A stretch of 64,000 bases of DNA. It comes from a virus. A program made the position numbers and the translations under genes. Positions within the stretch are counted from its first letter, which is position 1, and each line of letters begins with the position of its first letter. The stretch is taken from the UHGV virus genome UHGV-0213393. One strand, written 5' to 3'. Positions 1 to 64,000 of this stretch are shown piece after piece. Below the pieces are notes generated by a model. That model ran no database searches and had not been told where the DNA came from. It saw nothing but the letters and a program-made list of their open reading frames with translations.

Positions 1-327
1 TTGGGAGTTTGTTCATTGAGCAGAAAACACCACGTAAATCTGACGTTTGCTGATGACGCCGGAAGAACCAGAAGCATAACCATGAAAGTTGCTTCCAGGA
101 AAGTAACCGCGCCACTTATACGAGAGGCCGTAAGTGAACTTGATATGAGTGAGAATGCAGCTCTGTTATCGGTAAGCTGGCTGGGGAAAATGACGGATCA
201 GGAATACTCGGATGGTATACCCCACGGTGAGCGGCAGATAGTAAAGCGCGCGTTTAGAATTTCAGAGGTAGTTGTCGTACTGATAGCTTTGATTTATATG
301 GCATACATGCTACTCCAACACGTCTAA
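1..327 (+). CDS. hypothetical protein, 5' partial, hydrophobic C-terminal anchor
   Basis: ORF open from window edge; C-terminal VVVVLIALIYMAYMLL segment; followed by terminator hairpin. Confidence 0.4.
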   Translation: MGVCSLSRKHHVNLTFADDAGRTRSITMKVASRKVTAPLIREAVSELDMSENAALLSVSWLGKMTDQEYSDGIPHGERQIVKRAFRISEVVVVLIALIYMAYMLLQHV

Positions 328-335
328 ACGGTCAT

Positions 336-360
336 AAACCCGCCAGTTGGCGGGTTTTTT
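336..360 (+). terminator. rho-independent terminator
   Basis: aaacccgcc-agtt-ggcgggtttttt hairpin plus T-run. Confidence 0.7.
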
Positions 361-398
361 GTTGCCTGAGTCTTTTTATTGAAATTGCATACTAATAA

Positions 399-419
399 AA
401 TGTGTTAGAAAACTAATTT
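399..419. promoter_or_regulatory. operator-like motif copy (TGTTAGAAAA core)
   Basis: atgtgttagaaaactaattt about 20 bp upstream of the 437 ORF. Confidence 0.5.
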
Positions 420-436
420 CAAGGAAGGGAACAAAC

Positions 437-1645
437 ATGAGTCAGCAAGTAGAATCATCAAGCCTGGAGATCATCTCAACCGCAATTGAAACGCTGCGGA
501 CACAAATCGCGCTTATACAGAAACGAAATCCGGGCGATGACCTGTCAAAGCGACTGCATGAGAGCGTCATTGCCACTACAGATAACCTGGTGGCGGAAAT
601 CAACCAGCTCCTTGATGATGGGGCAGTTGATTACAATAAGCTGGTGGATCAGTTTGAGGAATATCAGCAAGCCGTTAATGATGGCTTGATCCGTTTTTCT
701 CAAGTCACTGGTGTATCAGCGACAGTTGAAAGCCTGGGGGATGCAGTTAATCAATTTGCCGCGAATATGCGTAATGAGATCGGCAATCTGGAGGCGCGTC
801 TTGAGCAGGCAAATACACTGCGCAAATCTGCTGAAGTCGATTTGAGTCGTTACAAAAAAGACTATCCGCCAAGCCTGACAAAACGACTGGATGTTGCGGA
901 GAAAGATAACCGCACGCTGAAAAGAGAGCGTCGCGAACTAAAAGAGCGTTTAACCAAGCTAAATCAGCAATGCGTTGAGTATCAAGGCGAACTCGTCACA
1001 CTGCGTAAAAAGTTAGCAGCGGCGCAGAGCATTATTGAAACATTGAAACGAGAGTGTTCAGAGCTTGGTCATGATCTGAATCGCGCCTGTGGCATGGGGC
1101 AAAGGCCAGAGACATTCCCGCTAATGTATGACGGAAGAGAAGCTATTGCCTATATCCATGAGTTTCCGCATGGTCTGGTCGCGGAGACTGGGCAACGTGG
1201 CGAAGCGTTGCTGACGGCAAATTACCATCAGCAAATCAGAACCAGCCGCCTGCTGACGATGGATGTGATCCCATCAGTATGGGGAACGCCGCTTTACTAC
1301 CGAATTCCTGGCTTCGAAACTGACTGGAATACCGACATAGACGAATGTCTGGCAGATAAAATTATGGCGTACCTTGAAACGGATTTTCCACGCTTGCATC
1401 GCCGGATTATGGACTCTAAGGATGCACCGATCGACGAATTGAAAATGCGTCCAGAGACGTTGGAGGCAATCAAGCAGACTGAGTTTGATACAGTGTTCAG
1501 TGTGGCCTGCATTCCAAGCAGCTTTCATGAAAGCATTCCGTTCATGCAGGGCGATCGCCGTCAGGAAATAATTGATGCTTGCCGGGTATGGGCGAACGAG
1601 TGGGATAAGAAGAACGGTGGAGTTGAAAATCTTTACGGGAAATAA
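437..1645 (+). CDS. hypothetical coiled-coil protein
   Basis: 402-aa ORF with RBS aaggaaggga; heptad-rich charged central region; no recognised catalytic motif. Confidence 0.6.
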   Translation: MSQQVESSSLEIISTAIETLRTQIALIQKRNPGDDLSKRLHESVIATTDNLVAEINQLLDDGAVDYNKLVDQFEEYQQAVNDGLIRFSQVTGVSATVESLGDAVNQFAANMRNEIGNLEARLEQANTLRKSAEVDLSRYKKDYPPSLTKRLDVAEKDNRTLKRERRELKERLTKLNQQCVEYQGELVTLRKKLAAAQSIIETLKRECSELGHDLNRACGMGQRPETFPLMYDGREAIAYIHEFPHGLVAETGQRGEALLTANYHQQIRTSRLLTMDVIPSVWGTPLYYRIPGFETDWNTDIDECLADKIMAYLETDFPRLHRRIMDSKDAPIDELKMRPETLEAIKQTEFDTVFSVACIPSSFHESIPFMQGDRRQEIIDACRVWANEWDKKNGGVENLYGK

Positions 1646-1679
1646 TGTGTTAGAAAATTAAAATTGTCTTTCTAACATA
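1646..1679. promoter_or_regulatory. operator-like inverted pair (TGTTAGAAAAT-N9-CTTTCTAACA)
   Basis: tgttagaaaat ... tctttctaaca inverted repeat directly after the 437..1645 stop. Confidence 0.55.
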
Positions 1680-1794
1680 TTGATTATAGGGTTAACTTAA
1701 CATAGAATTTTTCGTGCTGGTGGGGAGCTTCCCATGTCGCTTGCGGGTTTGATAGTCACTTCATTGTCTTTCCCCACCAGCATCAAACAAATTT

Positions 1795-1815
1795 AAGTGT
1801 TAGAAAGTAAATTTT
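1795..1815. promoter_or_regulatory. operator-like motif copy
   Basis: aagtgttagaaagtaaatttt. Confidence 0.4.
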
Positions 1816-2505
1816 AAGGTAAGGGAAAGCTCCGGCACCGTGCAAATACATGCCCGGCAGGTTTAGTGCGTAAAGTGGTTTCAGCGAGAGCATTTTACGG
1901 AGTAAACGACAGTGACTTGAGCCACGGAAGGTCTTTTTAAGGTGTTCATTGATGATGATCTGGCAGTGAGTATGTTAAGTGGGCCAGGCTGCATCGGGTC
2001 ATCATCAGTGAACATCCTCAACGTTAAGGAGGCGCAGAGTTGGGTTTTCCTCTTATTTTGCTGACTCTGAGTCTCCTTAACGTTGCGGTAATGCACCTAT
2101 GCGGATGTGGCCTTGCATTGTGTTTTGAAAGAATGGGGGTAAGGCCGGGGATATCCCCAGGGGGAGGCACCCCCGCTGCAACGAACAGCCATAGACGGCA
2201 GTCGAGTGATGAAAACGTGAAAAGACTTTAAACCTCGTTACGGCTGGCGTGGCAAACGCGACAACCGGGATAGGACGGTGACGGGCGGAGAGAGAGCCGC
2301 TTCAAGATAAAAGCCGACTATGGATTCCTTTCTGCGGGCCTTTGAAAGTGAATCTTGCTCAGGCAGTCGGCTTTTATGTTGATACGTAGCGATAACCGCG
2401 ACAGGCGCGGCGGTAAGTATGGCGGGGTTATTCCTTCCCCGTTGAGGACACCGAGTTGCCAGGTTGACCATACGCCTAAGTGGCAATACCGCGAGTGGGA
2501 TATTT

Positions 2506-2530
2506 GCCCACCTTCGGGTGGGTGTTTTTT
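2506..2530 (+). terminator. rho-independent terminator
   Basis: gcccacc-ttcg-ggtgggtg followed by tttttt; closes an ORF-poor structured region. Confidence 0.7.
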
Positions 2531-2991
2531 CAGTGTTTTCGTCATGGTTAGCGACTTTGCGGCGGTTTAGAAACTGACCATTAAAGTAAATGCAAACGAT
2601 GATCTGATGATGGTAGCGGCCTAAGAAGCCTGACGCCACGGGGTATGAGTCGTCCCCCGTCAAAAAATCGACCGCAGAGTGTCCCCGTCTGTGTATTAGG
2701 GAACGGGGAGGCATAACAGGCAAGGGCGCTGGTGTGATTAACCAGATGAATGAGAAGGGTCAGGTCTTTCTGGTCAGCGCCCTTACCTGTTACGTCCTTC
2801 CCGCGTAACAGCCATTGGTTAATGGCTTTCTGGAATAATGTCTTGTAACGGGTATATCCCGTCATGCTGAAGGCGCTAATCACGCTGGAAGCCAGGGTTA
2901 TGCATCCCCTGTTACCGAATTGCAGCCAGGGCGCGGTGCGCCGAAAAGCATACGGAGGTGGAAGCCCTCGCCGGAGACGTACCCGGCAAGT

Positions 2992-3066
2992 GATGGTGTA
3001 GCTCAGCGGTAGAGCAGTTGGCTGTTAACCAACTGGTCGGTGGTTCGAATCCACCCACCATCGCCA
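2992..3066 (+). tRNA. tRNA-Asn (anticodon GTT)
   Basis: Hand-folded cloverleaf: acceptor gatggtg/caccatc, anticodon loop ctGTTaa, T-arm ggtggttcgaatccacc, 3' CCA encoded. Confidence 0.85.
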
Positions 3067-3071
3067 ATTTA

Positions 3072-3158
3072 GGGGAGTTAGTCCGTAGAGGTAGCGGTGT
3101 AGACTGTAAATCTACTGTCATTGCGACTCGGGTGGTTCGACTCCATCACTCCCCACCA
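3072..3158 (+). tRNA. tRNA-Tyr (anticodon GTA), long variable arm
   Basis: acceptor ggggagt/actcccc, anticodon loop ctGTAaa, extra arm, T-loop ggttcgactcc, CCA encoded; D-arm not fully canonical by eye. Confidence 0.65.
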
Positions 3159-3162
3159 AATT

Positions 3163-3238
3163 GCCGGTTTAGCTCAGTTGGTAGAGCAGTCGCTTTGTAA
3201 GCGAATGGTCAGCGGTTCGATCCCGTTAACCGGCACCA
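3163..3238 (+). tRNA. tRNA-Thr (anticodon TGT)
   Basis: acceptor gccggtt/aaccggc, D-arm gctcagttggtagagc, anticodon loop ttTGTaa, T-loop ggttcgatcc, CCA encoded. Confidence 0.85.
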
Positions 3239-3479
3239 ACACAACAGGTAAGAGCATTTGTAGAGTTCGACTCTCTACCGTGGGCTTTTTCCCGCGATGC
3301 GAGCCATAAATGCTCTTTCCGTTGTGGTGAATGCGCGTTGCTGGCGCGCAAGTCCGCCCTATGGCAACGAGGCGGCGTAGTAAATATCGATGCCTCAGTC
3401 ATCAAGCGCACTGACCGGCCTTATGGGCTATGAAAAAAAGAGGCGCAGTCGGAGATCAGTACCGACCACCACAATCACT

Positions 3480-3566
3480 GGAGAGTAGGGAGCATGGTGC
3501 TCAAGCGGTCTTGAAAACCGTCCCGTCGCGCAAGCGATGATGGTTCGATTCCATTACTCTCCGCCA
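3480..3566 (+). tRNA. tRNA-Ser (anticodon TGA), long variable arm
   Basis: acceptor ggagagt/actctcc, anticodon loop ctTGAaa, long extra arm, T-loop ggttcgattcc, CCA encoded. Confidence 0.65.
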
Positions 3567-3995
3567 TCGCAACGTTAAGAGTATTTGGCTAATTAAGCGA
3601 ATGCCGGAAGCAGAACCGGATCACCAAATGCGTACAGGCGTCATCGCCGCCCAGTCAGCCAAATGCTCTTACCATTGCGGTGAATGCGGCTAAGCGCACG
3701 CGGAACAGTTAAAACAGTAAAGGTGGTCTTTTTACTGGCGTAACGAGAATCCATAAGTGATCCGGCGTTAATTGTTAACTGGTTAACGTCACCGGGAGGC
3801 ACCCGGCACCGCAACCTAACAGCAATGGCGTTTTGTCTTAAAAGGTGGCTGCAAGTGATGGATTTTTGGGCGTTTGCCGATAAAAACCCGGAGTGGACAT
3901 TATTGTTTCTGCTGGTGGTTGCATACGGGGTAGAGCAAGCGGCAAAAGCCTTACGCGGTTCTGGCAAAAAGCGTAAGCGTAATTAACAGTAATCT

Positions 3996-4071
3996 GGCCC
4001 TTTAGCTCAGTGGTTAGAGCGGGCGACTCATAATCGCACGGTCACCGGTTCAAGTCCGGTAGGGGCCACCA
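3996..4071 (+). tRNA. tRNA with CAT anticodon (Met, or Ile if lysidine-modified)
   Basis: acceptor ggccctt/aggggcc, D-arm gctcagtggttagagc, anticodon loop ctCATaa, T-loop ggttcaagtcc, CCA encoded. Confidence 0.8.
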
Positions 4072-4525
4072 CATTTGGTTGTAACACGGCGTATGGCACA
4101 TGCGTCGTTAGCGGTCTGGTGTAGCTGTTAGGTGCCTTACTAACACTGCATGGGCACATCAGGTAGCCGGAATGTGCAAGTCACCGTTGGTAGGATAGCG
4201 GACTCAGGGACTCACCATCCTGGCGATTCGGTGTGACAGCCGGAATAGCACGGCGTACAACAGGAAAAGGTGTTTAATTAATACGAGCGCCTTCTCCGTT
4301 GTGGTAATTGCGGCTATGCGCTCGTGACGAAGCCATTTTCATTCACTACGTTCTGATAAGTGTCGTCGCCGGGCGTGGCTAACCTGGCAGGTGGAGGCAC
4401 CACCGCCACAACTCCTTTCAATTCATCATATAGCCGCTCAGGCTGTAACCCTTAATTAATACGAAGTTACGACGTCACTACCGGTTCAGCCGGGGGATAG
4501 TCGCGCGTGTAAAAAAGGAGACGTT

Positions 4526-5101
4526 ATGTTAACGGCGAACGATAACGCGTATTCAGAAGATGATCTCGTTTTGAGTGACTTTATAGGGCGACGAGAATGC
4601 TGGACGCAAAAGCGCGAGGAGCTTTATGCAGCGTTAGTTCGTAAAGGCGTCAACATCGAAACCGCACAGAACGGTGATATGACAGTGGTAAGTGTTGGAC
4701 TGCACGGCGTAAGTGTGTCAGCAATCAATCACGAGCCGTACATTGCGTTATCCGAGTCGATGGTAAGGTTAGTTAAGTTCCTGAAGTACACAGAAGCGAA
4801 TAACGTGCTCATCGCCAAAAAGAACATCCCGTTCTCATCGGCCTTTTACTGGATGATGAAGGGGCTTGATGCCCGGCGAACATCATGGCCTAAAGGGAGC
4901 TATATATCGATGCTCCGTGGCAGTGTTGGTAGCAAAGAAAAGCTCGTCGAATTCCTGCCGGAAGAGGCATTCGATATTGTTGAAGGTTGTGATGTGATGG
5001 TTATGCCTCGCCTGGTAATGATGAATGGGGATTTACAGGCGCAGACAGACTGGTTTGCAACTGGTGTTGATATTATCGCTACTGACTGGGAGGTTTTTTG
5101 A
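4526..5101 (+). CDS. hypothetical protein
   Basis: 191-aa ORF with RBS aaggag; stop overlaps next start (ATGA). Confidence 0.55.
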   Translation: MLTANDNAYSEDDLVLSDFIGRRECWTQKREELYAALVRKGVNIETAQNGDMTVVSVGLHGVSVSAINHEPYIALSESMVRLVKFLKYTEANNVLIAKKNIPFSSAFYWMMKGLDARRTSWPKGSYISMLRGSVGSKEKLVEFLPEEAFDIVEGCDVMVMPRLVMMNGDLQAQTDWFATGVDIIATDWEVF

Positions 5102-5481
5102 TGTACGAGGCTACTAAATTACGCATTGAGGATGCGATGCACATTGGTTGGGACATCATCACCTGCAAGATAACATCATGCAAGGCTACACGCACAGACG
5201 CCGGACACAAGAGCACAATATCAGGTTATGTCGTGATGTCAGTCAGGAGTGTGCGCATACGCTTCAGATGGAAAGCCTGCCAGGTTACATCATCAATGCC
5301 GCTTACCGTCGAGCAGGATTACTTATGCTTACCCGAAATAGACGGAGCGTTGCTGGTGGGCAATAGTGGTCGAAAAGCCGATTTTGAAGCCAGTCTGAAG
5401 ATGGCGCAGGCGGTGATCAACAAACATAAAGGGAAGTGGGAGGCAAAAGTTAAGCATGTTGTTCGTTTATCCCGCTGGTAG
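5098..5481 (+). CDS. hypothetical protein
   Basis: 127-aa ORF translationally coupled to upstream gene. Confidence 0.5.
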   Translation: MMYEATKLRIEDAMHIGWDIITCKITSCKATRTDAGHKSTISGYVVMSVRSVRIRFRWKACQVTSSMPLTVEQDYLCLPEIDGALLVGNSGRKADFEASLKMAQAVINKHKGKWEAKVKHVVRLSRW

Positions 5482-5496
5482 CGTTAGTAAATTAAT

Positions 5497-5514
5497 ATTA
5501 ATTTTCTAATACAT
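5497..5514. promoter_or_regulatory. operator-like motif variant (ATTTTCTAATA)
   Basis: taattttctaatacat between ORFs. Confidence 0.35.
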
Positions 5515-5588
5515 CATGTTTTTGACAGTCTTCTCAGTATTAACAAGCTGATTATCATCCCCTCGGTCTTTTTCTATCCGGGGGATAA

Positions 5589-5981
5589 ATGGAGCAAATC
5601 AGTAGCGCCGAAATAGCGGATATCATGATCAGGGCTGACTGCTATCTGACGGTCACCGAAATCACCAGCCGTGCAAAAGCACAATATCCTCACCTTCATG
5701 TGTCGCGCGTAAACGTAAATAACATCATACGTTTTTTTGTTCGTTCCAGTCGTGCCATTTGCGAAATAGACGACCGCGTATACCCCCGGAAATATTGGTT
5801 ACATGGCCTGAATGGATACCAGTTCAAGGTGCGCGGGCGCACTCCTGAATTCGGTCGGCTGTTGGTGAAAAACACCAACCGAAAGATAGAAGCTCAATTA
5901 CGAAAGGAGCAGCGTCAGTTGGTGGCGATGACTAACCAGCTATGGAACGCCGCTGTGAAAAAACGTGAGGCTTCCCTATGA
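5589..5981 (+). CDS. hypothetical protein
   Basis: 130-aa ORF; overlaps start of downstream terminase small-subunit candidate. Confidence 0.5.
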   Translation: MEQISSAEIADIMIRADCYLTVTEITSRAKAQYPHLHVSRVNVNNIIRFFVRSSRAICEIDDRVYPRKYWLHGLNGYQFKVRGRTPEFGRLLVKNTNRKIEAQLRKEQRQLVAMTNQLWNAAVKKREASL

Positions 5982-7342
5982 CGTTAATTAACTGGGAGGC
6001 GCATCGAGCTAAGTTCCTGGAGTTAAGAGAAGAAACCGGGATCACCATAAAAGAATATTGCGAGCAGCATGACCTCAGCTTTAACACCGCCAGAAAGCAT
6101 CTCAATATGAAAAAAAATGAGGTTAAGGCGAAAGCTAAGGCTGCCGGGAAAAGTACAAAACAGCGCGCAAAAAGCAGCGCCACCGGCTCAAAAAAAGAGC
6201 AAAAAAAGGCTGATAAAAGCACAGAATTTACAAAAACTGACAAATCGTTAGCTGGTGGACAGTTCCGCGCCATGCCGCAAAAACAAAATGCGGATCACAA
6301 AGAAAAACCAAGTAATAACAACAGGATACACAAGGATGTGAAGGGATCATTTTGTGATGAAATGGGAGAAATGATCCCTAAAAGCAGCGAAAAAGCCCAA
6401 CGAAACAAGGGATCATTGCAAATGATCCCTGACTCATCAGCTCAAAGCGCCACTTTGCCTGCCACCAACGTCGCCCGTGAGATGATGAAGAACGGCGCGA
6501 CTGAACATTTACGACTTGCGATACAGATGGCGCAGGAACGAGCAATTCAGTATCAGGCCATCGTTGACCAGGAAGCGGAGCGACTACAGGAAGAGATTGA
6601 CGCCCTCGGCGATACACAGCCAGAGGGGATGCACCCAGGGCAGCGTCTTCTCGGCCTAATAAGCGATGCGGCCTACTACATGAATGACTTTATCAGTAGG
6701 TTGGCAGCCATCTACCAGACCGAGCAGAAGCTACGCCAGGGGGATGAAAAACTTGCGCAGGGCGCGCGTCAGCAGGCATTCAGGGAGGCTGAGGCCAGAG
6801 AAAAACTGGCGATTGCCCGCCTGCAGGCCGAGCAGCGTGGCAAGGAGATTGAGTATCGCATTGGCGCTGACGCACGCGCCGCCAGGGTTATCGCCGCCGC
6901 TATACGTATGCGTGAGCGCGAGGAGCTGGACGATATAGGCGTAGCTGAATATATCGAGCGGCAGGGCGTCAGTGTCCCAGCTATCCTGGCGGCACGAGCG
7001 GCAAAAGCGATCTCACTTCTGGAGCCTCCGGTTTCTGACGTTAACGATGTTGATGATGAGCAACTGGATAAAGAGGCGAAGCAGTTTGCCGAGCAACAAG
7101 CTGGACTCCCACAATGGCTTGCACAACGCCGGGCTGAAGTAGCGAAAATCGTTGATAGGCTTGGGATGGGGGATTACGACCGGAACGGAGAACGTAAAGC
7201 CGGTGAATTTGAGGCCAATGATGAAGACCTGAATATAGACCCTTCCGCCACGGCTGATATCTACGGTGATTATGACGCGGGGGATACCGGTTTTGATGCT
7301 GTAGATGACGAGATTGTGATAGACCAGCCGGAGGATGACTAA
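5978..7342 (+). CDS. putative terminase small subunit (PacA-like)
   Basis: Immediately upstream of and coupled to the ATPase terminase gene; N-terminal HTH-like region, K-rich linker, acidic C-terminus; contains internal GATC cluster. Confidence 0.45.
   Translation: MTLINWEAHRAKFLELREETGITIKEYCEQHDLSFNTARKHLNMKKNEVKAKAKAAGKSTKQRAKSSATGSKKEQKKADKSTEFTKTDKSLAGGQFRAMPQKQNADHKEKPSNNNRIHKDVKGSFCDEMGEMIPKSSEKAQRNKGSLQMIPDSSAQSATLPATNVAREMMKNGATEHLRLAIQMAQERAIQYQAIVDQEAERLQEEIDALGDTQPEGMHPGQRLLGLISDAAYYMNDFISRLAAIYQTEQKLRQGDEKLAQGARQQAFREAEAREKLAIARLQAEQRGKEIEYRIGADARAARVIAAAIRMREREELDDIGVAEYIERQGVSVPAILAARAAKAISLLEPPVSDVNDVDDEQLDKEAKQFAEQQAGLPQWLAQRRAEVAKIVDRLGMGDYDRNGERKAGEFEANDEDLNIDPSATADIYGDYDAGDTGFDAVDDEIVIDQPEDD
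6333..6430. promoter_or_regulatory. candidate pac site (clustered GATC inverted pairs)
   Basis: Four GATC as gggatcatt / aatgatccc pairs at 6345, 6373, 6411 and 6424 inside the small-terminase gene. Confidence 0.45.
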
Positions 7343-8850
7343 TGGCTGGTGGTCGTAAGATTAAGTGCGTCACCAGTGATCCACGTTGGCGCGATATGGT
7401 TATCAGGTATCGATACAACTTTACCCAGGCGGTTGTCGATATTTTTGGGATGTTCCCCTCCCATCAGCAGCAGCAGATCATTCAGTCAGTGCAGGAGACG
7501 GGGAGCAGGACGACCGTTACGTCCGGACACGGAACGGGTAAGTCATCCCTTACCGCGATGTTGCTACTAATTTTTATGATCCTGTTCCCCGACGCCCGCG
7601 TCATTATTGTTGCGAACAAAATAGGCCAGGTAAAAACAGGCGTATTCAAATACGTGAAACAGTTTTGGGCGAATGCTGTTAAGCGCCACGGCTGGTTACA
7701 GACCTATTTTGTCCTGTCTGACACCATGTTTTATGAGCGTTCCCGTAAAGGGATATGGGAAGTGCTCTGTAAAGGTTATCGACTCGGTAACGAAGAGGCA
7801 CTGGCGGGGGAGCACGCGGAGCATTTACTGCTAATCCTTGATGAAGCATCGGGCATATCCGATAAGGCGATTAACGTCATGACGGGGGCGTTAACGCAGA
7901 AAGATAACCGTATGCTCATGCTTTCCCAGCCTACGCGTCCAAGCGGTTACTTTTATGAATCCCACCATTCAAGGGCAAAGGCAGAAGGCAATCCGGAAGG
8001 AGTCTGGACGGCAATAGTCCTTAACTCTGAAGAATCTCCATTCGTTGAACCGAGCTTTATTCGTGAGAAATTGCTGGAGTACGGCGGCAGGGATTCGCTG
8101 GAGTACATGGTTAAGGTGCTGGGCCAGTTCCCGCGTGCAATTAACGGGTATTTGCTTGGTCGTGATGAGTGCGACCGCGCCGCACGGCGTAAAGTGTTGC
8201 TGGAGAAAGATTGGGGCTGGGTAGCGACCGCTGACGTCGGTAATGGTCGCGACAAATCGGTGCTCAATATATGCAAAGTATCCGGTTATCGTGAGAAACG
8301 ACGCGTTGTGAACTTTAAGATACTGGAGATGCCAGGCACTATGGACCCGTTGGCTTTTGCCGACTTTATCTATAACGAATGCACTCCTGATAAATACCCG
8401 AACATCACCATTGCTGTGGATGCTGATGGCTTTGGTTCAGATACGTGTGCGCAGCTTGTCCGCCGTGGTGCTAATCCCGTTCGCATCCGTTGGGGTAAGC
8501 CTATGTTTGCGCTAAGAGACAGAGAACGCTTTGTCAATCAGCGTGCTTACGCCAATATTATGGCAGGGGATGCCATTAAATCAGGGCGTATGCGTATCGA
8601 TAGTGACCCCAAAACCGCAGATCAGGCATCAAAAATCCCGTATATGCTTAACGAAGAAGGGAAGGTAGCGATGATGCGCAAGGAGCACATGCGGCAGAAG
8701 TTAAACATCAAGTCGCCGGACAGATGGGATACCTACTGCTTCACTATGCTGGTGGATTACGTGCCTGCTAATGAAGACATTGGCGCAGAACTCGCAACAT
8801 TCCGCGATCAGGTGTTGGCAGAAGTGGATATTCCTGATATTGACATTTAA
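7342..8850 (+). CDS. terminase large subunit (PacB-like)
   Basis: P-loop GHGTGKSS and Walker B LLILDEASG in N-terminal half; about 500 aa; coupled to upstream small-subunit candidate. Confidence 0.7.
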   Translation: MAGGRKIKCVTSDPRWRDMVIRYRYNFTQAVVDIFGMFPSHQQQQIIQSVQETGSRTTVTSGHGTGKSSLTAMLLLIFMILFPDARVIIVANKIGQVKTGVFKYVKQFWANAVKRHGWLQTYFVLSDTMFYERSRKGIWEVLCKGYRLGNEEALAGEHAEHLLLILDEASGISDKAINVMTGALTQKDNRMLMLSQPTRPSGYFYESHHSRAKAEGNPEGVWTAIVLNSEESPFVEPSFIREKLLEYGGRDSLEYMVKVLGQFPRAINGYLLGRDECDRAARRKVLLEKDWGWVATADVGNGRDKSVLNICKVSGYREKRRVVNFKILEMPGTMDPLAFADFIYNECTPDKYPNITIAVDADGFGSDTCAQLVRRGANPVRIRWGKPMFALRDRERFVNQRAYANIMAGDAIKSGRMRIDSDPKTADQASKIPYMLNEEGKVAMMRKEHMRQKLNIKSPDRWDTYCFTMLVDYVPANEDIGAELATFRDQVLAEVDIPDIDI

Positions 8851-8853
8851 AAG

Positions 8854-8873
8854 CCCCGGCGATTCGGGGCTTG
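8854..8873. terminator. bidirectional terminator hairpin
   Basis: gccccg-gcgatt-cggggc with T-run on minus strand, between convergent genes. Confidence 0.55.
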
Positions 8874-8887
8874 TGGGTGGTTTGCGA

Positions 8888-9925
8888 TTACCAGAGTTTT
8901 GCCGCGTACATCGTTTGTGTGAATGTGTACCCATAGCGTTCTTCAACGCTTTTACCGTATTTTTTCCTGGCTTCAGTAAGGCGGATGCCTGTCAGGTCAT
9001 CGCCGGAGGCAATCATAACTTCCAGTAGTTCCAGGTCCATTTTATCCAGCCTTGCCATTGCATCTTTAGCCTCTTGAATTTTCCGGCTAACGATCTGGTG
9101 TATGGCTGGATCGGCTTCGGCCAGCATTTTATCTGATTTGTTTTTTAAACTCTGATTGCGGATATCAATGTTTCTCAGGATATATGACTTCACGACATAG
9201 CTTGGCTGCTGCTTTTCCAGATCACGAACCCGATAAAGGTCAAATTCGCCGAGAAGTCCGCACGGAAGCGGTTTAATGCCAGTGTAAATGGTAAGGGTAC
9301 GGCGCTCACCAACGTTGTTAACAACGGGAATCTCTGTGTTTGCTTTTCTTGCAAAGATCAGCGCACCGTGCGCACCCACTCGGAAGCGTGAAAGTCCATT
9401 GTTGCCCTCGATATTGGTGGTAATCACCACATCGGTATAACCTTCTTTTCTTGCGCGGTATACCTCGCCCTCACGTTCAGCGGCGAAGAATCTGCGTTCT
9501 TCTTCAAGCGCACCGACAACCTGTGAAAATATCCTGTTTTTCATGCTTTTCTTTATAGTTTTATCGTATTTTTTCAGCAGGTCTTCGCGCGTAAATGTTC
9601 TCGTTGTGGTTGCGCTTTGCATAACGATATGCGTACTCTGATTAGTATCCTCAACAATGAATGGGATCGGTAAATAAACCGACTCAACAATGTTTGAGGC
9701 TTTGTCATCATCCTTGCGACACAGATCAACAAAGGCTTTCCATTCGGCTATGCATTTTTCAGCTTCTTCTAATACAGCCGGATCATGTGTTAATGCAACA
9801 TGGCGAAATTCCTCGCCAACATAACTGGTATCATGGAAAACAGAGTTTGCGACCACCAGCTCTTTCCACCGTTCAGCGGTTTGCAGGAACCGTTTGTACT
9901 CATTCTCGATCGACTTCTTACTCAT
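8888..9925 (-). CDS. hypothetical protein; candidate C1-type repressor by synteny only
   Basis: Start chosen at MSKKSIENEY with RBS AGGA; sits between terminase and the lox/cre module, where P1 carries c1; operator-like motif in its own promoter. Confidence 0.5.
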   Translation of the reverse strand: MSKKSIENEYKRFLQTAERWKELVVANSVFHDTSYVGEEFRHVALTHDPAVLEEAEKCIAEWKAFVDLCRKDDDKASNIVESVYLPIPFIVEDTNQSTHIVMQSATTTRTFTREDLLKKYDKTIKKSMKNRIFSQVVGALEEERRFFAAEREGEVYRARKEGYTDVVITTNIEGNNGLSRFRVGAHGALIFARKANTEIPVVNNVGERRTLTIYTGIKPLPCGLLGEFDLYRVRDLEKQQPSYVVKSYILRNIDIRNQSLKNKSDKMLAEADPAIHQIVSRKIQEAKDAMARLDKMDLELLEVMIASGDDLTGIRLTEARKKYGKSVEERYGYTFTQTMYAAKLW

Positions 9926-9940
9926 TATTCCTACTCGATT

Positions 9941-9958
9941 TAGTTTTCTAACATAAAA
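9941..9958. promoter_or_regulatory. operator-like motif copy in promoter of the 8888..9925 gene
   Basis: tagttttctaacataaaag just upstream (minus strand) of the start codon. Confidence 0.5.
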
Positions 9959-10121
9959 GTCCTGTGACAAATTTATGCTGAATAACAAGGTGAGTAAAGG
10001 ATAAAACCGCTTTTTTTTGATTGTTCCTATTAGAAAATGTAACCAGGAACAGCTACCGCATGGCTGACGGATTTGCGAAGTGATCTGGTCGGTGTTTTTT
10101 TTGGGAAAAAAGTCCTGATTT

Positions 10122-10155
10122 CTAACTTTAAATAATTGGCATTATTTAAAGTTAG
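10122..10155. other. lox-like recombination site (13-bp inverted arms, 8-bp asymmetric spacer)
   Basis: ctaactttaaata-attggcat-tatttaaagttag; arms resemble loxP ATAACTTCGTATA; about 150 bp upstream of the Cre-like gene. Confidence 0.65.
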
Positions 10156-10306
10156 GCTATAATCTCCAGTAAACAGGTAGTATTGACAAGGATGAAAAAT
10201 CATGCCTCGAATCAAAGGCTTGAATTTTGAAAATTAACTTATAACTACCCTGTCAGTTTTCTATTTTTCACGTAGCGTTATCTGTATATAGAGGTTTAAT
10301 AGTTTC

Positions 10307-11335
10307 ATGGGTGAACTAGTTATCTCCGGCGGTTCTGGTGGTTTTCTGCGCGATATTGGCACCGAATACCAAGAAGCTGCAAAAAACTTTATGCAGTTCA
10401 TGAACGACCAGGGAGCTTATGCCCCAAATACGCTTCGAGATCTCCGTCTGGTGTTTCATTCCTGGGCGCGGTGGTGTAACTCGCGCCAGCGCCCCTGGTT
10501 CCCGATTACGCCGGAAATGGCCCGCGAGTATCTTCTCCAGTTGCATGAGGCCGATCTGGCTTCGACCACCATTGATAAGCACTATGCCATGCTTAACATG
10601 CTGCTTTCGCAATGTGGCCTCCCGCCGCTCTCGGACGATAAAAGTGTGTCTCTGGCCATGCGGCGCATCCGGCGCGAAGCGGCAACGGAAAAAGGCGAGC
10701 GAACAGGCCAGGCTATACCGTTGCGGTGGGATGATCTGAAATTGCTCGACGTATTGCTGTCCCGTTCCGAGCGGCTGGTGGACCTGCGCAATCGGGCGTT
10801 TCTCTTCGTGGCATACAATACCCTGATGCGTATGTCAGAAATCTCGCGCATCCGCGTCGGAGATCTGGACCAAACAGGTGACACTGTAACGCTGCATATT
10901 TCACACACGAAGACCATCACGACCGCCGCCGGACTTGATAAGGTGCTTTCTCGTTGCACTACCGCCGTACTGAACGACTGGCTGGAGGTGTCCGGACTTC
11001 GTCAACATCCGGACGCGGTGCTATTCCCGCCAATACACCGCAGTAATAAGGCCAGAATCACGACAACTCCCCTTACTGCACCTGCAATGGAGAAAATATT
11101 CAGCGATGCCTGGGGGTTGCTGAACAAACGAGATGCCACGCCGAACAAGGGAAGATACCGGACGTGGACAGGCCATAGTGCGCGTGTTGGTGCGGCAATT
11201 GATATGGCTGAGAAACAGGTGTCAATGGTCGAGATCATGCAGGAAGGCACATGGAAAAAGCCCGAAACACTTATGCGATATTTGCGCCGTAGCGGGGCAT
11301 CCGTTGGTGCAAATAGTCGCCTGATGGATTCCTGA
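10307..11335 (+). CDS. cre: Cre-like tyrosine site-specific recombinase
   Basis: Blocks SVSLAMRRIRRE, RNRAFLFVAYNTLMRMSEISRIRVGDL and WTGHSARVGAAIDMAEK...MQEGTW match Cre as recalled; catalytic Tyr in LMRYLRR. Confidence 0.9.
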   Translation: MGELVISGGSGGFLRDIGTEYQEAAKNFMQFMNDQGAYAPNTLRDLRLVFHSWARWCNSRQRPWFPITPEMAREYLLQLHEADLASTTIDKHYAMLNMLLSQCGLPPLSDDKSVSLAMRRIRREAATEKGERTGQAIPLRWDDLKLLDVLLSRSERLVDLRNRAFLFVAYNTLMRMSEISRIRVGDLDQTGDTVTLHISHTKTITTAAGLDKVLSRCTTAVLNDWLEVSGLRQHPDAVLFPPIHRSNKARITTTPLTAPAMEKIFSDAWGLLNKRDATPNKGRYRTWTGHSARVGAAIDMAEKQVSMVEIMQEGTWKKPETLMRYLRRSGASVGANSRLMDS

Positions 11336-11353
11336 ATTAATTTTCTAACAACC
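11335..11353. promoter_or_regulatory. operator-like motif copy
   Basis: aattaattttctaacaacc directly after the cre stop. Confidence 0.45.
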
Positions 11354-11407
11354 TTTTTAGACAGTGCATTTTAATGTAAAGTACCCTCGCCTATTGCGGA
11401 GGGTACT

Positions 11408-11752
11408 TTGCACAATCGTATTACGGAATCAAAACGCTTCACTGTTGACGGTTACACCATAACCTTCACTGCGGGCGTTAAGCGAGACCAGGCGGTCGTG
11501 GTGTTCGGTGTTATGACCGGACTTGATGCCGTTCCCGTGTTTACCCTCGAAAAAAACTGGCGAAATCTGGAGGAAGCTGAACGCTACGTCCGGAAAGTAA
11601 CCGTCATTGCTGCTGAAAAACTCCTGGCCCACTATCAGGAAAATTATCGCGCTATGACCGAGAAAATTAACCATGTTTTCACTCGCCCCACCAGCGGCTT
11701 CATTGCTCCTGATGCAAATGCCGGGCGCTATCCGGCAAGGGGGCGCAAATGA
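11408..11752 (+). CDS. hypothetical protein
   Basis: 114-aa ORF. Confidence 0.5.
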   Translation: MHNRITESKRFTVDGYTITFTAGVKRDQAVVVFGVMTGLDAVPVFTLEKNWRNLEEAERYVRKVTVIAAEKLLAHYQENYRAMTEKINHVFTRPTSGFIAPDANAGRYPARGRK

Positions 11753-12237
11753 AAACTTACTACCCATCCCTGAACTGCTATCCAACCACTAATCCTGAGC
11801 TGTCAGGGAAACTTCTGTCCCTCCTGGCTGATAGTCCTGATGAATGGCATAAGCCTGGTGATATCAACACACAGTTCCCTGAGTACGGGTGTATCCGCAC
11901 CCGAAATGAGCTGAAGAACCTCATTGCTCACGGTTTTGTCCGTCACCGTAGCGGGAAAGGCTATCAGTTGGCTATCCCACAAGGAGAGGCAAGAGAACTC
12001 TTTGGCTATCGAGAAAGCCAGACGCAAGCGCGGGTGATCGCAGAAATTATCCGTAATGGCAGCGTCTATGCCCGCAAATTCTGGCTGTCTGGCGGTGGCG
12101 ATGCATCACAGTTCTTGCGTGCTGTGCGATCGCTGGAGGAACAAGGTGTAATCGAGAATACCTGCGTCTCCGTTCCGACCGCTCCGCATATCAAACGCCG
12201 GATTTATACATTTACCCGGAGAGCTAAAAAGCAATGA
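11749..12237 (+). CDS. hypothetical protein
   Basis: 162-aa ORF, coupled to neighbours. Confidence 0.5.
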   Translation: MKTYYPSLNCYPTTNPELSGKLLSLLADSPDEWHKPGDINTQFPEYGCIRTRNELKNLIAHGFVRHRSGKGYQLAIPQGEARELFGYRESQTQARVIAEIIRNGSVYARKFWLSGGGDASQFLRAVRSLEEQGVIENTCVSVPTAPHIKRRIYTFTRRAKKQ

Positions 12238-12728
12238 TTAACGTGAAAGTGAAACGCCTTCATCCGGCGGCAAAACTCCCCGTTTACGCCACCGCCGGAT
12301 CGGCGGCGATGGATTTTGTTGCTGTTGAAATAACGCCTGGTATCGATAGCAATGGCGCTATTTCCTCAAGCTGGTGGGTGCATACCGGCCTCGCTATGGC
12401 GATCCCTCCTGGCTGGTGTCTGAAACTTTATCCTCGTTCCGGATTGGGCTGCAAAAAGCATACGCGCCTGGCTAACTGCGTAGGAATTATCGACGCCGAT
12501 TATCGCGGTGAAATCATGGCAAAACTGATTACAGATCCTGGTGGTGAAGGTGTTTGCCTCAAGCCTGGAATGGCGGTCATGCAAGGCATTTTTGAGCGTG
12601 TTGAACCGGTATCGCTGGTAGAAGTTGATGAACTCGATGAAACAGAGCGAGGTGCTGGTGGCTTTGGTAGCACATCGGAAGACCGCATTGAAATCAAGCG
12701 TACACCGCTTCAGTACGAAAAGTTTTAA
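12234..12728 (+). CDS. dut: dUTP diphosphatase (dUTPase)
   Basis: Motifs AGSAAMD, PRSGLG, GIIDADYRGE and RGAGGFGSTS correspond to the conserved dUTPase motifs. Confidence 0.9.
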   Translation: MINVKVKRLHPAAKLPVYATAGSAAMDFVAVEITPGIDSNGAISSSWWVHTGLAMAIPPGWCLKLYPRSGLGCKKHTRLANCVGIIDADYRGEIMAKLITDPGGEGVCLKPGMAVMQGIFERVEPVSLVEVDELDETERGAGGFGSTSEDRIEIKRTPLQYEKF

Positions 12729-12742
12729 GTAGAGGAAAGATT

Positions 12743-13429
12743 ATGGCCAGCACTTTTCAGGTGTTCCCCAAATACAAAAGCCACAGCATCATTCGGGCAT
12801 CGAAAATCAAAGATATTGTTATTGTCGGCGAAGCTTATGCGCCCATTTTTGGCAGTATCGAAGTCGTGGAGCCAAAAGGAATGACGCTTCGTGTTGATGG
12901 TGTGTTCTTGGAAAAATTCCGACCGCAAATAGGAGGATATCTCGTCACTGCTGAAAATGGCTATCTGGTCTATGTGCCAGAGAAAGCATTTGAAAAATGC
13001 TATAGCCGGGTTAACGACGCCTCCGAAAATGGGGTATCGCTCAGCATTGAAGGTCACAATGGGGTGACATTCATTACAGCCAGGGACGTAACTATTTCTG
13101 CTGGCGGTATCGCTACTCTACAAGAAGAAATCGACCTTGAAGCAGCCGACTTTTCTGACGCGCTGATGTGGCTGAAGGATGGCAAGAAAGTTGCCCGGCG
13201 CGGGTGGAATGGCGAAAACCAATTCTGCTGGCTGGTTCCAGACAAACAGGGCGCTTCAAGACTAACCCCTATAAAACATGCCATCAATGGAGAGCTTGAA
13301 ATCAATTTCGACTCTCCTCTTGCTCCTTATGGTACGCATTTCGCTTTGAAAAATGCACAAGGTGTAGTTGTTCCGTGGGTGCCTTCAGTTGGCGACCTGC
13401 TGGCCTGTGACTGGTTTGTTGTGGAGTGA
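12743..13429 (+). CDS. hypothetical protein
   Basis: 228-aa ORF with RBS ggaaag; C-terminal LMWLKDGKKVARRGW segment; no confident assignment. Confidence 0.5.
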   Translation: MASTFQVFPKYKSHSIIRASKIKDIVIVGEAYAPIFGSIEVVEPKGMTLRVDGVFLEKFRPQIGGYLVTAENGYLVYVPEKAFEKCYSRVNDASENGVSLSIEGHNGVTFITARDVTISAGGIATLQEEIDLEAADFSDALMWLKDGKKVARRGWNGENQFCWLVPDKQGASRLTPIKHAINGELEINFDSPLAPYGTHFALKNAQGVVVPWVPSVGDLLACDWFVVE

Positions 13430-13435
13430 TTTAAC

Positions 13436-14233
13436 GTGGAAAATACCAAGAACATTCAATATCGCCTGCGTAACGGCCTGCTGGTGGATGTAAACGATGA
13501 TATGTCCCTGCCCTTTGCCACCATTGAGCGAACCATCCTTACATACCTGGGTTTAGACGAAGAGTTAGATAGTGAGAATGGCATTGCTATCTGGCGTGAC
13601 GGAAAAACGGGAGTCAGACGTTTTATTACGGCAAGAGGCATTCAGTGCACACAGGAAGAATTGTTTGAACTGGCGCAGTCTTATGGATGCATCGCGTTAG
13701 ATCCCCTGCATGACCCAGCCATAGCGCAACAACTCATTCGAGAGCTGTCGCTTTCGGTCACGCCAATAATCTTCCGCCAGGGAACCTTAACCGGCACATG
13801 GCGTGTAGAACGCATCTCTAAATATCAGCCATATAATATCCATTTGAACGGCACTATTACTGGTGTGGATCAACCAGTAGCAGGTGAAAACAAAGACCTG
13901 GAACTTGCAGTAATGATGGCTGCTTGTCGCGTGCTTGGCCTGGGCAAGCAGATGTTTATCCATTTCCCAAACGGCGCGGAAGGCGAAGTAGAGCTGATTT
14001 CCTGCGACTTTTCCTTAACCTGGATGCTTGATGAATTCCTGGACAAAACAGTATTCCGTGCTGAAGAACTGGATATGTATGTCACCTCAAGTATTCCTAA
14101 TGACGTGAAAGTTGAGGCCATCGCTACAGCCAGGGCGAAATGCCGTGCGGCGATTGCAGAACAGGCCAAAGAAGAACAGTCCGATGAAGTCGCGGCAGAT
14201 GTGGAAGCAGAGGATGCTGATGCTGACGCCTAA
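13436..14233 (+). CDS. hypothetical protein, acidic C-terminus
   Basis: 265-aa ORF. Confidence 0.5.
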   Translation: MENTKNIQYRLRNGLLVDVNDDMSLPFATIERTILTYLGLDEELDSENGIAIWRDGKTGVRRFITARGIQCTQEELFELAQSYGCIALDPLHDPAIAQQLIRELSLSVTPIIFRQGTLTGTWRVERISKYQPYNIHLNGTITGVDQPVAGENKDLELAVMMAACRVLGLGKQMFIHFPNGAEGEVELISCDFSLTWMLDEFLDKTVFRAEELDMYVTSSIPNDVKVEAIATARAKCRAAIAEQAKEEQSDEVAADVEAEDADADA

Positions 14234-14285
14234 AAGCAAGAAATTAGCTGGCTGACAGCAGAAAAAATCATTGAGTGATAGTAGG

Positions 14286-14314
14286 AAGCCCGCTTGGTTG
14301 AGCGGGCTTCTTTT
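14286..14314 (+). terminator. rho-independent terminator
   Basis: agcccgc-ttggttga-gcgggct plus tcttttc. Confidence 0.6.
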
Positions 14315-14694
14315 CAAATATTGGAACCATATAGTTCACGTAGTTTTTCCGCTACTGAAGATACGGGGATTTCACCAGTTGCAGCCCCCACCGCAAGTTC
14401 CACCAGCACGGGAGAATCATATACCTGTATACCGTTACGGCGTAGAAATAGCAGCGCACTGTTTAGCGCGGTACGCTTATTGGCATCATTGAATATATGC
14501 CCTCTCGCAGTAGCCACCAGGTAGGTTGCGGAGACTTCGAAAAGGTCGGTGATCTCTTCGTAGGCAACTCTGGCCTGAACTCTCCCGATAATGGCCTCTG
14601 CCCTACCCGGATCTGACATTCCCGGCAGGCCGCCGTAGCGGTTTATATTCGCATCATGAAGCGCAATAAGTTCTTCCGGTGATATATGCCTCAT
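14314..14694 (-). CDS. doc: Doc toxin (Fic-family kinase, death on curing)
   Basis: Sequence [17 protein letters not shown]...[19 protein letters not shown] matches P1 Doc as recalled, including the Fic-type motif. Confidence 0.95.
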
Positions 14695-14915
14695 TATCGG
14701 TTAACCAGTTCCTTGTTGGTGGAGTCCAGGGTGTCAAACAGGGATGCAAATTCAGCATCCAGCGCCGCTTTTTTGTAGGCTTCGAAAGTAGCCTTGCTGA
14801 CAATTACTGCTGGCTCACGGCCTCTGCGGGTGATTTCAACCTCTTCCCCAGCTTCAACATTGTTGAGCACTTCAGAAAGGTTGCCACGCGCGGTACGGAA
14901 GTTAATGGATTGCAT
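14694..14915 (-). CDS. phd: Phd antitoxin
   Basis: [32 protein letters not shown]... matches P1 Phd as recalled; stop overlaps doc start. Confidence 0.95.
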
Positions 14916-15059
14916 AAACACCTCGTGTACTCGTTATGTGTACACAATTATAAACTTCACAGGCATAAAGCACCAGCACTTTGCAGCTTAAATCACCGGA
15001 CAATCGTCAAACTCCCCACTTCGGGCATCATTGATGAAATGATGTGGTCACGCCAAACT

Positions 15060-15524
15060 TTAATCTTCAAGGTCTGCTTCTGATACCACTGTATAACCCA
15101 GAAATATTTTAATCTCATTCCACAATCCCATGATCTTGCCTTCATACTCTGATGGTTCTCTTACAATTACTGAATCTGGGGGAGTGTGAGCCTCTAATTC
15201 GGTTATGATCTCATGGCAAAGATTATGTTTGTAATATTGTTTTAGTTGCTCTCGAATAGGTTTTGGCGCACTTTCAATAGTTTCTTTTGCGGCATTTAGT
15301 GAAAGAATTATATTACTTGCGTCATTAACATCCCAGTCTGATCCAGCTTTTCCTGTTGCTATTTTATTTGCCCTATCAGCAAAGTTTATCAATGCTTCAC
15401 TATAAAATTTTTCCTTATCGAATAATCCAAGCTTTTTACTTGTGCGCAAACTAATAAAAGCAGCTATTGCTGACCCAAATGCCGCAATAGCTGATGCCCA
15501 ATCGGGATTGATATGAAGAAACAT
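15060..15524 (-). CDS. hypothetical membrane-anchored protein
   Basis: 154-aa ORF with N-terminal hydrophobic segment; AT-rich. Confidence 0.5.
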   Translation of the reverse strand: MFLHINPDWASAIAAFGSAIAAFISLRTSKKLGLFDKEKFYSEALINFADRANKIATGKAGSDWDVNDASNIILSLNAAKETIESAPKPIREQLKQYYKHNLCHEIITELEAHTPPDSVIVREPSEYEGKIMGLWNEIKIFLGYTVVSEADLED

Positions 15525-15608
15525 GCTATCTCTACCTAATGCCAGATCTTTAACCTAGAAATATTGTATCAGTAGTTATGGCTTTGCCACCAGTAATGCG
15601 ATTTTTTC

Positions 15609-16502
15609 CTAGTTGTCATTGCCCCCTACCAGCGGCAATAAAGCCCTGGCCATCTTATGAACCAATAGTGCATCAATAATGCCAAGCGTATGCCCCGGGT
15701 TAATGTTTAATGCCGCCTCAAGGTGACACCTTTCCAGGCCACTTTTCTCGGCTTGTTTATGATGATCTGGCGTAATAACGTCGCCCAAAACACGGCTAAT
15801 TCTTTCTCGTAATTGCTGGGTGCCAGCACACTTGATAGCTGTATCGTGGAGACGGTTAACCAGTTCGCGGTAAACATGCGGCTTAATTCGTATACGTTCG
15901 CCGGGGACGCCATTTCCTGGCGCTTGCTCCGAACTATCCAGATAGTTGCCAGCCTCGTAAGCTACCCGCAACCAGTGCATGAATGTTTCCGCAGACACAC
16001 AACCGCAGTCCACATCGATTTTCCCGCGTTGCAGTTCCAGCCATTGCTCAAAATCTAACTTGTAAGCCTTACTTTCAAGTTCATCACCATTGAACTCGAC
16101 TTTCTGAGACGCTATGCGAGCTGCTTCATACTGTTCACGAGTGACAACCGATGTGAACGCACTGCGATCAAAGTCACTGATATCGCAAATAATGCCATCA
16201 AATGAATAATTCTTTGATGGTTGGTAATTTTTGTAGCGCGTATCAAAACGAACCGTAGCCCAACTACAACCTGCCAGCGGAATGGATAGATAGCAAAAAT
16301 CTTTTCCATCAGGCCATCCAGCCCCCTTAGATAATTCCTTCACTAAAAAGTCAATCAGTGTCATTCCGTTACCATCCTTGCAAGGCGCTAACGCTATTTT
16401 GGCAAGCGCCAATACTTCATCTGCCGTATATCCAGCACCGTGACCATACATTTCAATACGGGAAATAATCTCTGATATACGCTCTTTAGTGATTCTGGTC
16501 AT
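15609..16502 (-). CDS. hypothetical protein sharing a YRELVN...QLRER module with the 26169..26780 protein
   Basis: 297-aa ORF; internal segment KPHVYRELVNRLHDTAIKCAGTQQLRERI parallels APHIYRELVNALRDIAAVYHGTEQLRERL. Confidence 0.55.
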   Translation of the reverse strand: MTRITKERISEIISRIEMYGHGAGYTADEVLALAKIALAPCKDGNGMTLIDFLVKELSKGAGWPDGKDFCYLSIPLAGCSWATVRFDTRYKNYQPSKNYSFDGIICDISDFDRSAFTSVVTREQYEAARIASQKVEFNGDELESKAYKLDFEQWLELQRGKIDVDCGCVSAETFMHWLRVAYEAGNYLDSSEQAPGNGVPGERIRIKPHVYRELVNRLHDTAIKCAGTQQLRERISRVLGDVITPDHHKQAEKSGLERCHLEAALNINPGHTLGIIDALLVHKMARALLPLVGGNDN

Positions 16503-16708
16503 AGCTGTATTTCCTTACATGATTCGCCTTTACGACACACGGCTACACGGTTATCTCGTACATTAACCACGGTCACCGTTCCGTCATCGCATTGAGTGAC
16601 TATTACAAGATTCTCTGATTCAGTTACACAGTGCTGCTGTTCTCCAGCCATTGCAGCCGGAGGAGCAAATAGCGCCAGAACAAATGCCAACCTTAAAAAA
16701 TGCTTCAT
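16499..16708 (-). CDS. small secreted protein
   Basis: 69-aa ORF with signal-peptide-like N-terminus ending AMA and cysteines in the mature part. Confidence 0.5.
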   Translation of the reverse strand: MKHFLRLAFVLALFAPPAAMAGEQQHCVTESENLVIVTQCDDGTVTVVNVRDNRVAVCRKGESCKEIQL

Positions 16709-16770
16709 TTGGCCTTATCCGTTATCAAAATTGGAATATCCGTTATCACGAGCGTGATATCCGTTATGAA
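16709..16770. promoter_or_regulatory. direct repeats plus palindrome, candidate operator
   Basis: Three copies of tatccgttat and palindrome tatcacg-ag-cgtgata upstream of the 69-aa ORF. Confidence 0.4.
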
Positions 16771-16787
16771 GGGGGTAATAAAATTAC

Positions 16788-16964
16788 TTAGTAATACCCT
16801 CCTCCAGACTGAACGCCAGCGATAACCCAGGCCGCAAGAAGCGTAAAGCCACTCCCAGCTCCACATTCCATCGTTCCCCATTCAACACCACCAGCCAGCA
16901 AAACAAATGAACCGCAAAGGCATACAAACAAAAAAGTAATCCAAAATTTCTTTCTGTTTTTCAT
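16788..16964 (-). CDS. small glycine-rich hydrophobic peptide (58 aa), absent from ORF track
   Basis: Hand translation MKNRKKFWITFLFVCLCGSF...GGGYY; start overlaps upstream stop (TAATG). Confidence 0.4.
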   Translation of the reverse strand: MKNRKKFWITFLFVCLCGSFVLLAGGVEWGTMECGAGSGFTLLAAWVIAGVQSGGGYY

Positions 16965-17263
16965 TATGGTTGACTCCAGTTATCTTCAATAACAATACTT
17001 AACCTCTGAAGCCATTCTGCTAATTTCAGCATGGCTTCTCTTTCGCTTAAACCACGCGGGAAATCATCAAGTGCAATTGTTGGCTTGAAGTTCCCAAAAT
17101 TATCCATTTCAACGGTCAGATTTTGCTCCAGCACGGTATTCCTTACGCGGCTATTGTGCCGAAGCAAATATACTGAACGTGATTTATTGTTTTTGTGGTC
17201 GAACGTATATTCGGTAAGTATCATCTGGCTTCCGCCATAATTATTACCGCGCCACATAATCAC
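16964..17263 (-). CDS. hypothetical protein
   Basis: 99-aa ORF coupled to downstream small peptide. Confidence 0.5.
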   Translation of the reverse strand: MIMWRGNNYGGSQMILTEYTFDHKNNKSRSVYLLRHNSRVRNTVLEQNLTVEMDNFGNFKPTIALDDFPRGLSEREAMLKLAEWLQRLSIVIEDNWSQP

Positions 17264-17269
17264 TCCGTG

Positions 17270-17671
17270 TTAATAAGAAAAGTAGACCGTTGCGACTCTG
17301 TTATATTGATCGAACGAAATAGCATTTACTTCATAGCTGGTGGGTATCTTTTCGCCAAGAATGTAACCAGGCCATGATTTCCACGGAATTTCTGCTCGTT
17401 CGTCATGCCACACTGCGCAACCAAGAGAACCGACCGTCTCTCCATGCCGTTTTCCGCAAGTAACAAAGCCTATATTTGGCTTATCTTGCGTGACTGCTAC
17501 AGTGGTGGTATTTGCGGATGCATTGATTGCAGTGCGTTGCTCCTGCTCGCTTGCGGCTGAGGCACTAATTGCTGCCGTTGTTGCGGCGGTTGCAACAATA
17601 ACCGATGCATGTGATAAATGGCAGGCAGATAACATTGCCAGAAAAATAATAGTTCTCCGAAATTTAGCCAT
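17270..17671 (-). CDS. secreted hypothetical protein
   Basis: Start chosen at MAKFRRTIIFLAMLSACHLSHA (signal-peptide-like); Thr/Ala-rich linker then Cys-containing domain. Confidence 0.5.
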   Translation of the reverse strand: MAKFRRTIIFLAMLSACHLSHASVIVATAATTAAISASAASEQEQRTAINASANTTTVAVTQDKPNIGFVTCGKRHGETVGSLGCAVWHDERAEIPWKSWPGYILGEKIPTSYEVNAISFDQYNRVATVYFSY

Positions 17672-17847
17672 TGATTTAACCTTTATTGCGAACATATTTA
17701 GCTGTGTGTTGCCGATGTGCGGAGATTTTCTTATATCAATTCCACGCGCTCTGCTAACGAGCAATCCAAATAATCTTCCGGATGCTTGTCGGTGTTATTA
17801 ATGATGCGAATCCTCAAATCTTTTCACCTTTGAGGATAAGTTGCAGG

Positions 17848-18903
17848 TTAGCCACGGTTAACCTCCTGCGGCGGTTCCGGTAGCCGCATCCAGTCGGTTA
17901 CATTACGACTCTGTGTTTCGAAAAATTCATCACCATTGCGGACAATATCGAAAAACTCTCCGTCTCGATATTGCGCATAAAGAACGAATGCGCCATCACA
18001 TAAAATAATTACGTGCTGACCATCATCTGGCATTCGCTCACTACAGCTTATCCAACCATCCGGAGTTACCGGATAGTTGCCAGCCAGTCTACGCAAAACA
18101 GCCTTAACAGCCTCAATACGGTCATCATCGCAACTTTCCAGCGTATCTATGCGATCGAGCATGATGATGGCGTTATCAATATCAGGATTGCCGGTCCACT
18201 CATTACCGCGATTGGATTCGGCAGCCTGGTTGCCGTGTACTGTTTGATTCTCGGCTTTACCCAGTCTGTCGTCGCTGCATGAATGCCCTTCCAGCCAGGC
18301 CAATGCTTGTCGCATGAAATACGCAATATGTTTGCCGTGGTAATCGTCTTCATCGATGTGAAAAGCGATACTGCGGATGTATTCAATTGCGTTTTCAATG
18401 GCCTCCGGCGTTATCGGCGCTGACATATTTTGATTTTGGAGTGCCAAGACGCGGCTGGCATCCTCAACATCTTTAACTGCATCTGCGCAGTAGTTATAGC
18501 GATTGCACTCCACTAACTTCTGCTTGAGATTTTCAATTGCTTGCGCGACATCAGCCTGTATTACCGGCACAGGCGGAGCGGCGTACAAAGCAATCAAACT
18601 GCCAATTGTTCGCTCTTTCGCATCATCCAGACATGGGTAGGCCGGGGTAGATACAATTGCATTATCTCTAAGGTCGTCAGCCATTACCCATGCCATCGGT
18701 TCTGCTTCCAGCGATGCCAGCACAATTCGTGCCAGCTCACGCACAACTTCAGGGGGCGCGTAACGGTCATTCAGGTCATCCCACAGACGTAGCATGTTAT
18801 CGCTACCAAGGTGAACATCCTCGTTAGTTCCGGCAAGCGCACTAATAACCTCATCGGCAGCTTCAATAATTTTCTTGGCCTGTTCTCTGGTAATACTGGT
18901 CAT
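17848..18903 (-). CDS. hypothetical protein, C-terminal phage-type small domain
   Basis: 351-aa ORF; C-terminal DGWISCSERMPDDGQHVII... resembles a recurrent phage domain (DUF551-like, from memory). Confidence 0.5.
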   Translation of the reverse strand: MTSITREQAKKIIEAADEVISALAGTNEDVHLGSDNMLRLWDDLNDRYAPPEVVRELARIVLASLEAEPMAWVMADDLRDNAIVSTPAYPCLDDAKERTIGSLIALYAAPPVPVIQADVAQAIENLKQKLVECNRYNYCADAVKDVEDASRVLALQNQNMSAPITPEAIENAIEYIRSIAFHIDEDDYHGKHIAYFMRQALAWLEGHSCSDDRLGKAENQTVHGNQAAESNRGNEWTGNPDIDNAIIMLDRIDTLESCDDDRIEAVKAVLRRLAGNYPVTPDGWISCSERMPDDGQHVIILCDGAFVLYAQYRDGEFFDIVRNGDEFFETQSRNVTDWMRLPEPPQEVNRG

Positions 18904-18913
18904 AATTTATGCT

Positions 18914-19447
18914 TTAGTTGTAGCCAATCGGATTAACAGCAACAATAACGCCATCCGCGAACAAATCTTTAATGAGGTGTTCGCTCGGCTCGCCTTTTTC
19001 GTACTCTTCAATAAGGTAAGTGTCTCCATCTTCATTGATATAAACAGGAAGAATGGAACCGTTGATGAAGTAGGTTCCGTTGTTATCGAGGATTTTTGCC
19101 TCGGCGATTTGTTTTTTGGTAAAACGATCTTCTTTTTTCAAAGTTGCCATATCTGTTTCCTTATGTGGGTTAATTTTATTGTGTAGCTTCCTGAATGGGG
19201 TCCACACTATATCGATATACAGTTCAACTAACGGTTCAAATACTTTCCCCATTAGAACAGTCACTAATATTGAGGCTATTGGTATCAGCAACACGAAAAA
19301 CAGAATGATAAACAGCAATTCTATTGCTCTACTCTTTCGCGGATATTCTTTTCTGAATAAAGTGGGCATTTCCTCCCCATTAAATGCGTCAATGATTTCT
19401 CCAGTGTTTTGCGCTGCACCGGAATTATCTTTAAATCCTTCTTTCAT
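18914..19447 (-). CDS. hypothetical membrane protein
   Basis: 177-aa ORF with central hydrophobic helix; AT-rich. Confidence 0.5.
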   Translation of the reverse strand: MKEGFKDNSGAAQNTGEIIDAFNGEEMPTLFRKEYPRKSRAIELLFIILFFVLLIPIASILVTVLMGKVFEPLVELYIDIVWTPFRKLHNKINPHKETDMATLKKEDRFTKKQIAEAKILDNNGTYFINGSILPVYINEDGDTYLIEEYEKGEPSEHLIKDLFADGVIVAVNPIGYN

Positions 19448-19453
19448 CGTTTG

Positions 19454-19594
19454 CTATTCTTCCTCACACCCAAGATATGAAAGAGATGTAATTGCTTTTG
19501 CACGGAAACCACCAATCTTGCTAAGTGCGCTTTTAAGTGCGTCAAGGTCAGATTGTGATTTGATCATGAAAGTTAACCGCGCAATTCCAGACAT
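19454..19594 (-). CDS. possible small ORF (46 aa), absent from ORF track
   Basis: Hand translation MSGIARLTFMIKSQSDLDALKSALSKIGGFRAK...; stop 6 nt before next gene start; weak RBS. Confidence 0.25.
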   Translation of the reverse strand: MSGIARLTFMIKSQSDLDALKSALSKIGGFRAKAITSLSYLGCEEE

Positions 19595-19645
19595 AGAGTC
19601 AGAACCATTCACTGCGTTGTAGTGATATATGTATCGGGTGACTGA

Positions 19646-20230
19646 TTAGGTCACGCCCTCCTGCTGGTGGTTTATATTGGCGTCCTGTCTTGTGTTGGCC
19701 TGCACCATCTCTTCGATTCGTTTAGCCAATGCTGCGCGTTCTTCAGAGTAACGCAATGCTTTCCGTATCCATTCGGCACGTTGCTTTCTAAGGTCTGCAA
19801 TCAGTCTGTCTTTGCCTTTCAGCTTAAAACGTGGGCGGCCTGCCGTTTGCTCAATCTCCACATTCTCATGCTCAATGGAGGTGGTCATTACGTGTCTCAG
19901 CCCGGCGTTCTCTGCCACCAGCGTCGCTAGAATAGTCTCAAGCTCTGAAATTCGGCACGTGGCATCAATATTTGTGTCTTCCAGGCGTTTAACTTCATCC
20001 AACAATGCCAGCGCAACTTTTGGTGGGATAGCCGCGATATAACGGGCATTAGCACCAGCATTCCTTTGTCCATCAATGCCAGGCCAGTCAATAAAGTATC
20101 CGCAATGCCTACCCTCAGACGTGCGCGCAGGATAAATGCCGTTATGACCCGGCAAAATATATGCTACCCATTCATCTTGCGTTGCCTGTTCCGCCGCCTC
20201 GCGCAGTTCTTGATAGTTAATTTTGCTCAC
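19646..20230 (-). CDS. Ead/Ea22-like protein
   Basis: N-terminus MSKINYQELREAAEQATQDEW typical of Ead/Ea22-like phage proteins; paralogous N-terminus in the 24644..25135 gene. Confidence 0.55.
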   Translation of the reverse strand: MSKINYQELREAAEQATQDEWVAYILPGHNGIYPARTSEGRHCGYFIDWPGIDGQRNAGANARYIAAIPPKVALALLDEVKRLEDTNIDATCRISELETILATLVAENAGLRHVMTTSIEHENVEIEQTAGRPRFKLKGKDRLIADLRKQRAEWIRKALRYSEERAALAKRIEEMVQANTRQDANINHQQEGVT

Positions 20231-20507
20231 TGGTTGCCTCCGCTTCCCACGTTTTCAGACTTTCACCACAGAACGGGCAAAATGAAACTCGAATCGGCGA
20301 TTTAGAAAATTCACCAGACCGCAGCATGATCAGGTCTTGTGAACGAATTAATTCATGGTTATAGATTTTGTATTTCAGCAGACCTTTTCGCGTCGTGTAT
20401 TCAGCGTCATGCTCCAGGGATTTTGCCAACGCCGCGCACGGTTCTATCTTGTTGCCATTAATTTGGCATTTTGACTCACTCACTGGTTGCCCCCTGAATA
20501 CGCTCAA
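20217..20507 (-). CDS. hypothetical protein with Cys motifs
   Basis: 96-aa ORF with C...C and CPFC pairs. Confidence 0.45.
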   Translation of the reverse strand: MSVFRGQPVSESKCQINGNKIEPCAALAKSLEHDAEYTTRKGLLKYKIYNHELIRSQDLIMLRSGEFSKSPIRVSFCPFCGESLKTWEAEATSEQN

Positions 20508-21057
20508 ACTCTATTACCCACACCCAAGGATTAGCGTTCCAACTATCTTCGCCATAAATTGATTTCCATAGGCTACGGAAACCTGGGTAATGCTTATCGC
20601 CAATGAGGGTCGATTCTGTTGGTGCGCCCTCAGCCCTTGCATCGCATTCGCTGATATCGTTCAACCGCTCAACGCGCACGTTGGTAATTTCCAGAAGAAT
20701 GCGCGATGCCCAGCGCGGCATGTGAATTGATGGCGTCCACTTTTCTGATACTGGTTTATTACAAACCTCGACCGGAACCCGGTGCGTTTGTTCTGTCCAG
20801 GAGTTACGCACGCTTGCGCGATAAACCAGCGTTGCGACGTCCGTCGCTTTGCCATGTACCCGGTAGGTTTCGCGAACCCAAATACGATCGCCCGGTTGAC
20901 CATATGGACAATGCTTAGCAAGCAACTCTGCGGCCACTGCCCGTCCATAGAATTTTTCTTCAACAATCCTGCGAGTCTGTGTTTTATTCCCGCCAATAAT
21001 TGCCCGGACCATTTCATCGTTAAAAATCATCCCGCGTTCTTTCATTTTTTGATCCAC
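20476..21057 (-). CDS. ASCH-like domain protein
   Basis: N-terminal MIFNDEMVRAIIGGNKTQTRR resembles the ASCH signature. Confidence 0.45.
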   Translation of the reverse strand: MDQKMKERGMIFNDEMVRAIIGGNKTQTRRIVEEKFYGRAVAAELLAKHCPYGQPGDRIWVRETYRVHGKATDVATLVYRASVRNSWTEQTHRVPVEVCNKPVSEKWTPSIHMPRWASRILLEITNVRVERLNDISECDARAEGAPTESTLIGDKHYPGFRSLWKSIYGEDSWNANPWVWVIEFERIQGATSE

Positions 21058-21061
21058 TCCA

Positions 21062-22057
21062 TCAGTTATTGAACGTGATCACTCCGCGCTCGATGGCGAA
21101 GTCGAAAAGCTGGTTAGCGGCTACGTAAAGGCGTATGCCATGTGCTTTTTCCCATGCCCGGACATCGTTTTCTGCGCTTCTGGCGCATTCATCGCAAAGA
21201 GGAACGGCCCAGCGATCGTGTTCGTTTAACGAGCGGGCGCGGTACATGAACGGGTGATTAACTTTGCCACCGCATCCGATGCACGGACGAGAAATCACAA
21301 ACCGGAGATAAGCCGGGCTTTTACCGAGAACCGCTTTTGGTCGGCGCATATACAGCAGGCCGGAATCCTCATCTACAGACAGGTTGACGATCTGCTCTGC
21401 GGTTATGTCCACCAGCTCACGGGTGCTGTGCTCCCAGGTGATATCCGATTCTTTCAGTGTGCCGGTAGGGATTTCCTGTTTTGGCTGACAAAATGCAATG
21501 CGACCGGCTTCATCTGGCAGCTCGTCTTTAAGATTTCGGCGAATGGCCCAAAAAGTGAGTTCAACCATGCTCAGATCGCGTTCTGGCGGTAGTTTTAACT
21601 CGCTCGCAGCCCAGTTCATAACCCAGTTGGCACGATTCAGGGATAACTGGTCGTCCAGCTTGCTGTACCCCTTCATCATGTATTCCGCATCATGCTTCCA
21701 GCACAGGCGAACGGCAGAGCCGTTATAGAAATGAGTGGTTAGCTGGTGGCTGCAATCGCGCTTATCGTGCGCCTGGCAATCGTGGATATTGGAACTTACC
21801 CAATGAACAAGCGAATCTTCACCGCCCAACGCGTTAAATACGCGCTCGCTTTGAAAAAACGGTTTCAGAGACTGGTTGGCAACCAGCGAATAATTCAGAT
21901 CCACTACGCCATCTGGCGTGTTTTCAGCCTGTTCACGCGGAAGTGGGGAGATAATGAAACGGCGACCTGCGCCAATGTAGTTGCTGGTGGGCTTGTCTAC
22001 CGGAAAGACAGCCACACCAGCTCCGTTTACGAAATGAGGTGTGATTATTGCACTCAT
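21062..22057 (-). CDS. hypothetical protein with C-terminal Cys/His motif
   Basis: 331-aa ORF; C-terminal CIGCGGKVNHP...CDEC motif. Confidence 0.5.
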   Translation of the reverse strand: MSAIITPHFVNGAGVAVFPVDKPTSNYIGAGRRFIISPLPREQAENTPDGVVDLNYSLVANQSLKPFFQSERVFNALGGEDSLVHWVSSNIHDCQAHDKRDCSHQLTTHFYNGSAVRLCWKHDAEYMMKGYSKLDDQLSLNRANWVMNWAASELKLPPERDLSMVELTFWAIRRNLKDELPDEAGRIAFCQPKQEIPTGTLKESDITWEHSTRELVDITAEQIVNLSVDEDSGLLYMRRPKAVLGKSPAYLRFVISRPCIGCGGKVNHPFMYRARSLNEHDRWAVPLCDECARSAENDVRAWEKAHGIRLYVAANQLFDFAIERGVITFNN

Positions 22058-22095
22058 AATGTATACCGACTCCGTTTTGTTCCGAGCGGTAAAAT

Positions 22096-22131
22096 AATAT
22101 GTTAGAAAATTAAAATTAATATTCTAACACG
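22096..22131. promoter_or_regulatory. operator-like inverted pair
   Basis: atgttagaaaat-N9-atattctaacac upstream of the minus-strand 21062..22057 gene. Confidence 0.55.
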
Positions 22132-22161
22132 ATTTTGAGTGCATAAACGATGTGTACAGGA

Positions 22162-22848
22162 TTACGACGGTCCTCCCTTCACCTGCTTTAGCGTCAGATT
22201 TCCGCAAAAAACCGCGCCAGTGTCTATGTAGTGCTGGTTCCAGAAAGATTTCTGCCTGTTTACTGGCGTATGCCCGAAAATAAAGCTATCTGCACCAGTG
22301 ATCATTCCACCAACACCATCAACCGCGTCATAAAATCGCTCACGCCGCCAGGTAACATTGAGATCGCTAACAGGTTTACCAAACTGGTATTCGTTATCAG
22401 GATAGTCGGCATGGGCTATAACGATAGTTTCATGCCCGGTGTTCAACTCAATGATATAGGGCAGACGTCTTACCAGCTCCACCAGCGCCCTGGCTAATAT
22501 TTCCCGATCAGCGTCCAGCATGAAGAACCATTGACCGCCATTCATTAGCCAGTTATTCACATTGCCTGCGAGACTTAACGCATCGATCATTAATCGCTCG
22601 TGGTTTCCCATAACCGACCGAAACCAAGGCATCTGCAATAGCTCCAGGCATTCAACATTTTCGGTGCCGCGATCGATAAGGTCGCCAACCGATATCAGTA
22701 AATCCTGTGTCGGGTCAAAGTCCACACGATGAAGTTCAGACATCAATCTGGTGTAGCAACCATGCAGATCACCAACAACCCATATGTTTCTGTAGCCTGA
22801 ACCATCAATACGGCTATATAAATTCACTTCATGCAGCGCCTGGGTCAT
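22162..22848 (-). CDS. Ser/Thr protein phosphatase (lambda PPase-like metallophosphoesterase)
   Basis: Motifs GDLHG, GDLIDRG and GNHE; extended collinearity with lambda phosphatase as recalled; start set at MTQALHEV. Confidence 0.85.
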
Positions 22849-23149
22849 GCGGCAACCTTCTCCCGCAGCCAGATACAAACCGGACCATCTTCAGTGTCAT
22901 GAATAGAGCCAACAAACCAGCCTTCGCCCTCTGGTCGCTCCGGTTCCCAGGCGGCAATATCGGGACCATCTGCGTCCAGATTAAAATCATCTTCATCCAT
23001 ACTGCGAATAGTCCACTGAAGATTATCATCCAGGCGTCAAATTCCTCAGTGGATATATATTCACGACCTGCGCAAAACTTTTCATGCTCCGGATGTGTCC
23101 AGCAGCCATATTCATCACGTTCTACCGGCATTTCTTTAATGATGCTCAC
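22829..23149 (-). CDS. hypothetical protein
   Basis: 106-aa ORF in a tightly packed minus-strand operon. Confidence 0.45.
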
Positions 23150-23370
23150 TCTTCATCCTCCAAGTCGGCAACGGCCTCCATCACATCAGAACCGCGAATA
23201 ACCTCAAAAGCACGGCAGGCCATTTCAAACACCTGTTGTTCTTGCGGATGCGGTGACTCCCAATACTTAAAACCAGGTCGATGCTCGTACCCCATCATGG
23301 AATAAAAATCGCCAGCAAGTTCAATCGCGGCATCAACAAGTTCGCGATTTGTCATCGTCTGTTCTGTCAT
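23146..23370 (-). CDS. hypothetical protein
   Basis: 74-aa acidic ORF, coupled. Confidence 0.45.
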   Translation of the reverse strand: MTEQTMTNRELVDAAIELAGDFYSMMGYEHRPGFKYWESPHPQEQQVFEMACRAFEVIRGSDVMEAVADLEDEE

Positions 23371-23642
23371 TTTGTTTTCTCCTGTCTGAACATCACTATC
23401 ATCAGGTCGCCTTTTGTCGCTATCCTCGCTGTTGTGCCTGGTTCAATGCTGCCAAGTTCAAATGCGTCATAGAACGCTTCTAATGCCTTCTGGCGTAGTT
23501 CCTGTTTGCGCCGTTTTTTCCACTGTTTCAGGAAAATGGAACCCAGCCATCGCCATGTACGGGACATGATGTAAAGCCAACCGAGAAGTGCCAGACCGGA
23601 ATTTAGGAGCGTATCGATCGTTATTGTCGTGTCGATATTCAC
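23367..23642 (-). CDS. hypothetical membrane protein
   Basis: 91-aa ORF with a hydrophobic helix. Confidence 0.45.
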   Translation of the reverse strand: MNIDTTITIDTLLNSGLALLGWLYIMSRTWRWLGSIFLKQWKKRRKQELRQKALEAFYDAFELGSIEPGTTARIATKGDLMIVMFRQEKTK

Positions 23643-24322
23643 TTGCTGCTTCCTCTTCGAAGCTCATCGGCAATACTTACGCATATCTCTGCGCCTCTAA
23701 TCAGCCCCGGAACGTTCTTGTTTGGCCCAACTTCACCATCAACAAAATCAATCATCGCGTTACGAGCCATATCCACGCCCTGCGCCCGTACTTCAGCCAG
23801 AATTTCGTCAGTGGCTAGAGTTTTTCTCGAACGGTAAGACCAAACAATGTCGTCTGTTTCACTAGGCTCTTCATGAGAGCAATTTGGACAGACAGCAGTA
23901 CAACCGGCATGATCTTCTATGAGCATCTTCAACCACTCATTTTCCGCCGCCAGCCTCACGCGACTGGCCTCCAGTTCTGCTACGCGCTGTTTTGCAGCAT
24001 CCAGCTCAACCGACAATTTTTCCAACTGCTCTTTATGCTTCTTGTATTCCTGATATGCGTGCCAAGACTGACCTTTGCGCACACTATCAGTGATATCAGC
24101 AACCTGCTCTGGTGTTAGCGTGGTCAGTGGCTGTGCTGGAAAAATCATCACTTGCCCGGCATCCCAATCAAAACCCACCTGAATTGACTGAACCTCAACT
24201 GATGGTGTTGAACCGATGCGACCAGGCGAATGAACAACGATCGTTACATCCATATCGCGATGATGGCTGTGGTTGTTGGACAAAATGCGATTCACCAACT
24301 CAGAAAATTTGGAAAATTTCAT
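23639..24322 (-). CDS. hypothetical protein
   Basis: Start chosen at MKFSKF where ATG overlaps upstream stop (ATGA); coiled-coil plus Cys pairs. Confidence 0.5.
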
Positions 24323-24642
24323 GCTGATTCCCTTTGCTCTTCCTGGATAATGTTGTTGCAATCTTTCACGCACTCGTTGCAGATGAAAACGTTGTCCCCG
24401 GCAATTAACTTTTTAACGGTGTGCTGGGATTTGTTGCAGAAGCTGCAATAAAGCGTTGGACTGGCTGATACGGATGGTGCGCCAGATGTCAGCCGCGCGA
24501 TGTCGTTCTTGCGACGCAATATCACACGGCTGCACTCGACCAGCATCTCCGGGGATATATCCTCCTCCGTGGCGAGCGCCTCCAGACGTTCGAGCAAGCG
24601 AAATACTTTTTCCTGGGTGATTGCAGAATGCGATGTGGTCAT
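24319..24642 (-). CDS. small protein with ClpX-type zinc-binding-domain-like C-terminus
   Basis: C-terminus [39 protein letters not shown] resembles the ClpX N-terminal zinc-binding domain; start at MTTSHS with RBS AAGGAG. Confidence 0.55.
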
Positions 24643-24643
24643 C

Positions 24644-25135
24644 TCACTCTCCTTTGATGCGAATGCCTGTTGCAATGCTGTTTATGATGCTGTCAGTGCA
24701 TGGGGTAGAAAGCTGGGCATCTCCAGCAATTTTCATGACCTCAACATCTGCATATCGAATACCGAGGTGTATCAGACCGGCTATGCCTGACTTAAGCCGA
24801 GCATTTTCCATAAATAGAACCTTTGCCCGCTGTTTTTCTGCTTCAAGCTCAACGCGCAGCTTCCCTACCGTTAGCGCAATATCCTCGTTCTCCTGGTCGC
24901 GGCGTTTGATGTATTGCTGGTTTCTTTCCCGTTCATCCAGAAGCGCCAGCACGGTTTCTGGTCCGGCCAGAAATTTGAAGGCGTTGAGCGCATCAATATC
25001 CACACCGTAATCTTTAAGTTCCTGTTCACTTATCAGATCATCATCAACTGGCAACATTAACAGGCGTTCCATTGCCGGAATTGCACGTTCTGCCGCCTCA
25101 CGCAGCGCCAGTGTGTCGATGTCGATTTTGCTCAT
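24644..25135 (-). CDS. Ead/Ea22-like protein
   Basis: N-terminus [18 protein letters not shown]; RBS GAGGAGG. Confidence 0.55.
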
Positions 25136-25398
25136 TGTGCCTCCTCGATTTCGTCCCATTCCACCCAGGCATTCTCTCCATCAGCATCGATTTCACCTTT
25201 GTGACCGCATTTGGAACAAACGGCCTCATCACCCGCCCACAAAGAATCTTTGGTTACCGACCATCCTGTTACCTTGGCTTTGCCGTGCTGGCACTTAGGG
25301 CAATCATCAAGCCATTCGACTTCGACCGTTGAAGGACCAAATCCATGTTCAGTTCGGATGCTCATGACTGAACTCCTTTGCGAATCTGTTCCGCCCAT
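25132..25398 (-). CDS. small zinc-ribbon protein
   Basis: 88-aa ORF with CPKC ... CSKC. Confidence 0.45.
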   Translation of the reverse strand: MGGTDSQRSSVMSIRTEHGFGPSTVEVEWLDDCPKCQHGKAKVTGWSVTKDSLWAGDEAVCSKCGHKGEIDADGENAWVEWDEIEEAQ

Positions 25399-25865
25399 TC
25401 TTCAAGGGATTTCTCCGCATATTCACCGGACAGGCCATCAATCGGATGCGGTTCATTAGCCAACTCTTCTTTCGCTGACAAAATCATGCGTGTAACGTCG
25501 AAAACTTCACGCAAAGACTTATTGATAAATCCGTGATTGAACGCAGCAGCAAGACGGCTTGCGGTGTAGTTAATCCCCTCGTTGCGTGCCTCCGCACGTA
25601 TTTCAGCCAGGAAAGCGTCGGTGGCTGACATATTTCCTGTTGCCTTCATGGCCTTCAAAATAACCAGAACGCCATCTTGCCCAACCAACTCGGAGATAAT
25701 CTCAGTGTTGTCGCCAACAACCTCACAGAATGCCTGAACAGCTTTACGAGCAAGAGCATTCTCCGCCGCCAGCGCCGCGCGCTCTTTCTCAAGTCGGGAA
25801 ATTTCCGTTACATACTCAGCGTTACGCTCTGCCAGTTGTGCGGGCGTTAAACCTTCAGACTTCAT
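25362..25865 (-). CDS. hypothetical protein
   Basis: 167-aa ORF. Confidence 0.45.
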   Translation of the reverse strand: MKSEGLTPAQLAERNAEYVTEISRLEKERAALAAENALARKAVQAFCEVVGDNTEIISELVGQDGVLVILKAMKATGNMSATDAFLAEIRAEARNEGINYTASRLAAAFNHGFINKSLREVFDVTRMILSAKEELANEPHPIDGLSGEYAEKSLEEWAEQIRKGVQS

Positions 25866-26172
25866 GCACTCTCCTTTCGAAATAAACGTACTGATTAATC
25901 ATGCCCAGGGGCATTTCGAGTTTTTCTGCGATCTCACGGCGGGGAACGCCACACTGATGAAGCTGCCGCGCCAGCTCTATATCGCTCTGCCGGTATTTGG
26001 CTGACTGGTGAAAGTCACCTTTCAGAATCATGCTGATCCGCAATTGCCGCGCTTTAGTCCTGACAGCACCACCGGTACGCCCGATCAGTCTCCCAATACC
26101 CTCGACTGTCATAGTCCCGGCGCACTGGCGGAGTATCATGATTTCTGCCCTTCCCCATCCCCGCCAGCTCAC
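25855..26172 (-). CDS. HTH DNA-binding protein
   Basis: 105-aa ORF with helix-turn-helix-like segments. Confidence 0.4.
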   Translation of the reverse strand: MSWRGWGRAEIMILRQCAGTMTVEGIGRLIGRTGGAVRTKARQLRISMILKGDFHQSAKYRQSDIELARQLHQCGVPRREIAEKLEMPLGMINQYVYFERRVHEV

Positions 26173-26780
26173 GCAGAACTCCTTCTAACCAAAAGAACGC
26201 CATCTTCAGAAACAACGTTGCAGGACTTCAGGTAATTCATTGCCTCTTTCGGTAATGGATTCTTTGGATCGGCGCTTGCCAGGGATTTCGATAACCTCAT
26301 GATAAATTTGATCATTACCTTCTGACGGAGCTTGTGCTCATGAGATGCAGACAGGTAATAGGAAATGGTATGGGCTAAACGCTCACGAAGCTGTTCTGTG
26401 CCGTGATATACAGCAGCGATATCACGTAGTGCATTGACCAGTTCCCGGTAAATATGCGGAGCAACCTGGCATTCAATGTTGGTTGGTGACTCATAAATTA
26501 CATTCAGCCCCAGCTTTTGAGCCAGCTCGTGCTCTGCACGAGCGCCAACTGATTCCTCCCACCCCTTGAGCAAATAGACCGCATTAGCCGAACGCACCAT
26601 TGCAAGGCAAATATCCATGTATTCGCTCTCGCAGAGGCCAGCAGGTAACAGCGCCGGATTCAGAACAATATGCCCTACCTCCATCAGCTCTTTTGCTTTC
26701 GAAAAAAACGCTGTGCGGTTGTAGTCGGGATAACCAGTCATCGGACCCGCGATGTAAATTTTCATAATGCGTTTTGACAT
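26169..26780 (-). CDS. DUF4406 / nucleoside 2-deoxyribosyltransferase-like protein with C-terminal shared module
   Basis: MKIYIAGPMTGYPDYNRTAFF...VLNPA pattern; C-terminal YRELVN...QLRER module shared with the 15609..16502 protein; start ambiguous (26765/26780/26807). Confidence 0.5.
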   Translation of the reverse strand: MSKRIMKIYIAGPMTGYPDYNRTAFFSKAKELMEVGHIVLNPALLPAGLCESEYMDICLAMVRSANAVYLLKGWEESVGARAEHELAQKLGLNVIYESPTNIECQVAPHIYRELVNALRDIAAVYHGTEQLRERLAHTISYYLSASHEHKLRQKVMIKFIMRLSKSLASADPKNPLPKEAMNYLKSCNVVSEDGVLLVRRSSA

Positions 26781-26973
26781 CAAAGTTTCCCCAGGAACGT
26801 TACGCAAAAGTTGATGAGAGCAAAGAGTTCAATGCCCAGCTCAAACAACGCCAGGACAGTGAAAAACAGGGCATATAGCAACCCAATTTCTGTACCGGAT
26901 TGCTGGTGGATTGCACTTATTGCGACAAGCATCATGACCTCCTGATATAGCGTCTGAAAAAAGTATCTTCATT

Positions 26974-27010
26974 TTGTGTTAGAAAATCAATTTTGATTTT
27001 CTAACATATT
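26974..27010. promoter_or_regulatory. operator-like inverted pair in a divergent promoter
   Basis: gtgttagaaaatc-N6-gattttctaacat between the minus-strand operon and the ref-like gene. Confidence 0.6.
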
Positions 27011-27051
27011 TGATCAACCATAGCGGCGATGTAGACAAACCGGGTATTTCT

Positions 27052-27627
27052 ATGAAGCAAAGCTATTGGGAGAAACAGACACAAAAAGCCCTGCAAAAAC
27101 TGGCTGATCCGAAATGGCGGGAGGAACAAAGGGCAAAGCGTCTTCAGCAAGCTCAACGCCAGCAGCAGCGTGCGCGAGAAAAAGCCGCATCGCCTGAATA
27201 TCGGCAAAAGAAAATTGAAAAAGCGAAGCAATATGAACAGCGAAGAAAAGAGAAGGCCGCTTCTGCTCCTGTCAAAAAAACTCGCGCGTCACGCGGCCTG
27301 AAAGGCAGAACACTCACAGCAGATGAGCGCCGGATACAAACTGCCATCGGTGCTCTCCCCTGCATTGCCTGCCATATGCACGGACAGCATAGCCCTGTGG
27401 TATCCCTGCACCACATCTTCGGAAGAACAGCAGAGAACGCGCATAAATACGTCCTCCCTTTGTGTAAATGGCACCATCAACACGCAGCGCCAGCAGAGAT
27501 CCGCGAGCAATACCCCTGGTTGGTTCCTGTTCATGCTGATGGAAAAATAGGCGGCAAAGCAGATTTCAGGCGGCACAATGCTGATGAAATGACGTTGTAT
27601 CAGATGGTGACTGAATTAATAAATTAA
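27052..27627 (+). CDS. ref: Ref-like HNH-motif protein (recombination enhancement function-like)
   Basis: Lys/Arg/Gln-rich N-terminus then CIACHMHGQ...HHIFG...CKWHH Cys/His cluster; flanked by operator motifs as P1 ref is by C1 operators. Confidence 0.55.
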   Translation: MKQSYWEKQTQKALQKLADPKWREEQRAKRLQQAQRQQQRAREKAASPEYRQKKIEKAKQYEQRRKEKAASAPVKKTRASRGLKGRTLTADERRIQTAIGALPCIACHMHGQHSPVVSLHHIFGRTAENAHKYVLPLCKWHHQHAAPAEIREQYPWLVPVHADGKIGGKADFRRHNADEMTLYQMVTELIN

Positions 27628-27642
27628 TTTTCTAACATTTTA
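27620..27642. promoter_or_regulatory. operator-like motif copy
   Basis: aattaattttctaacatttt after the ref-like stop. Confidence 0.5.
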
Positions 27643-27958
27643 AGTTGAATTGTGAGATTCGCCGTTGTACATTCACAACCGATTGGTACACCGGTCAACT
27701 TTTTGAGACAAACCGTTTGGTTTTTCGTATGATTGCCGCCGCCATACCAATGGCGGTGCAATATAGGTGGCTGAAAAGCCCCCGTTGACTCACGGTGTTC
27801 CAACCTTTATTGCGCCGCCACCAGACCGTGGAACAGTCGATGGCGGCTCCGAAAGCAAGGAGTCACTACACTATGAACAGCTACTGTCTTTTCCCATCAC
27901 TCGTTGTCCGCCACTCACGCGATAATCTGCATTCTTTACTCGCGCTGGGGGTGTCAAA

Positions 27959-28126
27959 ATGACCGTTCGCTACCTCAACTTTCAAATCCAGAACATCACT
28001 GGCGGTTGCTATGACTGGTTTGTCACTCTCGGAAAAGAAGTGTTCACCGGGAAGCTGGATGAAGTGAAAGCTAAAGCAATGGCCTACGCCTGCAAGCAAG
28101 CCCAAAAGAAGAAAAGAAAAGCATAA
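27959..28126 (+). CDS. possible small basic protein (55 aa), absent from ORF track
   Basis: Hand translation MTVRYLNFQIQNITGGCYDWF...KQAQKKKRKA; G-rich SD-like sequence upstream; terminator downstream. Confidence 0.3.
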   Translation: MTVRYLNFQIQNITGGCYDWFVTLGKEVFTGKLDEVKAKAMAYACKQAQKKKRKA

Positions 28127-28232
28127 GAAAACACACAGTTGCGCCCTGGCATTATCGTGGGGTATATTTCTACGGCACCTTAGAAAAACGGGTGCCGGGA
28201 TTGGAACCCCGGATAATGTCAAAGGCGACACA

Positions 28233-28255
28233 GACGCCGAACGCGTCTTTTTTTG
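28233..28255 (+). terminator. rho-independent terminator
   Basis: gacgc-cgaac-gcgtc followed by ttttttt. Confidence 0.7.
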
Positions 28256-28439
28256 TGTCATGCCATCGCACAGCCATACTTAGCGTTTAGCTCAGAGATC
28301 AATGGTAGTGCTGGCTGGGCTGCCGAAAGGCAGGCCGGTTCCCTTTGACGCCGGTAGTTCCAACCCAGTCAGTGCTACCGCCATTGAGATTGGAACCTCA
28401 CGCGGTAGCTCCTTAACTTAGTCAAAGGAGGCTGCCAAT

Positions 28440-28655
28440 ATGGCTACTATCCCTACCCCAACTCATTCTGAATTTATCTGGCGTTTCTATTCCTGCCAAA
28501 AACACCTCTATATCTGCGTAATGGCTGCTACCGAAGCAGAGGCGCGCTCATACCTTCCCGAAGAACCCTGCATTTTTGCTGCTCGCTTCACTCTTGATGC
28601 GATGGAGATCCTCAATTACTGGAATCTGCCAATGAACTGCGTGGAGGTGCACTGA
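28440..28655 (+). CDS. small protein overlapping the antirepressor start (icd-like position)
   Basis: 71-aa ORF whose stop overlaps the next ATG; arrangement recalls P1 icd-ant. Confidence 0.4.
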   Translation: MATIPTPTHSEFIWRFYSCQKHLYICVMAATEAEARSYLPEEPCIFAARFTLDAMEILNYWNLPMNCVEVH

Positions 28656-29596
28656 TGAATCTGTCCATCTCTCAAAAAGCGACAATGACCAGTATTGAGA
28701 TCGCGGAACTGGTAGGTAAGCGTCATGATAATGTGAAGCGTACCATTGAAGTATTAACTAAAGGTGGTGTCATTCAATTTCCTCAAATTGAGGAAATTGA
28801 AAATAAACAATCAGTTGGCCCTCGTCGATTTTCCAAGGCTTACATCTTTGAAGGCGAACAAGGCAAGCGCGATAGCATCATTGTCGTCGCGCAGCTCTCT
28901 CCCGAATTCACCGCCCGGCTGGTGGACCGCTGGCGCGAACTGGAGAATGCCAGGGGACCGTTAAAATCAAAAGCCGAAATCTTGGCCGAAATGGCGCAAA
29001 TGCATCTTGAGCATGAACGCCGGATCAACGCCGTTAATGCCCAGGTAGCCGAAGTATCGGCACAAGTGTCCAAAGTCGCTGAAACCGTCGAGCAAATAAA
29101 GAAAGGCAATATTCCGGAAGGCTACATTAGCTACCGCCAGTTAGCGGCAAAATGCGGCCTGACTGAAGCCAAATGCCGTAACCTGGTCAATGCGTATCGG
29201 ATTCCCACCGATACACATGAGTTTTTAACTCCCGATGGTTTGCTCGCGAGACGCTCCATTGTGGCCCTGGCCCCCTTCCGGAAAGCCTTTAAGCAGGTTA
29301 TGTCGGAGGCAGAACCACGTAACAAACGCTGGTATCATCCCAGGATGGGGCTATTTCAGGCCATTCACCATCCTGTGCCTGAAAGTCCAAAGGCAAACCT
29401 GTCGTTGCATACCGCCAGAGAGAAGATTAAAACAGGGTATGCAACCGTATGCCGTCGAGCATCCTGGCCTGAAAGTGTCTGGGTATGGCCCGAAAGAGGC
29501 TCACGGAAAAACTGGCGCACCATTCGCGACGGCAAAATCTGTGCGATTGATTTACAGCCAGAAGATGTAGCAGCGACCGACTGGATTGTTAGTTAA
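28655..29596 (+). CDS. Rha-family phage regulatory protein / antirepressor-like
   Basis: N-terminal TSIEIAELVGKRHDNVKRTIEVL matches the Rha/antirepressor N-terminal signature. Confidence 0.65.
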   Translation: MNLSISQKATMTSIEIAELVGKRHDNVKRTIEVLTKGGVIQFPQIEEIENKQSVGPRRFSKAYIFEGEQGKRDSIIVVAQLSPEFTARLVDRWRELENARGPLKSKAEILAEMAQMHLEHERRINAVNAQVAEVSAQVSKVAETVEQIKKGNIPEGYISYRQLAAKCGLTEAKCRNLVNAYRIPTDTHEFLTPDGLLARRSIVALAPFRKAFKQVMSEAEPRNKRWYHPRMGLFQAIHHPVPESPKANLSLHTAREKIKTGYATVCRRASWPESVWVWPERGSRKNWRTIRDGKICAIDLQPEDVAATDWIVS

Positions 29597-29634
29597 TAGA
29601 TTTGCCCCGGTCATGCCGGGGCTTTAACTACTAA

Positions 29635-29949
29635 GTGACCGGACACAGCAAAATGTATGCCACGAAAAAAATTGATTTCACTTATTCTTCCGCCACAATT
29701 GAGCGGCGCTTCACCCTCATTAGAGAGTTGGAACTGTCAAAAGTCTGGTATCAAATTCTACTGGATGAAGAGTTCTCACTGATGATAATGGCTGAAAAAG
29801 AAGCAATGCCGAATGACCGGCATAAAGTCATTGCCAGCCTTGACCTGGTGACAAACAGATACTGGGAGACAGAGGAACTGCGTGAAGCGGGAGTAATTCG
29901 TGACCTGATGGATAATTCCGTTCCCCGTCGTTATCGAGTAATGAGCTAA
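29635..29949 (+). CDS. hypothetical protein
   Basis: 104-aa ORF (GTG start in track; alternative ATG at 29652). Confidence 0.4.
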   Translation: MTGHSKMYATKKIDFTYSSATIERRFTLIRELELSKVWYQILLDEEFSLMIMAEKEAMPNDRHKVIASLDLVTNRYWETEELREAGVIRDLMDNSVPRRYRVMS

Positions 29950-30094
29950 AACTCACCTACACACCGTCAGGCCCAACGCTAATAAATGAAACACCCCGCT
30001 CTTAGTGTTTCAGGGAGCCAGCTCATTTTTAGCTTGGAAGCAACTTGATTATGAGCTAAGCCTGACATACACTTCAGCGAGAAAATGATCAAGT

Positions 30095-30135
30095 TAAAGA
30101 CACAAAAGCTCTGTTAAAACAGAGCTTTTGTGTCT
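30095..30135. other. perfect 17-bp stem-loop at left edge of AT-rich island
   Basis: aagacacaaaagctctg-ttaaaa-cagagcttttgtgtctt. Confidence 0.5.
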
Positions 30136-30275
30136 TTAAAACATAGATATCATGCCATATATAGTGCCAAAGTTAGTTTTAGACACTATATATATTACAA
30201 AAGGTAAAAACCGCTTCTACTTTTAACATACACAGAAAAAAAGAAAGCGGTTATAGATAAGGGAAAGGAGGGGTT

Positions 30276-30581
30276 ATGCTCTATGCGGTTCCTCAGCAAG
30301 CTTCTGATTCTTTGAAGTTGATCAAGACTGTACTTCAGCTTATAGCATCTCAACAAGAAGTGTCACAGCAGTTAAAGTTACGGGTTTATGAGGTGATCAG
30401 AGAAGCCTCAAACTTAAGTGTAGATAAAGGTGATCAACTACAGATTCCCTCTCACAGAGAGTCCATCTCGCTCGCGGTAGAAATACGCCATACTAAGGCG
30501 CTAGCCAAGGTGCTAACCAAAGTAACTAGCGAAGATATGTTAGAACCCGTAATGGCCCGGAATGTATTAGAGTACATTTAA
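30276..30581 (+). CDS. hypothetical protein, first gene of AT-rich three-gene operon
   Basis: 101-aa ORF with RBS aaggagggg; stop overlaps next start. Confidence 0.55.
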   Translation: MLYAVPQQASDSLKLIKTVLQLIASQQEVSQQLKLRVYEVIREASNLSVDKGDQLQIPSHRESISLAVEIRHTKALAKVLTKVTSEDMLEPVMARNVLEYI

Positions 30582-31666
30582 TGCTTGCATTTACACAACT
30601 TACATTAGTTCGAAATAAGCTAAGGGAGATTTCAGAATCTCCCTATTTTTCTAAAGACATGCATGAATATCTCGCTGTTCTACAAGAAGCAGCAGATAAG
30701 CTATATGAAAACCATGAGAAGGTTGCCGATGAAATAATTGCTGATTGTACTTTTTTTATCACCGATGCAGTTAATTTTTTCACTGGCAGTACTACAAAGA
30801 AAATTCCCTACGAGATTGTTTATTGCTTAAATGATGCCTGTAAAAAATGGATAAGTGAAAAAACACTTATTACAACGGCTCTATCGCCAGATATGAATGG
30901 GTTTTATTTTAAGTCTGTAAGTAAGAATTTCTACACTTTACTTAATGAAATTTTACATGTTAAATGCGATATCGAATTAATTCAGATTTCATTACCTGAA
31001 ATGTACCGAAGACGACCATTGTGCTCAACACCTTTATATCACGAGTTGGGCCACTTTGTTGATATTAGCAAAGGTATTTCTGAGCTTGCCAATCTAAACT
31101 TTCGTTCTATTAATCAAGGTACGCTTCCTGTGCCACATAAAGGTATTGAGTGGTCTAAATTACCTGATGTTATTTGGCTGAATCACTGTAGGGAGTATTT
31201 TGCAGATCTTTTCAGTGCGCAATTTGTAGGGGAAAGCGGTGTGGATTTCTTATACAAATTAGCTGGTTCTCATCCTGCAAGCGAAACTCACCCATCAACA
31301 GAAAACAGGGTTAAAGTTGTAAGCGACTTTTTGAACAAAGTGGAAAATCCAGTTATTGGCATGTTCAATGCTGTGATATCAGCCTTACATAAGGGTGGGC
31401 AAATTATTTCTCCTTGTTTGACATTGCCGACACCTTTGCTTGATGTGAAATCAGCTTTTGATAATGTGCGTCCTTTTGTTATTCGCGACCACAATGAAAT
31501 GCATGCTTTTATTAACAGCAGCTGGCAGTACTTATGCTCTGAATGGGAAAAACCTACGGGTATATGGTCTGGGTTGTCAAAAGAAGCCATAGAAAAAACT
31601 ATAAATGATTTGGTTGAAAAATCGATTCGAAACGTAATGATTCTTGAAAAATGGAATGCACAATGA
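30581..31666 (+). CDS. HExxH-motif protein, possible zinc metallopeptidase
   Basis: 361-aa ORF with PLYHELGHFVD motif; AT-rich; coupled on both sides. Confidence 0.55.
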   Translation: MLAFTQLTLVRNKLREISESPYFSKDMHEYLAVLQEAADKLYENHEKVADEIIADCTFFITDAVNFFTGSTTKKIPYEIVYCLNDACKKWISEKTLITTALSPDMNGFYFKSVSKNFYTLLNEILHVKCDIELIQISLPEMYRRRPLCSTPLYHELGHFVDISKGISELANLNFRSINQGTLPVPHKGIEWSKLPDVIWLNHCREYFADLFSAQFVGESGVDFLYKLAGSHPASETHPSTENRVKVVSDFLNKVENPVIGMFNAVISALHKGGQIISPCLTLPTPLLDVKSAFDNVRPFVIRDHNEMHAFINSSWQYLCSEWEKPTGIWSGLSKEAIEKTINDLVEKSIRNVMILEKWNAQ

Positions 31667-32280
31667 ATCTCCTAAGCAAAGCTGAATTACTGCAATATTA
31701 TGAATCAGAAGAACCTGAATCGTTGTTCATTGAACCTCTTCTAAATAAAAACCAAATTGGGAACTTCACCATAGACCTTAGACTTGGTTACGATTTTTTA
31801 GTGTCTATTATGACAAGGAAGCCGTCAATAGAGTTAATTCCCTCTAAAAACAATGATACTCATCAACCAATCAGAACATTTTTCCAGGAAACAAGGAGAG
31901 ATCTTGGGGATAGATTCATTGTTTACCCGAATCAAGTGGTACTGGCAACAACATTAGAATATGTTTGTTTGCCACCAGATTGCTACGCTGATGTATTGTC
32001 CAGAAGCAGCTATACAAGGCTTGGTCTTTCATTAAATACCATGATACAACCAGGGTACAGAGGCTGTATATCTTTAGAGTTATTTAATCATGGGAATAGC
32101 CCTGTGGAACTTATTGTTGGATCTCGCATATGTCAAATTCGTATATTCAAGAATGAAACTGTCGGTGAATACATAAGTCATGAGTCTCACAGGAAATATT
32201 TCGGAAATGTGAGGCCAACCGTCTCAGCAGCAGAAAGTGATAATGAATTAAATATGCTGGAAAAGATCCGACAAAAATGA
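31651..32280 (+). CDS. dCTP deaminase-family protein (dUTPase-fold)
   Basis: IDLRLGYDF, SRSSYTRLGL and IQPGYRGCISLELFNHG align with the E. coli Dcd catalytic Ser/Arg/Glu motifs; alternative start 31663 overlaps upstream stop. Confidence 0.7.
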   Translation: MECTMNLLSKAELLQYYESEEPESLFIEPLLNKNQIGNFTIDLRLGYDFLVSIMTRKPSIELIPSKNNDTHQPIRTFFQETRRDLGDRFIVYPNQVVLATTLEYVCLPPDCYADVLSRSSYTRLGLSLNTMIQPGYRGCISLELFNHGNSPVELIVGSRICQIRIFKNETVGEYISHESHRKYFGNVRPTVSAAESDNELNMLEKIRQK

Positions 32281-32368
32281 AAACTTTAATGCTTTATATT
32301 ATAAAAGCATACAGCGACAACGCAGCCACCAAGATGTGTTGTCGCCATGTTCAAAGTTCTAACGCAGT

Positions 32369-32761
32369 TTAAAAATCACCTGCGCGCTGTTTTTCAAGCA
32401 CAGATTTAACATTTGGCGCTTTCCCTTTAAAAGAATGGAAAGTGCCACATTTTTCTGTTTTAACCTCGCGCAGAGCTTCGCCATCGGCGTTCTGCCATTG
32501 ATGGGATAATGTCATATCACCGCGAGAAGGAACATCCAGCGAGTACAGCGTGTAAGTTCCCCCCATCTCCGCATACTACTGGAACACATAGCTCATTACG
32601 TCAGATTCAGTTTTTCGGTGTGCGTTATCAACCTTATTCCCATTCAGAAATATGGCATCTGGATAGATTTTTATATCAAACCGACCGCACTTAACTTGTA
32701 AATTTCCGGCGCTCGCGATCAAAGGGAAAGACGCCAGTAAAGCAATAGCAAATCTTTTCAA
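32369..32761 (-). pseudogene. secreted protein reading frame interrupted by an in-frame TAG
   Basis: ORFs 32576..32761 (signal peptide MKRFAIALLASFPLIASA) and 32369..32566 are in the same frame, separated by one TAG and three codons. Confidence 0.3.
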
Positions 32762-32781
32762 TTCTGCCTCCGCTGCGTAAC

Positions 32782-33405
32782 TTATTGCCCGTATTTTTTA
32801 CACCATTGCTCTGCCATTTGTTTGGCTAAAGGCCCGGCTACTGCACTGTATTCTGCTGTTTTACTTTGCACACATGAAGCAGATGGTTTTTTATTTCGCT
32901 GCTCGGTTAGTTTGCGCTCATAAGCCATCATGCTATCGAACCCGGCAATATCACTTTGGCGAAGCATTCCCTTTTTAACCAAAAATTGCTGCCCCTCTGG
33001 CACCAACGCAAGCATAAAAAGAGGTTGCAATAACTCACCTAATCCTTGCTGGCGATACACTTCGAATTGCTGCCATCCCTGACTTAATCTGGAAAGAGTA
33101 TCTTTGGTTGAATAACCTGTTTTTGTTATAGCTTTGTCCGTCAGATATGCTGTATATGCAAAAACGCAAAAGTCAGTTTTACCAATAAACTGAGTTCCAA
33201 CAGGCCGTAATAGAATGCCCTCCCTCTTGCAAAAGTCCATAATTGCCGCTTGTGAATGATCCCCACCAGCGTTATTCATAACCTGCTGTCCTGCCCTGAA
33301 TTGTGCAGGTAACGCAGTTGCATTGGCAGTATTAACAGATACGCATCCCAACATAGCCGCGAGCGCGGCCCCTAAAACCCTTAACTTCACTACACCATCC
33401 TTCAT
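32782..33405 (-). CDS. secreted/periplasmic hypothetical protein
   Basis: 207-aa ORF with N-terminal signal-peptide-like segment. Confidence 0.55.
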   Translation of the reverse strand: MKDGVVKLRVLGAALAAMLGCVSVNTANATALPAQFRAGQQVMNNAGGDHSQAAIMDFCKREGILLRPVGTQFIGKTDFCVFAYTAYLTDKAITKTGYSTKDTLSRLSQGWQQFEVYRQQGLGELLQPLFMLALVPEGQQFLVKKGMLRQSDIAGFDSMMAYERKLTEQRNKKPSASCVQSKTAEYSAVAGPLAKQMAEQWCKKYGQ

Positions 33406-33621
33406 GTAAACAAAATGAAGTTTTATGTTATAAAAACAATTAACTACATCAACATGATTTAGGCCAAATTTCGGTCAAAAAATAAAATCCACAAAAAGTG
33501 GTTGACACTATTTTGGAAATCACAAACTACACATAATCCATCGCGCTAACGGCTCCCGTTGAAGGTTCTTTTGACGATTAACTTTCAGCCGAAGCGCGGT
33601 AGGGAGTCATAACGCCAAAGC

Positions 33622-33647
33622 AGGCCGCCATGTGCGGCCTTTTTTTG
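33622..33647 (+). terminator. rho-independent terminator
   Basis: aggccgca-catg-tgcggcct followed by ttttttt. Confidence 0.7.
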
Positions 33648-33673
33648 TATCCGTCATCCGTGGAGGAAGGACA

Positions 33674-34327
33674 ATGGAAAAGATCGCAATATTCAGCCTG
33701 ACCACCAGCAAGCCTCAAATGCTCACTGCAATACTGAAAGACGGTGCTCTCATTATTAACGAAGTAAAACCCCTTCCCGCGTCAGCATTGGAGCAAAAGC
33801 AAAAAATTCCTCCAGCTATAGCAGCCCTGCGGAAAAGCAAATTTAAGGTACTGGTAGACGAAATTACGCCAACGATCTCCGCTGGCACCGGAGCAAGCCA
33901 AGTGACTCTCAAGACACGTCATGCCGATGGCAGAGCAGCAATCATCGTCGGGATGGAAAGATACAGAGAGTTAAAACTCCAGAAGCTATTATCCCTGCCG
34001 CAAAATAACAAAGGTGCTTTCGAAATCCCCGACTCTATCGTTGATACCGAATACAACGGTAACGGAGAAGAAGTCTACAGGGTGAACTGGCAGGATATCA
34101 GGCCGGAGCATATTCTGATGATCCTGTGTTGCTACGCGACCGTATACCACAACGTTGCCAGTGCGGATTACGTAGAGCAGATGACCGGGACAGTCGAGAA
34201 AGAGCAAAAAACAGGCATACTCGCTTCGTTCCTTTCCATTATTGGGCATGAAAAAGTTAAAGCAGGCACCTCCCAGCCAAAGTCACTGGCTGGGAAAGAA
34301 GTTGATGAAGATACCGTGATACTTTGA
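33674..34327 (+). CDS. hypothetical protein
   Basis: Start at MEKIAIF with RBS ggaggaagg. Confidence 0.5.
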   Translation: MEKIAIFSLTTSKPQMLTAILKDGALIINEVKPLPASALEQKQKIPPAIAALRKSKFKVLVDEITPTISAGTGASQVTLKTRHADGRAAIIVGMERYRELKLQKLLSLPQNNKGAFEIPDSIVDTEYNGNGEEVYRVNWQDIRPEHILMILCCYATVYHNVASADYVEQMTGTVEKEQKTGILASFLSIIGHEKVKAGTSQPKSLAGKEVDEDTVIL

Positions 34328-34655
34328 TCACATTAGTAGCTTTGTTAACTCCCTCAATACTAGGTAGAAGAGTAACAAAAATACTGACGCCAGTATTTGC
34401 GTGGTCAATGAGGCGTTCATAAACAGATCAATAAGCTTTAACAATTCTAGAATAACATCCATGTCATTCACTCCGTTTAATTTTTAATCTAATGCCAGCA
34501 AATGAAGCTGGCCCCCGCATAAAGATTAATGAAAGTCACTTGTCACCAATGAGGGGATTTATGAACCACATCCCCCTGAACTGGTGGCCTGTCTGTTTCT
34601 CGCATTTCACACCCTGTATACAGTTTCCCCCAGGTTATGACTGTGAGGAACTGTT

Positions 34656-34985
34656 ATGAGTTACAGCAGGCTCGACGATCGATGCATTGAAGACGATGTG
34701 CTGCGCGCACTATTCCATCAGGAGATGATCAAGCGGGTATCGGAGTATCACTCCGATAATTTCCAGTACACGATAAAAATTGATGAGGTTTATCGCTCAG
34801 ACCTGGCGGCCTATCGCGCCTATGGCAACGCTGATTTGCGCTGGGTATTTCGCGTGCTGGTGGGCCATGAGTCAGAAATGGAAGAAATGCCGGTAGGGAC
34901 AACGTTAACTCTTCCTGACGCAGCATGGCTAAGAAACAAGATTCGCGATTACGCTGGCTCGGCACCGGAGATAGAAAATGCCTGA
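34656..34985 (+). CDS. hypothetical protein
   Basis: 109-aa ORF coupled to downstream gene. Confidence 0.5.
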   Translation: MSYSRLDDRCIEDDVLRALFHQEMIKRVSEYHSDNFQYTIKIDEVYRSDLAAYRAYGNADLRWVFRVLVGHESEMEEMPVGTTLTLPDAAWLRNKIRDYAGSAPEIENA

Positions 34986-36174
34986 CTTCCTGAAAAATCA
35001 GGACGGGCGATATATCACTGACGGCCTGTCCTCTAAGGATTTCACACGCGTATTTGAACTCATCAGGAAAGAGCAAAACCGCAAACGCCGCCAGGCGCAC
35101 AGGACACTCACGCCGGGCAGGCTTAGGAATAAATCAGCCGAAGACATTCTTAAGCTGGGGAAAAAGAAAGGCGGCACGTTCTTTACGCGTGACGATCTGA
35201 AAGGCTTCGAAAAGCTGCGAAGCAAAGCACGCGAAAAATACGACAGCAAGACGGCTGGCATTACATACGCACAACTGGTAGCGTCCAGCCAGGCTATCGA
35301 TATTAAGCGAGCAAATAACGCCGTAGACGACGGTTCTGGTATCAAAAGAGCTACGCCCGTATCTCTTCGTCACAATGTGATTAATATCCGCGTGGAAGCG
35401 TCCGATATATCCGTTCACCAGCACCACATTGTCCGGGTACGTTTTGAAGAATGGGATCAGATGGTCGATGACATCGCAGAAGACGATAAATCAGCCCTGA
35501 AAGTCACAAAATCACTGTGTGCCGGGCGAGTGTCTTTCGATTGTGACTGCGGTCGCCATCAATACTGGTATCGCTACATCGCCACTGCGGGTAACTTTGC
35601 CCTGGCCCCGCCAAAAGAATACGCCTATCCAAAAGTTCGCAACCCTAAGCTGCAAGGCGTCGCCTGTAAACATGTGATCCACTCAATGACACGACTACAG
35701 TCTGCCAGTTGGCAGATGAGTATTGCTCGCGCCCTGCAAAAAGCTGCAACGCAAGTTGCCTTTGGTGACGATCGCCGCCGCACGACAAAACACTTCACAA
35801 AAGAAGACGAGAAGGCGTTCAATCGAAATCGTAGCAGCAAAACGAATGTTGAGGCAGCTAAACGTGAATGGAAGCTCTATCAGAAACGCCAGGCCGCTTT
35901 AAGCACAAAACTGGCAAAGGACAACGGCAAGATTGACAAGCTACGTGATCAGCTGACCAGGGCCAGAAAGTTGTCCGATGCACAGAAAAAACGGGCAGCA
36001 GCAAAAGAAGCAGCCTTGCAACGTGAGAAACAGAAAAACAAGGAGCTTCAGCAACGCCTTGCCGATCAATTCGCACTGAAGAAGCAAGCGTTCATTGATG
36101 CGCTGGTCATGACAGGAACGTCACCTGAGCAAGCTGAAAAAATGTTTATGGAGTATGTGAAGAAAGGTTCTTAA
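34978..36174 (+). CDS. SWIM-type zinc-finger protein with lysine-rich coiled-coil C-terminus
   Basis: CxC-x(n)-CxH pattern (DCDCGRH...ACKHV). Confidence 0.5.
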   Translation: MPDFLKNQDGRYITDGLSSKDFTRVFELIRKEQNRKRRQAHRTLTPGRLRNKSAEDILKLGKKKGGTFFTRDDLKGFEKLRSKAREKYDSKTAGITYAQLVASSQAIDIKRANNAVDDGSGIKRATPVSLRHNVINIRVEASDISVHQHHIVRVRFEEWDQMVDDIAEDDKSALKVTKSLCAGRVSFDCDCGRHQYWYRYIATAGNFALAPPKEYAYPKVRNPKLQGVACKHVIHSMTRLQSASWQMSIARALQKAATQVAFGDDRRRTTKHFTKEDEKAFNRNRSSKTNVEAAKREWKLYQKRQAALSTKLAKDNGKIDKLRDQLTRARKLSDAQKKRAAAKEAALQREKQKNKELQQRLADQFALKKQAFIDALVMTGTSPEQAEKMFMEYVKKGS

Positions 36175-36182
36175 TTTACAAC

Positions 36183-36206
36183 AAAGGCGGTTATCCCGCC
36201 TTTTAT
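36183..36206. terminator. bidirectional terminator
   Basis: aaaggcgg-ttatc-ccgcctttt between convergent genes. Confidence 0.65.
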
Positions 36207-36207
36207 A

Positions 36208-36957
36208 TTACTTGTCCTTTGATGTCGATTGAGACTCATATATTGTCTCTACGTCATCTATTAGTTTATTAATACCCCACAATCCAGTGTCTTTATAAAA
36301 ATCGCTTTCTTCAATTGCTTTTAATAAATCGGCAAAATCTTCTTGGGTGGAAATTCTTTTCTTTTTTGCTTTATATACATCGACAATTACTTTTATGCCG
36401 TGATACAGAGCCACTCTGGCACTCTCAGTCTCTCTCTTCTTCTCTTCAATTGCAGACAATAATTTATATTGATCTTCTGTTTGCTTTTCTAGACTTAAAA
36501 GCTTGCTCTCTTTTTGCTTCAAGTTGATCTGCAACTCTTTTATTCTTGCCCTCTCTTCTAAATCAAACTCATAGTCAATGTATCTAATTCTTGCATAGTT
36601 CCTGCCTGTTGCTTTTGATATATACATTGTTATATAAGGCATTACCACTGACGCAGTGGTTCCATATATAAATGGCATAACAAAATGAGCCACAAACGGA
36701 GATACAATGATGGGGCCAACATAAGGAAAGTGATATTTCTCACCAACCCATACTATAGACAATGTTGTATATATATCGTACTTTGATTTAAATAATATAA
36801 TAATATCCTGCCAGTTAACGACAAAAAAAGAAACCACAACATATGCAAACAACTTATTAAATAACTTGTCTCTTATGGCTTCTTCTATTGTGTTCCTGAC
36901 TGTGACATTTTCATCTTTATTTTCTAATGATGAATCTTTGCTCATATAAAAATTCAA
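36208..36957 (-). CDS. hypothetical membrane protein with cytoplasmic coiled-coil
   Basis: 249-aa ORF; hydrophobic helices then charged coiled-coil; strongly AT-rich. Confidence 0.55.
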   Translation of the reverse strand: MNFYMSKDSSLENKDENVTVRNTIEEAIRDKLFNKLFAYVVVSFFVVNWQDIIILFKSKYDIYTTLSIVWVGEKYHFPYVGPIIVSPFVAHFVMPFIYGTTASVVMPYITMYISKATGRNYARIRYIDYEFDLEERARIKELQINLKQKESKLLSLEKQTEDQYKLLSAIEEKKRETESARVALYHGIKVIVDVYKAKKKRISTQEDFADLLKAIEESDFYKDTGLWGINKLIDDVETIYESQSTSKDK

Positions 36958-37006
36958 ACCTTCTTATCTTTATTTTTGGTGAAGGCGGTCTTCCAGACCG
37001 CCAGAC

Positions 37007-37366
37007 TCAAACACCAACCAGGCTTTCAAGAGGAATGCCAAACTGGGAATGTAAACGACGAATCATAGGTAACGTCAAATTTCGCGTGCCATTAAGCACT
37101 TCGTAAACACGGTTTGACTTACCAATTGCCGGTTCCAGATCCTTCACTGTCAGCCCTTGCTGTTCCATACGAAACTTAATGGCTTCAATAGGTGATGGTG
37201 GCTCAATTGGGTAATGCTTTTTCTCGTACTCTTCGATGAGCAGGCACATTACTTCAAAGAAATCGCCTTCCGGTGTGTTCATTTCCGGTTCGTTATCGAA
37301 CATCGGTTCGACCGCACGCAGTGCGGCCTCATAATCTTGTTCTGTACGGATAGGTTTAATGTTCAT
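37007..37366 (-). CDS. higA: HigA-family antitoxin (HTH)
   Basis: C-terminal LTVKDLEPAIGKSNRVYEVLNGTRNLTLPMIRRLHSQFGIP parallels E. coli HigA. Confidence 0.8.
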   Translation of the reverse strand: MNIKPIRTEQDYEAALRAVEPMFDNEPEMNTPEGDFFEVMCLLIEEYEKKHYPIEPPSPIEAIKFRMEQQGLTVKDLEPAIGKSNRVYEVLNGTRNLTLPMIRRLHSQFGIPLESLVGV

Positions 37367-37369
37367 GAT

Positions 37370-37672
37370 TTACTCCAGTTCTATTGTATCCGCTTCAATG
37401 GCATCGTATTCCTTATGTGTTCCAATAAACTTAACGAACATCCATCCTCGCTGATAAGCAATTGCGACAATTAACCTGTAATCATTTCCCTTAATATTAA
37501 ACACCACGCGCCTGTTTTTAAGGATGCTGGCTGTCCGGTACTGTTCTTTGATCTCAGCCGGGTTTTTCCAGTCAGCCTTTGTTGCTTCATCAACCCATGC
37601 CTTTAATGGCTGTTCTGCATCGGGATTCTTCGCCCAGAAATCCCTTAGTGTTTTTACCGAAATTATTTTCAT
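37370..37672 (-). CDS. higB: HigB-family toxin (RelE-fold mRNA interferase)
   Basis: VVFNIKGNDYRLIVAIAY...VKFIGTHKEYD matches the HigB signature; start at MKIISVK. Confidence 0.8.
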   Translation of the reverse strand: MKIISVKTLRDFWAKNPDAEQPLKAWVDEATKADWKNPAEIKEQYRTASILKNRRVVFNIKGNDYRLIVAIAYQRGWMFVKFIGTHKEYDAIEADTIELE

Positions 37673-37699
37673 CACAGATTCCTTCTCTCTGAAAGTATA

Positions 37700-37750
37700 G
37701 TAGTCCCAATATGGGACAATGTAAAGCACTTTAGTCCCATGCTGGGATAT
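37700..37750. promoter_or_regulatory. palindromic operators in higBA promoter
   Basis: gtccca-ata-tgggac and atccca-tgc-tgggat upstream of higB. Confidence 0.55.
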
Positions 37751-38608
37751 GAATTGAAATCACAATCTCCAGACAATGCCCCTCGATACCAGATAAATCG
37801 ACCTTTGAGGACGCTTATGGGCCGTTTTGATGAATGGCTTGCTGATGATGCAAGCCTGATGAGAAAGGGAACAGAACATGACAGCACGCAGAGAGAAGAG
37901 ACAACGACGGTTGAAGCGAATGAAGGAAGCACAACGGAAAATGGGAATGTCAGTGCAGGGCCATTCAGTATTCTGGAAGAGCACGCCGCCACCCAATCTA
38001 ATAGCCATGATAATTGGCCTGATAATGCTGGTGACTCTGTTACGGAAGTGATTGAACCTGACATCGCTCCCCTACCGGCATCGCTCGCTAACAGAGAACC
38101 AAACCAGCAGCTTAAAACCCGATATAACGGACATAAAGCGTTCAACGACCAGATCCGCGCCGATTGGATGCTCATTATTGAATCAAGCCCTGACGCGTTC
38201 GAGGCGCTTTTATACCGCCCGGCTGATGGCACCTATGGCGTCGTAAACGATGAAACAGGTGAAGAGTCTTTCACGCAACTGGACAACAACCAGCGTGAGC
38301 TTACCTATCTGGAACCGGAAATCGTATACGTCCTAGATAACCCGGACGGAAGGGATTCGTTTCATGCCATTGATGCCGATGGAGAACAGGATGGTCTTGC
38401 TGATGAAGTGCTAATCCTACGTATTGCTGCAAACAACGTACCTGTTGGTTCAATCCTGGAATGGAACGAAGAAATGGCGAATGGCCTCGCCCGCCGCTGG
38501 TGGTACGTGCATCGAATCTTCAGCTACGGAACACAACACGTCGGCTCCCTTTATTACTGCATCCCGGCCAGGAACTTTGATACCACTCAAAACGGAGTGA
38601 TCGAATGA
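37739..38608 (+). CDS. hypothetical acidic protein
   Basis: 289-aa ORF; true start uncertain because 5' end overlaps the higBA promoter. Confidence 0.45.
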   Translation: MLGYELKSQSPDNAPRYQINRPLRTLMGRFDEWLADDASLMRKGTEHDSTQREETTTVEANEGSTTENGNVSAGPFSILEEHAATQSNSHDNWPDNAGDSVTEVIEPDIAPLPASLANREPNQQLKTRYNGHKAFNDQIRADWMLIIESSPDAFEALLYRPADGTYGVVNDETGEESFTQLDNNQRELTYLEPEIVYVLDNPDGRDSFHAIDADGEQDGLADEVLILRIAANNVPVGSILEWNEEMANGLARRWWYVHRIFSYGTQHVGSLYYCIPARNFDTTQNGVIE

Positions 38609-39372
38609 CACCCAACAAAACTCTCCTGTCCCGCATTGGCGAGTGGCAGACAACGCGTACTGGAAAATTCCAGACAACTGGTCTGGAAAGAGTGGATAAC
38701 GCTTTTGCTACGCTAATCAGTGACATTTTTTCTGACGTAACGCTGGTGGAACCAGCAAAAGAAGAAAGGCGCTTTGCATCATTCCTGAGTCGCCCACCAG
38801 CGGAGCGTGTTTATGTTGCCCGTTTTGATAACGCGGTCGAGTTCCTTAAAGCGGTTCGCCGTGCTAATGCCGGGCAAGGGAGAAAGCCAGAGAATCCGAA
38901 CATTAATCGCGATGCACTCCCTCTGATTAATATCTCGCGCTCAATGGATATCAGCTATATCAACAATGACCAGCAGATAGACCGCAAAAGCTGTGATCAC
39001 TTCTGCGAACCTGGCAGCGGTATGCCTTTAGTAGCCCTGGAATACACCCAGGCAAATCTGACGTATGACGTTACATTAATGGCGACGGATAAGGCGACCA
39101 TGAGTCTGATGTGTAATTCGCTAGGAGCACGTCTTCGCTTGATGGCAGGAACGCAGTTTGAAGCAACAACCCCGCTGGTACGAGTACCCGTCCCGCTAAT
39201 TTGCGCGATTCAGGATGCTAAAGACATCAGTTTTACTGATGTTTCAGCCCCAATTGGGGAAGAGCGTATTTATGCTGCACAAACGGCAATTAGTGTTATA
39301 GCAGACGTGATCACCGCCTGGGAGCTGGACGCGAAACGAATTATTACTGAAACCTCTCTGAGAATGGGGTAA
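38605..39372 (+). CDS. hypothetical protein
   Basis: 255-aa ORF, coupled. Confidence 0.5.
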   Translation: MTPNKTLLSRIGEWQTTRTGKFQTTGLERVDNAFATLISDIFSDVTLVEPAKEERRFASFLSRPPAERVYVARFDNAVEFLKAVRRANAGQGRKPENPNINRDALPLINISRSMDISYINNDQQIDRKSCDHFCEPGSGMPLVALEYTQANLTYDVTLMATDKATMSLMCNSLGARLRLMAGTQFEATTPLVRVPVPLICAIQDAKDISFTDVSAPIGEERIYAAQTAISVIADVITAWELDAKRIITETSLRMG

Positions 39373-39375
39373 GCC

Positions 39376-40356
39376 ATGTCCCAGGAGCTACAGCAATACT
39401 TTCTACAGTCCGTTACCATCAACGGAAACAAAGTGCCCAGGGAGTGGATATTCACTGCCGTATATGTGGAAAAGGCAAACCTGCGTGCACCATTGCTGAA
39501 ACTGGAAATTCACGATATTACCGGCACCATAATTGATGACTGGAAAACAAAATACGGCGCAGCACTGGTTGCAGAGATGGGTGATCCACAAGGCAATTCA
39601 GGCACGTTTAAAACAACTTTTTTCGTAACATCTGCGGTGCTGGCTGGTGATGTCATTACGGTCATTGCAGTCAGTGAAGACGTTCGGATATTTAAGATCC
39701 CCGCTCTACGGGCTAACCTGCATACAAACAAAACGCCTGATACCATTTTCAAGACGTATACCGGTACACTGAAAGTTTCCTCCAGCGCATTGAAACGAAG
39801 CTGTACGTACCATCTTTCCGCCGGGGAAAAACCCTCCAAAATGCTATCTGAAATGGCCCGCGACAAAGGCGCTTTATGCTGGGCCTGCCGTGGTCAGTTT
39901 AACTTTTATACATTAGCTGACCTTATGAAAGCTAAACCATCATTCACCTATGAAGGGAACAACCCCAGGGCGGAATACACGATTTCAAAAATGAGGCTTA
40001 TACAGCAAGAGTATGCCGTTACGGCAAATACTCAGTATCGATTTACCGGCTATTCAATGACTGAAGGCTATGTCGAATATGGCGATAGCTCACTTCCAAT
40101 ACGCTATATATCCGATCCGGATATGGAAACTCTGCGCAATATGCAATTGTCGCTCGTACCCAAAATGGATATTGAGGTCGCGGGTAATCCCGACATCACG
40201 CCGGGAATGGTTATTGAGATCCTCGTGTATCGTTACGACCAGGAAAATAAGCTGGACGAATCGTTGCCTCGTAAGCTGTTGGTGAAAAACGTAGCCCATT
40301 TTGAGGACCGGATCGGCTATACAACACGAATGATATTAGGAGTACCCAACCAGTGA
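39376..40356 (+). CDS. hypothetical protein (possible virion component)
   Basis: 326-aa ORF upstream of spike-like gene. Confidence 0.45.
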   Translation: MSQELQQYFLQSVTINGNKVPREWIFTAVYVEKANLRAPLLKLEIHDITGTIIDDWKTKYGAALVAEMGDPQGNSGTFKTTFFVTSAVLAGDVITVIAVSEDVRIFKIPALRANLHTNKTPDTIFKTYTGTLKVSSSALKRSCTYHLSAGEKPSKMLSEMARDKGALCWACRGQFNFYTLADLMKAKPSFTYEGNNPRAEYTISKMRLIQQEYAVTANTQYRFTGYSMTEGYVEYGDSSLPIRYISDPDMETLRNMQLSLVPKMDIEVAGNPDITPGMVIEILVYRYDQENKLDESLPRKLLVKNVAHFEDRIGYTTRMILGVPNQ

Positions 40357-41030
40357 AACGCAGAGCGCAAATCGTAGGGACCAAACACCCTGCCGGACTT
40401 ATGCGAGCGCAGGTCCGCATACTGCCTGACTGGAACGGTGTACCGGATGAAGACCTCCCATGGGCAGAGTATCAAATGCCTATCGGTAACGCCTTTACAC
40501 CTACAGTCAGCGGCGATTTAGTCTGGGTCGAATTTCCTTATCTGGATGCTAAAGGCAGGATAGACACGCGCCGACCTTTAATCGTTGGCGCGGCGCAGGA
40601 TGCCCCAGGAGGCGTACCAAATGTGCCTCCGGAAGCCTCCGGACAAGGAAACGGATGGTCGCCAGAAGAAGTTGATGGTGCTCCTGCCCGCCCCCAGTTT
40701 TCGGCGACTGAAGATTTTGTTATTCACCGAAACAATATCCTTGAGGTCAGAACGGCTGGCGGTGGCTATGAAATAGCAAACACCGCCGCAGGATCAAGGA
40801 TAGGGATGAACGAATCCGGCCAGATTTACATAATCGGCCCGGCGAATATAGTGCTTAATGCTGGAGGTGAGGTTAACGTCAAATCAAGCAGCAAAACCAA
40901 TGTATCCTCAGATGGAGACGTTAATGTAAAAGGCAGCAATGTAACCGTCGCCGCTGATGGTGATATAGCCCTGAAAGCTGGTGGCGCGCTAAAAGCAACA
41001 GCGAGCAATTTCTCCTTTGTGAAGGGATAG
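40353..41030 (+). CDS. putative baseplate spike protein (gpV-like)
   Basis: C-terminal repetitive VNVKSS...DGDVNVKGSNVTVAADGDIALKAGG suggests a beta-helical spike. Confidence 0.45.
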   Translation: MKRRAQIVGTKHPAGLMRAQVRILPDWNGVPDEDLPWAEYQMPIGNAFTPTVSGDLVWVEFPYLDAKGRIDTRRPLIVGAAQDAPGGVPNVPPEASGQGNGWSPEEVDGAPARPQFSATEDFVIHRNNILEVRTAGGGYEIANTAAGSRIGMNESGQIYIIGPANIVLNAGGEVNVKSSSKTNVSSDGDVNVKGSNVTVAADGDIALKAGGALKATASNFSFVKG

Positions 41031-41042
41031 CAAAATGCAAAA

Positions 41043-41079
41043 CTGTGTTAGATAATTGAGTTTTATTTTCTAACATAGT
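41043..41079. promoter_or_regulatory. operator-like inverted pair
   Basis: tgtgttagataatt-N6-tattttctaacatag upstream of rdgC. Confidence 0.55.
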
Positions 41080-41089
41080 TTTGCGAAAC

Positions 41090-41995
41090 ATGAGATTAGT
41101 CGCCTTTAAAAACATATACGTCTATCGCCTTGCCCGCGAAATAAAACTGGACTCAACCACCGTTAGTGATGCCTTAAGCCAATTCACATTCACTCCATGC
41201 GCATCACAAGAAATGGCAAAAGTCGGATGGGTGCCGGTTCTGGCTGACAACCTGATCCATGAATACCACGGTTTTCTACTTCTCCAGCAACAGCGAGAAA
41301 TTAAGCTCCTGCCCTCTCATGTCATTAAGGAGGAAGTGCAGAAAAAAGTGGAAAAGCTCGAAAATGAGCAATCTCGTAAGCTGAAGAAGTCGGAAAAAAA
41401 CACCCTGAAGGATGAAGTTCTCCACTCTTTGTTGCCTCGCGCATTCACTCGCAAATCATTGTCGCGAATCCTTATTGATCGCGACAACTATCTGGTCTTC
41501 GTAGAAGCTTCCAGCGCCAGAAAAGCAGAAGAAATGCTGGCGCTCTTACGTAAATCACTTGGCAGCCTGCCAGTGATTCCATTCACGCCGATAGAACCGC
41601 TCGAAATGACTATGACCGAATGGTTCAAGTCAACATTTCCTCAAGGCTTTAAAGCAGGCGAAGAAGCCATATTGAAATCTCTGTTCGATGACGGCGGCGC
41701 AGTTCGTTGCAAGAAAGTAGACCTACAGTCAGAGGAAATAATGACTCATATTGAAGCCGGAAAAGTTGCAACAACAGTTGCAATCAACTGGCAGGACCGC
41801 GCGACCTTCAGGTTAAACGATGACATGAGCATCAAAGCACTGACGTTTTGCGATGATCTCTATGACCAGAACGATGACATCGACCGTGAAGATGTTGCCC
41901 AGCGATTTGATGCTGACTTCATTCTGTTCACAAGCGAATTATCCGCGATGTTTAGCTCGCTGGTGGAGGCCATTGGCGGTGAAGCAGAGCATTAA
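41090..41995 (+). CDS. rdgC: RdgC recombination-associated protein homologue
   Basis: Collinear with E. coli RdgC as recalled: FKNIYVYRL, EKNTLKDEVLHSLLPRAF, LALLRKSLGSLPV, DIDREDVAQRFDADFIL. Confidence 0.85.
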   Translation: MRLVAFKNIYVYRLAREIKLDSTTVSDALSQFTFTPCASQEMAKVGWVPVLADNLIHEYHGFLLLQQQREIKLLPSHVIKEEVQKKVEKLENEQSRKLKKSEKNTLKDEVLHSLLPRAFTRKSLSRILIDRDNYLVFVEASSARKAEEMLALLRKSLGSLPVIPFTPIEPLEMTMTEWFKSTFPQGFKAGEEAILKSLFDDGGAVRCKKVDLQSEEIMTHIEAGKVATTVAINWQDRATFRLNDDMSIKALTFCDDLYDQNDDIDREDVAQRFDADFILFTSELSAMFSSLVEAIGGEAEH

Positions 41996-42659
41996 TAACC
42001 GACCGCTGGCGGTGAGTCTTTGTGATTATACAGGGAATATGGTTTCCCCCTGGCTGGAACACGGCATTGATGCAGTCATTGTCGATCCGCAACACCAGGA
42101 GTCCGGCAGCCAATTGATGGAGTCAGGTGCTGTACTCACACGTATCAGCGCAATTATTGACAGTGATGAGGTCTACAATTTCCTTCGGAAAAATTTGCAC
42201 AGAGTTGTATTTTTAGCCGGTTTCCCTCCATGTACTGACCTGGCTGTATCTGGCGCACGCTGGTTCGCAGATAAAGCGAAAAAAGATCCGGTTTTCCAGT
42301 TCAAAGCAATGCAGGTTGTCTGGCAGTGTTACGACATTGCAAAGATGATTGGTTGCCCGTACATGATTGAAAACCCGGTCAGCCAAATATCGACATTCTG
42401 GCGTAAACCTGATCACATATTCCATCCTTATCACTTCACTGCATATTGCAAGGAAGACAATTACACCAAAAAAACATGCCTGTGGAGCGGACAAGGATTC
42501 ATCATGCCAACTCCGCGAATCGACGAGTCGTTAGGTGATCCAGACAACCGAATACACAAGGCACCGCCAGGACCTGAAAGAGCGAATTTTCGTAGCGCGA
42601 CACCTTACGGTTTTGCAAGAGCTGTATTTGAAGCAAATAAGGAGGGAATCCGTGGCTGA
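41853..42659 (+). CDS. C5-cytosine methyltransferase-like protein (start uncertain)
   Basis: GFPPCTDLAVSG (motif IV-like PC) and MIENPV (ENV motif); overlaps the rdgC 3' end. Confidence 0.45.
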   Translation: MISMTRTMTSTVKMLPSDLMLTSFCSQANYPRCLARWWRPLAVKQSINNRPLAVSLCDYTGNMVSPWLEHGIDAVIVDPQHQESGSQLMESGAVLTRISAIIDSDEVYNFLRKNLHRVVFLAGFPPCTDLAVSGARWFADKAKKDPVFQFKAMQVVWQCYDIAKMIGCPYMIENPVSQISTFWRKPDHIFHPYHFTAYCKEDNYTKKTCLWSGQGFIMPTPRIDESLGDPDNRIHKAPPGPERANFRSATPYGFARAVFEANKEGIRG

Positions 42660-43569
42660 TATTGGTGCTAAATTTATTTCTTATAGCGACAATCATCGTC
42701 CTGCGGCGGAAGCCACTATCAGCCATATGCGACGTATTCGCTCGGAGGACGAATTTGATCGCCCCGTCTTTAAGTGGGTCGGCGGCAAATTTTCTGCACT
42801 GCCCATTATCTTCGAACACCTGCCCCACGGAAAACGGTTGATAGAACCTTTCGTTGGAGGTGGCGCTGTTTTCACTAATGCCGGATTTAAAAGCAACCTG
42901 CTGAACGATATCAATAATGACCTGATTAACTTCTATCAGACATTGCAGCGTGAAGGGCATTCTCTTATCACACTGGCATATCGTTTTTTTCAGGATTACA
43001 ACTCTGCTGATGCATTTTTGAATGTTCGCAATGCATTCAACAATGGTGCTTATGATTCCCTTCACCATGCAGCGGCGTTCCTGTATCTCAATCGTCATTG
43101 TTTTAATGGCGTCACTCGCTATAACCGTAAAGGAGAGTTCAACGTCGGATATGGAAAGCAGAAATCCCCCCACTTCCCTCTCGCGGAAATGGAGGCGTTC
43201 CTGGCTGACGATATTTCAAAGTATTCGGAATTTGTGTCCGGCGATTTTGCTGGTGTAATTGAGGCTGCAGGGAATGATGATGTGATTTTCTGCGATCCCC
43301 CCTATGAACCATTGCCCGACACTACCGGATTTACAAATTACTCAGGGCATAGCTTTAGGTTTGAAGATCAACAACGGCTGGTGTCACTGCTGGTGGATGC
43401 CCACAGACGCGGAGCGAAAATTGTGATAACAAACAGTGGTGCGCCTAACATTCGCGAACTTTACGTTGGCAATGGCTTCAAGGTGTATCCTATGCCATCC
43501 CGTCGCTCTGTATCCTGTAAAGCATCAACCCGAATGATAGCTAACGACATTATAGCCACGCTCAATTAA
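42652..43569 (+). CDS. dam: DNA adenine methyltransferase (Dam-like)
   Basis: FKWVGGK, EPFVGGGAV and DPPY motifs; GTG start with RBS AGGAGGG overlapping upstream stop. Confidence 0.8.
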   Translation: MADIGAKFISYSDNHRPAAEATISHMRRIRSEDEFDRPVFKWVGGKFSALPIIFEHLPHGKRLIEPFVGGGAVFTNAGFKSNLLNDINNDLINFYQTLQREGHSLITLAYRFFQDYNSADAFLNVRNAFNNGAYDSLHHAAAFLYLNRHCFNGVTRYNRKGEFNVGYGKQKSPHFPLAEMEAFLADDISKYSEFVSGDFAGVIEAAGNDDVIFCDPPYEPLPDTTGFTNYSGHSFRFEDQQRLVSLLVDAHRRGAKIVITNSGAPNIRELYVGNGFKVYPMPSRRSVSCKASTRMIANDIIATLN

Positions 43570-43570
43570 G

Positions 43571-43590
43571 AAAAGCCCCATATGGGGCTT
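43571..43590. terminator. bidirectional terminator
   Basis: aaagcccca-ta-tggggcttt between dam and parG-like gene. Confidence 0.65.
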
Positions 43591-43599
43591 TATAACATC

Positions 43600-43700
43600 A
43601 AATAAACGCCATTACGGTACACTAATAACACCATTCTGGTACTAAAAAGGCATCAAGGTAGTATCAAAATACCACATGGAACCAAAACGGTGTTATTCCG
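43600..43700. repeat. centromere-like repeats downstream of parG-like gene
   Basis: aacaccattctggtactaaaaag and ggaaccaaaacggtgtt recur, with near-identical copies at 44640-44850. Confidence 0.45.
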
Positions 43701-43703
43701 GCG

Positions 43704-43991
43704 TCATTTTGTATCCTCAGACTCTGCAAGCATGAGGATAGCATGGCGGATCATATTCAATTTGCTGCGATTATGCTTTTTGCTTAACGCATCAAGTACC
43801 TGGTACTCGTATTCATTGAAGCCAACACGAATGGATTTAAAATCACGTGGGGCGTCCTTATCGAGCACTTTGTTGTCTTCTGGTTGCTCACCCGGCACCA
43901 AATCAGCCTTACTGGCAAAATCCTCAATTCGGCGTTCAAGATCGGGGTCTTTTACTTCGGGGGCTTTTACCGATTTACGAGGCTTAATCAC
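43704..43991 (-). CDS. ParG-like small partition protein
   Basis: 95-aa ORF directly downstream of and overlapping parA-like gene. Confidence 0.5.
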   Translation of the reverse strand: MIKPRKSVKAPEVKDPDLERRIEDFASKADLVPGEQPEDNKVLDKDAPRDFKSIRVGFNEYEYQVLDALSKKHNRSKLNMIRHAILMLAESEDTK

Positions 43992-44625
43992 TTAATAACT
44001 CCTTAACCAACATCTGGATTTCACCTTTAGCTTTCCCGTTGTCCATCTCAACAACGCCCTTCCCTTCAGCCATGCAATCGCGGTAAACCTTACGATCACG
44101 AATGATGGTTTTCAGCAACTTCAGTTGCGGATATTCAGCCAGGTACTCTTTGGCCTCATTGGTTTCATTCACAACCGGATTGGATGGGGCCATTGTTAAG
44201 ACTGCGAACGCCTTAATGCTAGGATTAGGCATCAGGTCCAAAGCCTCTTCAAACACTTCAACAAAGTGTGCCAGCGTGTCTAAATCTGGTTGAGATGGTC
44301 TAAATGGGACCAACACAATATCTGCAGCGGTTATGCCTGTACGCATCTCTTTGCTATCGCGCCCGGCTGTATCAACAACTACAAATTCATAACGCTTATC
44401 CAGATCGAGAAGTGTTTCTCGAATATTACCAAACTTCTGGACACAATGAATTACAGGAGAAACCTCTGCCGTGTTACGGTCAGCTGCCCAGCGGGCAGCT
44501 GTTCCTTGCTTGTCTGCATCTAGTAACACTACATCCTTATTTTCGCGGGCAAGCTCCGCACAGATGTTTACGCTTGTGGTTGATTTTCCACAGCCACCTT
44601 TTTGGCTGACTACCAATATAATCAT
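43984..44625 (-). CDS. parA: ParA/ParF-family partition ATPase
   Basis: Deviant Walker A VVSQKGGCGKST and overall ParA-like architecture. Confidence 0.85.
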   Translation of the reverse strand: MIILVVSQKGGCGKSTTSVNICAELARENKDVVLLDADKQGTAARWAADRNTAEVSPVIHCVQKFGNIRETLLDLDKRYEFVVVDTAGRDSKEMRTGITAADIVLVPFRPSQPDLDTLAHFVEVFEEALDLMPNPSIKAFAVLTMAPSNPVVNETNEAKEYLAEYPQLKLLKTIIRDRKVYRDCMAEGKGVVEMDNGKAKGEIQMLVKELLSD

Positions 44626-44639
44626 ATCCGTTCCTCGGT

Positions 44640-44850
44640 GTTATTTTGGTATCAAACTGGTTCCAAACAGAAGCCTTATTGATGCGGTTTTGGCTCTATA
44701 GTGGAGTCACTATGCTTTGCAAAAGTATAACACTAAACACTCTAAATTTACCCTCTGTTGCATCCTGTTTAACACGAAATCAGCCTCAAAGTGGAACCAG
44801 ACACAAAACAGCACCATAACAACACCGTTTTGGTACTAAAAGAACACTAA
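44640..44850. repeat. centromere-like repeats upstream of parA
   Basis: ttttggtatcaaactggttccaaac, gtggaaccagac, aacaccgttttggtactaaaag. Confidence 0.45.
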
Positions 44851-44869
44851 ATTAGAACCATAACAGTAT

Positions 44870-44892
44870 AAAAAAGGCTGCAAATTGCAGCC
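44870..44892 (-). terminator. rho-independent terminator for parMR operon
   Basis: ggctgcaa-a-ttgcagcc with A-run upstream on plus strand. Confidence 0.6.
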
Positions 44893-44910
44893 TTTGAAGA
44901 TGTAGATTTG

Positions 44911-45276
44911 TTAATCAGGGAGTGAGTTTGCCAAATTCTGTGCAGAGCGGCTTTTCGAAACGCCAGGTTTTTTAACATCCGCTGAGGCTGAGGGGTTTCC
45001 TTCAGGGTTTTCCCGAACTTCAGGCGAAATTTCAAGAAATGAAACCAGCATTTTTCTGATCACTTCAGGGCTATTATCACCGGATAAAAGCGATGCCAAC
45101 ATGGGAGGTAATCTGCTATCAACCTCGCCAAGAGCGATACCTGCAAGCATCGCTGTGCGCGCCATATCATTGCGATCTCTTAATGGATGGCCCTCAAGTT
45201 TTGCATCAGCATATTGCTCACTGGCGTTAAGACCAGGACGAAGATAAAACAATACTTTTCGACGTTCCTGAGACAT
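44911..45276 (-). CDS. parR: ParR centromere-binding protein
   Basis: Directly downstream of parM; RNDMARTAMLAGIAL parallels R1 ParR. Confidence 0.75.
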   Translation of the reverse strand: MSQERRKVLFYLRPGLNASEQYADAKLEGHPLRDRNDMARTAMLAGIALGEVDSRLPPMLASLLSGDNSPEVIRKMLVSFLEISPEVRENPEGNPSASADVKKPGVSKSRSAQNLANSLPD

Positions 45277-45286
45277 GGCAACCTCA

Positions 45287-46246
45287 TCAACCGATAGATT
45301 TTAGACCATAGACAAGAGCAAGTTGTGGATCATCAGCAACGAAAAACCTATCGTCACGAATGTTTACCTGCTCACGGATAGCATCAGCAACAAGCGGCGC
45401 GCCGCCACCAATGACCATAACATGCGTGTATCCTTTGAAATCACTGATCACATCCAGTACGCGTGTACGGAGTCGTTCTATGCTTGACGAAATGGCTTTC
45501 TTAACATCATCAATAGCAGACGGATCGTTAATATTGTCGGTCAAATAATCCTCATCATCACGATTAATGATTAATTGATCGACATTATAATTAGAGGTTT
45601 CGGTATTCGCTTTTGCAAGTGCCTGTCTGACCTCTTTAGTTACCAGCGAAACGCCGAGATTAGAATCGCCAAATACGCGAGAAACGGCGGTCATTTGCCC
45701 GGCGACCATCGACACATCCAGAGTAGTCCCACCAAGATCAACAATAAGCACAGAATGCGCTGGCACAAGGCTGTCGCACAGACCGATCCCTGCGGGTATT
45801 GACTCCGGGCGCACAGTCACTTTTTTGATAGTAAAAACCTGACCTTTGTTAAGGGTGACTGGTCGCATCAGGCTGGCCTTTTTCCGCTCAATATTTTTCA
45901 TGTTGTATTGTGCGTCGTCGTCATAAAACTCTGCCAGTGGCAACGTGACAACTATTTCCACTTCTTGAGGCTCAATGCCACTTGTAAGCAGGGCATGATG
46001 AACAGCAAGCACATTAAGCGGGCTGTATTGCCATTCAACGTTATTCGTCGGCAGCACATCCGGCGAGATCAAGTCATATGAATATTTTTCGTCATCAATG
46101 ATGTAGTTAAACGGCTTTCCTGCGCCAAATGTGGCGGACCATCCACGTTTAAAACTGTTCGGACAGATATGGGTTCGAGTTTCCCCGTCTTGTTCCCACA
46201 GCATTTTGATATTGGTAGAACCATCGTCGATAAAAATGCGCATCAT
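45287..46246 (-). CDS. parM: ParM/StbA actin-like partition ATPase
   Basis: MMRIFIDDGSTNIK, HHALLTSG, IVDLGGTTLDVS, GYTHVMVIGGGA closely parallel R1 ParM as recalled; RBS GGAG. Confidence 0.9.
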   Translation of the reverse strand: MMRIFIDDGSTNIKMLWEQDGETRTHICPNSFKRGWSATFGAGKPFNYIIDDEKYSYDLISPDVLPTNNVEWQYSPLNVLAVHHALLTSGIEPQEVEIVVTLPLAEFYDDDAQYNMKNIERKKASLMRPVTLNKGQVFTIKKVTVRPESIPAGIGLCDSLVPAHSVLIVDLGGTTLDVSMVAGQMTAVSRVFGDSNLGVSLVTKEVRQALAKANTETSNYNVDQLIINRDDEDYLTDNINDPSAIDDVKKAISSSIERLRTRVLDVISDFKGYTHVMVIGGGAPLVADAIREQVNIRDDRFFVADDPQLALVYGLKSIG

Positions 46247-46339
46247 ATTGCTCCACTTCTGAGACACATTTGAGAAAGAATTGAATTTTATATGAGAAAA
46301 CAAAATAAGACCAGAAGTTAGATAGCGTAAAAAGCATCA

Positions 46340-46435
46340 AACTAGAGACGCAATAGAGACACAAAAGAGACTTAGATGATACATGATGTACCCACGATAC
46401 CCGTTTGAGACAAATCAGAGACAAATGTGAGAAGT
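46340..46435. repeat. parC-like iterated AGAGAC repeats upstream of parM
   Basis: At least five AGAGAC(A) copies. Confidence 0.5.
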
Positions 46436-46495
46436 AAGAAATCTGAAGAGTGAAAATCACAAAGTGGAGAAGATTTAAGAAAAAGGAGGTGTTAG

Positions 46496-46780
46496 ATGAG
46501 TGCAATAGCGACCAGTGACACAGTTTGTTCTGGTCATGGAGGATTCCCTCCGCGACCTGTAGCAGAAACAGTTTCCTGGTTTACCGTAAATGGAAAGCCA
46601 GTGGTTGTAGATGGGGGAGCGTTCCCAAGCCATACAGACGGAAATAGCGCGCACCCCGGATCAGCCGTATCGACGCGCTCATGGTTTGCAATAGGCGGGA
46701 AAGGAGTTGTTTGTGTGGGAGATCCCCTTTCTTGTGGCTCAGTCATCGCCAATGGTGAAGCAATTTTTCAGGTGTCATAA
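46496..46780 (+). CDS. PAAR-domain protein
   Basis: TVNGKPVVVDG and GGKGVVCVGDPLSCGSVIA match PAAR repeat pattern; RBS AGGAGG. Confidence 0.6.
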   Translation: MSAIATSDTVCSGHGGFPPRPVAETVSWFTVNGKPVVVDGGAFPSHTDGNSAHPGSAVSTRSWFAIGGKGVVCVGDPLSCGSVIANGEAIFQVS

Positions 46781-47574
46781 TGCTTGATTCAATCGCTGAA
46801 GTTAATGCATTCAAAATTCTAAATGCATCAGGCACAACTACGCCTGCATCTATCACGCTAAGTAAAACAGCGTCATCCAATGCCAGTTCTCTGGAAGAGA
46901 ATATCCAGGCTCTTATCCTGAAGGATAAAGCATACCCGGCGTCGGTGGTTTCATGGGTCAATCAGCTTTCTGTCTTTTCAGAACAACTGAAAACTGTCAG
47001 TGCAGAAGCAACCAATTTAGCCGACTCGCTGTCTCCGTATACTTCGCCAACTGAATTACTTCAGATGAAAATTGGCTGGGAATGTTACGTCAAAGGTAAT
47101 GAGTTATCTCCTGCGCCAGAATTTGCTCTCGTAACAGTTATGGGAGATACCCTGCATCCGCAATCGCTTATTGACGCGTTGGCAGCATTTGAACTGGTGC
47201 CAATCACTTCAGCCATGACCGCTATAAATGCAAAAGTTCAGGCGTCAAGCGGGGAGGCTTCAGGCAACGGAAGTTCCACCGGAACAACACAGCAACCAGC
47301 ACTAACAGAAGAAGAGATCAAAGCACTAAAAGACGCTGTGGAAGCAGCAACAGAACAAATAAATGCAATAAACAACACGAGCAGTAGTCTCTCAACACTT
47401 GTACAGCAAGTTAAGGACTCTACCGGAAAAGCCAAACAGGGACTGGAGAATGCTGTAGCTATTACGTTAACCGGTTCTCTACTGGGCGATGAAGTAATGA
47501 GTCCGGCAATCAGTTTGATCATGCCACAAGGTGTGATCGATGCGCTCCAAAGCAACACTAAAAAGGAACCATAA
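46780..47574 (+). CDS. hypothetical protein
   Basis: 264-aa ORF coupled to PAAR gene. Confidence 0.5.
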   Translation: MLDSIAEVNAFKILNASGTTTPASITLSKTASSNASSLEENIQALILKDKAYPASVVSWVNQLSVFSEQLKTVSAEATNLADSLSPYTSPTELLQMKIGWECYVKGNELSPAPEFALVTVMGDTLHPQSLIDALAAFELVPITSAMTAINAKVQASSGEASGNGSSTGTTQQPALTEEEIKALKDAVEAATEQINAINNTSSSLSTLVQQVKDSTGKAKQGLENAVAITLTGSLLGDEVMSPAISLIMPQGVIDALQSNTKKEP

Positions 47575-47644
47575 CCACACCATTTAAGCCCATAAATGGT
47601 TACAAATTGGTACACATATCACACCAACAAAAAATCTGAAGAGG

Positions 47645-48103
47645 ATGGTTTTGAAAAAGATAATTTTGATAGTAGTTGCGCTTTTAGCCATTTATGGAAT
47701 TTACCGTACTACGGCGGCAGTTATCGATCACATCAGGTATATCCGTTCCCTGGAAGACTCAAAATCACAACTTGAAAGCGAGAACAACACGCTTTCTACC
47801 GCATTGCAGTTAAGTGAAAAATCGCGATCTGCCATGATGGCTGAAAACGAAAGAATTAAAACACTGGAGAAGGAGTACCAGCGCAAAACAGCAGAACTGA
47901 ATACCAGCCTGATCAAACAACGGGAGGAAAGCCAGAATGAAATCAATCGTCTTGAAACTGCGTTACGCAATGCCGGGGTTAATGATGTGCGTGTGCCTGA
48001 TGACGTTATCAGGATGCAGCGGGAACGGGCAAAAGAAATCAATCAGCGTGCCAATGCAAATTACCGTAGAAGCCACCAGCAAACCGCAGGGAAATCTGAT
48101 TGA
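47645..48103 (+). CDS. i-spanin (Rz-like)
   Basis: N-terminal TM helix then long coiled-coil. Confidence 0.55.
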   Translation: MVLKKIILIVVALLAIYGIYRTTAAVIDHIRYIRSLEDSKSQLESENNTLSTALQLSEKSRSAMMAENERIKTLEKEYQRKTAELNTSLIKQREESQNEINRLETALRNAGVNDVRVPDDVIRMQRERAKEINQRANANYRRSHQQTAGKSD

Positions 48104-48317
48104 TTATACCCCTTGCATAGTGCCAGAGGACACGCCTGTGCTGTTAAACAAGTATCCGGCATACACTGAACAGTTATTCAGCACTATCGATGAATGCAAC
48201 CAACGAAACGCACTGAATAACCAAAGGAATAGGGAGATTTGGGAAGGGAAGGGGGTTAAGGCTCCTGAAGCCAGATGTCCTGGCTGTCAGCTTCTTCGAA
48301 ACCGTGACAGACGTTAA
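47937..48317 (+). CDS. o-spanin (Rz1-like lipoprotein), overlapping i-spanin in another frame
   Basis: Positively charged n-region, hydrophobic core, lipobox LSGC; Pro-rich; overlaps 3' part of Rz-like gene. Confidence 0.5.
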   Translation: MKSIVLKLRYAMPGLMMCVCLMTLSGCSGNGQKKSISVPMQITVEATSKPQGNLIDYTPCIVPEDTPVLLNKYPAYTEQLFSTIDECNQRNALNNQRNREIWEGKGVKAPEARCPGCQLLRNRDRR

Positions 48318-48738
48318 AGTCACTCAAGCGATACTGGCGCTGACGGCCTCTATTTCGCTCATGCCAATGCATATATCCACCAGCAAATGCCAGCGGACAA
48401 TCGCTATAGTCGATGTAGCCAATACCATTACCCAAACGCGCTTCGCGCGCCCCGGCTTTCCAGGACAGCAGAAAAGAGTCACGATCTGCCAGCATGACTA
48501 CAAAATCATCCGGATCGCCTATGCAGTGAAGAATGCCTGCCTTGCATAACTGTTTGAGTGCCTTGGACTGACTCAGGATGTCTTCACCGTAATACTGAAA
48601 ACAATCATCAACAATAGCAGGATAGCCAGCGGGTGGATTCAGGCTGGTTGGTATAGCTGACGCGATAGCCAGCATTAAACGATATTGTGTTTTCGATGGG
48701 TTCGCGTGACTCATGTTTCCTCTACTCACTGTCTCCAT
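48256..48738 (-). CDS. hypothetical protein
   Basis: 160-aa ORF. Confidence 0.45.
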   Translation of the reverse strand: METVSRGNMSHANPSKTQYRLMLAIASAIPTSLNPPAGYPAIVDDCFQYYGEDILSQSKALKQLCKAGILHCIGDPDDFVVMLADRDSFLLSWKAGAREARLGNGIGYIDYSDCPLAFAGGYMHWHERNRGRQRQYRLSDFNVCHGFEEADSQDIWLQEP

Positions 48739-49118
48739 GCATTTTTCAGCTCCGGAATATCAGCCATTTCAACCAGCTTCCGAAGCCCCGCGCTGACCTT
48801 CCCATTACCAACCGCAGCAAGCCAATCCCTTACTGACTTCGGCATATAAAGAGTGGTCGTTACAGGATCTTCCACTCTTACAGGCGTGCCAATTTGAGGC
48901 CACTTAACAGATGCCAAAACGTCAGAAGGCGGGGTAAGCGCGGGAACATTAAGAATAGCCTTTCCTGAATGGAGAATCACGATTCGTTCAGCCAGGGAAA
49001 GAATGTCTCTTTCAGTAAGGATTGATGACAGTTGAGCTTCTACAAGGCATCTGCTGCTTGTATTCAGAGAATGGCTTTTAGCACCATTTTTGTATGAAAC
49101 GAAGATCTTGTACGCCAT
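48726..49118 (-). CDS. hypothetical protein
   Basis: 130-aa ORF; promoter region carries operator motifs. Confidence 0.45.
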   Translation of the reverse strand: MAYKIFVSYKNGAKSHSLNTSSRCLVEAQLSSILTERDILSLAERIVILHSGKAILNVPALTPPSDVLASVKWPQIGTPVRVEDPVTTTLYMPKSVRDWLAAVGNGKVSAGLRKLVEMADIPELKNAWRQ

Positions 49119-49200
49119 TTGTTCTAATGTTTTATGTTAGAAAATTAAGATTAAACCATACTAACACAAGATTGTTAACGAAAATTATTTTTCTAATGCT
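49118..49200. promoter_or_regulatory. operator-like motif cluster in divergent promoter
   Basis: ttgttctaatg, tatgttagaaaattaag, ctaaca, attatttttctaatgc. Confidence 0.55.
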
Positions 49201-49277
49201 ATTGACTAAATAACAAAGTGAGTATTGTCACCTCGTCAAAAGAATCTTCACGCCGCGCCCGAATTTAGGGTTTAACC

Positions 49278-50975
49278 GTGAACAAGAACATTGAGCCAGC
49301 TCGTAAGCGCGAGCGCGAGATTATGAATCGGGCGGCAAGCGTCATGGCTATGACCGTCGATCCAACCACTGATGCTGCCGGTAACATGATTACCGACAAC
49401 GAAGTGATGATGGCTAACCTGGAAAAAGCTATCCAGAAAGAGCCTATGTTTGAAGGCGTTGGACCAGAAGCAGCTCGCCAGATCATTGGTAGCTGGGCCA
49501 TGTCTATTCATGAATACAAACGCCAGCATGGGCATTATCCGGCAAGCGATGTATTAGCCAACGCCCATGTAGCACTTGAGCGCCTGATGATGGAGTCCGC
49601 TAAAGAGACGCATGAAGGCGCTGGCAAAGCCATGTTTGAATCAGTAGCCAAGGACATGCGCACCTCCGATGGTGTAATGAAGGTTGCACAATATGCCGCA
49701 CTGATCCTGCCTGCTTCTCTCGGCGCAGCCACCAGCGACGCATGTACGTTTATCCCTTGTGATCGTGATGAAACCAATATTTACGAGCTGACCAACGTTG
49801 CTGGTACAAAATTCGGTACATTCGAGCAGGGCGATGAGCTGAACATGCAATCTGCGGGCGTGTATTCGCAGATGAAACGCCTGTACATCCTGACCGAAAA
49901 AGGCGATGGCAGCAAAACCACCTTCCAGTTTGATATCCAGAACTTCGAAGGCCAGGCCTGCCCGCTGCGCCAGGGCTACAACAAACTGCTGATTAACCGC
50001 AAACCGTCCAAAGTAGATGATGGTGACGGCAACCTGTATTTCAACGACAAAGACGTCAACGGCAACTCTTTCTCTGCTACAGCAAAAGTTAAATACGATA
50101 CCGGCGTTATCGATATCACCTTTACTGAAGCACCAGCAGAAGGCACAGAAATCGCTGTTCAGGTTGAAATCAACATTGAACGCAATCCTAGCCTGATCCC
50201 AGTCATTAACCAGTCCATGCGCAATTACGCCCTGCGCCCGTCGCAGTACGTGATCGCATCCGAACATACGGTTATGACAGCATCTGACCTGAGCCGTGAA
50301 CACGGACTCGAACTGGCAGCATTGCAATTCTCCGCAATGCGCAACTGGATTTCCCACGAAATCGATATGATGCGCCTGCGCACCCTGGTATTCCATACCG
50401 TTTACGGTCGTGAATTTGACGTGGCACTGCCGGAAGCGCAGAACTACGAATCGTGGGTTGGTTTAATTCGCCATGTAGTGAACGCGCTGTCACAGGATAT
50501 GGCTGACCGCACCCTGACTACCGGTATCCGTGGTGGCTTTGCTGGTGGCGATGCTGCTAACTTCCTGCGTTCCTTACCGCCGCAGCACTTCCAGTTGGCA
50601 CCTGGCTATGTACAGTCGCCATACATTCAATACATCGGCACCCTGTTTGGTTCCATTCGTATCTACGAAGTGCCGAAGCCTATCTGCAAACAATTCCAGG
50701 AACATGGCTACGACTTTGGCCTGGACGACATCTACTTCTATGGTCGTGGCGAAGGCATTGGTAAAGCTGGCCTGGTCGCTGGTGATGCTGTGCCTGCTAT
50801 TCCGTACGTCCACGAAACAAATCCAGCCCTGGTAAACCGCACCACTCTTTGGGGTACAGCAATCAACGATGTGCATCCGCGCAACGGTGAGAACTATTTC
50901 ACTCGCCTTCGTCTGACACGTTCGAAAGAAGGTGCGATTGACATGTTGAGCGGGCAAATCAACGAAAAAAAGTAG
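49278..50975 (+). CDS. putative major capsid protein
   Basis: 565-aa ORF, first of a plus-strand structural operon, followed by an Ig-like small protein; size matches my recollection of P1 major head protein. Confidence 0.4.
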   Translation: MNKNIEPARKREREIMNRAASVMAMTVDPTTDAAGNMITDNEVMMANLEKAIQKEPMFEGVGPEAARQIIGSWAMSIHEYKRQHGHYPASDVLANAHVALERLMMESAKETHEGAGKAMFESVAKDMRTSDGVMKVAQYAALILPASLGAATSDACTFIPCDRDETNIYELTNVAGTKFGTFEQGDELNMQSAGVYSQMKRLYILTEKGDGSKTTFQFDIQNFEGQACPLRQGYNKLLINRKPSKVDDGDGNLYFNDKDVNGNSFSATAKVKYDTGVIDITFTEAPAEGTEIAVQVEINIERNPSLIPVINQSMRNYALRPSQYVIASEHTVMTASDLSREHGLELAALQFSAMRNWISHEIDMMRLRTLVFHTVYGREFDVALPEAQNYESWVGLIRHVVNALSQDMADRTLTTGIRGGFAGGDAANFLRSLPPQHFQLAPGYVQSPYIQYIGTLFGSIRIYEVPKPICKQFQEHGYDFGLDDIYFYGRGEGIGKAGLVAGDAVPAIPYVHETNPALVNRTTLWGTAINDVHPRNGENYFTRLRLTRSKEGAIDMLSGQINEKK

Positions 50976-51104
50976 CAGTGGCGAACGTGTCAGTTTCACC
51001 AACATCAATTGAAGTAAACGAAGGTGAAACTATCGCCGCGAGCACTTCAAAGACACGAAAAACACCCAAAAAGAAGTAAGACCAGCCCCTGAATAAGGGG
51101 CTAT

Positions 51105-51395
51105 ATGGAGGAAAAAATGGCTGATATTCAGGTAACTATTACACCTTCCGATGCGACAGATAAATCTTTCACTATCGAGTCAGATCATCCGGAAATTGTG
51201 AGCGTAGATGGCAAAACCTGTACCGCACTTAAAGCAGGTCAGGCAGTGCTCACTATCAAAACCACCGATGGCAATAAAACGGCAACATGCACCGTAACGG
51301 TTAATGAAGCCCCAAAGAGCGTCAGCGCCGTCAGCGTTGAACCGTCAACCAAAGAAGTGACGGTAGGTGACAGCTTCACGGTCGGCGAAGCCTGA
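51105..51395 (+). CDS. Ig-like (Big_2-type) domain protein, possible decoration protein
   Basis: VTITPSDATDKSFTIESDHPEIVSVDG...TALKAGQAVLTIKTTDG typical of bacterial Ig-like group 2 domains. Confidence 0.5.
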   Translation: MEEKMADIQVTITPSDATDKSFTIESDHPEIVSVDGKTCTALKAGQAVLTIKTTDGNKTATCTVTVNEAPKSVSAVSVEPSTKEVTVGDSFTVGEA

Positions 51396-51400
51396 TAAAA

Positions 51401-51422
51401 GTCTCCCCATGCAAATGGGGAG
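51401..51422 (+). terminator. possible terminator hairpin
   Basis: ctcccca-tgcaaa-tggggag. Confidence 0.4.
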
Positions 51423-51460
51423 GCTTCTCTAATCCGCTCGATAAAGAGGAAAAGAGCAGC

Positions 51461-53116
51461 ATGAATAAAATTGGTTTTTCTGTTGGTCAGGCGGCGGGCG
51501 TTGCGGTAGCGGACGTAAATGCCGATGCTACCCTGTCCAACACATCTGGCGGTGCTTCCGTCTTTGCCGGGTTGGTTATTTCCCGCAGAGGAGCACCAGG
51601 CAAGGTTTTGCAGGTTACAGCAGCCAACTATCAGAGCGTGTTAGGTTCACCTCTTCACCCGCGCACCGGGGCCGCATTTGAACCATATCGCCACGTTGAA
51701 CGCGCAGTAAAAGGCGGCACCGGTTATGTGGTTCGCGTATGCGCAAAAGACATGAAAGTACCGGGCATTGCCGTTTCTGTTCAGGCCAGGTCGAAAAGCA
51801 CCAAGTCTGCAAAAACTCTGCAAATTGCTCCGACCGAAGCAACGGTAAATATCGGCGATACACTGACCGTTCGTGCCGTTTCTGGAGTCACTTCTCCGGT
51901 AACTTTCGCTGCAAGCGAAACACCTGAAATTTCCGGCAGTGAACTGGCTATTTTCTACATAAAGGACGGTGATGCTTCGACAAACCGCACGTTATCACTG
52001 ACCCGTGAGGACGAAGAAAATGACCTGTTCACTCTGGAACTGAAAGAGACACAGACCGATGGTTCTGTAGAAACGCTGGAAAGCTACCAGGTTTCTTTCG
52101 ATCCGGATGCAACGAACGATATGGGCCAGCCAGCATGGATTCCTGCGTTGTTAGAAAGTCAGTCCACCAGGCTTGGAGCTGTACTGGCTGATGGTGCCGA
52201 AGACTCCGCTCACTTGCTGACTTTCGAAGATGTAGCGTTTGAAGGCGGTACAGATGGCGATCTGTCCTCAATTGACACTGATGATTATCTGAAAGCGTTA
52301 GAGGTTCTCGAAGCGTCAGAAGTTAATTATACCGCGCTGCTTTCTATGGGCTGCTACGACGCATCCGTGCTGGCAAAAATTAATTCGCTGGCAGAAGACG
52401 TTCGCGTGGATATGTTCTACGACCTGAAATGTGCTCAGACTGGTGATAACGCTATCGCGGAAGCTAAATCACATGGTTTCGGCAAATCCCACCAGGCTGC
52501 ACGTTATCACTTCCCGTACTCATGCCGTGACACTTTCAGCGGTATGAATGTGGTTTACGGAATCAGTTGCGACGCATTTGTGGCAAAAGCTAAAGGCGTT
52601 GCGCTTGTGTCTGATGTAGGCGGCTGGCATTACGCCCCGGCTGGTCTGTCTCGCGCAATCATTGATCGCCAGAACATCACCAGACTCTCCGGGATTGGCA
52701 CAATCGATCGTGAAGCGTATGTGACCGCTCGTATTAACCCTGTAAGCGTTGCAGCGGATGGTTCTGTCTACATCGACGACTCCCTGACGACATACAGCAA
52801 AAATAACTATCTGCGATTCCAGCACGTTTCATCACTGATGAATGCAATTGCCCGCAATTTCTATGAAGTTGCTCAGGCAATCAAGCATGAACCTGATGGC
52901 GTAACGCAGGAAAGTCTGACTAACGCACTGACAGATCTTCTGGACCGTTTTTATGCGGCTGGTGCGCTGGTTACACCACGCGATGAATCTCAAGGTTCTG
53001 CCCCTTATGTGGTCAAGGTAACTCAAAAAGACATCGACTTGTGGGAAGTGGAATGGTCCGTGTGTCCAACAGGCACTGCTCGTCGAATCCTCGGCAAACC
53101 AATCCTGATGCGTTGA
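51461..53116 (+). CDS. putative tail sheath protein
   Basis: 551-aa ORF; C-terminal region pattern resembles contractile-sheath C-terminal domains; capsid versus sheath assignment is tentative. Confidence 0.4.
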   Translation: MNKIGFSVGQAAGVAVADVNADATLSNTSGGASVFAGLVISRRGAPGKVLQVTAANYQSVLGSPLHPRTGAAFEPYRHVERAVKGGTGYVVRVCAKDMKVPGIAVSVQARSKSTKSAKTLQIAPTEATVNIGDTLTVRAVSGVTSPVTFAASETPEISGSELAIFYIKDGDASTNRTLSLTREDEENDLFTLELKETQTDGSVETLESYQVSFDPDATNDMGQPAWIPALLESQSTRLGAVLADGAEDSAHLLTFEDVAFEGGTDGDLSSIDTDDYLKALEVLEASEVNYTALLSMGCYDASVLAKINSLAEDVRVDMFYDLKCAQTGDNAIAEAKSHGFGKSHQAARYHFPYSCRDTFSGMNVVYGISCDAFVAKAKGVALVSDVGGWHYAPAGLSRAIIDRQNITRLSGIGTIDREAYVTARINPVSVAADGSVYIDDSLTTYSKNNYLRFQHVSSLMNAIARNFYEVAQAIKHEPDGVTQESLTNALTDLLDRFYAAGALVTPRDESQGSAPYVVKVTQKDIDLWEVEWSVCPTGTARRILGKPILMR

Positions 53117-53159
53117 TTTATCTTCCCCGCTGAAACGCGGGGATGAATGAGGTTTCCTA

Positions 53160-53900
53160 ATGAAAAACTATTCTGTTGTTGATCCATTCATGCGCGCGCT
53201 ATTTGCAGGCAAAACAGCCGGTAACGCAGATACAGCCATACTGGAAAGCGCCAAAGATTCTGGTTGTTTTGAAAGTGGCGATAACGCCATCCTGGAAAGT
53301 GCCAAGAATGGAACCGATGGCGCGGATATCGAAGCCGCAATGATGGAAGCGGTGGAATCCCGTGCACAAAGTGACATCCGCAGTCTGGCAGCTTCAATGC
53401 TGGCGAGCTGGGTAGAAGATGGCGACCCTGAAGCGGATTCATTTGATGCGCTGGCAATCACAATGGCTGGCCTGGCCGACATTGACGAAGACACGGAACT
53501 GACCGACGAACAGGTTGACGCATATAACGACGCACTCGCGGCGTTGGCTAACGCGGCTGTGGCCCTGGGCGCTGATCAGGACGACGTCACCGAGATGATC
53601 GATGACGAAGATGACGCGGCAGCAGAACGCGTATTTGACGCACTGTCAGAAAGCGATAGTGAAATGATGGAAGAAGCCATTGCGATTTACACCGTTGCTG
53701 GTGGCAATGCCGCAATGCTCGAAGCTGTCAGCAAAAAAGTCGTTCGTGATGGCAAGGTTACTATCATCCGCAAACGCCCGCGTCGCATGACGTCCTTACA
53801 AAAGCAGGCGCTGAAAAAAGCTCGCCGTAAGGCACATACGTCGATAGCTAACACTCGCCGCCGTAAGTCTATCCGCATTCGCAAAAAACGCGGTCTGTAA
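53160..53900 (+). CDS. hypothetical acidic protein with Arg/Lys-rich C-terminus
   Basis: 246-aa ORF. Confidence 0.45.
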   Translation: MKNYSVVDPFMRALFAGKTAGNADTAILESAKDSGCFESGDNAILESAKNGTDGADIEAAMMEAVESRAQSDIRSLAASMLASWVEDGDPEADSFDALAITMAGLADIDEDTELTDEQVDAYNDALAALANAAVALGADQDDVTEMIDDEDDAAAERVFDALSESDSEMMEEAIAIYTVAGGNAAMLEAVSKKVVRDGKVTIIRKRPRRMTSLQKQALKKARRKAHTSIANTRRRKSIRIRKKRGL

Positions 53901-53918
53901 TGATGTAAGCCACCTGTA

Positions 53919-54536
53919 ATGGTGGCCTGTTTGGGAGAAATAGCAGTGATTTGCGGCGCTAACGTTGCGGACGGAATCAGTCCGCTAATGAAAGCATACA
54001 TCATATCAAGCGAGGATATGGTCATCGGATATATCGGAGAAGGTTCCTCTGCCGAATTAACGTCTCTGTGGCAGTCGCCGTTCGAAGATAAGGCAATGGG
54101 CAGTGTGTTAGGCGCTATCAGCGAGGCGACGTCAGCTCTTACTGGCGTGGCACAGGTGATAAGCGGGCGCACAACCAAAAGCCGCCTCAACTCCACCCTT
54201 GTGTGGGAAGGGCAGCAGCCGCCGGAGTTTACCCTGGTGCTGGATTTTTTAGCGATGTCCAACGCAAAAACTGAGGTAAACGACGCCATAACGACGTTGC
54301 TGAAAATGGCATCGCCAGAACTAAACGACGTTGCTCTTTTTGGTCGAATCCCGGAAGCCGTAACGATAAATATCGGCAGAAACGTGATGTTAACGAACGT
54401 TGTGATCAAAAGCGTGAGCTATCAGCTTGACGCCCCACGCACATCGGAAGGCTATTTCACCCACAACACGGTCACTCTGCAATGCAGTGGTAACACATCT
54501 ATTAACCGCAGCAATATCTCATCTGTTTTTGTTTAG
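53919..54536 (+). CDS. hypothetical structural protein
   Basis: 205-aa ORF in structural operon. Confidence 0.45.
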   Translation: MVACLGEIAVICGANVADGISPLMKAYIISSEDMVIGYIGEGSSAELTSLWQSPFEDKAMGSVLGAISEATSALTGVAQVISGRTTKSRLNSTLVWEGQQPPEFTLVLDFLAMSNAKTEVNDAITTLLKMASPELNDVALFGRIPEAVTINIGRNVMLTNVVIKSVSYQLDAPRTSEGYFTHNTVTLQCSGNTSINRSNISSVFV

Positions 54537-54544
54537 GAGTAATT

Positions 54545-55036
54545 ATGGCCGGTTTTTCAAACACAAAAGCCGATCTCGCCTTCCTGAAATCCAGATTCAA
54601 CAAGAACCTGGCAGCAGGCGAAAAATTAATAGGCACTGAATACTGGATGACCATTAAGGGATACGAAAATCTGTCAGTGCTGATCCGCACTGCGCAGTTA
54701 CCGGAAATGACGCGTGAAGACGTAGAAGATTACGCTCCAGGCGGTATGAAGTTCAACCAACACGGCCCGCTGCGTAACTCAGGTGAATTTCAGGTTACCT
54801 GTGCGGAGACGATTGAAGGTGTTGTACTCGCTGCCGTCAAAGAGATGGTTTATGAGAAGAAATATCTGGATATCTCTTTCCAGGCTGCCGCTGAATCTAA
54901 CAGCGGTGACAGCAAAGGTCTGTCACGTACTTACTCACACTGCAAAGTGTATTCCGATGCCGTTGATTTCTCATCAGAAGATGTAACGGCGGTTGTCAGA
55001 CCGACCCTGCGTATTGTGTACAACTGGGTTGAGTAA
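54545..55036 (+). CDS. hypothetical structural protein (possible tail tube)
   Basis: 163-aa ORF following sheath candidate. Confidence 0.4.
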   Translation: MAGFSNTKADLAFLKSRFNKNLAAGEKLIGTEYWMTIKGYENLSVLIRTAQLPEMTREDVEDYAPGGMKFNQHGPLRNSGEFQVTCAETIEGVVLAAVKEMVYEKKYLDISFQAAAESNSGDSKGLSRTYSHCKVYSDAVDFSSEDVTAVVRPTLRIVYNWVE

Positions 55037-55087
55037 TACCGATCCCGCTCAAAAGAGCGGGGTTATCCCCTTCCGTCCGGAGCATCT

Positions 55088-55639
55088 ATGACACCTTCTG
55101 AACTATTAGAAAGCGTTAAAGCGCGATTCAATCCTCTTCTTGTACGGGAAGAGGAGACACTGAAAGCATTCCTGATCAAAGCATTGACTACTTACCAGGA
55201 CAGAGCGGGAGTAGTGAAGGCATTAAAGCTGGAGAAAGCAGACGGTACGGCGATCCCTGTTCCGGATGATTATCTGTCTCTGATCCACGTCACTGACCAC
55301 AACGGACTTCTGGTTTACGCCGACGAGATTGCCGGTTTTGTCGAACTTGAGCTTACCGGTTCTGAACGCTGGCCTTTCAAGATGCAATACCTTGTAAATC
55401 TCCGCGATCGCAACCTGGATGAGTGGCAAGTTCCACCTGCGATTATCGGAATGCTTGAGGAATATCTTGAAGCACTTATCAATGTCCGCAACGTTGCCCG
55501 CCAGCGAAGGGCGTCAATTGATGGCAAGTTTGATTACTCCGATCTTCCTGATGAGGCGACGCTCTACGCGCGTGTTCAGGAGATAGAAGAAAAAATGGCA
55601 GCCAACCGGGCCATTATCCCTGGTGCTACCATTTTTTAA
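55088..55639 (+). CDS. hypothetical structural protein
   Basis: 183-aa ORF. Confidence 0.45.
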   Translation: MTPSELLESVKARFNPLLVREEETLKAFLIKALTTYQDRAGVVKALKLEKADGTAIPVPDDYLSLIHVTDHNGLLVYADEIAGFVELELTGSERWPFKMQYLVNLRDRNLDEWQVPPAIIGMLEEYLEALINVRNVARQRRASIDGKFDYSDLPDEATLYARVQEIEEKMAANRAIIPGATIF

Positions 55640-56360
55640 CACGGAGGGCTACGTGAGTATTTTTAGTGCTGCAACGCAAACGCTAGCCAGTGCGGTATCG
55701 TTTAGCGCGAAATCGTTCACCAGCAACCTTATCAGCGACATTCTGGATAGAGCGGTGTCTGGCAGTGGCGTTAGTGGGAGCTATGGCAATGACATCGCTT
55801 ACGGAAAGAACGTAGTTGCTACGGCTATGCGTATCCGCTATGCCCAGGGCTGGCAGTGGACGGTAGATGTAGACGGATTAAGCGGCTTTGATATGTTCGT
55901 TAAGGACATAACTTACAGTAGCGGGAATATTGAAACAGAAAGCAAAATCATTGGTAGCGTCGAGTTCAATAAGCCAACGCACGTAACCGCCGGACCGGTA
56001 ACAATGACGGTCAGAGACACAGAAGACGGCAAAATAATGAATTGGTTCAAGGAGCGCCGCGCCCGTGTAACCAATAGCGATGGTACGCTAAACCTGCCGC
56101 CAGATTATCTCATGAATATCAGGCTATACCGCGTTACACAGGAAGGCGGGAAAGAGCTGGAAGAGGAAATGCGTGTATTTCCTACTCAGATAGGAGAGAT
56201 CAGCCGCTCACGTGATCAGGTGTCCGAATTCTTGTCCTATCCGATCACGTTCCAGCGATACACATCTGCTGGTTCCGGCCTGTCCGCATTAGTCAATGGA
56301 GCTGCTGGTTTAGCAACAAGCGCACTTAAAAGCGCCGCCAGCAACGTGATCAAGTTTTGA
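55623..56360 (+). CDS. hypothetical structural protein
   Basis: 245-aa ORF. Confidence 0.45.
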   Translation: MLPFFNTEGYVSIFSAATQTLASAVSFSAKSFTSNLISDILDRAVSGSGVSGSYGNDIAYGKNVVATAMRIRYAQGWQWTVDVDGLSGFDMFVKDITYSSGNIETESKIIGSVEFNKPTHVTAGPVTMTVRDTEDGKIMNWFKERRARVTNSDGTLNLPPDYLMNIRLYRVTQEGGKELEEEMRVFPTQIGEISRSRDQVSEFLSYPITFQRYTSAGSGLSALVNGAAGLATSALKSAASNVIKF

Positions 56361-56395
56361 AATGCAATATTAAAGTGCGAGAAGGTGGGGAAGGG

Positions 56396-56693
56396 GCAAA
56401 CTTGAGGGCAATTTCTACACCTGCTGTTTACGTCAATGATGGCATTTTTTACACATCACAACAAAATCAATGAGTTACATTCAAAAAACACTTAACAGGT
56501 GTGCTATAAAAATAGCTATAACATACGATGCTATCTGAGGGTGATTTTTACACATTACTTATTAATCAATAAATTACAAATGATGTTAGCCGTTAAAGCT
56601 CCAACCAACTCACTAATGGTGTAAGAATTGCCCTCAATCTCCCATCTTTAAGGGCAAATCCTACACCTACAGAGAGGTGTAGAAATTGCCCTT
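56396..56693. repeat. repeated GGGCAA(W)TTCTACACCT sites including an 18-bp-arm palindrome
   Basis: gggcaatttctacacct at 56406; agggcaaatcctacacct-acagag-aggtgtagaaattgccct at 56651-56693. Confidence 0.5.
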
Positions 56694-56711
56694 AAGACTG
56701 CTGATGGAGAA

Positions 56712-56942
56712 ATGTTGACTATAGTCGAAATGGCTTACAACTAATGTTGACTGTACTCGATACCGATCACAAAACATTGACTACACACGACAAGAAATGA
56801 GGAAAGATTGACTATAAGCGACAAATACTCAATGAAATAGCTGGTTTATCCATTGATCATGTGAAAAAGTTAATAACTAAATCCGCCAGCATCAATGTTT
56901 GTCGCGTATAGTCAACGCTTGGAATCGCACACAGTCAATGTT
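56712..56942. repeat. iteron array downstream of repA (incA-like)
   Basis: About six 19-bp repeats related to ATCGCACATAGTCAACATT in both orientations. Confidence 0.7.
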
Positions 56943-57825
56943 ATGGATTTCGTTTATGGATCTGGAAACCTATTTTCCGACCATTCTTTATCTCTGAAAA
57001 TTTAAGATATTCAACAGCTTCCAAGTCTTTCATGGCTTTACGAATCACACTGTTCTGAACGCTAACCGATGATTTGAGGTTCAATCTGGCGCGAAGGCGC
57101 TCAATACTCACTGGCGCAGGGTTTGAAGGTAACGCTTCGAAAAACGTATAAAGCACCTTGGCTGTCTCTTTCCTGCCAAGTTTATCGAGCATTTTGAGCT
57201 TCAATATTCGCTTATAGTCAACGTAATACAACTCAGACAACTGCTTCTGCGGTTGGATTCTTATAATGTCATTTTCAGTATCAAGTTCACTAAATGCCAA
57301 TAAATTCATCTGGATATAACGAACATGTTCTTTGCTGGTGGGCAAGTTGAACTTCAGCAACGTCTGCTGAATACGCGTTAGAGAGTCGCCAATGCTCTTG
57401 CGAAAAGCCTTGGACAGCCGCTTCCTTGGATAACCGCAACGATCCACAAATTCAGAGAATGTCAGGGTGATCACACCATCATTATCTGGTTTATAGTCAA
57501 ACAATGCAGATGTAATGCCTATCCACACCTTAAAATCAGTATCCATATCCAGCCGTGGCCCATGAATCTCAATACCCTGATACCCTTCCTGCTCTACAAT
57601 CTTCAGGCTGGACAGTTCTTCTGTCGCATCAGTGGAGTTAGTTAAACCGGCGTTCTTGCGACGTAAAGCAACACTGGTAGATTTCAATGTGGGAACAAAC
57701 ACCCCAAGCCGCAACAAAGCTATCGGCTGAATAGTGCTATTATTGTTAGGCTTTAAGCTGTGGATTTCTCCGGTATTCCCTGATATTTCCTCAACGTTCA
57801 GAAAGCCTTTTTTGTCATCTACCAT
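56941..57825 (-). CDS. repA: RepA iteron-binding replication initiator (P1 RepA family)
   Basis: IQPIALLRLGVFVP and GPRLDMDTDFKVWIGI match P1 RepA as recalled; flanked by iterons on both sides. Confidence 0.9.
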   Translation of the reverse strand: MVDDKKGFLNVEEISGNTGEIHSLKPNNNSTIQPIALLRLGVFVPTLKSTSVALRRKNAGLTNSTDATEELSSLKIVEQEGYQGIEIHGPRLDMDTDFKVWIGITSALFDYKPDNDGVITLTFSEFVDRCGYPRKRLSKAFRKSIGDSLTRIQQTLLKFNLPTSKEHVRYIQMNLLAFSELDTENDIIRIQPQKQLSELYYVDYKRILKLKMLDKLGRKETAKVLYTFFEALPSNPAPVSIERLRARLNLKSSVSVQNSVIRKAMKDLEAVEYLKFSEIKNGRKIGFQIHKRNP

Positions 57826-57874
57826 CCTGTTATTTCCTTGATTGACGGGGCTTTATAGCCAAATGAAAGATACT

Positions 57875-57883
57875 TATCCACAG
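57875..57883. promoter_or_regulatory. DnaA box
   Basis: TTATCCACA adjacent to the upstream iterons. Confidence 0.6.
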
Positions 57884-57904
57884 CCGTCTGAGGGCTGAGA
57901 GAAT

Positions 57905-58009
57905 TATCGCATACAGTCAATGTTTATATCGCATATAGTCAACATTAAATCGCGTACAGTCAACATTAAATCGCACATAGTCAACATTAAATCGCACATA
58001 GTCAATGTT
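57905..58009. repeat. five direct 19-bp iterons upstream of repA (origin/incC-like)
   Basis: atcgcatacagtcaatgtt, atcgcatatagtcaacatt, atcgcgtacagtcaacatt, atcgcacatagtcaacatt, atcgcacatagtcaatgtt at 21-23 bp spacing. Confidence 0.85.
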
Positions 58010-58044
58010 GATCTCCATTTAGGCCAGTGATGGCGCGGCTCGCA

Positions 58045-58125
58045 GCGATCCGGGATCTTCTTTGGATCTTACTGGTTCTCTTTGGGATCTATTTATTGGA
58101 TCTACCCTGTGGATAAATAGGTTAA
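58045..58125. promoter_or_regulatory. GATC cluster with second DnaA box, origin-associated
   Basis: Five GATC within about 70 bp then ctgtggataaa. Confidence 0.6.
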
Positions 58126-59009
58126 AGTCAAAATCACACACTCCCTATCCTCCAGCCAAACGAGTACCGACTTTTCTGGAGGAATCCTTGAACATTCCCA
58201 AATTCCCATTACCTTCACAGCCTGAAATAGAAATTCAGTTTCATGCACCTACTGTGAAAGATGCCCTGAAATATTCAGACATCAATCCGGCAGAAGACGA
58301 GGCAACCACAACAGAATACCTCAACGCCATGCAAGATGGCGAAATTAACGACAGCTCAAACTGGACAGTTCAGGATCGCAGAACCGCGCTATGGTGGATC
58401 TTTGTCAATTCCAGACCAGATGCCGTAATGACTTACTCATACGAGTGTGGTCACTGTGGAAACGTTCATCACGCAGATATTAACCTTTCAGACCTTGCCG
58501 AAACGGTAGAAATCCTGACTGTCCCGCCGTTTATTAAAACTATGGTCCCTATAAACGGAGTACCAACCGAGTGGACGCTTAAACCACTAACAGGGAAAGG
58601 CGCTGAATTGCTTGAACGTATGCGCGCCACTTTGCCTGATATGAAAACTCCAGAGTACAGTGCTGAGGTTGCTCGTCTCCGCATAGCTGAGTTGGCCTTG
58701 TGTACATCTCTGAACGACGATCCAGAAGACTTCACACAAGCTGCAAACAGACGATTCGATATCATTGAAAACATGGCACTGGAAACCGAGTTTACCCCTC
58801 TGGTAGCTCGCATTCAGCTCATGCAGAAAGACCTTCGCCACGGCTTAAAAATGGCTATTGAACGAGGCACAAGCCGCCTGATCCTACCGCCACAACGCTG
58901 CAAAAACGCTAAGGAGGGTGCAGACGTGACTACCACGCTGTACGCCCCATTTCTCAATAGAGAGTTTATCCCATCAATTAGATCTGAATGGATGGCTAAC
59001 CATTATTAA
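58062..59009 (+). CDS. hypothetical protein (5' end overlaps origin GATC cluster; true start probably downstream)
   Basis: 315-aa ORF; contains CGHCGNVHH motif. Confidence 0.45.
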   Translation: MDLTGSLWDLFIGSTLWINRLKSKSHTPYPPAKRVPTFLEESLNIPKFPLPSQPEIEIQFHAPTVKDALKYSDINPAEDEATTTEYLNAMQDGEINDSSNWTVQDRRTALWWIFVNSRPDAVMTYSYECGHCGNVHHADINLSDLAETVEILTVPPFIKTMVPINGVPTEWTLKPLTGKGAELLERMRATLPDMKTPEYSAEVARLRIAELALCTSLNDDPEDFTQAANRRFDIIENMALETEFTPLVARIQLMQKDLRHGLKMAIERGTSRLILPPQRCKNAKEGADVTTTLYAPFLNREFIPSIRSEWMANHY

Positions 59010-59063
59010 TAACCTGACGTTATACGGCTACCAGCCAGTTAGTGACGTTGAACAATTACCGCA

Positions 59064-62000
59064 GTGGCGGGCACTCCATATGGAAAAAGCACTGGAAGAG
59101 AAATACAAAGCCCACGCCAAAAAAACAGGGTGATCACCGCCGATGTAAGTGAGGTTATTTTGAACGATAAAAAAGACCGAATAGCGATAATCGACGCAAT
59201 ACAAACGGCAAACGCGAAAGAGCTAGCTGCGCTTTCAGAAATAAAAAAAGCACTTGAGTCTTACGGACGCAATCCTGATACCAGCGACGCACCACAAGGA
59301 CGCGTAAGTCGTCGCCTGGCCCGAACAGGGAAAGCAGGGGCGCAACGCAACAGTTTCACACAGGGGCCGTATAAAGACCGGCTCCCTACCAGGAAACAGA
59401 GATTACGTATAAACAACACTAGCGAGATAGATAATCCGCAAAAAGCAGCAGCAGATCACCGCACCGCTCATTCGGAATCAAAAACAGCACCACTGGCTGA
59501 AGGCAAAGCCACGAAGTCATCGCCAGAGCGCATTCAGTTGCTCACTCCTGACATTCAGCCTGCAAGGCAAGAACAACCAGTTAGAGAAAGCCAGAGCACC
59601 TCTGGTGCACCGTTACGGGATAGCAACGGACGATTTGCCTCTCAGAAAAAAAACGAGGATCTCGCACGCCAGAATGAGCTACGCGCACAGGCAAAACTAC
59701 AGGTTGGGTTCCTGCGAAAACTCGGTTCCATTATGGGGGTTGATGGTTCAGGGAAAGCCGACGATGGAGCTGTAACCGATGCTGCCGGGGTAGGGGCTGG
59801 TGGTCCACTATGGATGGCAGCACGGGGCGTATTTGATATCAGCCGCGAGATTACTGGTAAGGCTAAATCATTGAAAGAATGGATAGATAATGGCAACGAT
59901 AAAGCGGCTGGCGCACCGGTGGTCGCAAAAGCCCCCGCCATTACTTACCCGGCACCTGACAATGAAAGGAAGACTCCAGATAACGCGCCCGGTTCAGCAA
60001 AGGCATTTACTGAAGCCGTTAAAGAAAAATCTGTACGTGCGATCGAAGAACAAACGAAAGTTCTTCAACGCAACGACAGCCAGATAATTGATGAGCTGGA
60101 AACTGTATCCGAAGAGATCCGGAAACTACGAAAGTCGCAGGAGAGTGGGCTAAAACTGAGCGACCTCCTCGGCGGTGGCAGATTACGTTCCAAAATATCC
60201 CCTACACGCGGTCGTAGCAGTGCACGTGGTGGCAACACGGGCCGCACTGGAGACAGTAAAGAAAACAAGGGCAAGAAGGGAAAAAACACCAGCAAACCTA
60301 CTGAGACGGGCAGGAGTCAGGAAGGCAAAGAGGGGAAAAAAAATCAGCCAGGCAAAAACAACAGTGCGGGCGAGGAAAAAAATCGGACAAAAAATGCTGG
60401 TGGGAACGAGGGTAGTACCTCACCAAAATCATCGGGTGATAAATCTTCAGTTAAAACCAGAGCAGGTAAGGTCACTGAAGAAAGCGTAGCCAAAACGGCG
60501 GCTGGTGGAGCGGCAGGGAAAGACGCTGGTAAAGCGGCAACTTCCGCTGGGGAAAGCCTTACCAGGAAAGAGGCGGGTAAGGTTGCCGTTGCCACTGGTG
60601 AAAACATCGCGAAAAAAGAAGCTGGAAAAGTGGCTCTCAAAGCTGCCGGAGGTGTTGCCGCAAGGGCCGGATTCAGGGCGATTCCAGTCATCGGCCAGGT
60701 GGCTATGGTTGGTTATGATGCCGTAGACGGCTACAGCGACACAGAAGCGCAGAGGGCGACTTATAACCTGAAGGAAGGGCAGGACGTTACAACACAGCAA
60801 AAGAGCGCCTACGCCGCTGCTAACGTCCTGGATATGGGCGGTCTGGTGACGGGAGCGGCTAACCTCATTGGCGAGGGGATGTCCGCGCTAGGCTTTGAAG
60901 GTGTCGGACAAAAACTTCAGAGTCTTGATACCAGCAATATCGCTCGCGGCATAAATAGTTCTATCGACGCGTCGAAGAACGCATTCAGCAGCCTAAAAGA
61001 ATCGTTCTCATCAAGCAGCGAAGGCACTGCGCAGGTTAAGAAAGCCGTTGAAGATGGCACCAAGCAAACGGTAGCCGCAATTAATGATCTGGCCCGACAG
61101 CTACAGGGCGGGCGCAGAGGTGAGGATGGCGTGGGTGAACACGGCTACAAATCGCCAGACGAATTTAAAGCGCCTGAAAAAAATACAATAACGACTGATC
61201 TGAATATAGGCGGAAGCAACGCCAAGAACAGGAATTACCGGAATAACAACCTGGGGAACCTGGTTTTTGCAAATCAGGAGGGGGCGGTACTGGAAGCGCC
61301 GAACGCGAAAGGCGAACAGCGTTTTGCGCGGTTTAATACGCCCGAAGAAGGGATTCGGGCATTGGCAAACCAGGTATCGAGTTATTACAACGGTACAAGT
61401 GCTGCCGCTGGGTATCAGAAGCTGCAAACAGTATCCAGCATCATTTCAAAATGGGCACCACCAACAGAGAACAACACCAATCAGTACATTGAAAACGTCA
61501 GCAAATATCTAGGGGTATCCCCCAACGATAAAATAGACGTTAGCAACCCTGAAGTTATGACGCACCTTGTTCGCGCTATTGCGACGAAGGAGGGGGGTAA
61601 CCCGGCGGTTAACAACAATTTCATCAAAACAGCTCTTGGTTCATTCAACGCTAAAACTGGGCGTTGGGAAGGGCAATTCAATGATGAAACGCTGGAACAC
61701 ATTAATAAAATCCAGAAGGAAAAGGGCGGTCCTCTAATCGCTCGCAACTCCCAATATAGTGTCGGTAGCAAAGTCAAATACGCCAACGGCTCATCTTCTG
61801 CTATTCCTGCGTCAAGCGTAGCCCAGGCTGTAATGCCTAGCCCTACTGACGTGGTTCAACACGCACAGGCAGCTAAAAAACCGAAGGCAGCTCAACAGGA
61901 AAATGCCCAAGCGATCAGCCACGCGAAAGCTAGTGGCAATTCTTCCGCCGCAGCCGGATTGACGGAGCGGTTAATGAGTGCAGACGGTGTTGGGGGCGTC

Positions 62001-62927
62001 ATCGCCGGGATAGTTGGGGGAGATCCCAATATGGGGCTAAATCTCGGCCCTGTCAGTTCTCCGGAAGAGATGTCCTCGTTAGCAGCAAAAGCCAAGCAAT
62101 TGGATAAGTTTCTTGTTGAAAAAATATCCAGAGCAACGGGCAAAAACTTTAGTTTCCAGAAGGCGGAACAGATCGCCGATATCACTACGGCTATACAGCA
62201 AAAGCGCAACGTTAACCGCGATACAGAAACCATTGGCCTGCTTCCGGAGAGTCCGGCAACCATCAGCGAGAAGCGTGCCACATCGACACCGGCGGGTGTG
62301 CAGATGTACGACAACGGCTACAAGGTGGTTGAAGGTGAGGACAGGGGCTTCTTTGGCTCGCTATTTGATTCAACTGTGTCAGGGCTTAACCAGGTAGGCT
62401 CCGCCGTCCTCCCCGCCGTTGGAGATAACCTCTCGCGACTTGTGGGCGGTATTGATAGCACCGGAATGTTAAATGACTTTGTATTGCAGTCCTCTGGACA
62501 GAATACCGATGTTGCTCGCGCTATTAGTCCGTTAACAAGGAGTGTTGGCGGTTGGCTGAATGGTGGCATACAGAAAACGGCGGATACGATCAGGGACACA
62601 ACTGGCGCAATCAATCAAAGCCTGTTTGCTTCGGGCGTGGCTGCTAAAGAACCGTTCCTTGCAATGCCTCCGCAGCTACCAATCGTCACGGACCTCGCAC
62701 GAAGCGGAATAAGGCAGATGCTAACAACAGATACCGCAAATAACGATCCGGCTATGTTGAAAGCACTGGAGAACGTTTATTCCGTTCTTAAAGAGATTCT
62801 TGGCGTAAGCAAAGACAACCGCAAAGGCGATCAGGACAAAGTTGTGAACACATCACAACCACAACCTCGTCAGCGTGCCAGCACGACTATCAATGACCCA
62901 TCTCTTGACAAATTACTGGAGGATTAA
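59064..62927 (+). CDS. large virion-associated protein with Lys/Gly-rich low-complexity linker
   Basis: 1287-aa ORF; low-complexity basic/glycine-rich region around residues 370-520; lies immediately upstream of baseplate W/J-like genes. Confidence 0.5.
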   Translation: MAGTPYGKSTGREIQSPRQKNRVITADVSEVILNDKKDRIAIIDAIQTANAKELAALSEIKKALESYGRNPDTSDAPQGRVSRRLARTGKAGAQRNSFTQGPYKDRLPTRKQRLRINNTSEIDNPQKAAADHRTAHSESKTAPLAEGKATKSSPERIQLLTPDIQPARQEQPVRESQSTSGAPLRDSNGRFASQKKNEDLARQNELRAQAKLQVGFLRKLGSIMGVDGSGKADDGAVTDAAGVGAGGPLWMAARGVFDISREITGKAKSLKEWIDNGNDKAAGAPVVAKAPAITYPAPDNERKTPDNAPGSAKAFTEAVKEKSVRAIEEQTKVLQRNDSQIIDELETVSEEIRKLRKSQESGLKLSDLLGGGRLRSKISPTRGRSSARGGNTGRTGDSKENKGKKGKNTSKPTETGRSQEGKEGKKNQPGKNNSAGEEKNRTKNAGGNEGSTSPKSSGDKSSVKTRAGKVTEESVAKTAAGGAAGKDAGKAATSAGESLTRKEAGKVAVATGENIAKKEAGKVALKAAGGVAARAGFRAIPVIGQVAMVGYDAVDGYSDTEAQRATYNLKEGQDVTTQQKSAYAAANVLDMGGLVTGAANLIGEGMSALGFEGVGQKLQSLDTSNIARGINSSIDASKNAFSSLKESFSSSSEGTAQVKKAVEDGTKQTVAAINDLARQLQGGRRGEDGVGEHGYKSPDEFKAPEKNTITTDLNIGGSNAKNRNYRNNNLGNLVFANQEGAVLEAPNAKGEQRFARFNTPEEGIRALANQVSSYYNGTSAAAGYQKLQTVSSIISKWAPPTENNTNQYIENVSKYLGVSPNDKIDVSNPEVMTHLVRAIATKEGGNPAVNNNFIKTALGSFNAKTGRWEGQFNDETLEHINKIQKEKGGPLIARNSQYSVGSKVKYANGSSSAIPASSVAQAVMPSPTDVVQHAQAAKKPKAAQQENAQAISHAKASGNSSAAAGLTERLMSADGVGGVIAGIVGGDPNMGLNLGPVSSPEEMSSLAAKAKQLDKFLVEKISRATGKNFSFQKAEQIADITTAIQQKRNVNRDTETIGLLPESPATISEKRATSTPAGVQMYDNGYKVVEGEDRGFFGSLFDSTVSGLNQVGSAVLPAVGDNLSRLVGGIDSTGMLNDFVLQSSGQNTDVARAISPLTRSVGGWLNGGIQKTADTIRDTTGAINQSLFASGVAAKEPFLAMPPQLPIVTDLARSGIRQMLTTDTANNDPAMLKALENVYSVLKEILGVSKDNRKGDQDKVVNTSQPQPRQRASTTINDPSLDKLLED

Positions 62928-62932
62928 GACCG

Positions 62933-63307
62933 ATGCTTTATGAGATTGATGCCCGCCTTCAGACAAACGAGAGCGGGGTGGTAATCGCTGAAGGCGACAC
63001 AAACGCCTGGATAGCCCGACTCGATGAATGGCTACGGACACCAAATGGCAGCGTTTACGGATTGCCGTCATGGGGGAATCCGATGGAGGAGTTCAAACAC
63101 GAACCCTTCGGTTCTGATACGTCACACATTGTTGAAGTGGCGATTGAAGCGCGAATGATGACGAAGCTACAGCAGGACTTACCAGGGCTTGGACTCCAGG
63201 CGATCCGCTGCGCGACTGTCTCTGAAGACCAGTTACTAATTAGCTTCCAGGCAAAAGGAGGCACCGTGAATGTTGTTATGCAGAAAGATAGCGGAGATAC
63301 AGCGTGA
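62933..63307 (+). CDS. putative baseplate wedge protein (GpW/gp25-like)
   Basis: 124-aa ORF preceding J-like gene; size and position typical. Confidence 0.45.
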   Translation: MLYEIDARLQTNESGVVIAEGDTNAWIARLDEWLRTPNGSVYGLPSWGNPMEEFKHEPFGSDTSHIVEVAIEARMMTKLQQDLPGLGLQAIRCATVSEDQLLISFQAKGGTVNVVMQKDSGDTA

Positions 63308-64000
63308 GTATTACCGAATTACTGGACAAGTTTAATGCCAAGCTGAACGAAAACCCCTGGTGGGCGCGATTTGTAAACAGCCAGTTTATTCAAATGCAGT
63401 CCGTTTTGGGCGCGCAGATTGTTTATATTGCGCGTACATTTGCAAGCCGTGCACTTACAGAAGGATTCATTTCCACCGCGACGCGTAGAGCAAGTATTCT
63501 CGCGGCAGCGGAAGACCGTGGCTATGTCGGTCGTTTGGTCGATGCGTCATACGGCACTGTTTCCATCACCAACAAAACCGACAGGGATATTACTCTACCC
63601 GGAGGGGCTGAATTACTGACAAGTGACCAGACACCAATTGCAACCAGCAGTAGTGTTGTTATCCCTGCTGGTGAAACAGTACCCGGCATAGAAGTAAAAC
63701 AGCATGAAGCAGTCAGCGTAACGTTCGACGTGGTGCAAGAAACACCATTCTTGACGCTGTTACTTTCCCGTGAGTTAACAGCAGAAGTCGCCAGCCTGGA
63801 AGTTGTCGTGATAACTAATGGTGTCGAGGAAAAATGGACACATAACCCCCTGTTCCGCATGTCCAGGGATAACAGTAAACATTATGTGTTGGTTTATAAG
63901 CCGACAGAACAGATCGGCGTGCGCTTCGGTGATGGATCAATGGGGATGATGCCAGCGGCAGGGAGTCAGGTACGCATTGATATTATGGCAAGCCTCGGTG
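63304..64000 (+). CDS. putative baseplate J-like protein, 3' partial, absent from ORF track
   Basis: Open frame from GTG at 63304 (overlapping upstream stop, GTGA) to window end with no stops; product VSITELLDKFNAKL...RRASILAAAEDRGYVG. Confidence 0.45.
   Translation, partial: MSITELLDKFNAKLNENPWWARFVNSQFIQMQSVLGAQIVYIARTFASRALTEGFISTATRRASILAAAEDRGYVGRLVDASYGTVSITNKTDRDITLPGGAELLTSDQTPIATSSSVVIPAGETVPGIEVKQHEAVSVTFDVVQETPFLTLLLSRELTAEVASLEVVVITNGVEEKWTHNPLFRMSRDNSKHYVLVYKPTEQIGVRFGDGSMGMMPAAGSQVRIDIMASLG

Follow-up and report, generated by a model that had tools for sequence, protein, structure and literature searches.

A probable immI-type immunity locus with two tandem c4-like antisense RNA modules in a D6-like phage-plasmid

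The closest described relatives of the locus analyzed here are the immI loci of phages P1 and P7 and the isrK-orf45-anrP region of Gifsy-1, which has counterparts in Stx phages. In P1, translation of icd protects the antirepressor transcript from premature termination. RNase P is reportedly needed for processing of the P1 C4 RNA, and the immunity specificities of P1 and P7 are said to differ by changes in the short a and b elements. That the difference in specificity between P1 and P7 lies in a and b is also described in PMC6906374. In Gifsy-1, IsrK acts in trans to activate translation of a downstream, coupled antirepressor, and the model proposed for that region is of an mRNA with an ORF, not of a C4 antisense RNA (PMC4825925). 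For a D6-like plasmid, a 2019 paper mentions c4, icd, and an antirepressor, together with a second c4/icd region (PMC6799933). The system is already known, and the novelty of our analysis is limited to the anatomy of its second module.

We analyzed a 64-kb stretch of viral DNA (64,000 nucleotides of UHGV virus genome UHGV-0213393), which we refer to as the window. Its positions 27600 to 28700 are 94.6% identical to phage D6, which has the same locus with the same gene order. The locus is very probably an immI-type immunity locus of a D6-like phage-plasmid, made up of two tandem antisense RNA switches of the P1 c4 kind (Table 1). Module 1 spans positions 27626 to 28126 and module 2, the main one, spans positions 28139 to 29596. 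Module 1 appears to be a diverged paralogue of module 2 that lies upstream of it. Both modules are also present in D6 and in D6-like plasmids such as pYU39_89.

An earlier, sequence-only reading had described one immI-like regulatory region with the logic of P1 c4. The logic stands, but the region contains two modules rather than one. All the repeat elements listed in that reading are where it had put them, with exact occurrences of GTTCCAACC at 27797 and 28357, of GATTGGAACC at 28199 and 28388, of GGTAGTTCCAACCC at 28353, and of GATTGGAACCTCACGCGGTAGCTCC at 28388. Each 9- or 10-mer is confined to its two sites across the 64-kb window. It had also been proposed that the upstream copies are complementary to the icd leader. 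This is true of the copy in the C4 RNA but not of the copy at 28199, which is identical to the leader sequence and is the target mimic a1. The copy at 27797 is present as described, but it is part of a separate, second C4-like RNA with targets of its own.

Table 1. Features of the two modules, with positions in the window. We infer the 5' and 3' ends of the RNAs in both modules.
Feature	Position	Strand	Remarks
Putative repressor (C1-type) operator, AATTTTCTAACAT	27626..27638	+	7 nt upstream of the module 1 -35 hexamer
Predicted module 1 promoter	27645..27673	+	TTGAAT, 17-nt spacer, TACATT; read from sequence
C4-1, C4-like antisense RNA	27746..27825	+	Rfam C4, 42.3 bits (threshold 45), E 6.6e-6, all 87 model positions
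a2-1 target site, UGGAACA	27829..27835	+	Complementary to 7/7 unpaired a' nt of C4-1
Shine-Dalgarno AAGGAG with b2-1 GAGUCA (27860-27865)	27856..27865	+	b2-1 complementary to the entire 6-nt b' loop of C4-1
29-aa leader ORF	27873..27962	+	Stop overlaps next start (ATGA)
55-aa protein gene, module 1 output	27959..28126	+	phrog_7786 (family of unknown function), E 8e-41
Predicted module 2 promoter	28139..28168	+	TTGCGC, 18-nt spacer, TATATT; read from sequence; conserved in all relatives
IsrK-type leader RNA	28175..28253	+	Rfam isrK RF01394, 61.3 bits (threshold 50), model positions 1-77 of 77
a1 target mimic, UUGGAAC	28201-28207	+	Hairpin loop of the IsrK-type leader (fold)
b1 target mimic, GUCAAAGG	28218-28225	+	In the IsrK-type leader
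Intrinsic terminator	28232-28255	+	3' end of the IsrK-type leader; terminator scan
C4-2 antisense RNA	28298..28385	+	Rfam C4 RF01695, 77.1 bits (threshold 45), E 1.5e-14, model positions 1-87 of 87
a2 target site, UUGGAAC	28390..28396	+	icd leader; pairs with a' of C4-2
b2 target site, GUCAAAGG	28421-28428 (feature 28421..28431)	+	Overlaps icd Shine-Dalgarno AAGGAGG (28425-28431); pairs with b' CCUUUGAC
icd homologue, 71 aa	28440..28655	+	NF033153, 49.4 bits (cut-off 25)
Antirepressor-type gene, 313 aa, Rha family	28655..29596	+	PF09669, 37.5 bits (cut-off 29.9)

Module 2 follows the annotated P1 locus element by element, in the order a1-b1-c4-a2-b2-icd-ant. As in P1 and P7, there are 7-nt a sites and 8-nt b sites in three copies each. 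The C4 RNA is likewise closed by a long stem and has two hairpins, with a' left unpaired and b' in a loop. The shared features also include the position of b2, which is on the icd ribosome-binding site, and the overlap of icd with the following gene. Also as between P1 and P7, specificity varies between relatives through changes in a and b. The stem-loops noticed from the letters alone fold far better than shuffled sequence, C4-2 at -46.5 kcal/mol (z = -5.0) and C4-1 of module 1 at -36.5 kcal/mol (z = -5.3). In C4-2, b' (28342-28349) is the loop of hairpin 2, a' (GUUCCAA, 28357-28363) is unpaired, and the tRNA-like closing stem is followed by a 3' tail, GCCA. The b elements, GTCAAAGG at 28218 and 28421 with the complement CCTTTGAC at 28342, had been overlooked in the sequence-only reading. 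The 3' strand of C4 has an 8-nt complement past a2 (28402-28409), and the two covary. The strong terminator suggested earlier is there, with a stem at 28232-28248 followed by a T-run. The isrK match begins 7 nt past the -10 hexamer of the predicted module 2 promoter, and no operator-like motif lies near that promoter. Rfam C4 and isrK matches are likewise found in D6 and other relatives.

The two genes at the end of module 2 had been described as a coupled 71-aa ORF and a Rha-type antirepressor, and the coupling geometry is as described, with the icd stop and the start of the 313-aa gene overlapping by one base in TGATG. The 71-aa protein is 56% identical to P1 Icd by alignment (63% by tblastn), and its equivalent in the D6 record is annotated as Icd-like. 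Its gene is an icd homologue, predicted to encode a cell division inhibitor and to serve as the coupling ORF. The 313-aa protein matches phrog_63, "anti-repressor Ant" (E 1.4e-60), and D6 orf82 is annotated with the same name. A tblastn search of the window with P1 Ant1 (E 0.01) gave no match, and the Rha-family protein is not a homologue of P1 Ant1/2. It would act as an antirepressor by analogy with P1 and Gifsy-1. The proposal that icd-ant is under antisense control like that of P1 c4 is supported by the Rfam C4 and isrK matches between the repeats, the Icd homology, the P1 order of elements, and the covariation described below.

There are also differences from P1. The antirepressor here is in the Rha family, without similarity to Ant1/2, and the kilA-repL and sim genes are absent beside the locus. 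No P1-type C1 operator is present; a different motif is found instead, and it is at module 1 rather than at the C4 promoter. The terminator of the a1/b1 leader is stronger here and of the IsrK type. Finally, a whole second module precedes the canonical one.

The leader RNA connects this locus to Gifsy-1. The P1 a1/b1 leader matches both the Rfam c4-a1b1 model (51 bits) and the isrK model (35 bits), and therefore IsrK corresponds to the immI leader. At the leader in our window, the c4-a1b1 model reached just 22.4 bits, below its threshold of 46.7, and the isrK model fits better. Like Gifsy-1 and the Stx phages, module 2 has an above-threshold IsrK-type leader, a C4 element, and a coupled antirepressor-type gene, and in the record of one Stx phage (F039) both RNAs are annotated in the same order. 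However, icd is absent from Gifsy-1 and the Stx phages, in which the "orf45" frame runs across C4 and is either coupled to the antirepressor gene or fused with it. In our window, as in P1, C4 and the antirepressor gene are separated by an Icd homologue. We infer that the Gifsy-1 "orf45" region is equivalent to a C4 RNA. IsrK and the Salmonella "orf45" region align with the P1 a1/b1 leader and C4 RNA, which joins two lines of work that have not cited one another.

This raises the alternative that module 2 works mainly as Gifsy-1 IsrK does and not through a processed, trans-acting C4 RNA. The read-through transcript would fold on itself, its leader a1/b1 pairing in cis with a'/b' to make it translationally inactive, and an ORF from the AUG at the 5' edge of C4 (28302-28421, 39 aa) would be translated. 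The isrK match is stronger here than in P1 (61 versus 35 bits). For Gifsy-1, a tagged "orf45" product has been reported, translation of anrP depends on that of orf45, and IsrK activates in trans (PMC4825925). In a Stx phage, the frame from the AUG at the C4 5' edge enters the antirepressor gene and matches the position of "orf45." Also, the covarying 8-nt element after a2 is compatible with alternative folds of a long transcript. However, the 39-aa frame falls 19 nt short of the icd start and is uncoupled from icd, its length is not conserved (72 aa in L012), and it matches no protein family. An approximately 80-nt RNA processed from the region was detected in Gifsy-1 (PMC4825925), which fits a C4-like RNA. 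Furthermore, icd, with its ribosome-binding site covered by b2, sits between C4 and the antirepressor gene, as in P1. We consider this alternative unlikely; it overlaps with the explanation that we prefer, a P1-like C4 switch, and is compatible with it.

Module 1 begins with the AATTTTCTAACAT motif. It occurs 13 times in the window with up to 2 mismatches, compared to 2.75 expected, and none of 100 shuffled sequences reached 13. Among the copies are three inverted pairs, and another copy lies immediately before a c1-like gene (9215-9907). The order of operator and then -35 hexamer is also found in L045, L049, and L003. The motif is probably the site of the c1-like repressor, which would bind it by analogy with P1. 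That repressor, the presumed target of the Rha-type protein, has just 21% identity to P1 C1. We had considered a P1-type C1 operator (Op51/Oc4), but allowing up to 3 mismatches gave no match to its 17-bp consensus, ATTGCTCTAATAAATTT, across the window. A local variant of the consensus is unique in the window, and this candidate was replaced by the repeated AATTTTCTAACAT motif. The hexamers of the predicted module 1 promoter are conserved across the D6-like variants and their spacer varies. The promoter scores 8 of 12, which is below the cut-off of the promoter scan.

C4-1 is below the Rfam gathering score, its relatives reach 38 to 42 bits, and the Klebsiella homologue (L045) is undetected by the Rfam model. 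Nevertheless, C4-1 folds into the same three-part shape as P1 c4. Its unpaired segments are the b' loop UGACUC (27786-27791) and a' UGUUCCA (27796-27802), and its 3' tail is ACCA. Both a' and b' are fully complementary to downstream sites in the corresponding order in every variant, and the probability of finding a2-1 and b2-1 by chance in such order within a 50-nt spacer is approximately 2e-5. These pairings are short (6 and 7 nt), and the b'-b2-1 pairing extends to 7 nt in L004 and to 9 nt in L045. In L045, both partners of the a'/a2-1 pairing have changed, to GUUCCG(GC) and (GC)CGGAAC. In the L005 type, a U.U mismatch of the C4-1 outer stem has become a C-G pair. C4-1 barely varies in D6-like elements, and covariation in module 1 rests mainly on this one distant homologue and a few single changes.

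Two other ideas about module 1 were rejected. A mimic like a1/b1 in its leader, GATTGGTACACCGGTCAAC at 27681, does not have conserved central bases or a conserved T-run, and the hairpin alone is kept. The a' segment of C4-1 shares GUUCCA(A) with the module 2 a sites in the window, which raised the possibility of cross talk between the modules. This cross-regulation is not conserved, because the module 2 a sites differ in D6 whereas C4-1 does not. In addition, sliding-window duplex energies gave noise and no information when stem bases were included, and we used exact complementarity of the unpaired segments instead.

The second C4-1 target site lies on the Shine-Dalgarno sequence of the 29-aa leader ORF, which is predicted to be what remains of a second icd after an internal deletion. 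Its product aligns with the two ends of an intact, 61-aa Icd-like protein of L003 (MN.Y...C.F...RH), which matches NF033153 with 47.1 bits. The 29-aa ORF itself has no match to that profile. In L003, L004, L014, and L045, icd-1 is intact. A search for more distant relatives of icd-1 gave just four protein clusters, one of which, from Klebsiella, was informative. The amino acids of the leader ORF are not conserved (2 synonymous versus 17 nonsynonymous changes, excluding one frameshifted copy).

The possible 55-aa ORF that follows had been noted before, and codon position substitutions and a phrog_7786 match make it a real gene. Its substitutions are distributed 10/4/35 over the three codon positions, with 34 synonymous and 15 nonsynonymous changes. 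The gene is under purifying selection. It is present in 33 viral contigs and 119 plasmids and, with lengths of 48 and 58 aa, in a Klebsiella element and a metagenome contig, respectively. An AlphaFold model of the protein (pLDDT 87) has four strands and a C-terminal helix. A fold search of the PDB with this model gave no match (best E-value 2.4), Pfam gave a weak DUF3319 match at most, NCBIfam gave none, and a scan of genome contigs found nothing.

Is module 1 a working switch? C4-1 and the truncated icd might instead be a decaying relic of duplication or recombination without a regulatory role, with the 55-aa gene simply expressed from the upstream promoter. The subthreshold Rfam score of C4-1 and the internal deletion of icd-1 in the window fit this explanation, as does a damaged module 1 copy in one plasmid (L006). 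Furthermore, the relative L049 lacks C4-1 altogether and still expresses the small-protein gene, and therefore module 1 is dispensable. However, the 80 nt of C4-1 are almost invariant in approximately 30 variants, beside a leader and promoter spacer that carry many changes. Both target sites are also invariant in the D6-like variants, with a variable spacer between them, and the changes that do occur preserve or lengthen the pairing. The leader frame and its ATGA overlap are kept in both 29- and 31-aa variants, despite free amino acid change and the 2-codon difference in length. Finally, the Klebsiella homologue has the same logic with different sequences. A decaying relic is therefore improbable, and we favor a second C4-type switch.

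To examine the pairings of module 2, we used 21 relatives, including P1, and 15 base pairs, with 500 shuffles and slid alignments as controls. All three copies of a change together, as do all three copies of b, and there are at least five specificities of each. Between D6 and the window, for example, a of module 2 is UUGAGAC versus UUGGAAC, and b is GCAAAAGG versus GUCAAAGG. Pairing of a'/b' with a2/b2 is maintained at 96.6% and both sides have changed in 9 of the 15 pairs, which none of the 500 shuffles matched. In the a'-a2 helix, pairing is kept at 97.5% and 5 of 7 pairs have changes on both sides; the corresponding values for the b'-b2 helix are 95.8% and 4 of 8. Similarly, a1-a' and b1-b' are 95.9% paired, with both sides changed in 10 of 15 pairs, and again no shuffle matched this. 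The slid controls were 19 to 58% paired. The proposed RNA pairings of module 2 are supported by this strong compensatory covariation, and the three-way natural covariation of a1/a'/a2 and b1/b'/b2 is a clean comparative proof of the pairing model.

Short direct and inverted repeats inside a regulatory region could also be operators for a DNA-binding protein, but it is extremely unlikely that the TTGGAAC/GTTCCAA and TCAAAGG/CCTTTGA repeats are of this kind, because their inverted copies fall exactly in an unpaired loop and junction of an RNA that matches a curated RNA family, the P1 annotation lists these sites as C4 RNA targets, and the three copies have changed together as reverse complements in each of the at least five a and b sequences, for which a protein site would need a coevolving protein each time.

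Therefore, we return to RNA pairing. By analogy with P1 and Gifsy-1, transcription of module 2 would start at the promoter that lacks a nearby operator-like motif. The initial, IsrK-type 79 nt would bear a1 and b1 and would terminate at a leaky terminator, and the read-through transcript would run from C4 through a2 and b2, the latter at the icd ribosome-binding site, into icd and the antirepressor gene that overlaps it. C4-2 would presumably be excised from this precursor by RNase P, as in P1, and its a' and b' would pair with a2 and b2 to block icd translation and so repress the output in vivo. Expression of the antirepressor gene would rely on icd translation, and therefore, under this block, the antirepressor would stay off and the lysogen would remain immune. 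The IsrK-type RNA could pair with the same a'/b' and would most likely titrate C4 or open the cis-folded transcript, making it a positive input. It may also bind Hfq and activate in trans as described for Gifsy-1 (PMC4825925). The sequences of a and b would determine immunity specificity.

In module 1, the promoter is flanked by the operator-like motif, probably for the c1-like repressor. The unpaired segments of C4-1 would act on their two downstream sites, the second being the Shine-Dalgarno sequence of the vestigial icd, and translation of the 29-aa ORF would be coupled to that of the 55-aa gene. With a repressor-type motif, C4-1 targets, and leader coupling together, module 1 would therefore produce the 55-aa protein as a pulse that is under repressor control and limits itself.

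The core of this locus is textbook phage biology, and the P1 c4 paradigm, with its IsrK-type leader, very probably operates in D6-like phage-plasmids. Phage-plasmids of this kind are common in E. coli, Salmonella, and Shigella and frequently move together with resistance plasmids. Standard annotation overlooked the second module because C4-1 is below the Rfam cut-off, and it puts doubtful protein ORFs on top of these RNAs. The D6 record, for instance, has no RNAs annotated at the locus, and 40-aa, 55-aa, and antisense 99-aa ORFs are called instead. We see an even chance that D6-like phage-plasmids carry two orthogonal C4-type switches in series, with the upstream one gating the 55-aa protein as a second output of the immunity circuit and with a/b of the downstream one shuffled among isolates. 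A small factor in anti-immunity or superinfection is one example of what the 55-aa protein would then be. The covariation of a and b provides a means of predicting heteroimmune pairs of phage-plasmids. If the two-switch arrangement is true, shuffling of a/b in the downstream switch among natural isolates would produce a mosaic of heteroimmune types.

A sequence-only reading had proposed that 27640-28655 holds a P1 c4-like antisense control of an icd-antirepressor pair. We distinguish two switches here, a canonical P1 immI-type switch (module 2, 28139-29596) and an upstream paralogous C4-type switch (module 1, 27626-28126). The four repeat strings listed in that reading all lay where it had placed them, each of the short ones at only two sites in 64 kb, and its strong terminator was borne out as a stem at 28232-28248 followed by a T-run. 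Its 55-, 71-, and 313-amino-acid (aa) ORFs were all found, the last two overlapping by one base. What it described as about 800 bp without long ORFs is about 810 bp (27628-28439) with no real-looking ORF above 55 aa, and its stem-loops agree with folding far above that of shuffled sequence (z of about -5). A second repeat family had been missed: GTCAAAGG at 28218 and 28421, with its complement CCTTTGAC at 28342.

Features of the two modules (C4-1 and C4-2 are the C4-type RNAs of modules 1 and 2)
Feature	Position	Detail
AATTTTCTAACAT sites	402, 1647, 5500, 9942, 11339, 22099/22118, 26976/26995, 27626, 41045/41064, 49134	a copy lies 7 nt upstream of module-1 promoter
Module-1 promoter		TTGAAT-17-TACATT; conserved
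C4-1	27746-27825	unpaired: 6-nt loop UGACUC, 7-nt junction UGUUCCA
Module-1 target UGGAACA	27829
Module-1 target GAGUCA	27860	overlaps Shine-Dalgarno AAGGAG, 8 nt upstream of ATG 27873
Module-2 promoter-like sequence		TTGCGC-18-TATATT; 3' end 7 nt upstream of IsrK match
IsrK RNA	28175-28253	Rfam, complete, 61.3 bits (threshold 50)
a1 UUGGAAC		hairpin loop of IsrK-type leader
b1 GUCAAAGG		hairpin next after a1 hairpin, then terminator
C4-2 (C4 antisense RNA)	28298-28385	Rfam, complete, 77.1 bits (threshold 45); long closing stem and two hairpins
b' CCUUUGAC		second loop of C4-2
a' GUUCCAA		unpaired junction of C4-2
a2 UUGGAAC		downstream of C4-2
b2 GUCAAAGG		after a2; overlaps Shine-Dalgarno AAGGAGG
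icd ATG	28440	after b2

Module 2 has the same order as the annotated P1 locus (operator, promoters, a1, b1, c4, a2, b2, icd, and ant), and its a and b elements have the P1 lengths of 7 and 8 nt. In this scheme a1/b1 are target mimics in the leader, a'/b' are unpaired C4 segments, and a2/b2 are target sites upstream of icd. The leader of P1 itself is matched by two Rfam families, c4-a1b1 at 51 bits and isrK at the lower score of 35 bits, so the IsrK family represents the a1/b1 leader found in immI-type loci. The 71-aa ORF is homologous to Icd: NF033153 matches it at 49 bits, and it is 56% (alignment) to 63% (tblastn) identical to P1 Icd. A Rha domain is present in the 313-aa ORF, which also matches the PHROG "anti-repressor Ant" and shows no similarity to P1 Ant1; family annotation and position make it a putative antirepressor. 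A distant c1 homologue lies on the minus strand at 9215-9907 (21% identity to P1 C1 over 241 aa; E of 1.7e-5 by tblastn).

The complementarity of module 2 was followed through an alignment of 21 sources: D6-like elements, the P1-like phages RCS47, JL22, and 673R5, an Stx phage, and P1. Each of the a and b elements occurs in at least five versions, and any change in one copy is accompanied by changes in all three, with complementarity kept. For a'-a2 and b'-b2 together, 96.6% of cells were paired and 9 of 15 pairs had changed on both sides; for a1-a' and b1-b', the values were 95.9% and 10 of 15. None of 500 shuffles reached either result, and sliding the same pairs by 1 to 3 columns left only 25 to 58% paired. 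Such covariation is as RNA-RNA pairing predicts and would be hard to square with the elements being protein-binding sites.

Representative versions of the a and b elements (L012 is one of the aligned relatives)
Source	a1/a2	a'	b1	b2	b'
Window	UUGGAAC	GUUCCAA	GUCAAAGG	GUCAAAGG	CCUUUGAC
D6	UUGAGAC	GUCUCAA	GCAAAAGG	GCAAAAGG	CCUUUUGC
L012	UUGGUCU	AGACCAA	GUCAAAGG	GUCAAAGG	CCUUUGAC
Stx phage F039	UUAGGAC	GUCCUAA	AAUCGAGG	AAUCAAGG	CCUUGAUU
P1	UUGACAG	CUGUCAA	GUUAGUGC	GUUAGUGA	UCACUAAC

A further complementarity joins GCGGUAGC, just 3' of a2 (28402-28409), to the 3' strand of the C4 closing stem, GCUACCGC (28374-28381). It also covaries in relatives, with 93% paired and changes on both sides in four of the eight pairs. 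The unprocessed transcript could form an alternative hairpin in this way, with a2 in the loop.

Module 1 has a C4 RNA of its own. C4-1 covers the whole Rfam C4 model at 42.3 bits, just under threshold, and this match is present in every D6-like relative. It folds into the three-part shape of P1 c4 (z of -5.3), and each of its unpaired segments is the full complement of one downstream site; both sites would occur by chance in the right order in the 50-nt spacer with a probability of about 2e-5. In some 30 sequence variants, hardly any change is seen in the 80-nt C4-1 or in either target site; variation falls in the promoter spacer, in the leader, and between the two target sites. The rare C4-1 changes keep or improve pairing: an outer-stem U.U mismatch becomes C-G in the L005 type, and in L004 a loop change brings the b pairing up to 7 nt. 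In a Klebsiella michiganensis element (L045), C4-1 is smaller and has one hairpin; its a' GUUCCG(GC) faces (GC)CGGAAC, and its b' GUUGACUCC faces GGAGUCAAC on the Shine-Dalgarno sequence. The logic of module 1 is conserved there in a different sequence.

The genes behind C4-1 also differ among relatives. In four without module 2 (L003, L004, L014, and L045), the C4-like RNA precedes an intact Icd-like gene of 61 aa (NF033153, 47 bits), which is followed by a gene of 48 to 55 aa. In the window and D6, this icd is cut down to a 29-aa ORF that aligns to both ends of the intact protein; the stop codon of the ORF and the start codon of the 55-aa gene overlap in ATGA. Frame and overlap are retained in 29- and 31-aa variants, while the peptide sequence evolves freely (2 synonymous versus 17 nonsynonymous changes). 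The 29-aa ORF appears to be retained solely for coupling, as a leader. Purifying selection on the 55-aa gene is clear (10, 4, and 35 substitutions by codon position). Its product belongs to a PHROG of unknown function, and the confident model of that product (pLDDT 87; four strands and a helix) found no relative in the PDB. Because a plain promoter and no C4-like RNA precede the small gene in a metagenomic relative (L049), module 1 is an optional regulatory layer.

With up to two mismatches allowed, the window contains 13 copies of the 13-nt motif AATTTTCTAACAT (extended consensus approximately AAnTTAATTTTCTAACA) against 2.75 expected, and none of 100 shuffles reaches 13. The copies include three closely spaced inverted pairs, one directly 5' of ref, and one copy adjoins the c1-like gene. 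P1 has many C1 operators, and on that analogy the motif probably serves the D6-type repressor as its operator. No copy lies ahead of the IsrK promoter. The arrangement is like that of P1, where one immI promoter is C1-controlled, Oc4 is annotated over the -35 of the upstream immI promoter, and the downstream immI promoter is constitutive.

Positions 27600-28700 share 94.6% identity with the P1-related plasmid prophage D6 (Escherichia phage D6) and 93 to 99% with some 119 D6-like plasmids from E. coli, Salmonella, and Shigella. The D6 record lists a Ref-like nuclease, three hypothetical ORFs, an Icd-like protein, "anti-repressor Ant," and a pmgF homologue, with no RNA gene annotated in the equivalent region. 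Public annotations lay protein ORFs over the RNA genes (28302-28421, plus strand; 27881-28261, minus strand; L005 3174-3293), among them a 39-aa "ash family protein" called by PGAP across C4 and the 99-aa antisense orf84 of D6. The 39-aa frame (28302-28421) has no family match, and its length is not kept among relatives; such calls are probably spurious. Elsewhere in the window, a tRNA gene cluster (2992-4068) includes one gene just under the tRNA-Sec threshold and a sub-threshold STnc100-like match (3676-3813).

Some D6-like relatives (L003, L004, L014, L036, and L037) lack module 2 and the antirepressor and have unrelated reverse-strand genes after the small-protein gene. In some D6-like plasmids (L050 and L051, 1672-2898), that gene carries at its 3' end an insertion of the IS200/IS605 type (TnpB/OrfB and Y1 transposase), which alters the protein's C terminus. 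The P1-like phages RCS47 (1235-1720) and JL22 (1235-1745) carry an isrK-C4-icd-antirepressor module directly 3' of pacB, with 92 to 95% identity to module 2, and each record has a second matching place. These copies suggest that module 2 is mobile between phage-plasmid families.

In P1, RNase P reportedly releases C4, which pairs with a2/b2, so that icd translation is blocked and antirepressor expression prevented (Citron and Schuster 1990 and 1992, Biere et al. 1992, Riedel et al. 1993, and Hartmann et al. 1995). The present analysis shows family membership and anatomy, complementarity with its covariation, the coupling geometry, and selection on coding sequence; as in P1, C4 freed by RNase P would pair with a2/b2 and turn off icd translation and the antirepressor. 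IsrK activates in trans the translation of the downstream coupled antirepressor, and an ~80-nt RNA is processed from a region named orf45 (PMC4825925). From its position, we infer that orf45 is the frame that crosses the C4 element; a frame from an AUG at the C4 5' edge continues, in the Stx phage, into the antirepressor gene. IsrK would then probably act either as a C4 decoy or by opening the transcript folded in cis.

The immI-type system and its duplication are already known at the annotation level; module-1 anatomy, the specificity-allele set, and the IsrK/C4 equivalence were not found described in the literature consulted on these loci. Natural isolates include mixed alleles: L005 combines the window's a with D6's b, and RCS47 the reverse. 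The a and the b sequences of the window are both different from those of D6, so the two elements should be heteroimmune at the module-2 locus.

Follow-up and report, generated by a model that had tools for sequence, protein, structure and literature searches.

The locus analysed here raises the question of why a phage-plasmid that already possesses a conventional dUTPase gene should carry a dCTP deaminase-like gene coupled to a peptidase-like gene and a small upstream ORF, an arrangement which the preliminary description, made from the sequence alone, interpreted as either a nucleotide-depleting defence or a counter-defence. The window, that is, the whole stretch of DNA analysed, comprises 64,000 nucleotides of the UHGV virus genome UHGV-0213393. 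The three plus-strand ORFs reported at 30276–30581 (101 aa), 30581–31666 (361 aa) and 31651–32280 (209 aa), called genes A, B and C below, are present as claimed (Table 1). We estimate a probability of about 0.65–0.7 that the cassette formed by these genes is a conflict or defence module. The more specific model of a three-component module, in which C is a dCTP-depleting effector and B and A form its control layer, was given about an even chance.

An accessory cassette in a D6-like phage-plasmid

The element proved to be a D6-like (P1-related) phage-plasmid, in line with its earlier designation as a phage-plasmid: its tail and baseplate genes are 80% identical to those of Escherichia phage D6, and its backbone is common to ~90-kb plasmids of E. 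coli and Salmonella (rep_cluster_1704). The AT-rich block noticed around the three genes extends from approximately 29937 to 32368 (~2.43 kb) and has a GC content of 37.6% compared with 47.8% in the remaining window. In NZ_CP028198, where both flanks align, 33 bp stands in place of the 29937–32368 segment, indicating that the hairpin, the promoter region, the three genes and the tail constitute a single inserted cassette. The insertion site is a variable region of the plasmid family. The cassette was carried by 12 of the 62 plasmids matching its flanks and by 12 of at least 126 related plasmids, which corresponds to roughly 10% of the D6-like family; among 5,426 complete E. coli genomes it occurred in eight, every copy being located on a plasmid. 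A HigBA pair lies near the cassette on the same element.

Phage D6 lacks the cassette, no match was obtained in 50,697 phage records at either DNA or protein level, and only two true matches to the trio were detected among the 2.9 million viral contigs of IMG/VR, thus a phage origin of the cassette is unsupported. The ORF at 12234–12728 contains the motifs of a conventional dUTPase, as noted before, and its relatives are annotated as dut. As dut was found in 126 related plasmids irrespective of the presence of the cassette, it is a backbone gene without any specific link to the cassette. A cassette–dUTPase connection was therefore rejected, and the earlier argument that the presence of a dUTPase speaks against ordinary nucleotide metabolism carries no weight.

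Table 1. Positions of the cassette, its genes and putative regulatory elements in the window
Feature	Position	Strand	Basis or remark
Accessory cassette	29937..32368	.	Own regulatory region and genes A, B and C
Perfect palindrome	30094..30139	+	22-nt arms (30094–30115 and 30118–30139), 2 nt between
Promoter-like site, TTAAAA-18-TATAGT	30136..30165	+	Consensus scan, 9/12 matches; weak alone
Operator-like inverted repeat, ATATATAGTG-N17-CACTATATAT	30157..30193	+	Overlaps the −10 hexamer
Ribosome-binding site, AAGGAGG	30265..30271	+	4 nt 5′ of the ATG of A; read from sequence
Gene A, 101-aa five-helix protein	30276..30581	+	N-terminus invariant but disordered
Gene B, 361-aa soluble gluzincin	30581..31666	+	HELGH 154–158, EYFAD (E205), THPSTENR 236–243
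Hairpin within gene B followed by a T-run	30623..30644	+	B codons 15–26
Gene C, 205-aa Dcd/dUTPase-fold dCTP deaminase-like protein	31663..32280	+	209 aa if start 31651

The three genes are conserved as a unit

Among 57 loci of Proteobacteria and Bacteroidota, 55 have gene C directly 3′ of gene B. This collection combined the results of plasmid and genome scans (51 loci: 48 on contigs representing one genome per species, plus plasmids of Agrobacterium, Bradyrhizobium and Emticicia) with six loci from contig look-ups. In the scan loci, C came immediately after B in 49 of 51, the exceptions being a truncated contig and the locus with the most divergent B, while all six distinct B neighbourhoods that were looked up (Proteus, Aeromonas, Dechloromonas, a betaproteobacterial MAG and two metagenome contigs) showed the A-B-C order, which is also present on the Agrobacterium, Bradyrhizobium and Emticicia plasmids. 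The trio, with its overlapping stop and start codons, thus ranges over Gamma-, Beta- and Alphaproteobacteria and Bacteroidota. An A-like ORF preceded B in all 23 proteobacterial loci having upstream sequence, and an ORF of about 100 aa occupied the position of A in 24 of 26 Bacteroidota loci. In plasmid records, C with at least 41% identity was found in 18, including all 17 that hold B, and other Dcd proteins reached at most 35%. A natural fusion of B and C, a single protein of 631 aa, was also identified. The overlap of the genes and their conservation as a unit bear out the proposal that they form one operon, and homologues of the 361-aa protein do co-occur nearly always with the deaminase subfamily (55/57 loci and 17/17 B-carrying plasmids).

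Identity to the window proteins decreased from C (39–63%) through B (26–41%) to A (at most 31%), a gradient that fits a conserved effector accompanied by more variable sensor or regulator parts.

Gene C encodes a distinct subfamily of Dcd-fold proteins

The assignment of the third gene to the dCTP deaminase family stood, while its length is more likely 205 than 209 aa, since the start codon common to homologues and RefSeq is the ATG at 31663, which overlaps the stop codon of B as ATGA. C scored 113.3 bits against TIGR02274, the NCBIfam dCTP-deaminase equivalog (cut-off 92.8), and 107 bits against PF22769 (cut-off 27; E = 1.3e-30), and the closest solved structures are bacterial Dcd enzymes. 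Its identity to E. coli Dcd is ~34% (residues 17–156 of the E. coli sequence checked against the alignment with the solved structures). RefSeq annotates C as dcd. The Ser/Arg/Glu motifs pointed out earlier, SRSSYTRLGL and PGYRGCISLELFN, were confirmed and align with Ser111, Arg115 and Glu138 of Dcd (1XS1), the catalytic residues according to the published Dcd structures. All 56 sequences of the B-linked subfamily have R110, S111, E138, Y171 and K178 (E. coli numbering), and 55 have R115.

Asp128 of the IDPGW motif, the counterpart of the catalytic Asp in dUTPase motif III, is replaced by Gln in 55 of the 56 subfamily sequences and by His in the remaining one. The aromatic residue three positions past this site (Tyr, Phe or Trp) was kept in all 56, and the loop preceding the site is three residues shorter than in Dcd. 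The subfamily has further invariant residues of its own (RR 78–79, Q91, Q158 and R184-P185) and a conserved C-terminal extension. We infer that C retains dCTP deamination and, owing to the exchange of the hydrolytic Asp for Gln, has probably lost triphosphate hydrolysis, in which case its product would be dUTP; D128Q could also change the substrate instead of only abolishing hydrolysis. Thus, C belongs to the same fold family as E. coli Dcd (1XS1; TIGR02274, PF22769) and keeps Ser111/Arg115/Glu138 as well as Tyr171/Lys178, but it differs from the housekeeping enzyme in the Gln at position 128, its own invariant residues, the C-terminal extension, the obligate coupling to B and A, and its mobility. 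The mobile and partner-coupled context argues against a housekeeping role.

Gene B encodes a new gluzincin family

The zincin-like LYHELGHF motif reported for the 361-aa protein was found, with H154, E155 and H158 invariant in 44 homologous sequences, as are E205, H237, P238 and R243. The M48 motif set, that is, HExxH, a downstream Glu ligand and a C-terminal (T/S)HPxxxxR, is therefore complete. The structure model of B (pLDDT 92) comprises a beta-sheet, the HExxH helix and the Glu helix. The Pfam M48 profile scored 17.4, below its gathering score of 20.3, in an alignment spanning residues 200–248, the Foldseek search with the B model gave no PDB match, and B stayed below the threshold of every curated family. 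A relationship to M78/CapP peptidases was rejected, as PF06114 did not match and hhalign to CapP gave 8% probability over 13 columns, in which nothing beyond the HExxH motif is aligned. We concluded that B represents a new family of gluzincins, M48-like in its motifs and confidently modelled, which contains approximately 500 clusters at 50% identity. Although B shares the motif set of peptidase M48 (BepA/YfgC, HtpX, Ste24, Oma1), it remains below the Pfam gathering score, possesses helical N- and C-terminal domains of its own and shows no sign of membrane or periplasmic location.

B is under purifying selection (dN/dS 0.16–0.26), which, together with the conservation of all three genes across phyla, indicates that these are real genes and not chance ORFs. 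Its centre diverged between plasmid alleles, with a dS of 0.44 compared with 0.03–0.09 in the flanks. Diversifying selection by an arms race was rejected as the cause, because this dS and the dN/dS of 0.16 in the segment indicate a recombination tract under purifying selection.

The intact active site, the large helical N- and C-terminal regions and the variable loop (residues 165–200) between the zinc ligands, the latter two of which could bind a substrate, would be compatible with B itself being the effector, that is, a killing protease acting on host or phage proteins in a Lit-like manner, with C as a nucleotide-sensing or pool-conditioning accessory and A as an adaptor. However, C shows the strongest conservation of the three and retains all catalytic residues, as would be unexpected for a mere sensor; this arrangement seems very unlikely to us.

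Gene A and the regulatory region

A is the fastest-evolving member of the trio (at most 31% identity outside close relatives) and is predicted to form a helical bundle. Its N-terminus is disordered and yet invariant (MLYAVPQ, corresponding to MLAAxP in other Proteobacteria). The last base of gene A is at the same time the first of gene B (TAATG). In A, neither an HTH nor any other fold recognisable as that of an inhibitor, antitoxin or DNA-binding protein was detected; searches of PADLOC, NCBIfam and PDB sequences gave nothing useful for A and B, and both are labelled hypothetical in RefSeq.

The stem-loop reported at 30095–30135 upstream of A is real and perfect, only its length of 17 bp was set too short, as the arms are 22 nt long (30094–30139). 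As RNA, it folds with a dG of −31.1 kcal/mol (z = −9.4), and none of 200 shuffled sequences folded equally well. In Proteus, a perfect palindrome with 24-nt arms of another sequence is located at the same relative position, thus the symmetry and not the sequence is conserved. The palindrome may function at the RNA level, as a hairpin, or serve as an operator. A LexA box within it was rejected by eye because of the spacing, which is CTGT-N4-ACAG and not N8. The −10 hexamer of the promoter-like site falls within the conserved inverted repeat at 30157–30193, the half-site of which has no further exact copy in the window. Equivalent repeats with the half-sites ATATAGT/ACTATAT occur upstream of A in Proteus and Aeromonas, and their retention in these chromosomes implies that the binding factor is cassette-encoded or broadly conserved. 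The repeats and the palindrome together suggest autoregulation or a structured leader. The hairpin within gene B is kept in Proteus, and in Aeromonas it is preserved by paired substitutions (G>A and C>T) that compensate each other. Together with the adjacent T-run it forms a possible attenuator.

These elements invite comparison with the CapH/CapP, ImmR/ImmA and IrrE/DdrO systems, which likewise have a small protein and an HExxH peptidase upstream of an effector as well as palindromes at the promoter. By analogy with CapH/CapP or ImmR/ImmA, A and B might do no more than regulate the transcription of C: A would occupy the inverted repeats as a repressor until B, a peptidase activated by a signal, destroys it. 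Such a switch would account for the gene order of small protein, peptidase and effector, for the two conserved palindromic elements that overlap the promoter-like site, and for the restriction of the half-site to the cassette. Unlike the peptidases of the known pairs, B is not an M78 peptidase (no PF06114 match), and an HTH was not detected in A. We consider a purely transcriptional role of A and B very unlikely.

Proposed mode of action

According to the preferred model, the cassette would be a self-contained anti-phage module of the abortive-infection type, carried as accessory cargo by the D6-like phage-plasmid and probably transcribed in the lysogen from a promoter that belongs to it. The effector would be C, a presumably trimeric Dcd-fold enzyme converting dCTP to dUTP, probably without hydrolysing the dUTP produced. 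The zinc peptidase B and the small helical protein A with its flexible N-terminus would constitute the control layer. In uninfected cells, C or B would most likely be held in check by A, which B would cleave upon an infection cue; direct cleavage of C by B seems less likely. Once released, C would cause the dCTP pool to collapse and dUTP to rise, by which the replication of the incoming phage would be blocked. Control of nucleotide depletion by a protease is plausible. E. coli tolerates its own Dcd, thus deaminase activity alone need not be toxic, and C may still be subject to feedback by dTTP. The presumed toxicity of C, its deaminase activity, the cleavage partners, the infection cue and the resulting phage protection are all parts of the model that we infer from the features described above. 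As a chemistry of phage defence, dCTP deamination is already established (Tal et al., bioRxiv 10.1101/2021.04.26.441389).

Genomic context

The neighbourhoods of the trio are rich in defence genes. Individual loci place it next to QatABCD and an integrase, beside a type I RM system and Abi_C, between hsdR and hsdS/M within a type I RM operon, beside SIR2 and VapC, or adjoining Bub, CapH/CapP, type II RM and Tn7-like genes. When the two nearest large genes on each side were tallied (125 proteins), ThiF (8), Prok-JAB (7), Peptidase_M78/capP (6) and Multi_ubiq (5) came first, and the same tally includes mad2, RmrA and IetS. MADS genes are also among the neighbours, and some loci have ordinary metabolic neighbours.

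This distribution bears on two further explanations. If the trio were a plasmid-addiction (toxin-antitoxin-like) module that stabilises mobile elements and has no part in phage defence, its presence on plasmids and islands, the fast evolution of the upstream small protein and the nearby HigBA pair on the same element would be in keeping with this, and the intragenic hairpin with its T-run could give A in excess over B and C. Nevertheless, chromosomal copies within RM or Bub loci are numerous, and only ~10% of the D6-like plasmids carry the cassette, which makes a pure addiction function improbable. Many toxin-antitoxin modules also act in defence, thus this explanation overlaps with the preferred one.

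The other explanation is that the cassette aids replication of the element, either by nucleotide metabolism (extra dUTP/dTTP) or by counter-defence, evading host dNTP depletion. We regard it as highly improbable for several reasons: the host already has dcd, C is a distinct subfamily obligately coupled to a peptidase, dut is unlinked to the cassette, and viral contigs and phage records hardly contain the trio, most copies being found in bacterial defence contexts. It would gain from the dcd annotation of C in RefSeq with a score above the NCBIfam equivalog cut-off, and from the fact that Dcd-like enzymes are encoded by phages (PHROG 1663). The counter-defence option raised in the preliminary description is disfavoured in particular because most homologues are chromosomal or lie on non-phage plasmids beside RM, Qat or Bub genes, and only two true matches were found in the 2.9 million viral contigs.

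Association with Type I Bub operons

In 20 of the 57 loci, Type I Bub genes (BubAB, BubCD, BubE) lie no more than 8 kb from the trio, which is thus a recurrent partner of Type I Bub operons. In seven alphaproteobacterial loci, Bub lies directly upstream in the same orientation, ~70–90 nt from A; in two loci it is divergent from the trio with CapH/CapP in between, and in Bacteroidota it occurs on either side. An Agrobacterium operon (NZ_CP048560, 25399–30056) consists of six genes in the order BubAB-BubCD-BubE-A-B-C. Type I Bub (6E/DUF6527) operons share CapH/CapP regulators with the trio, true CapH/CapP pairs occurring alongside the latter. Viewed from the Bub side, the link is weak, as among the plasmids with BubCD at least 3 of 110 carry the trio (3 recognised among the 60 matches listed). 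Bub and Cap genes were not found in the window. Considering this and the small number of BubCD plasmids with a trio, we concluded that the trio works without Bub.

Bub operons are rare, 544 having been found in a survey in which they conferred no phage protection, their biological role was stated to be open, and neither the trio nor a deaminase was mentioned (Ye et al., bioRxiv 10.1101/2024.11.21.623953). According to an extended and, in our estimate, unlikely reading, the trio would be an immune module so far unrecognised, its Dcd-fold deaminase being licensed by the zinc protease. In about one-third of its occurrences it would supply the output or substrate arm that Type I Bub operons lack, and Ubl conjugation and deconjugation would gate the nucleotide-depleting effector; the phage-plasmid copy would then represent the minimal, Bub-free form. 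If true, this could explain the lack of phage protection by Bub operons tested alone. The recurrent linkage of the trio to Bub is a testable lead for the Type I Bub pathway.

Relation to known systems

The defensive dCTP deaminase described previously (Tal et al., bioRxiv 10.1101/2021.04.26.441389) is a single protein of 576 aa that joins an N-terminal kinase to a zinc-dependent cytosine deaminase. For dCTP deamination, a review of January 2026 refers to this type of enzyme only. By analogy, the trio and the defensive dCTP deaminase/AvcD-type systems may share the same predicted chemistry and logic, that is, deamination of dCTP in response to infection, depriving phage DNA synthesis of a precursor, and the genes of both are found near other defence genes. 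In contrast, C has 205 aa, consists only of the metal-independent Dcd fold and needs two partner genes; the profile search detected neither the kinase/P-loop nor the zinc deaminase domain of the Tal-type system in C. Because of the different folds, the resemblance is a functional analogy and not homology. The dCTP-depleting deaminases invoked in the preliminary description as an anti-phage precedent therefore hold for the chemistry, which is established, while the known enzyme, being of another fold, serves as an analogy only.

PADLOC gave no match to A, B or C (for C, none at E ≤ 1), and in PHROGs each of the three is represented only by an orphan family without an assigned function. The literature searched, the coverage of which was incomplete, contained no account of the trio or of defence by a Dcd-fold enzyme, so that an earlier description is possible. 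Given its conservation across phyla and its frequent position beside anti-phage genes, the trio is probably an undescribed nucleotide-depleting immune module. If this is true, it would represent a second, evolutionarily independent route to dCTP-depletion immunity, based on the Dcd/dUTPase fold as opposed to the zinc deaminase fold, and would add two new protein families, a soluble M48-like gluzincin and its small partner. It would also make a tractable model of three genes, found naturally in E. coli, for the control of a metabolic effector by a protease, and has implications for the way in which phage-plasmids arm their hosts. The RefSeq designation of C as an ordinary dcd implies that the subfamily has been misfiled as housekeeping metabolism.

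Sequence variation within the cassette

Comparison of two plasmid alleles of the three-gene cassette revealed one amino acid difference in the product of gene A and none in that of gene C, the Dcd-like deaminase. In gene B, which codes for the zinc peptidase, the same alleles differed at 96 nucleotides and by a 12-nt indel, and these differences were concentrated centrally. The dS value was 0.44 in the centre versus 0.03–0.09 in the flanks, while the dN/dS of the centre was 0.16. Judged from this distribution, the centre of B is a recombination tract, by which the catalytic and variable core is exchanged between plasmid alleles. Near its 5′-end, B contains a hairpin followed by a T-run, which is kept in Proteus and occurs in Aeromonas with a compensatory G>A/C>T pair; this element could attenuate the expression of B and C relative to A.

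The cassette was also present on two Salmonella plasmids, NZ_MK356557 (locus L072) and NZ_MK356558, with 86–89% DNA identity. Here B and C were unannotated and the tblastn matches (45–54%) were broken up. Both copies have probably decayed into pseudogenes or contain many errors. In P0215, a 631-aa protein of the representative library, a B-type peptidase (residues 7–393) precedes a C-type deaminase (residues 438–625), and by this domain layout the protein, as called, is a natural B–C fusion, represented by this single example.

Genes adjoining the trio

A Type I (6E/DUF6527) Bub operon, encoding a ubiquitin-like conjugation system, was located at most 8 kb from the trio in 20 of the 57 trio loci, which came from Bacteroidota and from Proteobacteria of three classes. 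The reverse count, by contrast, recognised the trio on only three plasmids among the 60 listed of the 110 that carry BubCD. At three loci, the trio was directly adjoined by a CapH/CapP-like pair (an HTH protein and an M78 peptidase), which might regulate it in these genomes. In L008, this pair lies immediately 3′ of C, and no Bub operon was detected near the trio.

Features of the window and of the compared loci (L-numbers)
Feature	Position or loci	Remarks
Divergent centre of B	window 30700-31300	B residues about 36-250
9-bp hairpin, then T-run	window 30623-30644	within B codons 15-26
Bub operon	L013:1977-6634; L033, L036, L037, L057, L032, L034	same orientation as trio
Bub operon	L011, L017	divergent from trio
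Bub operon	several of L038-L062	near trio
CapH/CapP-like pair	L008:7773-8716; L011:4432-5360; L017:6637-7556	directly adjoining trio
dUTPase	window 12234-12728	
Second AT-rich block	window 36208-36957 and 37007-37729	both (-); GC 0.33-0.39

Other genes of the window

The dUTPase gene is unconnected with the cassette and forms part of the backbone that 126 related plasmids have in common. The protein encoded by the second AT-rich block is 249 aa long; it contains hydrophobic segments towards the N-terminus, and its C-terminal half is charged and coiled-coil-like. It may be the product of a further accessory or defence gene. A HigA/HigB-like pair adjoins this gene.

Follow-up and report, generated by a model that had tools for sequence, protein, structure and literature searches.

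Organization of the locus

The window analyzed here is a 64,000-nucleotide stretch of a virus genome (UHGV-0213393). It carries a D6-like E. coli phage-plasmid locus that is organized as a three-gene operon of rdgC, a compact C5 methyltransferase gene and dam (Table 1). The RdgC protein has 51% identity to HrdC of P1 and 77% identity to orf65 of phage D6. Its start is most likely ATG 41090, which gives 301 residues and matches D6 and PGAP, rather than TTG 41081.

Table 1. Features of the rdgC-C5 methyltransferase-dam region, in window positions
Feature	Position	Strand	Description
Inverted pair of the 13-nt motif TGTGTTAGA(A/T)AAT	41041..41080	.	Candidate repressor operator in the 59 nt that separate rdgC from the baseplate gene
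rdgC/hrdC homologue	41090..41995	+	First operon gene; 301 aa; PF04381 E 1.2e-100
GGAGG	41965..41969	+	Shine-Dalgarno for the C5 gene, inside the rdgC 3' end; identical in D6
Compact DNMT3-like cytosine-C5 methyltransferase (predicted)	41979..42659	+	226 aa, GTG to TGA; phrog_757 family
Motif LCDYTG	42018-42035	+	
Motif VDPQH	42081-42095	+	
Motif GFPPCTDL	42219-42242	+	Putative catalytic Cys85, codon nt 42231-42233
Motif IENPVS	42366-42383	+	
Motif YTKKTC	42462-42479	+	
Motif RSATPYGF	42591-42614	+	
AAGGAGG	42639..42645	+	Shine-Dalgarno for dam, inside the C5-gene 3' end
Dam-family N6-adenine DNA methyltransferase	42652..43569	+	305 aa, GTG; PF02086 E 2e-53
FKWVGGK of Dam	42769-42789	+	
EPFVGGGAV of Dam	42844-42870	+	
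DPPY of Dam	43294-43305	+	
G+C-rich hairpin AAAGCCCCATATGGGGCTTT	43572..43591	.	Directly after the dam stop; from terminator scan

Both methyltransferase genes start with GTG. The C5 gene overlaps the 3' end of rdgC by 17 nt, and GTG 42652 of dam begins 8 nt before the end of the TGA (42657-42659) of the C5 gene; the sequence of this 8-nt junction is GTGGCTGA. The same dam start is called by PGAP in the plasmid sequence NZ_LR890273. A first-pass annotation of the window had noted both overlaps, and both were confirmed, although the one with rdgC measures 17 nt and not about 140 nt. With overlaps at both junctions and each Shine-Dalgarno sequence located within the gene before it, the translational coupling suggested in that annotation is plausible. 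The C5 and Dam proteins are encoded in two reading frames, parted by the TGA and offset by the 8-nt overlap, and do not form a single polypeptide. No restriction partner for either methyltransferase was seen among the neighboring genes. The operon thus encodes two orphan methyltransferases, each of them intact and separate from the other.

The arrangement is already known, as it is annotated in phage D6 (MF356679). There, the three genes follow the baseplate gene in identical order as orf65, orf64 and orf63, labeled by the depositors as 'RdgC family', 'putative DNA-cytosine methylase' and 'site-specific DNA-adenine methylase; similar to C-term half of P1 dmt only'. D6 shares the GTG start and GGAGG of the C5 gene, the 8-nt overlap into dam and the upstream inverted repeat. 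The proteins of D6 are 82–84% (C5) and 74% (Dam) identical to those of the window, and the nucleotide identity is only 74%. The two loci differ in that D6 dam has an ATG start with a different N-terminal leader and is followed by glnS, which is absent from the window. Closer relatives are E. coli plasmids such as NZ_LR890273, with 97.8% nucleotide identity. The rdgC-small methylase-dam module, with overlaps of 4 to 19 nt, also occurs in two more distant P1/D6-like contigs.

Start site of the C5 methyltransferase gene

The first-pass annotation placed the start of the C5 gene at 41853 and found no clean start. Neither point held. The GTG at 41979 is preceded by GGAGG with a spacer of 9 nt, and the stretch ctggtggaggccattggcgGTGaagcag is identical in D6, where the authors begin orf64 at the same codon. 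The upstream candidate, ATG 41853, was rejected. The extension that it would add is an open frame inside rdgC; D6 has an in-frame stop between the equivalent of 41853 and the GTG, and the 5' extension is therefore not conserved. GTG 42012 is a less likely start and has no Shine-Dalgarno sequence. In NZ_LR890273, PGAP labeled the open reading frame 'hypothetical protein' and chose a shorter form starting at an internal ATG (window 42039). This start was also rejected because it deletes the conserved LCDxTG motif and strand β1, and with them the putative SAM-binding loop of the protein.

Family, fold and conservation of the 226-residue protein

The upstream open reading frame had been described as C5-methyltransferase-like, and our analysis agrees with this assignment. 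Residues 3–223 match positions 9–221 of the 247-position phrog_757 profile with an E value of 3.1e-78. The family is large: separate searches gave 7,685 homologous proteins, 1,571 phage records, and 1,659 clusters at 50% identity with lengths of mostly 205–260 residues. Most members consist of a single domain. The window protein has a single domain and falls within this length range. Judging by these matches, it is a member of a large stand-alone phage 'Dcm-like' family of about 220 residues. Pfam (including PF00145) and NCBIfam scans with the 226-residue protein gave no match, and PDB sequence and profile searches gave nothing meaningful, with ornithine decarboxylase (E 0.4) as the only hit. 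When 47 diverse members were scanned against Pfam at E values up to 10, PF00145 appeared below threshold in two of them (best E 0.0039). The phage family is too diverged from PF00145 for a Pfam match. With about 7,700 homologues and no Pfam or NCBIfam model, this widespread family of phage cytosine methylases suffers from systematic under-annotation.

The confidently predicted fold is a class I Rossmann SAM-methyltransferase, closest to known C5 DNA methyltransferases of the DNMT3 type. The best structural matches were the catalytic domains of DNMT3A and DNMT3B, M.HhaI, and 3g7u of prophage CP-933R. With motifs I and VI as candidate assignments, the 226-residue protein has the motif order I, II, IV (PC), VI (EN) and X in common with DNMT3A/3B and the canonical bacterial C5 enzymes, and it shares a small target-recognition region with DNMT3. 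However, it is only 8–16% identical to these enzymes and about 60–100 residues shorter than the smallest domain among them, and neither the PDB searches nor Pfam gave a significant sequence or profile match to DNMT3 or bacterial C5 enzymes.

The PC and ENV motifs reported in the first-pass annotation were retained in part. The PC motif is genuine: Cys85 of FPPC sits directly after the predicted strand 76–81, in line with motif IV, where the catalytic cysteine of Pro-Cys follows strand β4, and it does not vary among the 31 close and 47 diverse members compared. The candidate ENV motif is not canonical, and reads IENPVS, with Pro in place of the Val of Glu-Asn-Val; Glu131 and Pro133 are invariant. 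The candidate motif I region, LCDYTG(N) after strand 10–14, is also non-canonical with respect to FxGxG, although all close relatives retain its Asp16 and Gly19. The alignment of 31 sequences, which are 56–84% identical to the window protein, contains 73 invariant columns, including Cys85 and Glu131-Asn132-Pro133. Arg205 of the RSATP motif is near-invariant in the family. One family member (P0241) contains an intein, inserted exactly between the second Pro and the Cys of FPPC. The dN/dS ratio against D6 is 0.069 for the C5 gene, below the 0.093 of rdgC, at a saturated dS of 1.56; the gene is under purifying selection.

Family genes occur alone, without an adjacent dam, in a lambdoid nin region, a T7-like phage, the T4-like phage JSE and a Vibrio phage. 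Dhillonvirus SO-1 has an N6-adenine methyltransferase gene downstream of the family gene, not adjacent to it but at a distance of about 850 nt.

Relationship to K42 Dcm

The Dcm of phage K42 is encoded by a 711-bp gene and has the catalytic residues C82, E128 and K175/K176 (bioRxiv 10.1101/2023.08.16.553469). It is active when expressed alone, produces 5mC on msDNA as detected by LC-MS, and triggers retron Ec86; E128 was part of an inactivating quadruple mutant (bioRxiv 10.1101/2023.08.16.553469). We found a Warwickvirus gene of 711 bp whose product has FPPC at 82, the Glu of ENP at 128 and KK at 175/176, and shows 36.6% identity to the window protein across 95% of its length. K42 Dcm is assigned to the same family on the basis of the gene length and four residue numbers rather than its sequence. 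FPPC, IENP and (Y/F)xKKTC are found at equivalent positions in the 236-residue K42/Warwickvirus protein and the 226-residue window protein, and for K42 Dcm, too, a similarity to the catalytic domain of DNMT3A is predicted. By analogy with this characterized homologue, the window protein would produce 5mC.

In contrast to the window gene, K42 dcm is solitary in a virulent siphovirus and adjoins neither dam nor rdgC. The presumed target-recognition region, between motifs VIII and X, also differs between the two proteins. Given this difference and the identity of only about 37%, the CCWGG specificity that has been discussed for K42 cannot be transferred to the window protein.

Dam and comparison with P1 Dmt

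The adenine methyltransferase with FKWVGGK and DPPY motifs was identified as a Dam-type enzyme, in agreement with the first-pass annotation. It scores 182 bits against PF02086 (cut-off 22) and 231.6 bits against TIGR00571 (cut-off 114.85). It is not the equivalog of E. coli Dam, since its NF008152 score of 220.9 bits falls short of the cut-off (441). FVGGG and DPPY correspond to residues 67–71 and 215–218, respectively. The protein is 69% identical to residues 471–753 of P1 Dmt over 285 residues (E 3e-149), and it matches positions 493–777 of phrog_116 (E 1e-137). The window Dam and the Dam half of P1 Dmt have a common origin. P1 Dmt is annotated in the P1 record, and reported in a review, as methylating GATC, and the identity between the two domains suggests the same specificity for the window Dam. 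The window contains 225 GATC and 171 CCWGG sites, against rough expectations of about 250 and 125, which is no informative depletion or enrichment.

As stated in the first-pass annotation, P1 combines both activities in one polypeptide: Dmt (YP_006537, 754 aa) contains PF00145 at residues 8–135 and beyond, and PF02086 at 493–725. The window pair was accordingly proposed there to be a split or differently assembled Dmt. Homology of the 226-residue protein to the N-terminal half of Dmt was rejected after BLASTP, profile-versus-sequence and profile-versus-profile comparisons were all negative. BLASTP against Dmt gave no similarity (best E = 4), and hhalign against the C5 half gave no profile similarity (E 0.26 and 0.4, probability below 1%); the pairing of the FPPC motif with GTPCQ of Dmt by hhalign was not significant. 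In Dmt, the C5 half consists of a canonical PF00145 domain (about 470 residues) with the motifs GTPCQ, ENVPG, QRRRR and GNSMAIPV, whereas the window protein has 226 residues and belongs to a different, stand-alone family. Therefore, the pair is not a split Dmt. It is differently assembled only in the sense that a non-homologous C5 module lies between rdgC/hrdC and the shared Dam module.

The genomic slot after hrdC or rdgC is the same in P1 and the window, and the Dam module is common to both. The presumed dual output of m5C and m6A is also alike in P1 Dmt and the window pair. Compared with P1, the locus represents a replacement of the cassette by a non-homologous C5 module and not a splitting or decay of Dmt. 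P1-like and D6-like phage-plasmids thus carry unrelated C5 modules in one slot upstream of a shared Dam, a clean case of cassette replacement, and this difference should not be read as gene decay.

Putative regulatory elements

A 17-mer motif was found four times in the window, with 0.22 matches expected, and its 13-mer form 16 times, with 2.2 expected. Inverted pairs of the 13-mer are present at 22098/22119, 26975/26996 and 41044/41065. The last pair, upstream of rdgC, is conserved in D6 and in plasmid NZ_LR890273. In P1, the operator Odmt (Op68) controls uhr-hrdC-dmt. Motif enrichment and the analogy with P1 make the pair upstream of rdgC a candidate operator overlapping the presumed operon promoter, and both operons are likely repressor-controlled. 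A sigma-70 scan of the gap upstream of rdgC detected no consensus promoter. The hairpin behind dam was scored as a minus-strand terminator for the converging parA-like operon, and it may also mark the end of the plus-strand operon.

Proposed function and alternative explanations

We consider it highly probable (about 85%) that the locus is a three-gene operon with two independent, intact orphan methylases, in which the C5 module replaces the non-homologous C5 part of Dmt. Cys85 of FPPC would attack C6 of the target cytosine, Glu131 of ENP would protonate N3, and SAM would donate the methyl group to give 5-methylcytosine, while Dam would methylate GATC. The operon is probably switched on by derepression of the operator pair, by analogy with the C1-controlled Pdmt of P1. 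Its likely role would be self-methylation of phage DNA before packaging, which would protect the DNA from restriction in the next host. Dam might additionally methylate pac and replication sites, as in P1. Both classes of methylase are known triggers of retron defenses and alter restriction sensitivity; therefore, they are relevant to predicting the host range of these plasmid prophages.

If the C5 half of a P1-type Dmt fusion had become detached or were decaying, this would explain the identical order in P1 (hrdC, C5 part, Dam part) and the shared Dam part, and Dmt has indeed given rise to genuine C5-only derivatives elsewhere (P0271, 473 aa, 99% identity to the N-terminal half of Dmt, 123 sequences). 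However, this explanation is highly improbable. The window protein lacks BLASTP and profile similarity to the C5 half, is less than half as long, and comes from an independent family whose members occur without Dam in many unrelated phages; its open reading frame has its own conserved Shine-Dalgarno sequence and start. The decaying domain considered in the first-pass annotation is also contradicted by the low dN/dS and the invariant catalytic motifs. The chance of an unexpressed, fortuitous open frame is practically negligible. The PGAP label with its shorter start and the missing Pfam and NCBIfam matches would fit such a frame, but thousands of homologues, the phrog_757 match, the confident fold and the dN/dS at saturated dS do not.

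The cytosine enzyme could be independent of Dmt and yet work differently from the preferred reading. It is very unlikely that it acts on a non-DNA substrate or adds a group other than methyl, for example carboxymethyl from host Cx-SAM as CmoX does. CmoX-type enzymes, described as C5 methyltransferase homologues, carry SPPC and have about 330 residues, and no cmoA or ligase gene adjoins the C5 gene. The equivalent 'GRSWSVP' motif of DNMT3 enzymes, whose donor is SAM, likewise contains an Arg, and the product of the K42 family member was 5mC. An obligate complex, in which Dam provides DNA binding or targeting and the overlap reflects stoichiometric co-production, is very unlikely as well. Four lineages retain the tight overlap, P1 fuses a C5 domain to the same Dam type, and one natural fusion of the small domain with Dam was found (P0121, 563 aa). 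However, this fusion comes from a single 2-kb contig, in which rdgC, unlike in P1, was not found upstream, and could be a frameshift artefact; moreover, most of the phages examined carry the family gene on its own, and K42 Dcm is active by itself.

A more speculative and very unlikely proposal is that the compact enzyme is not a plain CCWGG Dcm mimic. It could have a short or relaxed specificity or use host Cx-SAM to form 5-carboxymethylcytosine, or it could be targeted through the co-translated Dam. In either case, rdgC-dcm-dam would be a combined anti-restriction device with a chemistry undescribed for phage-plasmids. The proposal draws on the minimal target-recognition region and on Arg205, which may match the Cx-SAM-selecting Arg of CmoX.

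Organization of the locus

The three genes at 41.0-43.6 kb of the window, all on the plus strand, encode in succession an RdgC protein, a compact predicted cytosine-C5 methyltransferase of 226 aa (C5 gene) and a Dam methyltransferase. The report in the first-pass annotation of overlapping C5-like and Dam genes after rdgC is correct, with revised boundaries. The start of rdgC is most likely the ATG at 41090, and the resulting length is that annotated in phage D6 (MF356679) and by PGAP. The C5 gene overlaps rdgC by 17 nt, and its TGA is in turn overlapped by the start of dam by 8 nt (GTGGCTGA). The dam gene was found as described, with both motifs and a GTG overlapping the upstream stop. Its product matches PF02086 (E 2e-53) and TIGR00571 (231.6 bits, cut-off 114.85), and AAGGAGG (42639-42645) precedes the start codon. 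On the minus strand, a 223-aa ORF (42502-43173) runs opposite the 3' part of the C5 gene and the first half of dam; this frame, facing coding sequence, is most likely open by chance.

Features of the locus and related elements in the window
Feature	Position	Strand	Remarks
rdgC	41090-41995	+	ATG to TAA, 301 aa; PF04381, E 1e-100
C5 gene	41979-42659	+	GTG start with GGAGG at 41965-41969; 226 aa
dam	42652-43569	+	GTG start; FKWVGGK and DPPY; PF02086, TIGR00571
Motif copy	41044-41056	+	inverted pair before rdgC
Motif copy	41065-41077	-	inverted pair before rdgC
13-nt motif, inverted pairs	22098-22131, 26975-27008, 41044-41077		three pairs, 21 nt apart
13-nt motif, other copies (among others)	401-413, 1646-1658, 5501-5513, 49133-49145		
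Hairpin	43572-43591		after dam
Tyrosine recombinase	10307-11335		PHROG integrase match, possibly Cre-like
PacA/PacB-like terminase genes	5978-8850		

The middle frame is open from 41853 to the TGA at 42659, and it had been thought to lack a clean start. However, GTG 41979 has GGAGG 9 nt before it. Both elements fall within 27 nt that are identical in D6, whose authors begin orf64 at the equivalent GTG. A start at 41853 was rejected: the extension lies inside rdgC, and D6 has an in-frame stop downstream of the equivalent position; therefore, the additional open frame within rdgC is accidental. In a plasmid of 97.8% identity (8736-9356 of L003, E. coli plasmid NZ_LR890273), PGAP uses an internal ATG (window 42039) and annotates a "hypothetical protein" of 206 aa. 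This start was also rejected, and is very probably wrong, because it would remove the conserved LCDxTG motif and the predicted strand beta-1. The corrected start codon of the C5 gene is a useful by-product of the analysis. In a 1,053-nt ENA contig, a 99% identical protein of 305 aa (P0001) has the C-terminal part of RdgC joined in frame to the C5 methyltransferase; the fusion, evidently due to an indel of 1 nt close to the rdgC stop, probably reflects either a sequencing error or a pseudogene.

Family and fold of the 226-aa protein

Searches of the 226-aa protein against Pfam, NCBIfam and PDB sequences gave no match, while PHROG 757 ("DNA methyltransferase") matched end to end (E 3e-78). A collection of 5.8 billion proteins yielded 7,685 homologues. 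At 50% identity, the family forms 1,659 clusters (E up to 1e-3), nearly all of 205-260 aa. With tblastn, 1,571 phage genomes gave matches, among them those of T1-like Drexlerviridae, Webervirus and rV5-like, PVP-SE1-like, T4-like JSE and T7-like phages. It is useful to record that so large a family is without a Pfam or NCBIfam model.

An alignment of 31 sequences (56-84% identity to the window protein) contains 73 invariant columns, among them Cys85 of FPPC, Glu131-Asn132-Pro133 and Arg205-Ser-Ala-Thr-Pro; Cys85, Glu131 and Pro133 are still invariant over 47 diverse members. One member from a representative library (P0241, 548 aa) has a Hint/LAGLIDADG intein exactly between PP and the catalytic Cys of FPPC. 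Active-site motifs are the usual locations of inteins. Intein domains are also present in a protein of the P1 Dmt type (P0366).

AlphaFold predicts the structure with confidence (pLDDT 86, pTM 0.85). Foldseek ranked DNMT3A/3B best in the PDB (E 1.6e-5), with generic Rossmann enzymes close behind; therefore, the C5 assignment rests on the fold and the motifs together. Against D6, the C5 gene has a dN/dS of 0.069 (dS about 1.6), a stricter constraint than that of rdgC (0.093). By this sequence comparison, the gene is not decaying, contrary to an earlier suggestion.

Comparison with P1 Dmt

In P1, the operon is uhr-hrdC-dmt under the C1-controlled promoter Pdmt. Both activities are indeed carried there by a single fusion, as the first-pass annotation stated: Dmt (754 aa) consists of an N-terminal PF00145 domain and a PF02086 domain (493-725). 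The RdgC of the window shares 51% identity with the P1 homologue HrdC, and the Dam of the window shares 69% with residues 471-753 of Dmt. In contrast, BLASTP of the 226-aa protein against Dmt found nothing (best E 4), and family profiles compared by hhalign with the N-terminal half gave E values of 0.26 and 0.4 with probabilities under 1%. The sole segment aligned in one hhalign run pairs FPPCTDLAVSG of the family with GTPCQAFSIAG of Dmt, which is the motif IV equivalence expected of very distant superfamily members and not a sign of recent common origin. Because the C5 part has no such similarity, the locus is not the split Dmt that the first-pass annotation had suggested. As judged from sequence, a different and much smaller C5 module fills the same slot upstream of the shared Dam module. 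In contrast to the window C5 gene, P0271 (473 aa, 123 member sequences) is a true split or truncated form of Dmt: encoded by some P1-like E. coli elements, it has the PF00145 half only and is 99% identical to Dmt residues 1-470.

A probable characterized relative

Mutants escaping retron Ec86 have been isolated from phage K42, which is related to BASEL phage KarlJaspers, and the mutations lie in a 711-bp gene for a "Dcm-like C5 cytosine methyltransferase" (bioRxiv 10.1101/2023.08.16.553469). The authors modeled K42 Dcm on DNMT3A and named C82 as catalytic and E128, K175 and K176 as substrate-binding; LC-MS detected 5mC on msDNA with the wild-type enzyme and none with a quadruple mutant (bioRxiv 10.1101/2023.08.16.553469). 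Later papers cite this result.

The family member of Warwickvirus MartyMcPhage is likewise a 711-bp ORF, with the FPPC Cys at 82, the IENP Glu at 128 and the FKKTC Lys-Lys at 175/176. Across the some 60 records that match it best, identity is at least 91%; one of these, from BASEL phage FritzSarasin, bears the same annotation string. From the gene length and the four residue numbers, not from its sequence, we therefore infer that K42 Dcm belongs to the family of the 226-aa protein, which would thus already have a characterized member. The window protein shares 36.6% identity with the MartyMcPhage protein over 95% of its length, and by analogy 5mC chemistry may reasonably be expected of it. The target sequence is not transferable, because the region between motifs VIII and X differs.

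Expression and candidate operators

Two copies of the motif TGTGTTAGA(A/T)AAT lie in inverted orientation in the 59-nt gap before rdgC; this pair is kept in D6 and, by eye, looks like the core of the C1 operator of P1. The 13-nt motif TGTGTTAGAAAAT has 16 copies in the window (up to 2 mismatches) against 2.2 expected, and is intergenic at most sites compared with the ORF list. It is probably the operator of a C1-type repressor of the element, or a late-promoter element. A sigma-70 scan of the gap found no consensus promoter; repressor control is therefore offered as a hypothesis. By analogy with P1 Odmt/Pdmt, the rdgC-C5-dam operon would be repressor-controlled and expressed on induction. The Shine-Dalgarno sequence of each methylase gene sits within the preceding gene and both start codons are GTG, consistent with coupled, modest translation.

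Possible function

Most likely, both enzymes would methylate the replicating phage DNA itself (m5C, and m6A at GATC), which would protect it in the next host. Dam may have additional P1-like roles at pac and origin sites; according to a review, P1 dmt is essential in Dam- hosts, since pac requires GATC methylation. Both enzyme classes can also betray a phage to retrons.

A spurious C5 ORF and a split or decayed Dmt are both refuted, the latter by the lack of similarity to the Dmt C5 domain, the low dN/dS and the invariant motifs. Transfer of a non-methyl group by the 226-aa enzyme, such as carboxymethylation from Cx-SAM, could be considered because CmoX is among the structural matches and Arg205 may correspond to its Cx-SAM-selecting Arg. 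However, the K42 enzyme yields 5mC and the locus has no cmoA or ligase neighbour, which makes this reading unlikely. An obligate complex of the small C5 enzyme with Dam is also unlikely, because the small methylase has no adjoining Dam in the other phages examined and K42 Dcm works when expressed alone.

Genomic context and spread

The window is part of a D6-like phage-plasmid. Over the 19 kb surrounding the locus, it is 97.8% identical to NZ_LR890273, and 127 PLSDB plasmids match this region. The neighbours include P1-type tail/baseplate genes, PacA/PacB-like terminase, ParM/StbA, ParA-like partition genes and HigBA; the recombinase and the terminase fit a plasmid prophage of the P1/D6 type. 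All three genes recur in D6, with a nucleotide identity of 74%, and its depositors noted a "putative DNA-cytosine methylase" and a protein "similar to C-term half of P1 dmt only". The two-methylase arrangement was thus already annotated there, and little in it is new. The order rdgC-small methylase-dam is also kept in two P1/D6-like contigs that are more distant, where the small methylase gene overlaps dam by 19 and 4 nt, respectively.

In P0121 (563 aa; 218-1909 of contig L008), a Dam domain is fused to a compact C5 domain that shares 64% identity with the window protein. The architecture equals that of P1 Dmt but uses the other C5 module. The protein is known from just one contig of 2 kb, in which no rdgC precedes it, and the fusion may be an artefact, such as a frameshift.

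Directly 3' of dam, D6 carries glnS for glutaminyl-tRNA synthetase (6586-8247 of L001, the D6 sequence), as do many Salmonella and E. coli D6-like plasmids. The window (43570-43700) and its closest relatives are without glnS, and a parA-like operon comes straight after dam.
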